NCBI RefSeq assembly: GCF_963853765.1
Contig: NC_088855.1
Location: 47,802,001-47,866,000 of the forward strand
Length of the DNA: 64,000 nucleotides
Direction of reading: 5' to 3'
Origin: Magallana gigas
Lineage: Eukaryota
The notes below the pieces were generated by a model. The model searched no databases, was not told the DNA's origin, and saw only the letters and a list, made by a program, of their open reading frames with translations. Below, in pieces: positions 1 to 64,000 of this stretch; the stretch's first letter is position 1; each line of letters begins with the position of its first letter. Both the position numbers and the translations under genes were made by a program.

Positions 1-3000
1 TTGACAGGGTAAACATTTTCCTGTTTCAGATCACCTTCCGACCTGAGATTGCCTGCTGAATTTTGTCTCCTTGTGCTTTTCCTTGGAACCTGATTAGTGA
101 CATAGTGACCTCCAAATGATTTATTTATAAGCTATTGCCAAATGGTACTATACTGGTACTTAATTCACATAAGCCAACTAATAAAACATTGTTATCTACA
201 ATACATAATACAGAACATAATAAAATATCAAATCTAAAAACAGAAAGTGAGCTCAATCTTATTTGAATTTTCAATAAATGATTTATTTCAAACAATAATC
301 TTATGATACCTGTATCAATAGTTAATCATATAAAGCATAACTGACCTTTTCTATACATGTAATGGTCTTATCAAATTGTACAAAAGGAATAGATTGAGTC
401 TCTTTCAATGTGCACATGTAATCACTACCAAGTGAACTATCAAGCATTAAGTTGAGCCATACTACAGTTAGCATCTTTAATATATCTGAACAACTTTTCA
501 TCTGTTTATTCTATTTAGTTAGACTACAGTACAATTTAGCTAGATAGAATTGTGAGTGGTTATACAAACAATACAGCCCAAACATCTCACCTCCAGAATT
601 ATTGATTTTAATAAGGTGTCTGAATCATTATCTGGGTTCTAAAATAAAGCCAGAATAAAGTGTCAACAAAAAAGATATGTACTTTACCAACCCCCCACCA
701 AAAATAAAAATACAATTACAGGTTCCTCAATATTGGTCAAAAGTTAGCAACAGCAACAGTGCATAAAATGACCTCTCATAAAAGATACAGTAGTGACGTC
801 AGGGAAAAAAACATTGATTGGCGTTAATGGTGTAATTTTTAAAATTATGAAGAAAAAATGAATTGTATAAATCCCTGATTATGTCCGAAAAGGTTTGGTC
901 CACTCCAAATAAAAATATTTCAACTACATTTTTTCAACATATTATTTTTTTTTTTTTTCTGGGGGGGGGGGGGGGGATAATAAAGCTCAATAATGTGTGT
1001 ACTCACTGCTGGGGGCTGGGCAAGAGAGCTGTCTTTCATGCCAGCACTTTTGATGCTGAGGTTGTCAATGCTGCTGTAGTCCTCGTCTGATGCCACCTGG
1101 TCATAGATCGGCTCCTCATCACTCGCAATGCTGTTGAAGTTTGTTTTCCTTTGAACAACTTGACTGGGCAATTTGTCTACAAAATAATAAGAAAAACAAA
1201 CTCCGTTTATAAATCTTATATATCTTGGAAATTATTATCCTACATACATGCACAAAGACAAAAAGGAAAGCATCTAGAAGAAAGATGACATATTCCGTTA
1301 GTTTAATTAAACTGATGCTCTTCAATGCCCAAAAATTTCCAAAACCATTAATAGAGTTCATGTAATTAAAGTGGTCATCTAACTTTGTAATCATAGAGAC
1401 AATCAGAAAAAAAAAAACATCTTCATACAATTTCTTGTTTTGTGTCTTGTAACTGAATCAATAAAATTTCCACATATTTGATTTCACTATAATAACAATT
1501 TCTATGCAGCTTCAATTTATTTAAAAGTCACATTAAATTCATGCCCCAAAGTTTTTTTTATTGCAAAGTGTCTGTTACGTAAACGATGCATTTAACATCA
1601 GACACAAGAAGAGTCTGTTTGCTCAATCAGGCCCATCACCACATAGATGAAACCATGTGCAGTAATCTATAACATGATACTAATACAGTTAAAAATAGTC
1701 TCCTGTCTTCCGTTTTGTGAGCAATAGGTGCCAAAAGATGTCAAAACATAAAAACTTTAAAAAGTCTTATCTTCAAAAGTTGCATCATTACCTGCAAGAA
1801 TGAATAGACTGGTACAAACACTTCTTAGAAATTCCTCTCTATAGAAGGCAAGAGTTCACAACAAGAGAAGTCAACCTAATTGTGTGCACATCCCATATAG
1901 TTCACACATATACACAAAATAAAGTGTCAACCCAGATGCATATATGAATTTCAACCAACAGTAAGGCTCCAAGAGGTTAGTGTTGTTTGTATAGGGACAG
2001 TTCTTCAACCCTAGATCAATGACCACGAAACCAGGGGCACCTGTCTGCCCGGCCTGATAACAGGACACAGACTTAACTCCATTCTACCTGTAAAACTGGG
2101 CGGAATCATTGAAATTTGAGATGGAGATTGAAAAAATAAACCTTTAAATTGCCCCTGTCATTGCAGAGCAAATTAAATCTTAAATCACTGGTAAAAGCAG
2201 TTTGTCAGTGTGTGGAGGATTTCAAGCGTAAAATGTGTCTGACCTCCAGAGATAACCTGACCCACTCGTCACAAACCCTGACTGCTTCCGATTAATCTGT
2301 GTAACCAAATACCACAGATCATCATTTGTGATCCAAATGCTTTCTTTGTGCTGTGATCTTTATGTATTGCACTGTTCGATGTCTGTAAGAGCAGACTCAG
2401 GCATACCTAGTAGGGCCAAATTCTGATGTGTTGGTGCCCTCTGTCTGACAAGACCTTGGATTTATTGAGATGTATGAGATAAGACCATTAAACCTGTCTA
2501 TTTCATAATATGTTACACAAATATTCAACCCAAGATGCAATACAGCTTATCCAAGGTGAATAGGTAAAAAATACACTACAAATTCCAAGGTCACAGATGC
2601 AGACGAATCCAGTAAACACCGTTAATACTTCCAAGGTCTGTCCCTGGTGATTTTTTATACATGTATCTACAACAGGTGCTTAAATTAATATGCATAGAAA
2701 TGCTCACTTTAGACTCCCCTCCAATATTTATACATACATCACCTGACATCAACCCCCCCCCCCCCTTTCAACTTCTTTTTCAAATTAAAAAGGGTTTATT
2801 ATATGATTCAGAAAATCTCTACTTACCCCTTAATTAGTTAAGAATTATTCATTAAGGATTGAGTTTACTTTATATGGATGACCAAGTTTTCAAAAAGTGA
2901 ACATCAAATACGAGTGGATGAAGCTTCTTGTTATGCCAGACCATTCAATGCCTCCCATTATAAACAATATATAATTCAATACACATAATTCATAATATCA

Positions 3001-6000
3001 AACAATAAAAATTTTGATTTTCATCATTTTGCCTTAAGCTAAAAATATTTGATGTAGAGTTCAGTTCCTTTTTCCTCATTGAAATATTTTGATTTTATAT
3101 GAGGGTTGTTTGGAAATTATTGAGACATTTAATCTTACTTCCTTGAGAAAAAAGATAAACCACTAAAATTTCACTTAAATGTTAATCAGGATACCATTCA
3201 TTAATGTGAAAATTTTCCAGTCATCATTAGACCATTTCTGGTAAGCTGACAAACTTCCTTACATCCAGTGACCCGGCGCAACCCCAATCTCTTCACATCA
3301 TTTTAACATGTTTCCTAGCTCCTATTTTTTATACGCTTTACAATTTAACAAACAGAAATATTCCTCTTTCTCATCTATTTTGTTTTAACTTTAAGATATA
3401 AACATTAACATACATGTATCTTCTCCTTTCTTGATTTTTTTGGTGAAAAAATTAAGTCATTTCTACCCAAAAGTTAAATTTCTGTGAAAGGTCTGTTAAA
3501 GATATTCTGTACATATTCTTGGCCTGTAAAGGTATTCTTCCGCGTTTCCTACAAATTTGATGTGTATTCGCTGCGCCGCCTTGACGTCAAAATTCAATAA
3601 ACCATCGTGGTCAGATTGTCTATTGCTTGGTAATTATATTTGTAGTATCTCTGTATTTCAACTCAAACACTAGTGAAACATGCCCACAAGTTAGTCACAA
3701 TAGCAAAATAAACATACATTATTTGATTTCCTTTACTATTAATTGTTGGTCCACCAACACTTAGTAACTATTTCTGAAAGTTTATTTATCTCCGAGTTTA
3801 TGCCTGAGCTGGGTACCCCGACCTCCGACTTGTTAACAAAATATTCAATATTTTTTAATATTGCTTTGTTTCATTATTTGTTTACTTTTCTTCAATGTCA
3901 TTAATACCCCACACTCCCCCATTATATATTTACTTAACAATGCTACACAAAATCAATGGCAGGGTACAAATTTATCAATAATACACAAAATACTTTAATA
4001 AAGGGGCATAGCTCTCCAAAAATTATCACATCAAAACTTCTTGAAAATATGAGCATCTATATTTGTCTTTCAATCTTTCATAACAACAAAATTCTAAATT
4101 CAAAAAGGCCGAAATTTCCAGGAAAAAAGAAATTTATTTTATGGTACATGTAATATGCATATCTACATGTTATGTCCCACTCATTGTGTCTTAGAAACCT
4201 GCGATGATTTACAAAATTCTGGGTAGAGGTTTAAAAAAGTTGCTTTGACAAAGTAGATTGACGATGTTCTATGTGGCCAAATTTTTAGGTTTAAACAGGC
4301 CAAAATTCCCACAAAATAAAGGAATCAATATGATAATATTTACATCTTCACATTGTGTCCTAATCAATAATATCTTTCTGTGTCCGACAGTAAATCACTT
4401 TCTACTTAATCCCACTCAATACCTTACACACAGGATTTGTGCAGCTATTGAGCTATTATTGATGATGCCTTGGTATTTAATAAACAATAAATTAACAAAA
4501 ATTTACTTAACATTAAATACTTCCTTACTCATGCAAGTAAATTTTGAATTAACTGTATGTTATTCTGTACATACATCAATTTGAGCTCATATACACTAAG
4601 CACATTTTTTAATAAAGCATTATGGATATTTCTTTTCATCATCTAGTTTCTGTAAAGTGTAAGACCTCCTTCTTGTTGCGACCTGTAGAATGACTACGCA
4701 TTGAATATGTTTTAACTAATTGTTTCTTGGACAAAAACAAATTCTAAATAAATTCTTCAAATCCTTAGAAATGTTTATTAACTCTAAAATATCCAAAAAT
4801 AATTTGTTCATATCAAAGATTTGAATTTTTTTGAAAGCTTTCTATCTCACACTATCAAAGACAGATGATTACTTTGGCTCACCGGAGAATAATCATGACT
4901 AATCTGTCAGGAAGTGGGTTAAAACCTCTACTTCACCATGTAAAAAATTGACAATTTAACACTTTTTACAATATATATTTACAACTGCACTGGATAAACA
5001 GGCTACATATATATAGCTTTGTTAAAAAAATAAATATACATGTAATAGTTGATTTATTTTGATTTCAATTTATATTATAAGTATGAAGAACATGCTTGGG
5101 ATGAAAGCAGTACTTCAGCTGATTGAGGAACAGAGAAATGAAAAAACCTTACCAAAACTAAAGAGAGAGATATCAAACCAACTCCTAAACTCCCTTAATA
5201 TCCTTTTGATATCTATTTCATTTTCAATATGGATTAAGGGCCATTTAACCCAAAGAAAAATCTTAAAAAGGACAATAAGTGCAGATGATAAAAAAATCAC
5301 ATTTACTTATCGGTACTCAAGTAGGGAGAATGCATGTGAATTAAGTTTTTTGATAACATTATCTTAGTCTAATTTATTGTTCATGATACTTCAACTGATT
5401 GCAAAATTTACAAACACTGCAGATTAAAGTATTGCTATTTATATCAAGAAGAAGATCTACAACTGAAATACCAGTAAGTAATGGCCCATGCAAGTCAATG
5501 GTACACGCAAAGAACAATAACTCTATCAAACAAACTAAACACTTCACTGATTATTACCAAACTGTCATAACAATTCAAAATCTCCCTACCTGGTTCTTTG
5601 GGAGTCTGAACAGGGGACATCACTCCTGTTTGTCTTCTTTTTGCGTCATTTAAAATGTCTATAATTAATGTGGCAAACTCCCTTGCATTGAATCTGGCAA
5701 GCTTCTGACGGCCCTGTAATGTAAGACAAATCAGAAATTAAGCTCACTTCAATTAAATTTCATTCAATATATCAAAATGTTTAGCAGTTTTAACAAAATT
5801 TAATATTCACAACATAGAGATGACTGTGGTTTAATCAGGGAAAAGAAAATCTGAACACCAGGAAATATAGTATCCGGAGCACACAAGTAAAACATATCGA
5901 TAATAACTTAAAGGGGCATCGTCATGATTTTGGGCAAGAATTTTTTTTCTGATTTTAATGTTAACAATGCTTCAGTAATGCATTTTTGATAGGAAACCAA

Positions 6001-9000
6001 AATTTGAGTGTCATTTGTTGAGTTATAGGCAAGTTACAGAGCTTACAATTCTTTGCTGTGTAAACAAAGCTTTTGCTTAAATTTTGAATGTTGAAGTGAA
6101 AATTCAAATTTTAGACTTAAAATGAATATGTTAAACGTTAGGAACTGTTTTTTTATGCTTAAAATTAATAAAAAGAGAGACAAATCAGCTTGAAAATTAT
6201 TTTTTACTGGTGTATTGAACCTATGAAAAAAAAAACAGGGCATGGGCCTTGTTTACATGACAAAGAATTCTGAGCTCTATATCCAAAATTCATTTGATCA
6301 TTAGAAATGAATTTCTAAAGCATTGTAAATAATAAAAAGAGAAAAACAGAATTTGACCAAAATTGTGACCATGCCCCTTTATCCTAAAATAGAGAATTGC
6401 AGAAAAAGAGAAAAAAATGGATATAATATGTGAGGAAAAAATGTTCATACCTGATTGCGTGTGGCTGAAAAATCTGGGTTGAGGGGAAGAAAAGGCACCC
6501 CCTGCCGATCACTGACTAAAGCCTTGTTGTCATGAGTTTGTAACCAATCTGTTCAAAGAAACAAGTAGGCTTTATGCATGAAAAAGAAATACTTTACACT
6601 AACATATTCACTAAAGTTGAACAGTCAATCTAAAACCAAGCACTTTTGTTTTTGCTAAAGTGAGTAGTATTACTTACGCTCATCATTTTCTCTTCTGTCA
6701 ACCTCATCATACACATCCATGGCAAGCTCTTCAAATAAGTGATTTGGAAGCTGAAAATGCAAAGGTAATCATTTTAACACTTCCAAAACTGATTACATGA
6801 TGGTTGATGACATGAAAAGAAATAAGATGGCCAAACACTTACTGCTTGCAGCTTTTTCTTTGCCTGCTTAGCTAGCTCTGACATGTCTAGAGAACTGTAA
6901 ACAAGAAAATTTATATAAAAGACATTCACTTTAACTGTCAAAACTCTTACTTTACTCGTTAATGACTAGGACAATATTATCTCAACACATTTTCTAGTTT
7001 TTTTTAACACATGTGTATTTATCTGACATTTTCTACCTAGTCATGCATTAAAATAAGTACCTATCTGCCATCTCCGGTATTTTGAAATGAATGCCTGTCC
7101 TATGATCTGAAAAGTAATCACAAAATTTCACAATGAGTGAACAGAGTATGTTTTTAAAATTTTTCGCTTTCTAGCAATTCTGTAAAAAAGCTCCGAATTC
7201 ATTTCCTCTTACCAGGTTTTCGTTGACAAAGATAAAATGCCAGTCTATCTGTCAGCTCGTACTGACACTCAACAAGTCTGTCCGCCAAATCCATATGATC
7301 TTCAGCTCTGTCAATTTGGAAAACTCAGTGATCATCAAATTTTACCATAGTCATTAATGTGTAATTATTATCAACAGGAACATATGCATTTTTGCATACT
7401 TCATGTAGGAATTCTAAACATAACTCTAACATATATTAAAAGCTATCTATCCAACACTCTGATAAGGGGGGTAACTCCTCTTACTTTGCATGGTCGATGG
7501 GTGTTTTCCCATTGGAGTCGTATGCCCCTGGGTCAGCACCATACACTACCAACAGTTCCACTTGTAATGGTTGACCACTCTGGGCTGCTACATGCAAAGG
7601 ACAATTTCCTTTCTCCTAAAAAAAAAAAAAAACAACAAATAAATCATTTCAGAAAATTACTCGAAAAGTTCAAATAAAAGGGAATTGAACATAAAAAGCA
7701 TGAAAGGGTGTATTTGTAGAATTCACTTACAGGGTGAAAGTAATTTGGATCCGCTCCTTTAGACAGAAGGCGTAAGCATGTCTCTAAATTGTTGGTTCTA
7801 ACACTTGAGTGTAATTGCTGAATAATTTAGATATAAATGATCACACATACTGATAATAAATTCAAATCTTGAACATTAGGATCATTTTTCATGGAAACTA
7901 AATATATTAATACAATGTCAAGAAAAAAGATTTGAAGTACTCATTATTCTACAATACCTTGCTCAAATCATCAATGGAATTGAGTTCACCATCTTTCTGC
8001 TTGTTAACAAACTGTAAGAACTGGTACTTTGATCTGATGAATTCTGTTTTTACTGGACTGAAAGAAAAAGATTTTTTAAATTTTAAAGCTAAAAAGAGAA
8101 GCTTTTTATTATTTAACACAGTGGCAGTATAGCTGTAGCTCCCTGTCTGAAAAATTTCGGATGGAAGACATGGAAGTTACAGTTCAATTTGTGTTATAAA
8201 GTTGCAATTTGCACGAAAAATTGCACTGGTTTTTGACTGATTAACCTTATTTCCATACAAATTCTGTAGAAAATGCTATTACCATTCATTTCTTCAGGCA
8301 ATCTTCTACTGATGTCACTTTACTTGATCTTAATTATGCTAACCGACCTCAGAAAATGAAGTTATGTTTAATTCACGTGCAGATCAAGACATACCATTTT
8401 GACATGTAAACAAACTTCACTTTACCGTGTGGATGGTGGTGTTAAAAGAATATCAGAGGCAAGTTAAGTGACGACATCTGTAGTAAAATGTCAGAGAAAT
8501 TTTTTTTTTGAATCAAATAATTGTAAAGAATGCATTCAGAAATAAAATTAATCAGTCCAAAACCAGCTCAAATTCATATGGAACTGTAGCTCACAGGTCA
8601 CTTATACAAATCTTTTTAGAACAGGTGCTACAGACCTGCAGCTAGTGGCCATAGTGCTTTTAATTATTGACATCTCTTTCAAACACAGACCTAGCACACA
8701 GTTCCTAGAAGCTCCTAATTTTGGTAAATACAGTTGATTTTTAATAATCGTCAATACCCTATTTAACACAAATTTTGAACATATGATGTGTAAGAAATTG
8801 TGAATTCAGGTTTGCTAGAAAATTTAAATATTTCTACAACACCATCAATTACCATTAACCAAAAAATCTTTCAAGACCTCATGCTTCCCCTCTCTCTCTC
8901 CTCTCTCTCTCTCCTCTCTCTCTCTCTTATAAAAGCTTTGAGACATTTTGTACATCTGCAGTTTGAAATTTGCATTTTTCCTGTGTATGTTGTTTACTAT

Positions 9001-12000
9001 ATTCCCAAATCAAAGGCTTATTATATGCTGTTGATTTTCCATGTATTAGGGAAGTCAGTGAACAATATGATATTTGTTCTTGTAAATTTCATACATCCTT
9101 AACATTATTTTTTATATTTATTTTTTCCTTCTAGAGATTGACCTGCCTACATTATTTTCCTCTTCCCAGAATTTTCGTGGTTTCAATAAAGGTCTTTAAA
9201 GTGAAAATAAATTTATAACAGTAGCTTTGGAATTAACTAACACAATCTATATCCCTGTGCATATTTGGATATAACAGTTGCATACTGTTACAGGGAAGTT
9301 TACATGAAAATAATGAATGCTACCCAGACTGGTATTATCTAAGCTAAGTTTCAATTTAGCATGAGGTGGTGTTGAAATTAACATTTGATGAACTGTAAAT
9401 GGGTCATATGCAACACAAGATTTTCCCCAAAGAAATAATGATTAAAACAATGTTTATCACTATTCCTCGATAAACCTTATCATAACTTTATCACACTGCC
9501 TTGCATGTAAGCCATTTGATATAAATTTTATCATGTTTCAAAGTGAGTGTAATCATGCTCCTATGTGTTTTGGTTATGGGTGTGTAGTTCTGAGTGCACA
9601 GGATGTCCTTGAGTTGGATGTGGTTCCTGATTTCTACTTCAGCATGCGGAATGCCTGTCCCTGAGCAAGCCGTTTCAATAGTTTTACTTACTGGACTTGA
9701 TCTCTGGGACTGGGTTTTTTCTTGCCATGCTTGCTCTGTGAGGGGTCTAGCAGAGAATGCTCCCAAATACTGTTGGCTCCATGGTTAGCTAAATGCTGCA
9801 CCATCTGTAAAAGACAAACAAGTCTGCTTTAAACACTTAAATGAAAACAAATGTTACAGTGTTTCTGAGGGTGTCTTTTCCTGCATGCTTATTACCCTTG
9901 AAAAGTAATCCATTGATTCGATAGGCCATGTGGTTCTTACTAAATAATTATAAATCCAATTCTATCATTGCATATGTATGGACAATGTTTATTTAACTCT
10001 ATCTATATTTTATTAAGGGATTTAAAATTGCATAATACTCTCAGATATATTCCAATCAGTTAAAAATTTGAAAGGATAAAGTGAATGAAAGGAAAAGCAA
10101 TCTACATGTTCTTTAGTCATACTTGAATGAGAAACCAACTAAATGAAACTTTGCTAAAATTTTACACCAGAAAGATAAGTTTATTTATTTAAATATGTGT
10201 ACTATACATGTATGCTATAATCATTATCTCTAAACATGCATTATTATAATCCTCTGAAGTAATATCCAGGGTTCAAAGCCATTTTTCACTCAAGGAGGTT
10301 TCACCAAACTCTCAACAACTGCTAATTAATTTACCCGGTAGTTATTGGCTTTCATGATGCTAGTTAAATAACAAATTCTAAATACAAGTACATACATTTC
10401 CAATGGAGATAGAAATGCAAAGGACTAACGGTAAATACATATATAATATGGGCCTAATTAGGCCGCCTAAAACGAACATCACCAATTAAATCTAATTCTA
10501 ATTCTTCCCTTCCTTTATGTCCTTAATACAGAATATACATTCTAAGTTTTTTTATAATTTTCATTTTGATCCCAATGCCCACAATTTTGTAATATGACAT
10601 CATAAAGTTAACCTTTTCCCACCACTTTTGCATTTTTAGCATAAACGGATTGTTTTCAAGCAGTTTTCCTTTCAGAAAACAGTGAGTGATTGCTTGAACA
10701 AACAAAATATTTTCAAAAAAAGATGTATCTATCCAAGACTTATTAGTGGAAAATTTGTTCTTGTTCACAGCGTTGCTCTGCAAATCGTATATTTTCCATT
10801 CAAAAAACAATAGGAAAAATGTCAATTTCGGACAAATTTTGATTTAAGTACAAAAATACTGTCACTTCTGAAGTCACATACTGCCATTGAGTGCAAATAA
10901 ATAAGTGAAAAACATATATTATATCAAATGTCCTCAAAATATGCCCTGAAGCACTTTCAATAATTACAAATCATGGGGCCATGTTAGGCCCATATCATAG
11001 TAACAGTCCTTTATAAATTTTCATTTTTCTCAAAACTGCTGTGTAACTGAGTCTTTATGTAATATTAACTATCTGCAAATAAGTATCAATGCTTCATATC
11101 AACAATTCTAAATTCCAATCACTGGCACTCTTGTTTTTATCAAATAATTAATGCAGTGTGTCAAAATCTGCTTTTACATGAATTTAAATATACAAAAAAG
11201 ACTGTAGCTGCCACCTGATTGACCTGAATGAGTTGAGTCACTGTTTGGGTTAAGTTTCCCTTCAGATTCCAGGGTAAATGACTCAATGATTGTACTCGAG
11301 GCACTGTAACAAGAGCTGTAACAAGATATGAGGGGACAGAGGCAGGCTCAATTTGTGATATACCTAAATACTCTATTAGTACAGTAGCTTTTTTCTAACA
11401 TCTAAACAAATAATTTTCAGATCATGGTCATAGTGAACCACAAAATCACTTTCAAAAGGTGACATATTTATCCCTTGTAAATGGTAATACATGTACTAGT
11501 AACTCAACAATCTTAAATTGAGTAACTTTGCACACCTTTTCTAAGAATTTTTAAAATTCTTGCCAAACATATTATTTGACTTTTAGAATTTAATTTCTAA
11601 CACATGGCTATATCTAACTTTAAAAAGTACCTAAAATTGGGCACCTTAAAAGCTTTTCATGAATCCAGTACTGGTAACTTAATATCTGAAGTTAACTGCA
11701 AATCTTCAATCAATCTTGTTACCAGTATAATTCATTTGATAAATCTAACCTACAAGTTCAACTTTGTATTCCATGTATTCTAAAAAAAAAAAAAAACCCC
11801 AGAATTCTAAGTCTGAGGGATTTGAATTAACATTACATATTAACGATTGGGATTCCCTTGAATTCTTTTTGAGCAGAGTGAGGTACTGCAGTAATTGTGT
11901 ACAAGGAACTTACCAGATAACAAAGAAGAGTTTCACCTACTGTTTATGAATGGCCAAATGGTACTTGTAAGTGAAAGATGTACAACGTGTACATCTGACC

Positions 12001-13859
12001 AAGTCTGGGTGATGGTCACTCTGAGTCAACAAACAGGGATATGCTCTAACAATCTCAGGTGACTAAGTTACTGTTATACAATGTTACTTACAGCTAACAG
12101 TGTGGGACTCCATTGTCCCTTGGTCAGTGATTTGACCTGAGAAATGTGGCGACCCAGACTTCGATGGACACTGCAGCACTCATCACAGATTAGGACACCC
12201 CGGTTGATGGAGGCCCATGTGGGATCTACAAAATTAAAATCAGACTCATATACATGTATATAATAATGAAATGACACTGTCATCTGCAAGAAGCAGATAT
12301 TTCTTCACATTGGGGGTTTTCTTTGGAGGTGGAGTGAGGGAGGTGTAGGTGGGAGGGATGCTGGTGGGGTTGTTTTAAATCTTATTAAGAATATTTGTAG
12401 CAGGCTTGGCAGTTTTAAAACTTTTAATCTATATCAATCAATCAAAGTTGTCTTTCCCATAATCCTTAATTATAATCATGTACTCTAGCTGGGTTAGAGC
12501 AATTAAATATATATATATGGTTAACAATTTTTATTAAGCATTCACAAAGTTATCTTTCCTATATCTGATACATGTACATCAATTTTGTAAGTGGTTTTGA
12601 ATACATGAAATTCATTTCATATGCGGCAATTATTCAAACTTGTTTCCTTAAATGCCATACTGATATATTTTGGCTAAAATTAATGTAATTGATTTATCTA
12701 ATACACATATCAATCATATCTGATATATGTATGTAACAATATGTATGAAACCCATGGAATAACGATTAAAAAGGATGTTAACATGTAAGGTAGTTGCATG
12801 GATCCTTATATACAGCATCTGATTAAACCACTAGTATGTCTATGAGTCTTGTACATAAGCACCTTTACTATTGTCTGTAATATACATTATGACATCAATG
12901 ACCACACTACAGACACAATCAACATCTTATCTCCTTCTACAAAACATAGCCTTACAAATGCAATATATATATAACACCACATTTATCACTATTTATCAGA
13001 AGACCCTTCTGTTTGAATAATTAATCAACCTTAGCCCCAGTAATTCATAGATGAGCAATCTTTGTGCTAATCTATCATGACCTAATTAAAACTTTCTCAT
13101 CACATAGTAGAGCTCAACTTTGAGATACAACTTTTAAAAGAGCAAAAAATCTGCCACTTCAAAGAACTTTTAATTCAACATCTACAACTGCAGCTTGAGG
13201 AGAAACAATAGAGTATTTGTAATTTTTACAGTTGTAAATCCATCTCTGTCTTTCCCCGATTCCTGCAATCTCTGGCAGAGATTTTACTTTGAGAGCAATC
13301 TTAATCTGATGGAACACAAGTAGGTTCCCTGTCAAACATAAAGATGGAGATAAAAAGATCAGATAAAATCTCCCTCCCTGGGCCTCCCTCCTTCCTACAT
13401 AAAAAATTCTGCCTAGTGCCTTCTCTCCCATTCAAAATATCTGCAAAACCAGAACAGTAGCAAGGCAAAGGAGAGAAGATTAAAAATATATCTCCCCAAC
13501 AACTTGTTATACAGCTGCTGTGAGAGTTAGACTGCTAGCAGATGCAGGAAGGCTAATGGGCAACAAGTTCTGAAGCAGTCAATAACTACTGAGGGGATTA
13601 ATGAGCATGTAGCTATCTAAGGTGACTCAATTGTTTCCACCAGTAATTAGTGGAAGTGTTGGCATGGATTAATAGGGAAAATAATTCACCACCGTCATTA
13701 TATCAGTACTTCTTTTGAAACAGTCTTCAGTCTCATAGGCATCTTGGAAATTAACGGTATATCAAAGTCATAATTAATTTAACAATCTTTGAGTTTGGGG
13801 CTTTTTCTTTTTTCCCTGCATCCAAAGAAAGTTAGATAGAATCTTTGAACCCAGTGTAT

Positions 13860-13915
<56 letters not shown>

Positions 13916-26400: not shown

Positions 26401-27204
26401 TAGAATCAATGAGCCAGGTATACTTATATATCTTTGGTTTGATTATATCTGAGTCTCACCAACATTCTTTTTGCCGTGTTCACCACTGTTGTATAATAAA
26501 CAGGTACCATTCAAGAAGAATTATCAAAAAGAATTTAGCTTTGGCATTTATTAGCAAAGAAGATAAATATACATCTACCATGCATTCCTGTCACAAACAA
26601 ATTTTAATCATAAAAACACTAGTACATGTACATGTGTATTACCTTTTGCAATAATGACATGTATTATTTTTTTTTCAAGAATAAATTATGTTTTAAAGTT
26701 AATGGATAGCTTTTCACTTTTTTAGACTTGTTTATTAATATTTTACAGCTGACATTCTATGAAGCATTGAATAACATAAGACCTCCTCCACCATCTCGAC
26801 CTTTGCCGTCTGTAAGGCAGGACGAGGATGCTCTTTTACAAAGGTAATCGTATGTTATTATTCTATCAGAATTTCAAACAAGTAAATACTGTATACTTCT
26901 ATTTTTTAATACAATGGCAAATCATTTTGTTTATTAGTGCCACAACATTTGTAAATTAAAAGGTGCAAAAATTCTCACAGTAACCGATTCTTCCAGGGCA
27001 ATTGCAGAGAGTTTAGCATTACAATCAGGAGACACAACTTATCCAGAAATTCTTCCTGAAACCAACAGCAGCAGTAACCTTGACGACGACCTTAGACTAG
27101 CCCTCCAACTGTCTCAGCAAACCTTGACAGAGGATGAGAAGAGACGGAAAGAAGAAGAGGAGGAACTAGAAAGAATTCTGAAGCTCTCAATGCAAGAGAA
27201 GTGA
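16123..27204 (+). CDS. ANKRD13: Ankyrin repeat domain-containing protein 13 (A/B/D-like) with four C-terminal UIMs
   Basis: Exons: 16123-16224, 20427-20562, 20703-20827, 20952-20997, 21147-21200, 21845-21934, 22265-22448, 22602-22668, 23515-23676, 23801-24080, 24469-24630, 24893-24993, 26749-26843, 26997-27204(TGA). Motifs: [113 protein letters not shown]. UIMs: [55 protein letters not shown]. Confidence 0.96.
17085..18199 (-). mobile_element. hAT DNA transposon, internal-deletion derivative (1115 bp) in ANKRD13 intron 1
   Basis: TIR TAGGGATGTCAA (17085) / TTGACATCCCTA (18199); exact 8-bp TSD GAAAATAT at 17077-17084 and 18200-18207; subterminal CGAGTACC/GTACTCGG repeats at both ends. Confidence 0.93.
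17305..17798 (-). pseudogene. Truncated, frameshifted hAT transposase N-terminus (BED zinc finger up to the first catalytic Asp)
   Basis: ATG at 17798: [33 protein letters not shown] 1-nt loss in the G run near 17696-17700 shifts into [14 protein letters not shown]...[15 protein letters not shown]...[10 protein letters not shown]. The remainder of the transposase is deleted. Confidence 0.88.
18490..19480 (+). repeat. Two diverged ~135-bp direct repeat copies (18490-18620, 19341-19480)
   Basis: Both contain acgctaaaggt..tgctc.gtcta.acattgtga....agtagagcagacatcac....aaagtaacaa....gaaaatagat.aaaac..ctagttgca; probably fragments of one interspersed repeat. Confidence 0.7.
19900..19975 (+). repeat. 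Possible remnant of the oyster Helitron-associated ~166-bp satellite core
   Basis: ttacaaaacattttttggtgaagggggttcaagttctttaaatgaa resembles, from memory, the core aaagcatccttgggtgaaggggattcaagtttgttcaaatgaa; single degenerate copy. Confidence 0.35.
21545..21792. mobile_element. Poly-G-rich MITE, TIR CAGGCACGTAGCA, 5-bp TSD AGTGA
   Basis: agtga|CAGGCACGTAGCA ... TGCTACGTGCCTG|agtga. Confidence 0.85.
21923..21990 (+). repeat. 32-bp tandem duplication spanning the ANKRD13 exon-6 splice donor
   Basis: tcaaaggcctcg|gtaacatgtcaatatcaata occurs at 21923 and again at 21955. Confidence 0.92.
23070..23451. mobile_element. Second copy of the poly-G MITE family, 5-bp TSD CTTGC
   Basis: cttgc|CAGGCACGTAGCA ... 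TGCTACGTGCCTG|cttgc. Interior is homologous to 21545-21792, plus a (GT)n tract and long G/C runs. Confidence 0.85.
25026..26210. mobile_element. Non-autonomous TTAA-TSD (Kolobok-like) DNA element, 1185 bp, in ANKRD13 intron 12
   Basis: ttaa|GGTGGCTCTATACACC ... GGTGTATAGAGCCACC|ttaa: perfect 16-bp TIR and intact TTAA flanks. Confidence 0.9.
25858..25928 (-). other. Degenerate tRNA-like Pol III cassette (A box and B box) inside the TTAA element
   Basis: Minus strand: TAGCGCAGTGAG (A box) and GTTCGAATCC (B box); acceptor and T stems do not pair, so it is not a functional tRNA. Confidence 0.7.
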
Positions 27205-28032
27205 CCGGTTCCGTTTGCCAAGTTCTCCGCCCATGGCTAGTCTAATTTCAATGGAAAGGAAAGAAAATGCAGATTATATGATGTTTATGTGCTTTACCAG
27301 GTGTAATGTGGTATCTGTTTAAAAACTGTCAAATGTGAGGATGGATCTCATCATACATGTACAAGCAATGGAGTTGACCGATCAGGCGCCCCTTTCCATT
27401 AGGTTTTACATTCCTCCAACTATAACAATGTTGTTAATTGATGCAGTTGTGACGCTGCCAGCTTCTGTGTTGGAAATGAGTTATTAAGCCTCTTTATGAT
27501 TAAGACTTCTTGGCATTGTGAATAATAAAACTCAGTTGTCTTGTTCAGGTAAACATGTGCTATGTGTATGTGTTCATTGTTCAAAAGTCTGCAAGTTTTT
27601 CATACCTGTATTTTGTTACAAAATCCTGTGTACTCTACCTGTGTTGTTGCTTAATTTATTAAAATTCATATTACCGGTATAAAGTGCTATTTTTCACTTA
27701 GTATATAATAAAATTGATGTATCTGTGTGCAGGTTTCCACAGAAATGGTAATACATGTACCTTCAAAAGTTATATGGGTAATAAGGTACCGGTCCAATTC
27801 TAGCTAAGTGATGTGAAGGGACTTGCATGCACTACTGTGTTAAATAATCACACATTGTTAATTTTGTGCAAAATTAACTACCATAGTTTGCCCCTGTTAT
27901 ATAATTAAAAAGAACAGTCCTTCGACAGACTTGGTTTGATAAGTCTCGTGTACGGTACTCCTTTGCTCTGGCAGTCATGAGGAACAGACACAAGTAATGA
28001 ATCAACACAACTGTGATACGGGATATCAATAT

Positions 28033-28238
28033 TACTGTATACAGGGAAATATTCACCCCCGTTTTATTTTCACCCCTTTCGCCCTCGTTGTCAGCTGGCG
28101 AATTTGAGACCTGGCGAATTCCAATGTCTCAAATGAAATCGTAAACACAAACGTGCCTTGGCGAATTTAAGATGGGGCGAAACTGAAAGTGTAGAAGGGT
28201 GAAAATTACCTGGGGCGAAAATAACCCAGTATACAGTA
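28033..28238. mobile_element. ~206-bp TA-flanked MITE
   Basis: TACTGTATACAGGGAAATATTCACCCC ... GGGGCGAAAATAACCCAGTATACAGTA imperfect TIR; internal GGCGAA/TTCGCC repeats. Confidence 0.75.
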
Positions 28239-28304
28239 TATCAGAGGATTTAATATTTTCAACAAGAAATTGAACCTTCTTGCTAAAAGAATGTGGGCGC
28301 TTAA

Positions 28305-29220
28305 GATGTAGATTCGGCAGGAATCTGGGCACACAAGGAGAGTGAAAATTTCATCAATTAATTTTGAATATTTTTCGAATTATAACCGTTATTTGGTTTC
28401 TGTTGGATGTGGAATGAGTGGAAAAATATTTGAAATGCTAAAGGTTTTATTATAATATGGGTCTAAATATAGCAACACGATGCAATTCATGCAAAATCCT
28501 ACTTATTTACAACTGTTTTTAAATGATTTTGTTGTCTCTGGGTCTTCTCTCCACAAATTTGAAACGTGTAAAGGTAACATATTTCAACATTAAAAATGTC
28601 GCATTTTAAAAAAAGATGGAGAGATGACCCAGAGATGACTAATTATGTACTTTTCAAATTATTTTTTGAAGGATAAAAAACAAAGTCCATTGATATGACA
28701 GTGGTGTTTCAAACAGTACTTTATAAAGCATATATATTGACAAGTCTCCGTGGCTCAGTGGTTTCGTCCTGGATTTAGTGAATACATACATTCAGTGTTT
28801 TGGGTTCAAATACAACTGGTGGTCTTTTTAAAAAAAATTAAACTTTTTTTGTTTTAAATGTATGTTATTATAACATGATGTTGAATTATAATATACCGGT
28901 ATATTTTAATTTGTTTTTATTGATTTCTAGATCTGCTGTATGAACACTATAAAAAAATTCTTTTCTTATTACTAGTTTTTTAGGATAACACAATATAACT
29001 TCATTAAATAATGTTTTCATTAACATTTCCAACTAGTTATCGGTTTACCTCTCATTGCCATTTTTTGAAAGCTTTGTGGGTTTTTTAATAACCGGAATAG
29101 CCATGTACTTCGACCCTCAACATAATATATTTTTGTTGAAACCTGTACATAGCCTTTCGAGGTTATAGACATTTAAATCCCAATTGATTCGTGTCGAGGA
29201 TTCCTGCAAACTTACAATCT
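28305..29220. mobile_element. Older TTAA-type DNA element with an internal tRNA-like cassette (~28747-28826)
   Basis: ttaa|GATGTAGATTCGGCAGGAATC and degenerate GATTCCTGCAAACTTACAATCT; A box TGGCTCAGTGG and B box GGTTCAAATAC on plus. Confidence 0.55.
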
Positions 29221-30703
29221 TGTGCGCTCACTTTCTTTCTATAGTCAATTATACTCATAAATGTTATTACATGTATCATTTTTATTTCAACAGTTTTATA
29301 GTCTGTAGAGTTACAATTTACCAACAGCCATTTCCCAGTGTTAACAATGTGAAACACTGTATATTAGCTAATCATGATACGTAACAGTACAGGCAATCTA
29401 AAACAGATGACAAACAAAATCTGTCAGCGCACATTATGTCTTGTATACTACATTTGGTTTAATGAAGCACGTCACATGTCAAAATCATCCATACTATATA
29501 TCCAGTTATGATTCAGATGAACTGTAATTTATTAAACTATTAAATGTATATAAATAAAAGGCACCAACACTTAATTTCAAATACCGTATATATACAAGAC
29601 AATCTGCATTATAATTACTCCCATTTTTAACAAATCAGGCAGCTGTATATCTCAAAGACTACATGTACTTGTACATATGTATCTGTCCATTATGAGAGAG
29701 ATTGATTGTCAAGGATTAAATATTTCAAGATTTTTAAATTGTACAGCTAACATGAATTCATAAAAAATATAAACATAATTGTTTCATTTCGAACACTGTA
29801 AATTTAGATGCAGAAGAAGTCGGATAGTTGGCTAGTGATTTACATGTAAATACCAATGCACCTACATGTATTGAAATGTTGTAAAGCAACACTAGACATG
29901 TCACCCATAATAATGGGGACCCCTAGTGATGTTGATGGTGGCCTGAACAAACTTTTTTGAGTTTTATTTTTTTTCTATATTGATACAAAATGATTTTTGT
30001 CACTTCTTTGAAAAACAAATATCGGAGTGAAAACATACCTCTGAATAAATTTGCTACCTATTACAGATGTAAATAATGGAGACATACCGGGTACACGTAC
30101 AGTGGCCCATTTATTGCTACAATTTTTTTTTTTTACAAAAACAAAAGAGATAACTATATTTGTCACACTTTAAATGATTCAAATATAACTGTGATAGTTA
30201 TTTCTTTAAAAATGTTCGACAATATAATGCAATACATTTATACAATGTAACCATGAGAAATGAACACCAATTTCACATGAGGAATGTTGTCAATACATAC
30301 ATTACATAATAAACAGAGTGGATGCGATATGCGTCAATAAGAATCCAAAACCGAATGGATTTAACAATTATTACCAATATAAAGAAGAATGTACTGGTAT
30401 TAAAATACACTTCTTAAAACACTTTCGGAATACATGTAGTTTTAAAATAAATCTCAAATAACAGCTAGAATTGATAGGATTGAATCCCATTGAATACACA
30501 ATACCAGAGTTCAAACACTATAGTTATTAGTAGCTTGAATACACATGAAAATGAAAATTTGAAAGAGGATCAATGATTGATAACTCATCACAGTACTATG
30601 CTCCATCAACATCTCCTATACACACCAATCGGACTCTCTCTATCCCTCTCAAACACAACTGTTCCACAGGACACTCTCACACACTGATATCACAGGGACC
30701 TCG

Positions 30704-33325
30704 TCAGTGAAACGCATACAACATTAACAAAATGGTACAGGTTGCTATCACACTCGCCAAGATGATGGTGTCTCTTCTCTTTCGCAGATTGATCTTTTGA
30801 ATTAAGTTGTTGATGACAGGGAAACGATCTTTAAATATGTTAAGGAGTTTCACAATACATTGGTTTATACACTTTTGAATTTTTTTGAGGTGTTTGTTTG
30901 ACTTGCTTTCTTGAATCTATCGAAAATACATGTTTAGTTACCAGTAATTTATTTTTACACTGAATATGATAGGGCATCAGGCATAGGCTCTTTTTAATAT
31001 TTCAATTAAATGACCATAAAATTTGATTCTACACAGGAAAAGGATACTAGCTAATGAGTTCATTCTCTGTGTAATGCCACCCAACATTTTCTTCTGAGAT
31101 TGCATATTTTCTTTTGTGGCTATTGCAACACTGAAATATAAGAAAAACAAAATTTAATTGTGAAAATGAAGTGTACTGGCTAAACTTGCAAATAACCTCC
31201 ACAAATGATCATCCAGATCAGATTATGCTGTTAAACTCTTCTTACCTTATCTGGTCATCAATCAGCCTGTCTGAGCTGTCAACCAAAAAACATAATTTTC
31301 ATTAATTTCAGGAATTAAATATTTGAATTCTACAAGTAACCCGTTATTCTTTTTTTTAAATGTATCTATACATGTAGTAGATTCATTAACTTACTTTCTT
31401 ATGTGTTCATTTTCCTTTAAATAAAGATCTGTTCTTCTGTTAAGGCCGGAGGAATTCTTGTATGCACTAAAAGATTTAAAACTTCCAAATGAAAATCAAG
31501 GAACAACAGGATTTGCCACTATTGCATTGATACTTGAGGACATGATTATGTACATAAACAACTATGTGGCTGGCTTTGTTATTATTTTACAAATTAAACA
31601 CAATATATCAATGGTTATTCATATTTACTTGATATCTCTATGGACTGATCCCAGAAGGTCCTCTCGCTCCCTCAAAGCGGTGATGTTGGTCCTGGTTTTC
31701 TGGAATTCGTGGGAGTAATCCTGAAGGATGTCTCTGTGCCTCTGTAATGTGTGAAGAAGTGCCGCACTGGGTGAGTTGGTTCCTATGTTCTGTGTGTAAT
31801 CTGCCATTCTGTCGTTAGTTTCCTGCAGCTACAAAATTAATGAAATAATTACAAACGTATCTGTCAGATTTGAAGTTTCATTAGAAGTTTTGGATATCAC
31901 TGTTACTGGTAAAATAATGAAAATTTACTTTTAGAATTACCAAATGCTATATGATGGGTAGATAGCAATGAAATAAATCAAAATGTAATTGTTCATATAA
32001 ACATGCACCCATATAGAGAAATCTATTTACAATTGCACTTGTTTAATATGTTCACAGACTATTTCAAAAGTACATAACTTTTCTAACATTTCCTTCTGAA
32101 AGCATGTCAGTAATACCTTAGACAAAAGCTGCTCAATCTCCATTGCCATGGTATCAAACATATGTTCACTGCTAGACCTCTGCATCAAGGGAGACGACTC
32201 ACTACAAACCAGTGATATTTTATCATGAATGCTTGTATGGTAGAACAAGCGTATGTGTCTATCATTTTACTGCATTGAGATGTTGTAGCTACATCAATGA
32301 TATTCGATGAATGAGATTTCCACAACTAGGTTGAAATATTTGACAATTATACAAGAACAGATTTATGATTGACTGTACCAAGATTGAACAAAACATCTAT
32401 TTACTGACTAATGTAGATTCCAAATTAAATGCGTAAAATCACAATTTTTAAGAATCACCTTTCGTGAATTTTAAAATCTCACCATTATTTTCTGAGAGTT
32501 GAGAACTACTGGTATAAGAAACAAGGAGAAAAGTTCCACGCCTGCGATTTTTTTGCCCCCCCCCCCCCCTCTCAACAATTCTCTTAAGCATTCTAGATTA
32601 ACACTATAACCTGTTCTTTGCAAGTGACAATTGTGTATAAAAACTTTCTTTGACTTTCTCGACTTTGCCTTGGGATATAGTTGCCATCTTGGAGGACAAT
32701 TTGCTTCTGTCCCCATAACCAATAAATAGGTACAGTATATATTACGACATACAAAAAGTAGGGGTGAAGCATCAAATGAGATATTGAGGATTTGGAGAGA
32801 AAAAATACACTGTGACCAATACATATGGTCTTTGATTGATCACAGCAAATTGTTCTTTTAATAGATTTTCACTATTGGTCTCATCCATAATGTTTTTAAA
32901 TTTATTTCTGGTACTTCTCTCAGTCAAATCATATATTTACCTTCCATAATCTGAATGAGAATAACTTGTTCCAAGTTTGCTAAAGGAAACAAGCTTCAAA
33001 TCTATTTCATTTTCAAGCTGTCTTGCCTGTTTCCGCAAATCTGAAAATAGAAAACATAACCTTTATTGTTCAAAATTTGTATAAAATACTTTATCTGGAT
33101 CTTCATTTGGTTTCATTACTTATCGAATGTTTTGACAGGTATTTTCCGTAATATCTAAATATACATTTTAGATACTCAAACAGCAAACAAAATCTTAACA
33201 GAACATTCACGTAAGTTGAATATACACAAGAAATGGTGTTCTCAAATTGACAAACTGTCAAAACAGATAGAAATACTTGTGTTTACAAATTGCATACCTT
33301 CCCATCGGTTCCCCATATCTGCCAT
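30704..33325 (-). CDS. GOSR1: Golgi SNAP receptor complex member 1 (GS28 SNARE)
   Basis: Exons (minus): 33325-33298, 33040-32941, 32201-32117, 31828-31629, 31466-31395, 31275-31246, 31130-31048, 30828-30704(TGA). MADMGNRWEDLRKQARQLENEIDLKLVSFSKL...MFDTMAMEIEQLL...HTLQRHRDILQDYSHEF...RFPVINNLIQKINLRKRRDTIILASVIATCTILLMLYAFH (C-terminal TM anchor). Confidence 0.97.
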
Positions 33326-33346
33326 ATTATTTCCACCGTGTCGAAA

Positions 33347-33356
33347 TCTCGCGAGA
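33347..33356. promoter_or_regulatory. TCTCGCGAGA palindrome (CGCG element) 21 bp upstream of the GOSR1 ATG
   Basis: Exact 10-bp match (12-bp palindrome ATCTCGCGAGAT) at the GOSR1 promoter. Confidence 0.7.
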
Positions 33357-33627
33357 TCTCTCATGGTCGAAATTTTTGTATGCTGATATAAATGGAATGT
33401 TTTTTCGTGAGCTGAGCTTTAAACAATCACATGTCAGAGTGTGAAGTTTTATTAACAAAATATAAAAATACTGTAATAGAGTATTTATTATTTAGTCTGG
33501 TAAATTTATCTTTTTAATCTCGATGTAAAGCAATTTTAGAAGTAATATCAATAACCACTGAAAAGTTAAAAGAAAACATTTTTAACGTTAACGTTTATCT
33601 TTTACATCTTTTAATATTAGTAACGAT

Positions 33628-33688
<61 letters not shown>
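33628..33688. repeat. (CT)n microsatellite
   Basis: Directly visible. Confidence 0.95.
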
Positions 33689-33693
<5 letters not shown>

Positions 33694-34556
33694 TATGATT
33701 TTTTTTCCATCATTCTCGTATTAAAAGAAGACTTCAATGTAAGTGTATATATATGTACTTTTTATTTCGTAATTTAACGATCGAATTTAATATCCAAAAT
33801 TCTGCGTCTTTTTAACTTGTAATCATAATTACTTTTCATCTCGTTATAATTACTTTTCATTGCGTATTAAGACTTTCAAAAGACCTAATAAAAATATGAA
33901 AAGTTATTGAATTAACTTTCATTTGGCAACAACGACGGCTAATATCTTGTTTTATTTCTAAAACAAAAATAACATTAAAATTATTCAAACAAAGTGATTA
34001 AGGTATAACGTTTTACCACCATGGACTTTTTTCTTCATTTTGAATGACTAACATACTATATTCTCTTTTGAAACATAGAATAATGAGTTCAAGAATTAGA
34101 AATTAATTTATAGAGACCCCCCCCCCCCCCCCCAGAAAAAAAGAAAAAGAAAAAAAGAATCTAAATATGTTAATCTAAGAGCAATATTAATGCACAAGTC
34201 AACATGTTCGAGAACTGCCCAACTGTCATAGCCCCGCAGTGAAAGTACATCTCTATGCGATTGTATTTTATGTAAAACATCCCAATTTTTGGAATTTTGA
34301 GATTCTTTATTTCAAAAAGTAGCAAAATTCTGTATTAATTCTGGAATATCATTCAGGGTTAAGATTCCATGCAAAACTTAAAAGAAACTAATTTTTGATT
34401 TGCTCGATTATTTCTATATTATTAAGAACATCATTTTGCCTCGATCTAATACAATATGAAACAAAATGATCTGCACAATCATCATTGTTCTGTGTGGCAT
34501 ATGAAGACGAGGGCTGATTAAGATGCGTTTGGCTTGATTGTCGACAAGTTCATGCT

Positions 34557-34663
34557 CATGCGCGGACCTACATTGTAAAGGGGGGGGGGGGGAGGGGGGG
34601 TCGGATTTACGTAATAAAAAAATTGCCTCGGACCAAAAAATTTTTTTGGGGGATCCGCGCATG
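34557..34663. mobile_element. Short poly-G MITE with CATGCGCGGA termini
   Basis: CATGCGCGGAC ... GATCCGCGCATG around a G tract; no clear TSD. Confidence 0.55.
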
Positions 34664-35679
34664 CTTTGCTTATCATTTTAAAACACGGTAGTGTTAAACT
34701 CATTCAGCTTGTCGTCATTAATTGTGAGCTGGATATAGTATAGGTATATTGAACCGATTCGAAATTCCCTATTGCACCCTTGTCCTAATGTCTGCATTGA
34801 GTATCTTATTAGATCATCATGATACAATAAATCTATCTTTTTTTTCAAGAATCTTGCAGAATTTTTCCAAAAATTATACTCAAAACTACGAGAGTTGTTA
34901 GAAAACTTCGCGGACAATTTCAATTGTGAGTAAACTATTCTATTCGCATAATACCAGTGAAACTTTTCAGATTTAAGCTTGACGTATTTTCTAAGAAATA
35001 TGTAGTAAAGATTTGTATGTATTAAATGCACCATAAAAAATATACAGCATAATTATTTTGATAAGATAGGCTTCATGGAGCATGTCAGATTTTTTATTTT
35101 TGTATTTTGTACGCATTTGTACCGTTTAAGCGCACCTTATGAAGGTCATTTTGTGAAAGTTTCAAATAAATTGACGAATTCCTAACCATTTTATCCCCGG
35201 ATTTGGCAAATAACTCAGAATCACACTTAGAATAAGGAAGAACTGATATTTTGAGTCTTGCGGCAGACCCCCCCCCCTTACAACCCGGGTCTTGCACCTA
35301 TGGATTTCGCTTTTTTTCCCTTATACATCTAAAGTCGAAACTGCGTGGACAGAAAGACATTGTTAAAAAAACTGACAAATAATAATATGAACGTGCATTT
35401 TAAAAATAGGTTAAATGACTTGTGGAACTGAAAGGTGTTTACTTTGATAGAGTAACAGGTTTGATTTTCAGTGGTTTGACGTCACCTGACGTTGTCACTG
35501 GAAATATGAAATGATGCGCCGTAAATCTAATTCATGCAAAGTAACAATCGCTGCATCTTTTTTTAAAATTCAAATTCTATTGTTTTTTGCATACTTATTT
35601 TCAGTTGACAGTCATTTAATAAGTAAATTTATTTAAATTTGCTTAGTTATATAGAGAAAAAAATCGGGACCGTGATGTC

Positions 35680-35738
35680 ACTTCGAGAGATCAAGAACTT
35701 CGAGAGATCGAAGTTCGAGCCATCGAGTGTCACCTGTA
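35680..35738. mobile_element. Single terminus of a pogo/Tigger-like element
   Basis: cttcgagagatc..cttcgagagatcgaagttcgagccatcgagtgtcacCTG|TA: TCGA-repeat subterminal pattern ending in CTG-TA; other end not found. Confidence 0.45.
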
Positions 35739-35977
35739 GTACCAACTGTATGAAATTCACACAGCGAAGATGGGCAGTATATTGTATTTCATTAGTTGAA
35801 TGTAATTTATAACCACCGATTTTCATTATGATGAACTTAATTTGTAAAAACTTCTAAATTTTTATTGAATTAAATTAACATCAACACAGACGGAAATACA
35901 ATGAAAACTAAAAAATAAACTCTACTGATACATGTATGGCACTAATAATTATCCGAAAAATTCTAACAGCAGCACGA

Positions 35978-38900
35978 CTAAAAGTGTTTCAGATATTGGT
36001 CGCAATGTTTCTGGTGCGATCCCAGCGAACTCCGCCACTTGAACTTCATTCCACACGAGCACGAGTAGCGCGTAGCACTATGTTTCCCTAGTGTGTGTTC
36101 CCGTAGCGACGCCTTCCCGCGCAATTTCATCCCACAAATAGAGCACGTGTACACGGCCATGGACCGATTCTTGCATTTTAAGACATGCATTTCCAAGGAC
36201 ATCTTGTCCGAGAAAGACATCTTGCACGCGGGACAGAAGAGAGGTCCCCCAGTATGGGCTGCTGAGGATGGAGAGGGCTTTTTCTGTGAGCTGCCTAAGA
36301 ACTCGATGTCACGTGGCTTGTTCGGAGCTTTATTTACATACTGTCCCGGAAAGTTTTCACGCGATGGTTTTTCTACATTCCTGTTCAAGCCTTTTTCATT
36401 GGTGTCACCCTTAATATTCTCTGAGGAAAATATCTTGGACAGTGACGCCGACATTTGATGATACAGCTGTTGCATGTTGAGAGCGTTAAATCCGAAATTC
36501 TGATATGGTATATACTGACTCAAATTGGCCATCGAATCTCCTACAGGGAAAACCATACCATACGGATTGCCAGAAGTGTGCATAAAGGCATTGTTCTCAG
36601 TTTGTGTAGAATTTAATGAATGATGACTTTTAGAGAAATTAGTTGCTGCTGAGGAAACTGCCATAGGTTTGGATGGATCATTTGCTGTTGTCACCGGCTG
36701 TGGAGTGTGCTGGTTAATCGTCTTAGGCTCAGGTTTTAAACTGCTTGATGGACTATTCTTATTAGCTGGCCATTTCACATTGGCTCGCTGTTTCAAGCTT
36801 TCGATTATTTTTTGGGTCGCTGGCGAGTTGAGATCTGTCTTTAGGGAATTAGATAAAGGCTTATTGTTCATTTTCTGTACAGTTAAATCTGCATGCGCTC
36901 TTGGGGGCAAAGGGGAAGGTTCTTTTGTTTTGAAATGTGAGACTGTGTCAGCAGCAGAAGGTTTGGGGTACCTGACTTTTAAGTCATTCAGTATGGTATG
37001 AACACCAGGAATTTTTCCAGTGCCATTGTCATTGGAGAATTGCTTTGGTTGCAATGGCTGTTCTCTCTCTTGTTTAGCCACTATAGGTGGTGGTACTATG
37101 TTACCACTGTTTGATGCCAGACTACCACTGTGGTTCAGCCCATGTCGCTTCCTGGTGTACCTACACATGGTGGTTGGATATGGTTTGTTGATGCACGATA
37201 TTGTTCCACTACAGTTCCGTCTGTGTCCACTGAAAGAGCTCCTCCATTTGAAGGTCTTTCCACAAGTGCAAGCATACCGCCTTACACTGCTGTGCTTACC
37301 TTGAACATGTTCTCGAAGATAGGCTTCAGAAAGGAACTTCTGACCACATATCTTGCATGGTTTCACTTGTGAACTCTGTTTCAAATTGTAAATACCCTGA
37401 ATTCCATGTCTCTCATACAAATGCTGGATGAAAGAGTAAAAGTTTTTCAAAGTTATATTGCATATTCGACATACTCTGTGCTGTGTGCCTTTTGCATTAG
37501 CTAAATCAAATACAAATCTACACTGAGAGTTCTGGATATGCTGAAGGAGGTCCTGTGATGACTTGTACGAGCCCAAACAATTAGGGCACTGTGAAAACAT
37601 TTCAAAATTGTCTCCATATCTTTGCTCATAATGCCTCTGCATTTCAAGACTCTCCTCTCTGTAATCTGGTTTATTGCTGAGATTCAAAACCTTTTGTTCT
37701 TCTTTTTGACTTTCACTTTCTTCAGTCCTTAATGAATGAAGCTGATTTTCTTGTCTTACATTGCTAGACATGATAGGAGCCAACGTTTCTCCCTGCAAAC
37801 TAGAGCAATTCATGGCTACATTCATTTTTGACAAATCGACAACTGCTACCTCATCCTCCATGTAGAAGGTCTCATGTTCTGAATTTTTATCTTTTTCCTG
37901 TGAAACCATATTCTTTCCCTCTGATATATTTTGCAATTCCATAACATCTTGCAAGGAACATCGCTCTTCCTTCACTTTGGTGCTATTCTCTTCTGCATAG
38001 TTTTCAGAAATGGCCATACTTTTGATTTTAGTGTGGTCTTCTCCAGATTTGGATATTGCTGCTGCAAGATTTTCAATATTTTCCATGGTTGACATGTTAC
38101 TTTGACAATCTTTAGGATGCTCTTTTTCTTGAATATTACCTTCATTTTCCAAACTTTCCTTTTTTATTTTAAAATTCAAAGGCACAATATCATTTTTCTC
38201 AAGAATTGAAGTGTGATTACCCTTTGCAACTCTGTGATCAGTATTCTCGGATGATAAATTGTGCACATCATTAAGTTCTTGGGTCTCCTCTGAATGTGAA
38301 ATTCCTTCCTTGATAAGATTCTCACGTAGTTTTGCCTCCATGCTGTTGTCTTTTAGTAAAGCTGTTGATTCAGTATCTATTGTTTTCTTTTCCTGTTCTT
38401 TTTTATGATTTTGATGGCTTTTCAGTTTTCTTATCTTCTTTAAACTGACTGATTCTTTCTGTGTCTTGCAGACTTTTTTGTGCTGAAAATAAAGGCTTTT
38501 CCAATGGAAGTATTGTCCACAAGTACAGCCATTCCCCAAAAAATTTTTCTTGATTTCATTCTGATGCAAGTTTCTCAAGGGATTGATGTGCAACCTATGA
38601 CAATGATGATTATTGAATTTTCTCCATCTTGGTTTCAATTTTAGTAGTTTTGGAAAGCAGATATGTGTATGGAATTTTAAGGTCTTTGTGTTAAAAAACA
38701 TTTTCCCACAAACAGGACATGAGGTTTCCACAGAATGACCAATTTCTTTTCCTGGTGGTGTTTTCCTTGAAGAGATCTGGTGCTTTATTGCAAGATGAAA
38801 GTGCAACTTTAATGTAGAATGAAACTGAGAAGTACATTTGGGACATTTGAACACTTTGGTAATAATGTCAGTGGAACCTGTAGGAGAAGTTGGCAAATCC

Positions 38901-39917
38901 TCAGGTTCGTCAAATTCTATTGGTTTAATTGTCCTGCTTTCACCACATTCCTGCTTACAACCTTCCAAATCTGCAAATAAAAAAAAATACATTTGTGGCT
39001 AAAATGCAAATTGAGAACTACGGTATGTAATCTATACTGAAAATGATCTAGTGTTACTAAATTAAACATGACAAAAGTGTTCTATTGTAAACAGTCATTT
39101 AATATATATTTACATCCACTAAGTATGATTCTCTCTATTTGTTACGGAAATTGAATGTAATTCATAGCTTTATTGAGACTAAAAAGACTGAAATATACAC
39201 AATCTAGTTCTAACCAGTTTATCAATGGGTCGAAACCTTCAGCAACCTAAGGAAAATCACAGAGTGCAAGAAGTATAAATCTCAAATTCTAATGTAAGAT
39301 GACTTGGAAACGTATAGGTAAAATGACTTGGGTCTATCTCAACGAGGTTTATATATTTTTTCTGCAATGTTGCTACCTTCATATCCAGCATACATTATCA
39401 AAGAAAGCATTTTATTGTATAGATTAATGTACAAATGCAAAATTCCAATGAAAAATAAACTCAAAAAGAATTTCTGTGCAAATTTCTAAATCACACTGTC
39501 AAATGTCAACATATCATGTTGGACAGCTTCTTATCAACATCTGCAACCATTATTGTTGTACATACACAATCCTAAATATTACCTGAAAATGAAATGGTGT
39601 CTGCTTCCGTGTCCAAACCAGCCTGTATGTCTTTAGCATCTTTGTACCTTAATAAAATAACAATATTAATAAAGAAGCAATCCAATTTCAAGATCATTTT
39701 TGTGTTCAAAAGAACAAAACATATTTGATTTTTGAATTATATAATGCATGTACCTATCATGAAGATCAAGAAGGTACTCCATCACTTGACAAGCTTGTGA
39801 GAAGTTGTTTTCCAAAGAGACAGCTTCCATACGCTGGAAGATACCAGGACAGACCATGAGAGGGCACAGATCTCCTTCTTCATGTCTATGACTACTGCCT
39901 ATAAAATCCGCCATCAT
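35978..39917 (-). CDS. Multi-zinc-finger protein (~1073 aa, ~10 C2H2/C2HC fingers in three clusters), uncharacterised
   Basis: Exons (minus): 39917-39754 (ATG; exon begins 39933), 39647-39583, 38970-35978(TAG); total 3222 nt, in frame. Fingers include CPKC..HLAIKH, CPVC..HTHIC, CKICGQKF..EHVQGKH, CTCGKTFKWRSSFSGHRRNC, CSICGMKL..EHTLGKH, CSCGMKFKWRSSLGSHQKHC. Probable non-coding exon 1 ends at 40464 (AG|gtaaga). Confidence 0.9.
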
Positions 39918-40732
39918 CAAAGGCTGCACTCACCTGAAAAAGAATATACCTTTGAATCACATCAGTTTACTATGATTTGAAAAGTAAAGTAATCCTTCAC
40001 AAATTAGATTATATTTAAAATTTAATGCAGCAAAGACCCCTGAATTATGATGATTTTAAAAAAAAAATACTCCGCTACATAAATCGGACAGCAAAGCATT
40101 TCCATTTAAAATGTCATTATAACTTTTGGGCATAACTATACCCCTTGCAACTATATAAACAATATGCCATTTCATAAATTTTAAGTAAGAACGAATTATA
40201 ATTTTGAATTCCCTCTCTGTGTTTGGCAATTATTACAAAAAACACAAATAAAGACATGCGCTCTTTTTGTATTCGGTTTTCTGTGTATGGAACCGAGATT
40301 ACATGCATGTTGTACAACAAAGAATGTACATTTATTCAACATGGCGTACACGCTGCTTTCTGTACGCAAAACAAAACATTGCTGTGATTTTAAATTTTTT
40401 GCTCATGGCATATATTTTAGCATTTTGCTATTTATTAAACATAAGCTAAAATAACAGTCTTACCTTTTGTCGACATCTTTTGAGATCATGTTGCCATAAA
40501 ATAAAACATTACCAGCAAAGTTCAGCAGCGCGTACAATTTCATGGGAAGCAACTCGTGATATAATAATATCTACAGGGTGTGCCGATAGTTCTATACCAC
40601 AGAGTTGGAGTCTTCAACTGCTGATAATATTTTATACGTCAACAGTTGGAATTAGCTTTGACAGTGGCAGTTGTTGAAATAACTGAAATGGAGAGGACAT
40701 CCACGGATGAACCAGAAATTTATCGGAGGGGG

Positions 40733-41071
40733 GAGGATAATTTTGTTGGCGGCAGGGGGTTGGGGGGGGGGGGGGTTTCCAACGCCTAGTTTAGGTAAGT
40801 TTACGTGCAGTTATTTTACAATGTGGATTTAACTGTTTAATAAGTCTGAATTTTCCAGGAAGAGGTATTTGCACTAAATAGATTGAAATTTCTGAGGAGG
40901 TCCGAGGGATAATTTTGTTCACGGGCAGCAGGGGGTTGGGGGGGGGGGGGTCCAACGCCCAGTTTAGGTAAGTTTACGTGCAGTTATTTTACAATGTGAA
41001 TTTAACTGTTTAATAAGTCTGAATTTTCCAGGAAGGGGTATTTGCACTGAATAGACTGAAATTACTGAGGA
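40733..41071 (+). repeat. Tandem dimer of a ~170-bp G-tract-containing unit
   Basis: ggataattttgtt..gcagggggttggggg..ccaacgc..agtttaggtaagtttacgtgcagttattttacaatgtg..ctgaggag occurs at ~40733 and ~40904. Confidence 0.85.
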
Positions 41072-41569
41072 GATATTATATTGACCAATTATTGGCATAT
41101 ACTGCTAGGATCCAGAAAATTTTTAAGGGGCGGGTGATTTTTCAAGAGGGCGGGGGGGGGGGGGGGGGGGTGTCTGAGAGCTATTTATTTGAATTTATTA
41201 AGGTTGTTTTTTGCATATTTGAAACCGGACGGAATTTAATAAACAAAAACAGAATCCAGTTTGAGGTGTAGAGTTATTTTGTGCGCGGCATCAAAACCCC
41301 CATAACAGTGACCACCCCCATCCTCACACGGGACGGCCGGACGGCCACGAGTGGACTCAGGACCCATGACATTGTGAGGATGGACCCTTTCATGAGGTGC
41401 GAAGGTCAGACTTCTAGAATGATAGTGTTGATTTGGTGGGATATGGGATTTCTGATATGTACACTTCAAAAATATAAAACGTCAAACTGGAAAATCATTA
41501 CTATAAAAATATAGTATAGACAATGTCAGCATATGTCTGTCCACTCTGCATGACGACCAGTTCCAAAAT

Positions 41570-42250
41570 CATGAACAAGAGCCTTTCTAACAAAAGAAAT
41601 TTATACCTCTTAAACAAATCACATGACCAGACTCTATAAAAAAAACTATAAATAGGATAGTGACCACAGGTTAATACCTGAGTACTTGAGCAACGTTATT
41701 CCTCCTGTAACAAAAAATGACTCGATATATTACACTAGAAATAGCGAGATTTGTATTGTCCCAATCAGCAGATTAGAACTTTATAAAAAATCTTTTGTAC
41801 CTGACACCATTTGGAAATGGAAATCTCAAATTAGAAGTTAGGGAAGCAACGTCTCTCAACATATTCAAGAAAAAAATAATAACTGAGGTATTCCTCAACC
41901 CCCGAAATATTTTTCATTTGGTAAACGCACTATTAATATTTTACATACGAAATATTGAGACACAGCACTAGCTGTATTTTGAATAATGATCTGTACCGAT
42001 GAAACATTATTGAATCACCTATTAGATTTGTGGTCAAAAGGAGGATGTTTATCACTTCTTCTTTGTGTCCAAGAATTATGTAAATGCAAGAAACAATTTA
42101 TTTGAATTACTTTTAATAGGCTTGAAGAAACAGTTTTAATTAATTCACATTTTCTTGTTTGGGGTAGTGACAATTTATCTTATAATACAAATGAACTGCT
42201 TATTTTTTTCAGCAGTTCAAAACTTTATTAAAGAGTGGAAGATTAAATAA
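41570..42250 (+). mobile_element. 5'-truncated, decayed CR1/L2-clade LINE (ORF2 C-terminus)
   Basis: Frameshifted peptides LIPEYLSNVIPP, SRLELYKKSFVPDTIWKW, PKYFSFGKR.INILHT, EDVYHFFF.C, GSDNLSYNTN, AVQNFIK; typical post-RT tail of CR1-like ORF2. Confidence 0.8.
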
Positions 42251-42827
42251 TTATTTTTTTGTTTTGTTTATTGCTATTTTTATACTGTATATCAACACTA
42301 TTTACTATATATTCGCAAATATTTTGTAAATGCTAGAAGTAACATTTAATATCACTATGACAATTGACTTCAATATAACTACCAGGTATTATTAAATAAT
42401 AATTCAAATCTGAATTATGATAAAATCTACTATATACACCTGATATAAGCACATTGATCTCACAAATGTGGCAACAAGATCATAATACCATGATAAGACG
42501 GGTTCAGTAACATAACACAGTCATACTCAAACACACCTGCCGACGCCTGCCTGTCGTTTACCTGATGGATAATTTTAATTTTTTTCTTTTAAATTTTATT
42601 TTACTTCACTAAATTAATGATCATAGAAATAAAAAGTTGACTCTTTATTCATTGATTAACACAAAACTACTAAAAATCAGGTATGTAGATAGCGCTTAAC
42701 ATAACATGCGGTGAATAAAAGAAATGGCTCTTCGAGAATATATATATAATCAAATATGACCCCTCATCACCACCCTGCACCCCCAAACATTATTATATAT
42801 ATTTAAATTTTTTGACACGATACAGTG

Positions 42828-43190
42828 CATGCGTCGGAAGCAAATTGAAAGTGGTGGGGGAAGGCTTGACTAATCATCAGAAATCTTGACAAACAAAAAA
42901 GAAAAAATCCGGGGGGGGGGGGGGTAGTTTACCTATAACTGCAATTTTCAATATCACTCCTTACATTCTACCGAAAATGTGAGGGCGCCAGCTTCAAATT
43001 CCTGATACTTCATTTTTTTGTATGCAAAATTAGGAAAAATTATGTTTGTTGCGAGAAAAGTGTGTGTGTGGGGGGGGGGGGGGGGGGGCTGGCGCCATTA
43101 ACAACTCCTGATGCTATATGCTTGATGGTCATCTCTAATTAAGTTTGCAAAAAACTTAGCCCCCCCCCCCCCCCTGTTCCGACGCCTATG
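42828..43190. mobile_element. Poly-G MITE related internally to the 21545/23070 copies
   Basis: CATGCGTCGGAA ... TTCCGACGCCTATG termini; shared internal aaatcttgacaa.caaaaaa and gcgagaaaag..ggggg. Confidence 0.65.
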
Positions 43191-43608
43191 CGATATATTG
43201 TAATATGTATATATTTATTCACAAACCAAGGCTCATGGGGGAATATGCATTAAAACAATAAAACAACATGATTATAACAAAAAATGGATTGAATTTATAT
43301 ATAACTATTTTACTATAAGCTACGATGGGAGGTACATATCTGCCAAGTTGTCATACACATATGCAAGGGTAAAGATTTATTTGCTAGAAGTACAGAAATA
43401 AATTGAACACGATTTTATAATACGTATTGTGTAGATTTTTATCGTTTTATTTAGCCATCAATCCACAAATCGTGATGATTTATCAATTCTTTTCTCATCG
43501 GTGTAATTTTCCCCAAACAAACCATTGTCCGTTTTTATGCGTACTTCATTATTTTCCAGAGCTTCCGGTTCAACGTGGCCTTGACCTAATAGGGAAGTCG
43601 TACACTGC

Positions 43609-43624
43609 TGGCGGTTTGTTTGAA
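43609..43624 (+). promoter_or_regulatory. CDE/CHR tandem element (DREAM/MuvB-type G2/M promoter element)
   Basis: TGGCGG-tttg-TTTGAA: a CDE, 4-nt spacer and exact CHR, ending 9 nt before the ATG at 43634; ETS-like CTTCCGG at 43562. Confidence 0.72.
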
Positions 43625-43633
43625 TCGGGCGCA

Positions 43634-46423
43634 ATGGAAACGTTAAAAAAGCTGCACCTTCCGTGGAATTTAGGGAAACGATATAATGTTATAAAGGGTA
43701 AAGAAAATTCATATTATAATACACCAAATCCCAAGATAGATGATACAATAGACGACTGTGTTCAAGAAGACATTCCTCCCAGAAGGCTTCGGCGCAACAC
43801 AAGCCTAACTCGATCGGTTCGAGACGTAGTGGGGACATTACGACAGGTTTGTCACGACAAGTGTTTACGTACTTTATTAAACATTTTTCCTTAGTAAAGT
43901 TAAACTCCCTCTAAGTTAATTGTGTGTTTAATAAAAATTCAATCTATTTTTACTCACCATGCTCAGATATTCAGATATTTAATCTGAATAGCCATCTGGC
44001 AGTAATATTTTGATTAATCAAGTTATGTTACAATCTGAATCATCTCTTGATGAATTAAAAATTCAATGAAGATAAAGCCATCATTATGCGCTGATATAGA
44101 AATCATTTTTCCCAAGGACCCCCTTTCTACACATGGTCTTAGATGTGATTCAATCACTGATTGTAGTGATTTACAATATGGATTGTTTTTAGTGTTAAAT
44201 CTGACCTATGATTCAATAAATGAATAACCCCTCTCCTCAGTAAGTGTCGTACTGTTGTAATACACGTAACAGAAATATAAAATGTATTTGTTTATAATAG
44301 ATGTAAAATGTATAAAAATGTATATTCATTTATACATTTATATTGCAATTTTTGCAATCTGAATATTTAACCTATCATATCCACAGAAAATAAAATCATC
44401 TACAAAAAGACGAATGCGATTTAATGACCATGACGAGATTACTTCACCAACCCATTCAACTATAACAAAACAAAGAAAGAGCAAAAGGAAACCAACAACA
44501 CCGAAACAGACGAAGAATTCAATTGCCTACAGAGAAGTCAAGTTGTACTCACCCTTCCAAATTGAAACACCACCAACAAAAACGCCACCTGGAATCAGAA
44601 CATCAACCCGTTCGCGGATGCAGTAAGTGTTATTATGATCATTGTTGGAAACCCATTGCCAGTTTTTTTTAGGTTTACTCATTGTCATTGATATTGACTT
44701 AAGGTCAATCTCATTGTTGAACTTTTCTCATTTTTATGAATATATTTAATTCTCACTTCACCATTGAGAAAGCAACTTCTTTTCAAAGTTGTTGGGGATG
44801 TGAAAAAACAATCATAGTATGAATTTTAAAAACCTGCTGATGCTGTTTTTAATAATGGCATTTGTAAGCATTCAGATTAACATACTGGTAGTCTTATAAA
44901 AATCAAACCTCAATTTTGATTGGATTGTTTGGACATTTAAAATAACAGGAGCTTGCAAAGGTTTGAATTTAATCAGAATTGCCATCACTGACATTAACAT
45001 CTTTCACAAATGTGTGAAGGAGCCAATCAAAATATAGCATGAATTAATACATCTTCGCTAGCCACTTTGCTCCCCATAAACCCTTGGCGGATTTCATTAC
45101 GAAAACTCGGTGATGTGGTGGATCTATCTAGCGAGCAACTTGAGTTGTGCCCCTTGCATATTTACATTGTAATCGAATTAAACAATGGGTTATATACACA
45201 CTACAGCATTAATACAACTTGAAAACATATTGATAACCGATATCGGAACATAATTAACAATGTTATTAAATATGAATAACGGTAAGTTATAACCCAGGGA
45301 AAGCATGGCATGTTTTATTCATAGTGTTTTGTAGGGACCTGTACTGGGAGTGAAAAAGTTGCCGATTTATATGAAAGCTTTCATGCCATAAAACCAGGTA
45401 TCTTTGTCGTGAATATTGTGGACCAAAGAAATTAAACAAAACACAGCTCATTGAACCCTTAAAAGCAATAACCATAAGCAGGAACGTATATACTAACGGG
45501 ATAGACAACTTTTACATTCGCCATGTTTACTTCCCATGCTATCATGCAAGCTTTGACAAGTTTGTAGAACTATGTGCATTCCCAGTAAAACATACAGGTT
45601 TTTTAAATCAATCTGGTTAGACCATCGTTGGGGAAGCACAGTACTCAAGAACTTGTGTCTCAACTTGTTAAAAGCACTGAATGTTTGACCAAAGATCACA
45701 CTTGTGTTTTCTTTTAAAGTTTATATTTACCAGCACTGCGATTGGATCTGTTACTCGCAGCTGCAGCCAATCATAAAACGGAGCTTGTCACAGAGTTTTC
45801 GTAATGAAATCCGCCAAGGGTTTATGGGGAGCAAAGTGGACCAAAAACCCTTGGCTATCGAATGAATGAATAATTATTATTCATGAAAATGAGAAAAGTT
45901 CAAGGAGTTGACTAACATCCCACAATGACTTTTGATTTAGTGATAGGATTTTCACAAGATTGATTTATACTGGTTCTTTGCATGATTTTTATTAATTCCA
46001 TGAATATTATATTACGCTTATGAGAGTGAGTTAAATCTATGAAAAAAAACAACAGCGTGGAATATTATACACATTTAAAAATTGTATAAATATTTTACAT
46101 GACTGACATTGATACTGTAGGTTTCATCAAATGGAGACGCCAACTCGTTTAAGAAGGGAAGTAGAATCCTTAACAGCTAATATGCAGGCGCTGGCAACCC
46201 TGAGTCCCAATGATCTGAAGCAAAGAACAACCAGGTATAAAACTACTTTCACAGACTGAACCGGAAAAAAATTTATTATGAAATACAGAAATGCAATCAA
46301 AGTTGATTATTTATTGTTTTCAGACAGCGAGGTAAATCTCCCTTGACCAATGGTAGTTTTCAGAGAATGGGAATTAGAACAAGTCTGAGACTACAGCACA
46401 AGATAGAAACAAATCTCTTGTAA
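43634..46423 (+). CDS. 220-aa basic, disordered, S/T-P-rich protein with KEN box; candidate PIMREG/FAM64A (RCS1)-like cell-cycle protein
   Basis: Exons 43634-43846, 44387-44622, 46121-46234, 46324-46423(TAA); GT-AG, phases 0/2/2, 663 nt. METLKKLHLPWNLGKRYNVIKGKENSYYNTP...RSVRDVVGTLRQKIKSSTKRR...TSPTHS...REVKLYSPFQIETP...MQALATLSPNDLKQ...KIETNLL. The gene model is well supported; the family assignment is only a recalled motif-level resemblance. Confidence 0.8.
45062..45839. mobile_element. 778-bp element with perfect 47-bp TIRs beginning (C)CACTTTG, in intron 2 of the 220-aa gene
   Basis: CCACTTTGCTCCCCATAAACCCTTGGCGGATTTCATTACGAAAACTC at 45062 and its exact reverse complement ending 45839; no TSD visible; no intact ORF. 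Confidence 0.85.
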
Positions 46424-46999
46424 TTGGCCTCGTTTTATACTTTGGAGGACAAAATCTCAATTACGAAGATCATATGCATGCTCTTTTAATATTATATTTA
46501 TAATATTTTACTGTATTAAACAGTATTACATAATCATGATTATGCATGAGTTTTTGTATACATTGTATATATGTACTCTTATAAATTTTGTGATACAATG
46601 TACCATTTAAGCATACCAATACACATACCAAAGTCATATTTGTAATGTGAACATCAGTTTAAATTAAGTAAATCCTCATATTTGTTATCAAATACCTGGT
46701 ACATGAATGTTGGCTGTGTAGTTTATCCTGGCATTGGTTTGTTTGCCATAATCACGTGTCCCTCTTGCTGGTGAGAATTAAAGAATTTCCAAACCCTGAA
46801 GTAAGTTTTGTTGCAGTGTAGTTTGAAATTGTAAATAGAAACAATTTTTAATTATTATGTTGAGATTTTTTTAACTTTTTACATCATTTTATGTTGAGAT
46901 TTTTTTTCCTTTTTGTTAGTTTTGTAATAGTTGTAGCTGGGTTGTTTTAAATATTTCTAAAGCAGTGCTTTGCAATTGAGCTTTTAACTGGGTTATATA

Positions 47000-47165
47000 T
47001 AGAATGACTCTTCTAGACAAATTTCCTTTTGCTCATTAGGAGTTAACAGTGTGTTCAACCTATAGATAAATGATTTGTCCTTGTCACATGTGGGCATTGT
47101 TATTTTTTGGTGCTTTTCATGTAAAACTGATGTTTGCATTTTAGCTGAACAGGTCTGTCCCATTC
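47000..47165 (-). pseudogene. Possible decayed RING-finger fragment
   Basis: Minus strand EWDRPVQLKCKHQF(Y)MK(S)TKK*QCP, then after a frameshift TCDKDKSFIYRLNTLL..EICLEE. The PVxLxCxHxF core is intact, but two Cys are substituted and there is a stop and a frameshift. Confidence 0.3.
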
Positions 47166-48229
47166 CTGTTTTTACTTTGTTTTGTTTTTTATTAGCAAAT
47201 ATTTGATTAGTCGTAAGTCCTACCTCAGGTAAATGATATACATGTACAAGTACATGCTGCTTATGGCATAGATTTCTGTTTGATTTTCTAAGTTTTTGCT
47301 GTCTTCTCTCACACTCTTTTTGTCGAATAAATGCAATGCAATATTGTATTTTCTGTTGTTGATTCTGTGTTGTTCTACGCATATTCAAGTATATCTCTAT
47401 ATTATAGAGGAAATAAAGTATGTTACAGAAGATCCCCAGGAAGTTTAACTTTTAAGAATGTTTGGAATATGTTTTATATTTAATCAATGTAGACTTTTCT
47501 TTTTAATATGGTCCAAGATAATGTTTTTTGTTCCTAACGGTTATGATTAATTGCTTGTGAAATGAAGGAGATCTTCATGTATGTTGGAAGTCCTTGGTTT
47601 TGACCGTTTCAGGCTACCAATCTAAATATTTTACGCATTTCCTCACTCGGACACCGGTTACCTGGTGAGTGTGCTACAGAGGACATAGCACCTCAAATCA
47701 GAGACATAGCGGCTAAACTAGCGGTCCGTTCAATTGACCTAGATATCTTCTACCTAGCGGCTACGATCTTAAATTTGAACGCAGCCAAATCATCAATGAG
47801 GATGACAACAACGAACAAAATTACACCACTAGTCTGAGACAGATCTCTCAATCTAATTAAAATTATACTTTTCACGTCCTCGTATAATATTGATTTGCAA
47901 ATCTCTAGAAACAATTTCTTTGGTTTAACGTTGTATTATCATTCAAGACGCTGAAAGTTTTTGATTATATACACCATGCATTCTAGACTGACGTTATAAA
48001 ATTGTTTAAAATTATAAAAATCAACAAATTTGTTTTTAACATTTCATGTAACAAATCTTCATTATAGTTTCCATAGTATGTCCCAGGTTTCCATCTCAAT
48101 GACCTTAAAGGCAATGTTCCAATATTTCTACTTTCATATTTTCCCCTCTTTTTACCAATGAAAGAGAAATTTACACAGGTGGAAAAAATAATTGTGTGTG
48201 TGTTCCTTTTAAAACCTCCATACTGTGAC

Positions 48230-48893
48230 CTACTTCCTATCGAAATAATAAAATCAAGTATACCCCCCCTAGTTGTCTAACATCGTGGACTAGTGCAATG
48301 GCTTTGAGCGTTAACTACGAATCTGCAAGTCAAGAGTTCGAGTTCGAATCTCGCTGGAGGTTTTGTTATTTTTACATATCAAAAAAATGTTAAAACATAT
48401 TTTTTAGTCAAATCTTATAGGATTTGAAAATTCTAAACCGCTGAAACTATTATGATTTTAATGTACTTTTATCGACATGAATATCAACAGGTGTCCCATG
48501 CACTGTACCACCTTAATTAACTGTCTTGTTGCTCGGATTAAGAGGGGATCCGTCACTCCCATTGGAAAATCAAAAATTAAATTCACACAGCCAGTAAAGT
48601 TACCGAAAAAAGGCGATGGACTCCCTGGTAAACTCAATTATCTCCATCGGACCACCCTACCCTTTGGGGAAAAATCTGGATTGATCCACGTCGAGCATGT
48701 TTCCTATTTAATGTATAGAAAATAAATATGATCACAAATGAAAAGAAATATTTCAGTTAATTAAAAGCAAATTTCCAAAATTTCTAGCTTTAGATAATGA
48801 ACAAAAATTTTTTTGGTTACTCAATATTGAATACAGGGAAATTCCTAATCCTGTGGGCAAATTTATAAATGATAACATGCTATAGTACTCCTT
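48230..48893 (+). mobile_element. Partial TTAA-type DNA element with tRNA-like cassette (~48285-48360)
   Basis: Homologous to the reverse complement of ~25720-25990 (aataaaatcaagtata, aattctaaacc..tgaaa); A box TAGTGCAATGG, B box GTTCGAATC; right end ...TAGTACTCCTT|ttaa; left end not found. Confidence 0.55.
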
Positions 48894-49612
48894 TTAAGTG
48901 AAATATGGTTGGAATGCTATAATTGTTATAATTTAATAGGCTAGTACGTCTTTCTCTTGTATTTATGATAATATGTCATGTACTTGTCTGTCCTGGACTC
49001 TGAATTGAAAATTAATGATCTGTTTCTGTATACCCTTATCCGCCCTGTGCAATAAACATGAAAACCAAAATTTCGCCTAACCACGTGTTAGGAAATTTGC
49101 TTTTGAATGACAGAAGTTACGAAGGAAAAACTAGCTACTAGATAATCTATTTTAACTTTTTGCGTATTCAATTAGATTTAATTTTAATTTAGCCATTTAA
49201 CTAAACTGTGTCTTGCAACTCAGTAGTTTATTAAACATGGTAAAAAAAATTGAATCTTTTTACTTTTATAGTAATCTCTGATTAATTGTGCATCAAAGGA
49301 GCCAGTTTAAAAATTGGTTTAAAAAGAGGCTTTTGGTGGCGTTTCCCCAATTATAGCGGCTAAGGGACATTACTTTTGTAAAGTGTGGTCTATTTAAAAA
49401 ATATTTACATATATTTTATACAAAAATCTTCTCTTAATAAATGAGATTAATATAGGCTAAAAATGACTAAGATCATTTAGCCCTTAATTCGGGATTTTTT
49501 ATGTTGTTCGTGTTAGAGTTTCGTTTCGGAACGAAAAGTTACTTCCGGCTTTATTTTTGCCAGTTGTTTTGCTTTGTTCAGAGACTGATTTTACTCAAGG
49601 CCTTGTTTAATT

Positions 49613-52596
49613 ATGCTGTCCAGGTCAGTTAGAGCAGAGACTCGCAGTAGGGCTAAAGAGGACATTAAAAGAGTTATAACTGCAATAGATAAAGTCAGAA
49701 AATGGTAAGTAAAGTAAGTCAAACATCTATGGCCTCACATGATCATGATTATTGAACTGTTGAAAAATACCAGTACATAGAATTATTGAAACTCTCCTAA
49801 ATATAAGGATTTAAAAATGTATCAAACATGCATGTGGTTAAACTGATTATTGGCGAAAAAATTGAAAAAAGAAGAAGATTTACTAGCTGAATGATTCAAA
49901 TATAATGCCTTATTCACCTTAAACGCTGTACATTTTTACAGGGTAGTAGAACCATTTTAATAAGACCTTGGACTTTCAGTAGGATGTAACGACATATGGG
50001 TTTTTTTTTCCGTCAAAACAAGTTAAAATGACGCTGGTTTCAAATGAAATATACACCGATTGCATAGTCTTTGCTCAAAAGCCAGATAAATCCTGTTGAT
50101 TTCAAAGAGCCATGGCTGAGTGGCCTACAATGAAATAGACAGGCCTACGTCACATTGCCATTTGACTCAACTACCCAAAGTCAAAGCTCTTGCTAAAATG
50201 GTTCTATATCTCAGGTGAGGGTGGGGCCTAATTTCTCGAGGTGTTAAAGCCTCCAGAGATTGCAGTCTACCTGCAGTTGTGAACACAGCTTATCTCTATT
50301 AATATACAGACATCAGCAAATTTTACACAGGAAATCTTATTGTTCTAAATGTCTATATGAAACAATTGTATATAGAAATGACTCCAATTTAACAGTTGAA
50401 TTGTTAAAAATCTGATTTCTATTTTCCCCTTTTACTTTGTCACAGAAGATATCAAAGATTATACACGTTGTTAATAGCTAGTAAGCAGAATTTGTCTTAC
50501 CAGGTTAGATCATGCTTGGACTATACATCAATTAAACTGGGTGCTATTGTTTCACATTTGATTGCCAAGCAGCATCATTTTTAAGTTTGTTCAGGTAAAA
50601 AAGAGGTTTGCCCTGTAAAATGTTTTGCCTATAAGGTGCTTCTATATATATAAAAAAAAAGGCCTTAGAGTGAGAGTATGAACGAAACAGATGTTTATCT
50701 TTTCTAAATTTCTTTTGACTTTGGCTTTTGTAACAAGATCTACATGCATAGCCCCTGCTCTTCTTATAATAGAACAAACAAGTCAATGTAAAATGGCATA
50801 AGATTGTTTTTTTTTTCTCACAATTTAACAGGGAGAAAAGATGGGTTACAATTGGCGACACTACTATGAGAATATACAAATGGGTTCCAGGTAAAATCAG
50901 AATAATCACAAATTATTGAAAAAAACAAAATACTTGATTATTCCAGCAGCATAAACCCTTTTATTTGAAATATTGTATATCAATGGATTATTTTTGCTCA
51001 CTGTTATTATGGACACAGATCTATCTGATCTCATTTGGAGTTGACCTTTATACAACATGTATATATGTAATGTAAATTTCCTTAAAGTAAGCTCCATTTT
51101 GAATATGTGCATTGACAGTGTGGAACAAAGGTTGAAATTAAAATGTATACAAAATTTTTATTAAGTTCTATATATATCATTTATGCTCTGTGCTTGTAAC
51201 ATTAAATAATTATATGCTTAAAGTTTGATATAATTAATATTTTAAATTTCATTTGCTTTAAAAATTTTATTTTACAGTTTCTGCATCAGAACCATTACCT
51301 GTAAGTTATTGACCAAAATATAACTAGTATTTCTTAATTTTTTCAAAAATTCAAATTCCACTTTTTTTGAAGAGATTGAACTAAGTGAATTTCCATTTCA
51401 TAGCCAAATGCTGTCCGCAAAAGTTTAAAAGTGAGATCACATATCAAAAAGAAAACTCGTTCAAATCCTGACAATGAAGCATCTCAGGGAACAGATGTCA
51501 GTAAAGTCAATGTGAATGAAAATAGTTCCTGTAAGTATCATGCTTCTCAATGTGTATTCTTTATTTTGAGTATTGCTTACAATTAAGTTAAAAAAGAAAG
51601 GAACAGTTTGTTGTTTAGCCCACTAGTACGTTTAAAAGTGATACTCTTTCATTGTCATATTTGTACCTGATTATTTTGTTGTGACACTTTGTAGCCCAGC
51701 ATGTCTACACAGATGAAAACACACAGCAGTCACAACCAGACTCGCTCTGCAGTGATCAAGTCAGCAACATGAACGAGGACTCGTACCAGTCCTATCCTGA
51801 AAACAGCAACACAGCCTTCTCCCAGTCACAGGACACGGACAGCAACCAGACAGACATGAGAATCGGTGAGCAATGATGGACCCACCACATCACCAAGGAA
51901 TAGTTTGATTAGGCCAACATAAAAAAAATGACAATAATTTTTAAAACACCTTTTTATATCTGTACATGTAATTTTTTACCGAAAAGAGAGACAATTGTTG
52001 CAAGATTTTTTTTTTTTTGCTTTATGTACCAAATAATTGGGAACTGTTTTAATTGTCAAAAGGAGGGTTTAAAATGCAGTTTTAAAGTTCTCATATCAAG
52101 TACAAAACACACTACAACATGTACAAAAAATAAATTTCGATCTTTTTCTTTAGGTTTAGTCAAGTGAAATTTTTGCAGTAAAACTTCACGAGATTTGTTA
52201 TGCAATTCATTACACAACAATAAATAGTAAAATTACTACAAGAAGCATGTCTTTAGGTTCATAAACTATATGATATACTTGTATTTGGTCACACTTTATC
52301 TGATGTAGAACCACTGTGGTGTTAATCCCCTCTCAATCAATTTTATTTTTAATAATTGTAATTTATTTTTTAGCCATGAGAATGATCAAAGATGATAGAA
52401 AAAAGATTTCAGAGGATACAAATGGTATGTCCATGACATTTTTTAAAGACAAAAAAAAAAATTATGGCAGCAACATAAAAAAACCAGACAGTTAATGTTT
52501 TGATGGATTTCTATTTTAGATTCAGAGCCACCCATGTTGGAGAGAGAACAAGAGGATCCACCCACCAAAAAATTAAAATCAGACACCAGTAACTGA
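49613..52596 (+). CDS. BCL7: B-cell CLL/lymphoma 7 family protein (BAF/SWI-SNF subunit), 199 aa
   Basis: Exons 49613-49704, 50832-50890, 51278-51300, 51404-51530, 51695-51865, 52374-52424, 52520-52596(TGA); 600 nt. N-terminus [50 protein letters not shown] is the BCL7 signature; ETS motif ACTTCCGG upstream (~49541). Confidence 0.95.
49941..50271. mobile_element. Degenerate non-autonomous DNA element in BCL7 intron 1
   Basis: GGGTAGTAGAACC start and degenerate ...GCAGTCTACC end; the interior (atgtaacgacatatggg..aagttaaaatgacgctgg) resembles, from memory, a common oyster interspersed repeat. Confidence 0.45.
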
Positions 52597-52864
52597 TTTT
52601 ATATGAGAACAGATTCATTGTGAAATATTCAGTTCTTGTGTCTAACATAGTATGTTGTCTGCATTTTAGGTCAAGATTAGGAAGTAAAAAGCATTTCAGT
52701 CATACTTATTTGCATATAAAGATGTGTTCATAATAAATTGTGTCAAGTAAACTCTCTATTTGTTATTTTCTACACATAAAATACACTCCTAATTCATCAT
52801 ACAGAAATATGTTGCATAATTTGTGTATTCCAATGCAACACTATCAAAAATGGAAGGGTTATAA

Positions 52865-53330
52865 AGAAGATGGGGGAATAAGATGGCTCAAATGCCCATT
52901 CGGTTTAGTAGTGAAATACAATTTTGAACTTATTTTTTCCAATGAAATCTATTTAAATATATTATTATACGTATGCAAAAGCACAATTTCTAACTATATT
53001 CAGTTTATAATATTTTTAACAAAAGATAAGAACAAAAATGTTGCCAGAAATTGTTGTGGTATCGAACCTATAACATAAAAACCCTAGATATATAAGGTTA
53101 GCTTATATCAGGTACTCTAAACACTGAGCCATCTTTTATAGAGTGGGTCTGTGCTCCATACACAACCCACTTTAATGTGTCTAAAATGGCTCGGTGGTTA
53201 GAGTACCACTGTGCTTTTGGAAACTTTTATCATAATATATTTGAATAGATTTAATTGGGGAAAAAAATTCAAAATTGTATTTCACTACAAAACCGAATGG
53301 GCATTTGCACCATCTTATTCCCCCATCTTT
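52865..53330. mobile_element. MITE with ~105-bp TIRs and internal head-to-head tRNA-like A boxes
   Basis: Left arm aagatgggggaataagatgg..caaatgcccattcggttt..gtagtgaaatacaattttgaa.. matches the reverse complement of ~53225-53330; right flank TTAA. Confidence 0.85.
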
Positions 53331-53622
53331 TTAAATTCTGTTACTTTAAATTTTCATTATGCATGTACATACGTGTATCTGCAACAATTTTAGGGAAAAT
53401 AGCGTGGGAACTGCATCACAATTTTCTTTTATTCAATCTAGAGTTGAATACATTAATCAGAGACATAAATAACATGTTATTTATGTCTCTGCATTAATCT
53501 TGAATTTTAAAACATACTGTGGCGATTTTAAGATGCAAATTATTTACATTTAGACATTCTCATTTATATAATACATTCCAAATGTATGATCTTCAATTTT
53601 CTGTTGGGCGAGAGAAAGATAC

Positions 53623-54237
53623 AGCGAACTACGTAACTCCAAAAAAGTTTTTACGTAATGTTTTGACTGACGTACCTTTGTCCAATCAAATCGTAGTAGG
53701 CGGAATGGAGACATTACCGCTCATGACTATATATAGATAATGGATAATGGGATGAAGTAATGTCAAACATCGGTAACGAATATTTAAGCATCTAATTCAT
53801 AACTGATCATTCGTTCGCATTTCAAAATATTTAATGCCAATATTATCGGACTCCATGTCAAGAAATTTAGTTGGTTAGTTACGTCATTCTTATACATGTA
53901 CATGTATGAAGACACTGTTGTCGACGGCCAAAGAAATTTTCACAATCGTTATTTAAAACGCTAAAAAGTTTCACCAATGAAGGATATACATGTAATATAT
54001 AAATCTTAATTAATTTGTTTGCCAGTTTATAACTAATGATGATTTCTTCTTCGGTATCGCCTATAATGTATGATCTCTCGATCTCTCTCTCTCTCTCTCT
54101 CTCTCTCATTCAAGTCACGAGCGGTAATGTCTTAACTCCGCCCAGCTATGATCTGATTGGACAAAGATGTCAGTTAAAACATTACGTAAAAACTTTTCTG
54201 GAGTTAACGCCTATTGAACGCTTCTACGTAGTTCGCT
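53623..54237. mobile_element. Element with ~110-125-bp inverted arms flanking a spacer with a (CT)n tract (54082-54107)
   Basis: agcgaactacgt..aagtttttacgtaatgtttt.actgac..ctttgtccaatca.atc.tag..ggcgga..agacattaccgctc.tgact (53623-53728) is inverted at 54113-54237. Confidence 0.8.
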
Positions 54238-54583
54238 TTTAGAGAAAACAAATGACTTTGACATGTAACGTTAACAAATGCAAATACACGATGAGAGTGT
54301 GTACGTGAATTTCTTTTTTGTAATCTAGATGGTCACGTTACATGTAGTTTCCTAAACCGTGTAGATATCGCATGGCCTTGCATAAAGAAGAAAACTGTAT
54401 TCTTTCTTTTTATGAGGATATTTAAGCTCGGCATAAATAAGGTTAAAAGGTATGTATTGCGCCAAACAAAAACAAAAACGTGCGCTAGTTTTGAACTGAT
54501 TAACCTTATTTATACACAAATTCTGTGCAAACAATTAGTACCATTATATTCTTCATGCAATTTACTACTGATACAAATATATG

Positions 54584-57004
54584 TATGGTACGCCAAATTC
54601 ACAAAATTGAGCTAATCATAGTTTCACAGTCGATAAACTAGGTTTAACGGTTGGAAACTATAGTTTACGGGCCAAAAACTATAGTTAACGACGATAATCT
54701 ATATTTAACAATCTGACAACCATAGCCAATGCGATCATCCATGTTTCAGAAGTGTGAAACTATAACTAACACTGAAAACGACCATTTGCGATTGCAAAAC
54801 ATAGTATATCTGATAAATGTAGTTTTTTCAAGAGTGCGAGACTATGATTATCAACTCTTAACCATGATAGTTAACAAATGTAAATTATAGTTTACAGATG
54901 TGAATCTATATTAATCGGCAAAATCCATCGTTAACGTTTTTTGCAGTCAGATAAACTTAGATTATCATTCGTTAACTATAGTTTACAACCGTTAAATATG
55001 GTTTTGCAGATAAAAACTGTAGTAAACGGATCATTTATAATAGTCAATATCGTAGTTTCACAATCCTGAAACTATATTTATCGAATAAATCATGTTTTGC
55101 AATCGCAAATGGTTGTTTTCAATGTTAATTATAGTTTTACACATCTGAACAATAGATGATCGCGTTAACTATGGTTTACAGATGTGAAATATAGATTAAA
55201 GGCGTTAAATAAAGTTTCACAGATGATAAACTAGGTTTCACAGATGATAAACTAGGTTTATCAACTGTTAACTATAGTTTTTGGACGCTAAACTATAGTA
55301 AACAAAAGTTTATTAGTTAACTATAATTAACAATCCGTTTACCATAGTTTTCATCTGTAAAACTGTAATAAAAATTCCTTTGATTATGTAAATAAGGCAA
55401 TCAGGGTCAATCAAATGTATTCAATCATAAGCTATTTATTGGGTGTGGTAAACTGTCTCTTGAAAAAATGTTTTAATGGATCTGCGATGAGTCAGCAGAA
55501 TTGACGAAGGGTATAATTATTTGGCACGCCAAATTCACAGAAATGAGCTAAACATAGTTTCACAGTCGATAAACTAGGTTTATCGACTGTTAACTATAGT
55601 TTACGGATCGTAAACTATAGTTACCGACGTTAATCTATATTTCACATCTGTAAACTATAGTTAAAGCGATAATCTATTTTTCACATCTGTATACTATAGT
55701 TAACACTGAAAACAATCATTTGCGGTTGTTAAACATAGTTTATCTGATAAATAGGGTTTTATGATCAGTAAACTACGGTTTACAAATCTAAAGCACGCCA
55801 AATTCACATGAATTAGCAAAACATAGTTTCACAGTCGATAAACTAGGTTTATCGGCTGTTAACTATAGTTTACGGATCCTAAACTATAGTTACCGATTTT
55901 AATCTATATTTCACATCTGTAAACTGTAGTTTACGAATTCAAATCTATGTTTTTCTGTCTGGAAATACACGTTAACAATAGATTTTGCTGATAAATATAG
56001 ATTCACATCTGTTAACTATAGTTTACATTCGTAAACTATAGTTGGCGTGCCATATAAATAGGAAGCGCGTCTGCGCATAGTTGTTAGTCTGCTAGTAGAC
56101 GCAGAGGAGGACAGATCGCAAGGAAAGTAATACAACAGGTAGGGTTAATGTTTCATTTGCGGGACCCCAAAATACTGCGGGTGGACCATTGGAGACTTTA
56201 AATCACTTTATATAGTCCGGGAGCATATGCTCACAAATGAAAGAGTTCGGACTAGGTTTAGAACAGGGTCTGAAATGATGGTTTTAGACTAAGGACCGAG
56301 ACTTGTTCAAGGATATACAGCTTGAGGAAAATTTTATTTCAAATCATCGTGTTTGATTCAATCTGATTATTAGTGTTTAAGAGTTAATTTCATTCCAATC
56401 ATTAAGAAACGTAGGAAACGTGTAGAGAAAATTAATATCTGTGGATTGAACCGACATTACACGTTACACGTTACAAAACTATATTTAACGGTTGTAAACT
56501 ATAGTAAACGAATGATAATATAAGTTTATCTTTCTGTGAGAAAAATAGATTCACATCTGTGAACTATAATTTACATTTGTTAACTATAATTTAGAGTTGT
56601 TAACGGTTGTAAACTATAGTTATCGAATGATAATATAAGTTTATCTTTCTGCAAATAACGTTAACAATAGAGTTTTTTGATAAAAGTAGATTCACATCTG
56701 TAAACTATAATTTACATTTGTTAACTATAATTTAGAGTTGTTAATCATAGTTTCATAATCGTGATATCATATTTATCGGATAAAGCGTGTTTTGTAATCG
56801 CAAGTGGTTGTTTGCTGTGTTAATTATAGTTTTACACTTCTGAAACATAGATGATCGCGTTAACTATGGTTTACGGATGTAAAATATAGATTATCGTTGT
56901 TAACTATAGTTTGAAGTCCGTAAACTATAGTTTCTAACCGTTAAACCTAGTTTATCGACTGTGAAACTATCTTTAGCTCATTTTTGTCAATTTGGCGTGC
57001 CATA
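54584..57004. mobile_element. Foldback-like composite of a TA-flanked element built from AACTATAGTTTAC-type subrepeats
   Basis: ta|TGGTACGCCAAATTCACAAAATTGAGCTAA at 54584. Nested restarts of the same end at ~55521 and ~55793. First unit closes GGCGTGCCA|ta at 56054. An inverted copy (~56475-57004) ends TTAGCTCATTTTTGTCAATTTGGCGTGCCA|ta and pairs with ~54584-55020. Confidence 0.85.
56053..56138 (+). promoter_or_regulatory. Putative TATA-Inr core promoter and non-coding first exon of the nucleoside hydrolase gene
   Basis: TATAAATA at 56053-56060, Inr-like TTAGT at ~56085, donor CAG|GTAGGG at 56138/56139. The hydrolase ATG exon has an acceptor (ttttgcag, 58336) 23 nt upstream of the ATG, which implies an upstream exon. 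Confidence 0.5.
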
Positions 57005-58359
57005 GATATCGTCTCTTTACTTGGCGCGGACAATCTGCGGAACACGCTACCGACCTCGGAAATCAAGTACTAGTATATGTTAAATTTACATCGAGATCGA
57101 GAGTCGCCATTTTTACATGATAACAAACTGCACCACTAGGACTGGTGCCAGTGGTGGTGTTTAAACGACTCTCAAAGGCAAGTAAAAAGACGACATCAGA
57201 AGTAAATAAGAATTTAATGGTACTAATTGTTTTCATAGAATTGCTTATAAATAAGGTTAATCAGTCCATAACTAGCGCACGATTTGTGCGCAATAAATAC
57301 ACATTTTTTTTTACTGCATGTAGCACCTATAGGCCGTCCATCCGATTTTTTTTTCAGGCCGTGAGCAACAGACCTTCCAGCTAATATGAAAAAAAAAAAC
57401 GCCTGCCACCGCCATATTTTTTAGAGGTCCGTGTTGCTCTGCTCTTAATTTGTATTTCAATTTATGGATTTTTGAGACACTTCAAGTTGTTATTTTCATA
57501 TTTGTTTTTTCTTGCAACTTATAGAATTGACCCTGACTTTTGATAAATATAGAAATTCAACTGACGAATAAGCGTCCATCCCAAAAGAATGCATGAAAAT
57601 ATAGTGTTTACGAAACCACAGGCGCCTGGGTTCTTGTAATGAAAAAAAAATGTATTTTTTTTCCATTTCAAATCCCGTCAGATGCCTGTTGGTACAATTT
57701 TATTTTATTTTTTAAATATTCTTTTTGGGTTTTATCTTAAAAGAGGTATTCATTTCTGTATTGTAATTATCTAGTAATACTGGGATTTTTAAAACCTGAA
57801 CTTCGCATTTCTCCAATAATTTTTCTAAAATTTATTCGATATTGGCGAATTATTCGCTACCGGTAAAACGATTGTACATCTATTTTACCCCCTTCTTTCT
57901 TACTTTTCCCTACATGACTGTCAGTATGCATTTGGCAATTTGTATCCATGTTTATTCTGTATATTTGTTGTTTTTGTATTGAAGTATTTGGTTCGAGCAA
58001 ATAAATGAGTTGCAGTTTGAAGGGTTTTTTTTCTTTTACAACGGGGCGAAATGGTCATAAAATCATTTTACCATTTAATGGCTGTGAACATTAGAAAAGA
58101 TGCATCAATATTTAGTTTGAATTGTTTGAATTCCTGAAAATATAGGTTGTGATGTCCAAATATAAAGTGTGTACTGTATATAACGTGACTTGTCTTGCGT
58201 ACAACGTCTTTAATCGTAAAAACAGAGATTCTTGGCTTCAGCTATACTGTCCCTAATGCATGGAAGGAAAACACTGAATATAGAACAATGGATCATACCA
58301 TGTCCGCAATGTTTTCAGCCATATTTTATTTTGCAGGCAGGAATACAGAATTTTGAATA

Positions 58360-61337
58360 ATGACAAAACAGAAAATAATAATTGACTGCGATACTGGGGT
58401 GGACGACGCTCAAGCCATCATGATGGCGCTTTCCAGACCAGACACTGACGTCATCGGTATCACGTGTGTAAACGGAAACGTGGATATTGAAAACGTCTGC
58501 AGAAACACCCTGCGTGTTCTCAAGATATGCGACGCCCTACATGTATGTTAATGGTCCGAAATATCTGACGTTTTCCTGACTTTTTTTTTAACGATTTTGA
58601 TATATTACTTGCCAGGAAATTTAACTTGCAAATATTTAAAATCGAGCCGGGAATGCCGCCTCCTGTTGAAAGCGGCGATTTTCCAGTTTTTTCGTAATGG
58701 CGCCGGTTCTGACGTTTTCCTGGTAAGTAAAATATCAAAATAGTTAACAAAAGTCAGGAAAACGTCAGATATTTCGGACTAAAGTGTGAATACAAAACTA
58801 TAAATTGTTGATATTAATGAGTTACAAAGAGAGACCTTGTACAAGGTTTTTTAGCTTTATTTGAGAGAATCAGATTTTTTTAAAGTGCGTTTTACACTGA
58901 GACTTAAGATTTTCGACCAAATTTATTCATAAGCTATCAAATTTTTCACTGACATGCTGGTAAAAAATACTTCTAGCAACGAAACAAGATTGCCTTTTGC
59001 CTGAGGATTATTCTACCAGACTGTTAAGATTTACGACTTAGAAAGAAGCAACCCTGGTTTTCAAGCACATTTTAAATAACAGATTCCTACCCAGTGAAAG
59101 TGTTCCATCTTCTCCTTTAGATTCCTGTGTTTCGAGGATGTGGAAGACCCATCATACACCATGAAGAAAATGCTTCTTTTTACCACGGCGTGGACGGCAT
59201 GGGAGACCACCCACACCCACCGGAAGTTGATTTATCTTGCATTCAAGAGGAACATGCCGTGAATGCATTGATCAGACTCACTAAAAAGTTTAACGGTAAA
59301 AATTAATGGTTTCTTTTGTAGATTTACAATATAAATACAAAAGTATGTACAGTAGCATCATTTCTTTGGCGACCAATGTTCAGAGATACTGAATATATAC
59401 TACTCAGTACCAATATAATAAACATAGCATGGACTATTTGTAAAGAAAACTGTTACTACAACAGAAATTGTCTTTTCGAATATGTTCTAATAATATGTCT
59501 TAGACTATAATTTTTTTTTTAAGACCACATATATATGATAAAATTTTAAAAATGAGTTCCAATCTTTGTACGTATATAGCCTGGGTTCGTACAAACATGT
59601 AGCATAAAACGTTCTCGAGTCACAGAACGTGCTTCACGGAATGAAAGTGTTTAGTTTACCTATGATAATTTATTTTGTTATGCAGCAATGGTTTCCTACA
59701 TTGAGAACAGTTTGGAAAAGTAATGTTTTGATAAATTTTGTTTCCTATGATAACGTTTCCTGTTTTGACATCAGGAGAGGTGAAGTTAGTGGCCATGGCT
59801 CCTTTGACAAATCTTGCCGTAGCTCTGCGCATGGACCCTGGGTTTGGGGCTCGCCTAAAGAGCTTGGTGGTCATGGGAGGAAACATGCACGGTATGTTTC
59901 TTGTTGAGGCATGCGCGTTTTGAGAAATAACTAAATACCGTTCGTAGACTTGGACGTTTCGGAACATGGCGTGTTAGTATTTTACCTGTAGTTAAGACCA
60001 AAAATACAGTTTAATTAACAAAACCTGTAGGTTTTGGGAAAATTTTGAAATAAGTTACAAATGTAAGTATAAAATTCAATTCAGGGCGATTAATTCAAAG
60101 ATCGACCATCTCATATGTCGAGTCTATTATCCTAGAATTCACACAACAAATAATTGACTTTTGTACATCGAAACTTTCGTGGGAGTTATTTTGCGGAAAT
60201 AAAAAAACCACACACTACATCATTTTTTATCGTTCATTAGGTCAAAGTGGTGCAAAGTTTTATTTATTGTAAAATTAAGAAATAGTTCCATAATATGGAC
60301 ATTTCCACATTTACATAAAAAGGAGCTTCCTTTCAGAATTTATTCTAGTCAAATTATTAAAAATTAATGTCTTCATTGAACTGAAAGTGTACAAGTGTTT
60401 CTATCGCAATATGCTAAACATCTTAATCAAAATTCCAAAACGCCTTTATGCTGAAACGATTTGGCAGATGCCATATGAGTAAAGATGCCATTATGGTAGG
60501 TACTAAATCGTATTCATTCCAAAATCATTGGAGTTTACCTATCCACTATTTTTAAGTAAGTCTGTTCTTCAATGTCATTGACGTATTTCAGGTAAGGGAA
60601 ACAGATCTGCATCCATTGCTTCGGAGTTTAACTTTGGCACCGACCCGGAATCAGCATACATTGTTTTGCATGAAGTGACATGTCCAATTGTCATAGTTTC
60701 CTGGGAGCTGTGCGTAGATTATCTGTATCCTTGGGTAAATAAAAACATTATATGAACAATAGGAATTACAGTGTATACAAATGAGTTTATTTTGTTCAGT
60801 TAGACCTTCTTATTTCAATATGATCCCATCTACACGCGAATAAAATTTTATTTTTTTATATAACAATCGTAATTTAATCGATCGTTATTCATACCCCCCC
60901 CCCCCCCCCAAAAAAAAAAAACAACCGCTACGATGAAATTACATGTGTAAATACTAGAGAAGTTTTCTTCGGAAGTACGTTATTTCAATGGAAATGTTTT
61001 ATTTCAGGAAATGGTCCATAAGTGTATTAATACAAATACACCAAAGGCAAATTTTCTTCAGTTTATAACTAAAGCATCAATAGAGGTACAGAAATCATCG
61101 GAACAGCCAGGATACCGCTCATGTGACGCCTTTGCAATGGCAGTAGCCATTGATAGTTCTATAGTGTTGGATAAAGTGGACATATATGCGTCCGTTGAAC
61201 TAAATGGGACGTTGACTCGTGGAATGCTCGTCCCTGACTGGAGGAACAAGCTGCAAAAATCACCAAATGTTACCATAGTAACGAAAACTGACACCCAGAA
61301 ATCATTGGGCCTTTGGATGAATATGGTTCATGTATAA
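58360..61337 (+). CDS. Inosine-uridine-preferring nucleoside hydrolase family protein, 315 aa
   Basis: Exons 58360-58542, 59121-59295, 59775-59891, 60592-60734, 61008-61337(TAA); 948 nt. Ca-binding motif IIDCDTGVDDA, GNV, HGVDGMGD, MAPLTNLA, MGGN, EFNFGTDPESA, CDAFAMAVAID, VELNGTLTRGMLVPDW. Confidence 0.95.
58554..58779. mobile_element. Long-TIR MITE 11 bp downstream of the donor of the hydrolase's first coding exon
   Basis: GTCCGAAATATCTGACGTTTTCCTGACTTTT ... AAAAGTCAGGAAAACGTCAGATATTTCGGAC; arms ~65 bp. Confidence 0.85.
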
Positions 61338-61842
61338 GAAAAGCAGATCGATGTACTGTATCATAACGCATTGTATATTTCAAGAAGTTGATGTAAACAA
61401 ATTACAATTTAAATACAAGAAATAGGGTGTCTTGAATATTGAGAAAGAAATAGAAGATCGATATTAATTCTAATGTTAATGTTAATTATTCAGTCTAACT
61501 TTGGTATTTATTATTCAGATAATTTATTATTCAGATACGTATTTTATTATGGTTTGCTCTCGGGATTCTTATAATTTTTATATTAGACATCATCGAGGAT
61601 CAATTTCCCACACTTGATTTAGATGTACTGATTGTTTTGAAATAGCAGGTATTTCCTTTATACCCCAATTCGAAATTTAAAAAAAAACCATTTAATTTGC
61701 TCGTTGCATTAAGATTAATTCAAATGCTTCCGCGAACTATCAGTCCTTGTTAAACCCGAAATGGCGTTTTCTTCCTGTTTCGTGCAGTGTTGTAATTGAA
61801 GTCTTAATTTAGTCGCTTTATATTTGCGGTTTAGATAGCAAA

Positions 61843-61859
61843 ATGGCGTCGAATGTGAG
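61843..61859 (+). other. ATG-containing mini first exon (MASNV..) with a perfect donor, in a CpG-rich promoter
   Basis: aaaATGGCGTCGAATGTGAG|gtaagt; AAAATGGCG also matches the YY1 motif. If spliced to 62923 it gives a 6-codon uORF. Confidence 0.55.
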
Positions 61860-62939
61860 GTAAGTGTGAACCTGGTAGGATTGTACCACATTTCATTTGA
61901 TATCCATCCATTTTTCGGAAATGAAATGAGTTTAAATTTGTTAGATTACTGATGGATAGGTCACAGACATATAATTAAGTCCCGATAAGATAGGAAATAG
62001 GCTGAGATTAACATTGTTTTAGTATGTTTGATAAAATTTTACTCGTAATAATGATGAATAAATAAATTCTATTAGGGTTAGTGTATGGTCCTTTGGAGAA
62101 AGGTTCTGATATGTTGTAATATTCGGGTTTTTCCACCTGCTTATTATGCTATATATTCCTTCAAACCCTATTTCACTTCGAACAGACGCATTTTTTCCAA
62201 TAATAATCATATTTGGTCAATAATTTAACTTTTTAAAAGAAACATTTAAGTCTCAGAACTCTTGTTAACCCCGAGCAGGATATACCTTTTTCTATTAGTA
62301 CTCCTGTGCAGAAAACCTAAACAAAATTAAATCATTACTTAGCCTACTTCCTTTAATTGGTAATTGATCTGAACATTTTCAATTTTTAAGTTAATGGGTG
62401 AATTACTTGCGGGATTATCATTTCTATCGACATTTATTTACAATTATAATTATCATATTTTTTTTATTTAGTTACACAATTTAACATTCTAAATATAGAC
62501 CTACATATACTATTATCATAGAAAACCTTACAATCGCGCATGTACGTATAGTTTGCAATATGTAAAAGCTACTACTTTCTTTTTTTTTAAATTGGGACGT
62601 TGATATTTAAGAATGTACGATGTAATTTCTGTATGGGTTTTTACGTTTCAAACACTTACTTTATGGATGATACGTAATGAGCAAATTTATTTACGATCAC
62701 GCGCTTGCACCATAATCGTTTTAATGACAGACATTGAAAATAGCTTTGTGGACATATGAAATATAAGTGCATGTAAACATGTCTTAGCCAAAGAATCGAT
62801 AAAATCATTTTGGTCAAGCATTTCAAAGCTAAAAAATACTAGTATTCAGGTTGATGTTAACATGATTTTGATATGATGGCCCTTTATGCGTTATTTTTCT
62901 TTACACATCTGTATCATTTCAGCTAGTTCGTTTTAAAAC

Positions 62940-64000
62940 ATGGTGGCCTTAAAGGAACTCGTAAAAGCCCTCATCCTGCAACCTCTTTCTGTGGGGAATA
63001 CCCGGCAGTCAGGTGGACGCAGGATAACTGATGCCAATGTGTCGTCTGCTGTTCTCTTTGCTTGTCTATTGGCCATTATATTAGTCATGGTAGGCGTCTT
63101 CGGACCACTGTCTACCACCTACAATTTTGCAAAACATTTAATGTGGGGCCTAGCAATTGGTCTAATATTACTGAGCCTTATTTGCATAGTGTTTCTGACT
63201 GTGATGATTTTTCGAAATAAGGAGGATTGGGTTGACATCCGCTCTGAAAGCCCCGATCCGGCAACAAAAGTGAAGACAAAATTTCTCTGGTTATTTGGTT
63301 GTGGGATGATATTGCAAACTTCTCTTGTTTTCGCTATCAATATAGAGTGTCTAAGCGATGACACTTTGGTTGCTTATCATGGATTTAGTTTGATATCGTC
63401 ATTGCTGAAAGTGATATATGTAGTATGGCAAATGGGATTTGTGACATACCTTCAGAACTCGGTATTTGTCAGCAGGAAGATGGTGAACTATTCGGTAGCT
63501 GTGATGATTATCTGTAATTTGTCATTATGGGGCACTATCGTATCTCATGAAATCACCCATATAGTGTATAATGACACCAAACCGCAGACTTTTAACGATT
63601 CACTTGATCAGACGTGTTATTTGAATTCGGCAATTAACAAGTTCTCGGATAAAATCCAGCCATACCTGATTCCTGTTAGAATTGAATATCTGCTCCTATC
63701 ATCCTTATTTGTGTTCAGAATGTGGCCAACATTTCGGGTTGCTGAGCCGCTCAATTCGGATGTTGCTTCATCTTTGTCCTACAATCACGAGAGAGAACGA
63801 ATGACTTTCATTGGCGCGGCTGTGTCCGGATCAGTAACGAATCTTCCATTTTTTATTCAAACGTTGTTGTTGGCCACCGTATATCGGGGACAGCAGAGCT
63901 TCGGATTTGAAGTTTGGCAGATCATTGTCTCCATTCATAACATTATCAATCTGATTCTTATTTTCGTATGCTTTTATCTATTACGGAAAACAGCGCACGT
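62940..64000 (+). CDS. OTOP: Otopetrin-like proton channel, 3'-partial
   Basis: Uninterrupted ORF from ATG 62940 to the window end (absent from the ORF track because it has no stop), with many hydrophobic helices. Motifs KVIYVVWQMGFVTY, VMIICNLSLWGTIVSHE and C..NS...IQPYLIPVRIEYLLLSSLFVFRMWP match the otopetrin pattern QxxF / NxxxW..E / PYLYPxxIEYxL...MW. Confidence 0.82.
   Translation, partial: MVALKELVKALILQPLSVGNTRQSGGRRITDANVSSAVLFACLLAIILVMVGVFGPLSTTYNFAKHLMWGLAIGLILLSLICIVFLTVMIFRNKEDWVDIRSESPDPATKVKTKFLWLFGCGMILQTSLVFAINIECLSDDTLVAYHGFSLISSLLKVIYVVWQMGFVTYLQNSVFVSRKMVNYSVAVMIICNLSLWGTIVSHEITHIVYNDTKPQTFNDSLDQTCYLNSAINKFSDKIQPYLIPVRIEYLLLSSLFVFRMWPTFRVAEPLNSDVASSLSYNHERERMTFIGAAVSGSVTNLPFFIQTLLLATVYRGQQSFGFEVWQIIVSIHNIINLILIFVCFYLLRKTAH

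Follow-up and report, generated by a model that had tools for sequence, protein, structure and literature searches.

The window analysed here, a 64,000-nt stretch of the Magallana gigas genome, contains a small gene whose predicted product carries a KEN box and whose start codon is closely preceded by a CDE/CHR-type promoter element. Two questions arise from this locus: whether the gene encodes a mitotic regulator, as the first-pass annotation of the sequence proposed, and whether that regulator is a molluscan form of PIMREG (also FAM64A, RCS1 or CATS).

The locus is a genuine, expressed and spliced gene, M. gigas LOC105332100 (Table 1). Introns 1 and 3 are visible as joints in RNA runs, and all three introns are spliced out in the Logan transcript contig P0003, the product of which differs from the window protein by 3 aa. 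RNA evidence and GT-AG intron boundaries bear out the clean four-exon, 220-aa structure first described. The gene is not unannotated, as it is already recorded as LOC105332100 / XP_019924371 / K1RYB5 under the name "uncharacterized"; the last 220 aa of XP_019924371.3 match the model used here without a difference. A literature search on LOC105332100 returned nothing. The depth of the gene in the sampled poly-A RNA runs is low, and among the long ORFs of the neighbourhood Pfam recognized just two, one with C2H2 zinc fingers and one that is an exon of a nucleoside hydrolase.

Several observations place the proximal 5′ end near position 43580. The depth in RNA run X1 rises there from 0.37 to 37, one RNA contig has the sequencing adapter immediately before this position, and nucleotide conservation with Saccostrea begins at about 43576. 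An optional distal 5′ exon is also annotated; a search of the 3 kb upstream of the Saccostrea gene did not turn up its equivalent, and in the mollusc alignment, orthologues begin at the ATG equivalent to 43634. Intron 2 harbors a MITE-like insertion that shows very high depth, many variant reads and loose ends in the RNA runs, which points to a multicopy element.

Table 1. Features of the LOC105332100 locus, numbered from the first letter of the 64,000-nt window.
Feature	Position	Strand	Basis or remark
Whole gene, coding part	43634-46423	+	Four exons, GT..AG introns, CDS 663 nt, 220 aa
Optional distal 5′ exon, start uncertain	41281-41404 (about)	+	RefSeq XP_019924371.3 and one Logan contig; GT at 41405, acceptor 43559/43560
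Proximal 5′ UTR	43580-43633	+	RNA contigs start at about 43580
CDE (GGCGG, 43610-43614), 4-nt spacer, CHR (TTTGAA, 43619-43624); GGCGGTTTGTTTGAA	43610-43624	+	Only match in the 64-kb window
Coding exon 1, residues 1-71; start codon, KEN box, first half of helix block 2	43634-43846	+	RNA joint 43846>44387, GT..AG
KEN box KENSYYN, residues 23-29	43700-43720	+	Translation; conserved in molluscs
Block 2, SLTRSVRDVVGTLRQ + KIKSSTKRRMR; predicted helix 57-82 running into a basic NLS-like stretch	43802-44419	+	Conservation, AF2; split by intron 1 (43847-44386)
Coding exon 2, residues 72-150, last codon split; basic stretches, SPTHS, YSPF block	44387-44622	+	Gene model and Logan transcript contig
Block 3, REVKLYSPFQIETP	44531-44572	+	S126/P127/F128/P133 invariant or nearly so
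MITE-like insertion in intron 2, no part in gene function	45062-45839	.	52-nt terminal inverted repeats
Coding exon 3, residues 150-188	46121-46234	+	Gene model and Logan transcript contig
Block 4, ETPTRLRREVESLTANMQALATLSPN; full CDK consensus TPTR, then best-predicted helix 157-176	46134-46211	+	Conservation, AF2
Coding exon 4, residues 188-220 including SPLTNGS, stop codon	46324-46423	+	Joint 46234>46324 in 4 stranded reads, RNA run X22

The oyster protein has relatives well beyond the molluscs. A homologue search gave 25 mollusc matches, and when 1.8 billion representatives were searched with a profile, 90 matches emerged, among them annelids, Lingula, a bryozoan, insects, a millipede and an ostracod. 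When the mollusc and non-mollusc profiles are compared with hhalign, they align over blocks 2-4 with a probability of 99.5% (E 2.9e-23). Judged by these alignments, the gene belongs to an unnamed family, absent from Pfam, that is distributed across molluscs, annelids, a brachiopod, a bryozoan and arthropods. In lophotrochozoans the neighbor of the family gene is GOSR1. A PDB profile search returned only a chance match to a myosin coiled coil (E above 6). Weak matches to DUF4665 (PF15679) recur in four members of the family (E 0.016-0.055); a literature search on DUF4665 found nothing.

The protein is strongly basic (pI 11.0) and includes the NLS-like stretches STKRRMR and KQRKSKRKP that had been pointed out in the first-pass annotation. 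Its AF2 model has a mean pLDDT of 56 and depicts a largely disordered chain with two short helices, H57-82 and H157-176. The KEN degron motif noted earlier is present in full: K23, E24 and N25 are each at least 90% conserved in an alignment of 21 molluscs, and the box occurs in 24/26 mollusc members, where 1.15 would be expected. It also occurs in 13/23 arthropod members (0.87 expected), and the exact KEN is missing from most annelid members. Such conservation indicates that the KEN box is under strong purifying selection. Since residues 23-25 lie in a region with pLDDT of approximately 53-57, the protein combines a conserved KEN with a predicted disordered, accessible setting, as is characteristic of KEN-box APC/C substrates at the level of sequence.

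Nine S/T-P sites can be counted in the oyster protein, in agreement with the original estimate of about nine, but the full S/T-P-x-K/R consensus, said to occur at several of them, is found at T156 (TPTR) only. The S-P-F core of block 3 is the most conserved motif across the whole protostome family, and block 2 is aligned by hhalign with the non-mollusc block SVRxxFGxLSQKFRxSTRRRxRL. Among other short motifs, no D-box, ABBA, RVxF, polo-box or B56 LxxIxE motif was found to be conserved when the alignments were inspected by eye or regex. The oyster protein has one RxxL (RTSL, residues 206-209), which is not conserved in the family.

The promoter also points to the late cell cycle. Functional CHRs take the forms TTTGAA and TTTAAA, the inverse TTCAAA, and also TTCGAA, and lie at or near the TSS, with the CDE located 4 nt upstream of the CHR (PMC4176359). 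In the oyster gene the element (GGCGG-TTTG-TTTGAA) spans 10-24 nt upstream of the ATG, corresponding to approximately +31 to +45 relative to the proximal RNA 5′ end. Only 0.02 CDE-N4-CHR matches would be expected in the window. In 6/6 molluscs (oyster, Saccostrea, Pinctada, Pecten, Mya and Patella) the same arrangement precedes the ATG by 24-71 nt, and the 140 kb examined on both strands contain no match besides these six; dinucleotide shuffles yield at most 0.0007 per 100 nt. Near-copies occur in Lingula (GCGGTTTGTTTAAA at -20) and Capitella (GCGCAACTTTCAAA at -14). By this pattern the element is under strong purifying selection, and both its arrangement near the TSS and its evolutionary conservation are those of CDE/CHR target genes, in keeping with the CDE/CHR promoter named in the first-pass annotation. 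CCAAT boxes, the usual partners of CHRs, are present in Pecten and Patella, and none is found in the oyster proximal promoter. In the isoform with the distal 5′ exon, the CDE/CHR would lie inside an exon.

With a KEN box and a CDE/CHR element that are both genuine and strongly conserved, the reading of this gene as a mitotic regulator is well founded. Taken together, the sequence features describe a conserved gene of G2/M type, the product of which is a probable APC/C substrate. What is new is the range of the family, the conservation of its KEN box, and the conserved CDE/CHR promoter element.

Whether the family corresponds to PIMREG is a separate matter. PIMREG is a validated APC/C substrate that is phosphorylated at S131 by UHMK1, and human FAM64A is counted among the late cell cycle genes with a conserved CHR (PMC4176359), being periodic in 4/4 data sets. 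Vertebrate PIMREG is further described as a binding partner of PICALM that associates with NuRD and controls metaphase-anaphase timing. Nothing was found in the literature on invertebrate PIMREG. Pfam represents PIMREG as RCS1 (PF07326), with a gathering score of 25 bits, and scans were run to E values of up to 10. In these scans, the Lingula member P0085 matched RCS1 with 20.1 bits over its full length and with 23.7 bits (E 5.3e-5) when its block 4 fragment was used, and the block 4 fragment of Owenia matched with an E of 0.1, all below the gathering score. RCS1 is the top Pfam match for both fragments, which fall on the same model positions (193-230/232; 193/194-226/229 in the fragment scans) at the C-terminal motif of RCS1, and the matching block aligns with oyster residues 155-180. 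A second line of support comes from Atlas, a language-model feature search, in which no named family scores above the RCS1 clusters when the oyster protein or P0060 is the query, and with Lingula they come in at rank 2-3; the scores, 0.67-0.76, are in the range that the tool grades as a lead only. Together with the CHR of FAM64A, these amount to three kinds of independent, sub-threshold support, by which the link to PIMREG is partly supported and, overall, suggestive only. On this evidence the family is somewhat more probably a distant homologue of PIMREG than not one.

The main alternative is that this is a protostome-restricted family of disordered mitotic proteins with no common ancestry with PIMREG, and that the resemblance in size, charge, S/T-P sites, APC/C degron, CHR promoter and C-terminal amphipathic helix is convergence of the kind typical of cell-cycle proteins driven by short motifs. 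Consistent with this, Pfam scans at E values of up to 10 gave no RCS1 match for the oyster exon pieces, for three oyster-group proteins, for P0003 or its block fragments, or for approximately 85 relatives. Among the block 4 fragments, 18/20 had no RCS1 match, the block 2 fragments had none, and blocks 2 and 3 go undetected by the RCS1 model. The sole matches are sub-threshold and extend over just one amphipathic helix, for which the coiled-coil model Vps52_CC gives a weak match as well. Neither word-indexed nor exhaustive profile searches recovered a deuterostome member that could serve as an intermediate, nor did they reach vertebrate PIMREG. Atlas also returns the chordate mitotic disordered proteins CKAP2, HJURP, KNL1 and Meikin. 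Finally, the degron differs in type, as mouse and human Fam64a are recognized by the APC/C through two D-boxes rather than a KEN box (PMC5493652).

Against convergence, RCS1 was proposed beforehand and then surfaced twice out of 24,736 Pfam families, at identical model positions and at an equivalent C-terminal place. Its E of 5e-5 compares with 0.005-0.02 for the best chance matches among approximately 115 scans. Furthermore, Atlas places it at or near the top of the named families for three members whose mutual identity is only 22-30%. Convergence is regarded as rather unlikely. Of the PIMREG homology proposed in the first-pass annotation, then, the part with some support is the sub-threshold RCS1 signal in Lingula and Owenia, the language-model ranking and the CHR of FAM64A; a direct match for the oyster protein and a deuterostome bridge did not materialize. 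The further proposal that the degron of PIMREG is intact in the oyster is not supported, given the D-boxes of mammalian Fam64a and the lack of a conserved RxxL in molluscs.

The oyster protein could also act on the APC/C as a KEN-box pseudosubstrate, an inhibitor or modulator similar to Acm1, Mes1 or the KEN motifs of BubR1, that is switched by CDK phosphorylation. A small, disordered protein with a conserved KEN and many S/T-P sites would suit this role, and the second highly conserved short motif, YSPFxIETP, could provide a second docking site. However, conservation does not extend to any ABBA or D-box motif that could act as a partner, and PIMREG, as the closest candidate among known relatives, is a substrate; sequence alone does not tell inhibitor from substrate, and this explanation is considered very improbable. 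Still more remote is descent from another small KEN-box family (sororin/CDCA5, securin, PCLAF or CDCA3), since the N-terminal KEN, CDK sites and basic disordered chain are generally known to be common to both, but neither these nor any other cell-cycle Pfam family was returned for approximately 85 full-length members at E values of up to 10, the PDB profile search gave nothing of the sort, and Atlas did not rank them.

The favored reading, fairly probable as a whole, is that of a protein transcribed in G2/M, phosphorylated by CDK and removed by the APC/C, which is probably the protostome counterpart of PIMREG with an exchanged degron. Transcription would be confined to the late cell cycle (G2/M) by the CDE/CHR at the proximal start site, and the basic stretches would allow entry into the nucleus. 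Proline-directed kinases, presumably CDK1, would phosphorylate the conserved S/T-P sites, including the invariant YSPF, ETP and TPTR. At mitotic exit or in G1, the protein would be removed by the APC/C, with either Cdh1 or Cdc20, through the N-terminal KEN box. Partners would likely be bound by block 4, with its C-terminal amphipathic helix, and by block 2, with its helix and basic stretch. If the family is indeed the protostome counterpart of vertebrate PIMREG, its degron would have been exchanged, with a KEN box here and two D-boxes in mammals.

The chances are about even that PIMREG is an ancient bilaterian mitotic regulator rather than a vertebrate invention. In that case, its CDE/CHR would have been kept for >500 million years, the ancestral gene would have stood head-to-head with GOSR1, and the degron would have been exchanged or moved: molluscs and Lingula have their KEN at the N-terminal end, insects have theirs downstream of YSPF, and mammals rely on D-boxes. 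PIMREG, studied chiefly in vertebrate cancer and in cardiomyocytes, would be extended to invertebrate models, and dozens of "uncharacterized" protostome genes would be its orthologues. Unnamed genes of oysters, clams, snails, octopus, annelids, brachiopods, insects and crustaceans would thereby acquire a name, together with a function that can be tested. Degron turnover can moreover be followed in this family as a natural experiment, since the YSPF and helix blocks are constant from phylum to phyla in which the KEN has moved or disappeared. In the oyster, the gene would be a likely proliferation marker.

Sororin/CDCA5, PCLAF and securin are disordered, basic proteins with an N-terminal KEN and CDK sites that are degraded at mitotic exit or in G1. 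The oyster family has these features too, but shows no sequence or profile similarity to them, and its blocks SVRDxxGxLRQK, YSPFxIETP and ETPTRLRREVExLTANMQAL are not theirs.

The likeness to PIMREG is broader. Each protein is a small (about 220-250 aa), basic chain with much disorder, both genes have a promoter of late-cell-cycle type bearing a conserved CHR, and both products carry an APC/C degron and proline-directed phosphosites, which in the oyster are predicted. They differ in that the degron of mammalian PIMREG consists of two D-boxes, which the oyster protein does not have, and that of the oyster is a predicted KEN box. The oyster protein also has no match to PF07326, for which the gathering score defines membership of PIMREG/RCS1. 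The CHR, by sequence, is present and conserved.

Mammalian CDE/CHR elements are bound by DREAM, with E2F4/DP on the CDE and LIN54 on the CHR, and later by MMB/FOXM1-MuvB. As in the DREAM and MMB-FOXM1 targets CCNB2, CDK1, CDC25C, PLK4 and UBE2C, a GC-rich CDE and a CHR are separated by exactly 4 nt, with the CDE upstream, and the pair is located at the TSS or beside it and is conserved between species. The setting here is a lophotrochozoan promoter, in which the element is a candidate site for mollusc LIN54/E2F4. Whatever the answer on PIMREG, this CDE-N4-CHR is among the clearest sequence-level cases of a DREAM/MuvB-type promoter in Lophotrochozoa.

The gene under study comprises four coding exons whose splicing gives 220 codons plus a stop, with GT..AG at both ends of all introns. 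In a publicly available transcript contig (P0003) all three introns are spliced out, and its product departs from the window protein at 3 residues. RNA reads mapped to the window show the joint 43846>44387 and also 46234>46324, which is covered by stranded reads oriented as plus-strand RNA would be. This RNA evidence supports the four-exon model of the first-pass annotation. The gene had looked unannotated, but it is already recorded as Magallana gigas LOC105332100 (XP_019924371; UniProt K1RYB5), with the product name "uncharacterized protein". XP_019924371.3 agrees with the window model at every one of its C-terminal 220 residues, and its 33 extra N-terminal residues derive from a distal exon for which no counterpart was found within 3 kb upstream in Saccostrea. 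Since the orthologues of other molluscs begin at the methionine equivalent to 43634, and contigs from one RNA run (X1) start at ~43580, the conserved form is taken to be the 220-aa protein with its proximal start, and the distal exon is treated as an alternative 5′ end. A palindromic CCAAT/ATTGG pair and two TTTGAA hexamers lie upstream of the distal exon, and the region 41080-41404 may represent a second CHR-type promoter.

Features of the oyster window in and around LOC105332100
Feature	Position	Strand	Remarks
GOSR1 exon, 91% identical	33050-32952	-	Golgi SNARE
GOSR1 first coding exon	33331-33284	-	MADMGNRWEG
Single-exon C2H2 zinc-finger ORF	35978-38992	-	1004 aa; zf-met, zf-C2H2_4; between GOSR1 and the gene
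CCAAT/ATTGG pair	~41085-41098		palindromic
TTTGAA hexamers	41188, 41218
Distal 5′ exon	~41281-41404	+	donor GT at 41405, acceptor 43559/43560; RefSeq XP_019924371.3 and one Logan contig
TGGCCTTGACCT	43576-43587		just 5′ of the CDE/CHR
CDE/CHR element, GGCGGTTTGTTTGAA	43610-43624	+
Coding exons	43634-43846, 44387-44622, 46121-46234, 46324-46423	+	663-nt open frame
MITE-like element	45062-45839		intron 2; 52-nt terminal inverted repeats 45062-45113 / 45788-45839, 98% complementary
Inosine-uridine-preferring nucleoside hydrolase, exon of the C-terminal part	61011-61337	+	Pfam IU_nuc_hydro, E 5e-13

The oyster protein has no Pfam match. Homologue searches found a single orthologue per group in many mollusc groups (oysters, pearl oyster, mussels, scallop, clams, limpets, abalone, periwinkle, land snails, chiton and octopus), ~195-255 aa long and all named "uncharacterized" or "hypothetical". 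A profile from 21 mollusc sequences, searched against 1.8 billion representative proteins, gave 90 hits, including the annelids Paralvinella, Capitella, Owenia and Helobdella, the brachiopod Lingula, the bryozoan Watersipora, and arthropods (orthopteran, hymenopteran, odonate, beetles, psyllid, moth, springtail, millipede, ostracod and barnacle). Mollusc and non-mollusc profiles match each other over 103 columns (probability 99.5%, E 2.9e-23). The family is protostome-wide, yet unnamed.

Its members are built from an N-terminal segment, which in molluscs and Lingula includes KEN; block 2 (SVRDxxGxLRQKxRxSTRRRxRL), whose helix continues into a basic stretch; a linker rich in SP/TP; block 3 (VKMYSPFxIETP), the family's most invariant motif; and block 4, which reads ETPTRLRREVExLTANMQAL in molluscs and FxSPxxFxxDLxxxxxGIxxL in other members. 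Given the mollusc alignment, AlphaFold models the chain as disordered (mean pLDDT 56) apart from two helices, one at 57-82 (block 2) and one at 157-176 (block 4; pLDDT up to 86). Weak Pfam matches to DUF4665 (PF15679) recur in four members (E 0.016-0.055), commoner than chance for one family; the one located (P0081, residues 47-100) lies over block 2. A hydrophobic C-terminal tripeptide (IFV, VFV, LFI or VFI), absent in the oyster protein, ends the annelid and chiton members P0042, P0060, P0066, P0099, P0103 and P0031, and may be an unrecognised docking motif.

The oyster protein is strongly basic (pI 11.0; K+R 46 vs. D+E 19; S+T+P 61), and its spliced translation contains the KENSYYN (residues 23-29), nine S/T-P sites and basic runs (STKRRMR and KQRKSKRKP) that had been proposed. 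"Several" S/T-P-x-K/R sites was an overstatement, as only T156 (TPTR) has the full consensus. An exact KEN occurs at the same aligned position in 24 of 26 molluscs (1.15 expected from shuffles) and an exact KEN in 13 of 23 arthropods (0.87 expected). In most insect members with KEN, the motif follows YSPF (YSPFGIETP) at a distance of 10-20 residues rather than being N-terminal (P0071, P0076-P0080, P0089, P0092, P0100 and P0127), and the N-terminal position reads DEN, REN or SEN in most annelid members, which indicates that the degron position turned over within one family. No conserved D-box is found in the mollusc alignment, where the oyster's single RxxL (residues 206-209) sits in the variable tail. 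The YSPF S-P, the ETP T-P and the TPTR/TPTK site show little or no variation. The sequence features are real, with conservation well beyond chance, and degron and phosphosites are under selection.

The proposed CDE/CHR element is real. Within the 64-kb window, SGCGG-N4-TTYGAA matches nowhere but at GGCGGTTTGTTTGAA (0.02 expected), and when the orthologous loci of five further molluscs were compared with it, GGCGG-N4-CHR was found on the gene strand 5′ of the ATG in all five. The CHR is TTTGAA in Magallana and Mya (24 and 71 nt upstream of the ATG, respectively), TTTAAA in Saccostrea, Pecten and Patella (24, 44 and 61 nt) and TTCAAA in Pinctada (49 nt). These six elements are the sole matches in the 140 kb examined on both strands; dinucleotide shuffles give <=0.0007 matches per 100 nt. 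Furthermore, Lingula has GCGGTTTGTTTAAA at -20, a 14-mer identical to that of Saccostrea, and Capitella has GCGCAACTTTCAAA at -14. DREAM binds TTTGAA and TTTAAA most strongly (Mueller et al., 2014; PMC4176359), the inverse form TTCAAA also functions, e.g., in Ube2c and Plk4, and the CDE precedes the CHR by four nucleotides, with the CHR located at or very near the start site (PMC4176359). The oyster element follows the proximal RNA 5′ end by ~30-45 nt, and Magallana-Saccostrea nucleotide conservation starts at ~43576. The CDE/CHR leaves a clear phylogenetic footprint and is the strongest single argument for a late cell cycle gene. Just 5′ of it, TGGCCTTGACCT is kept in Magallana and Saccostrea (~-63 to -52 from the ATG), with a related GACCTTGACC at ~-105 in Pinctada. 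The proximal RNA 5′ end falls within TGGCCTTGACCT, which on the opposite strand reads TCAAGGCCA, similar to an NR5A/FTZ-F1-type half-site.

The most likely function, judged from these features, would be that of a nuclear disordered protein transcribed in G2/M, phosphorylated by CDK, and removed by the APC/C through its KEN box.

In Lingula (L006 1-2765) and Capitella (L007 1-2472), the family gene and GOSR1 are arranged head-to-head, 236 and 529 bp apart, respectively. The two genes are likewise divergent in the oyster, with GOSR1 10 kb upstream. This microsynteny is conserved across Lophotrochozoa and supports orthology there. The intervening zinc-finger ORF, locally GC-richer (0.43 vs. ~0.33), may have arisen by recent insertion of an intronless gene or from a mobile element. 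The MITE-like element shows very high depth, many variant letters and loose ends in RNA runs, suggesting that it belongs to a transcribed repeat family with many copies.

The gene had also been proposed as a mollusc orthologue of PIMREG. Word-indexed and exhaustive profile searches for PIMREG gave matches confined to protostomes, and a PDB search returned nothing related, so the comparison rests on the Pfam RCS1 model (PF07326, the PIMREG/FAM64A family) and on Atlas, a language-model feature search over protein clusters. In full-length scans, RCS1 matched one of ~85 members, Lingula P0085, whose residues 170-207 align with positions 193-230 of the 232-position model (E 6.2e-4, 20.1 bits; gathering score 25). 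Scanned alone, Lingula block 4 reached 23.7 bits (E 5.3e-5), still under the gathering score, and RCS1 ranked first for the Owenia block 4 fragment, over those same positions of the model (E 0.1); none of 18 other block 4 fragments and none of 10 block 2 fragments matched RCS1. The best chance matches across Pfam scans are at E ~0.005-0.02, the family was proposed beforehand and the C-terminal position is equivalent; chance is therefore an unlikely source of the Lingula match. The match is sub-threshold, however, and spans one amphipathic helix that a coiled-coil model also weakly matches. In Atlas, where the eight RCS1 clusters are all from Chordata, RCS1 ranks first among named families for the oyster protein (0.76) and P0060 (0.74) and second for Lingula (0.67), scores that Atlas rates as leads only. 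The human PIMREG sequence probably agrees with the four motif pairs of the first-pass annotation, and may also share an N-terminal W-x-x-[LIM]-G with annelid and brachiopod members.

The homology claim thus stands in part: the sub-threshold Lingula and Owenia matches and Atlas speak for it, whereas the oyster protein has no Pfam match and its degron differs. Membership of PIMREG/RCS1 is plausible although it falls short of the formal threshold, and we lean slightly towards common ancestry of the oyster family with PIMREG. FAM64A expression is periodic in 4/4 data sets and its product is a validated APC/C substrate; the human gene appears in a list of late cell cycle genes whose CHR is conserved (PMC4176359). 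The suggestion that the PIMREG degron is intact in the oyster is not correct, since the non-degradable mouse Fam64a mutant alters two D-boxes and no KEN box (PMC5493652). The gene is best classed as PIMREG-like, with a KEN box in the oyster protein in place of the two D-boxes of mouse Fam64a.
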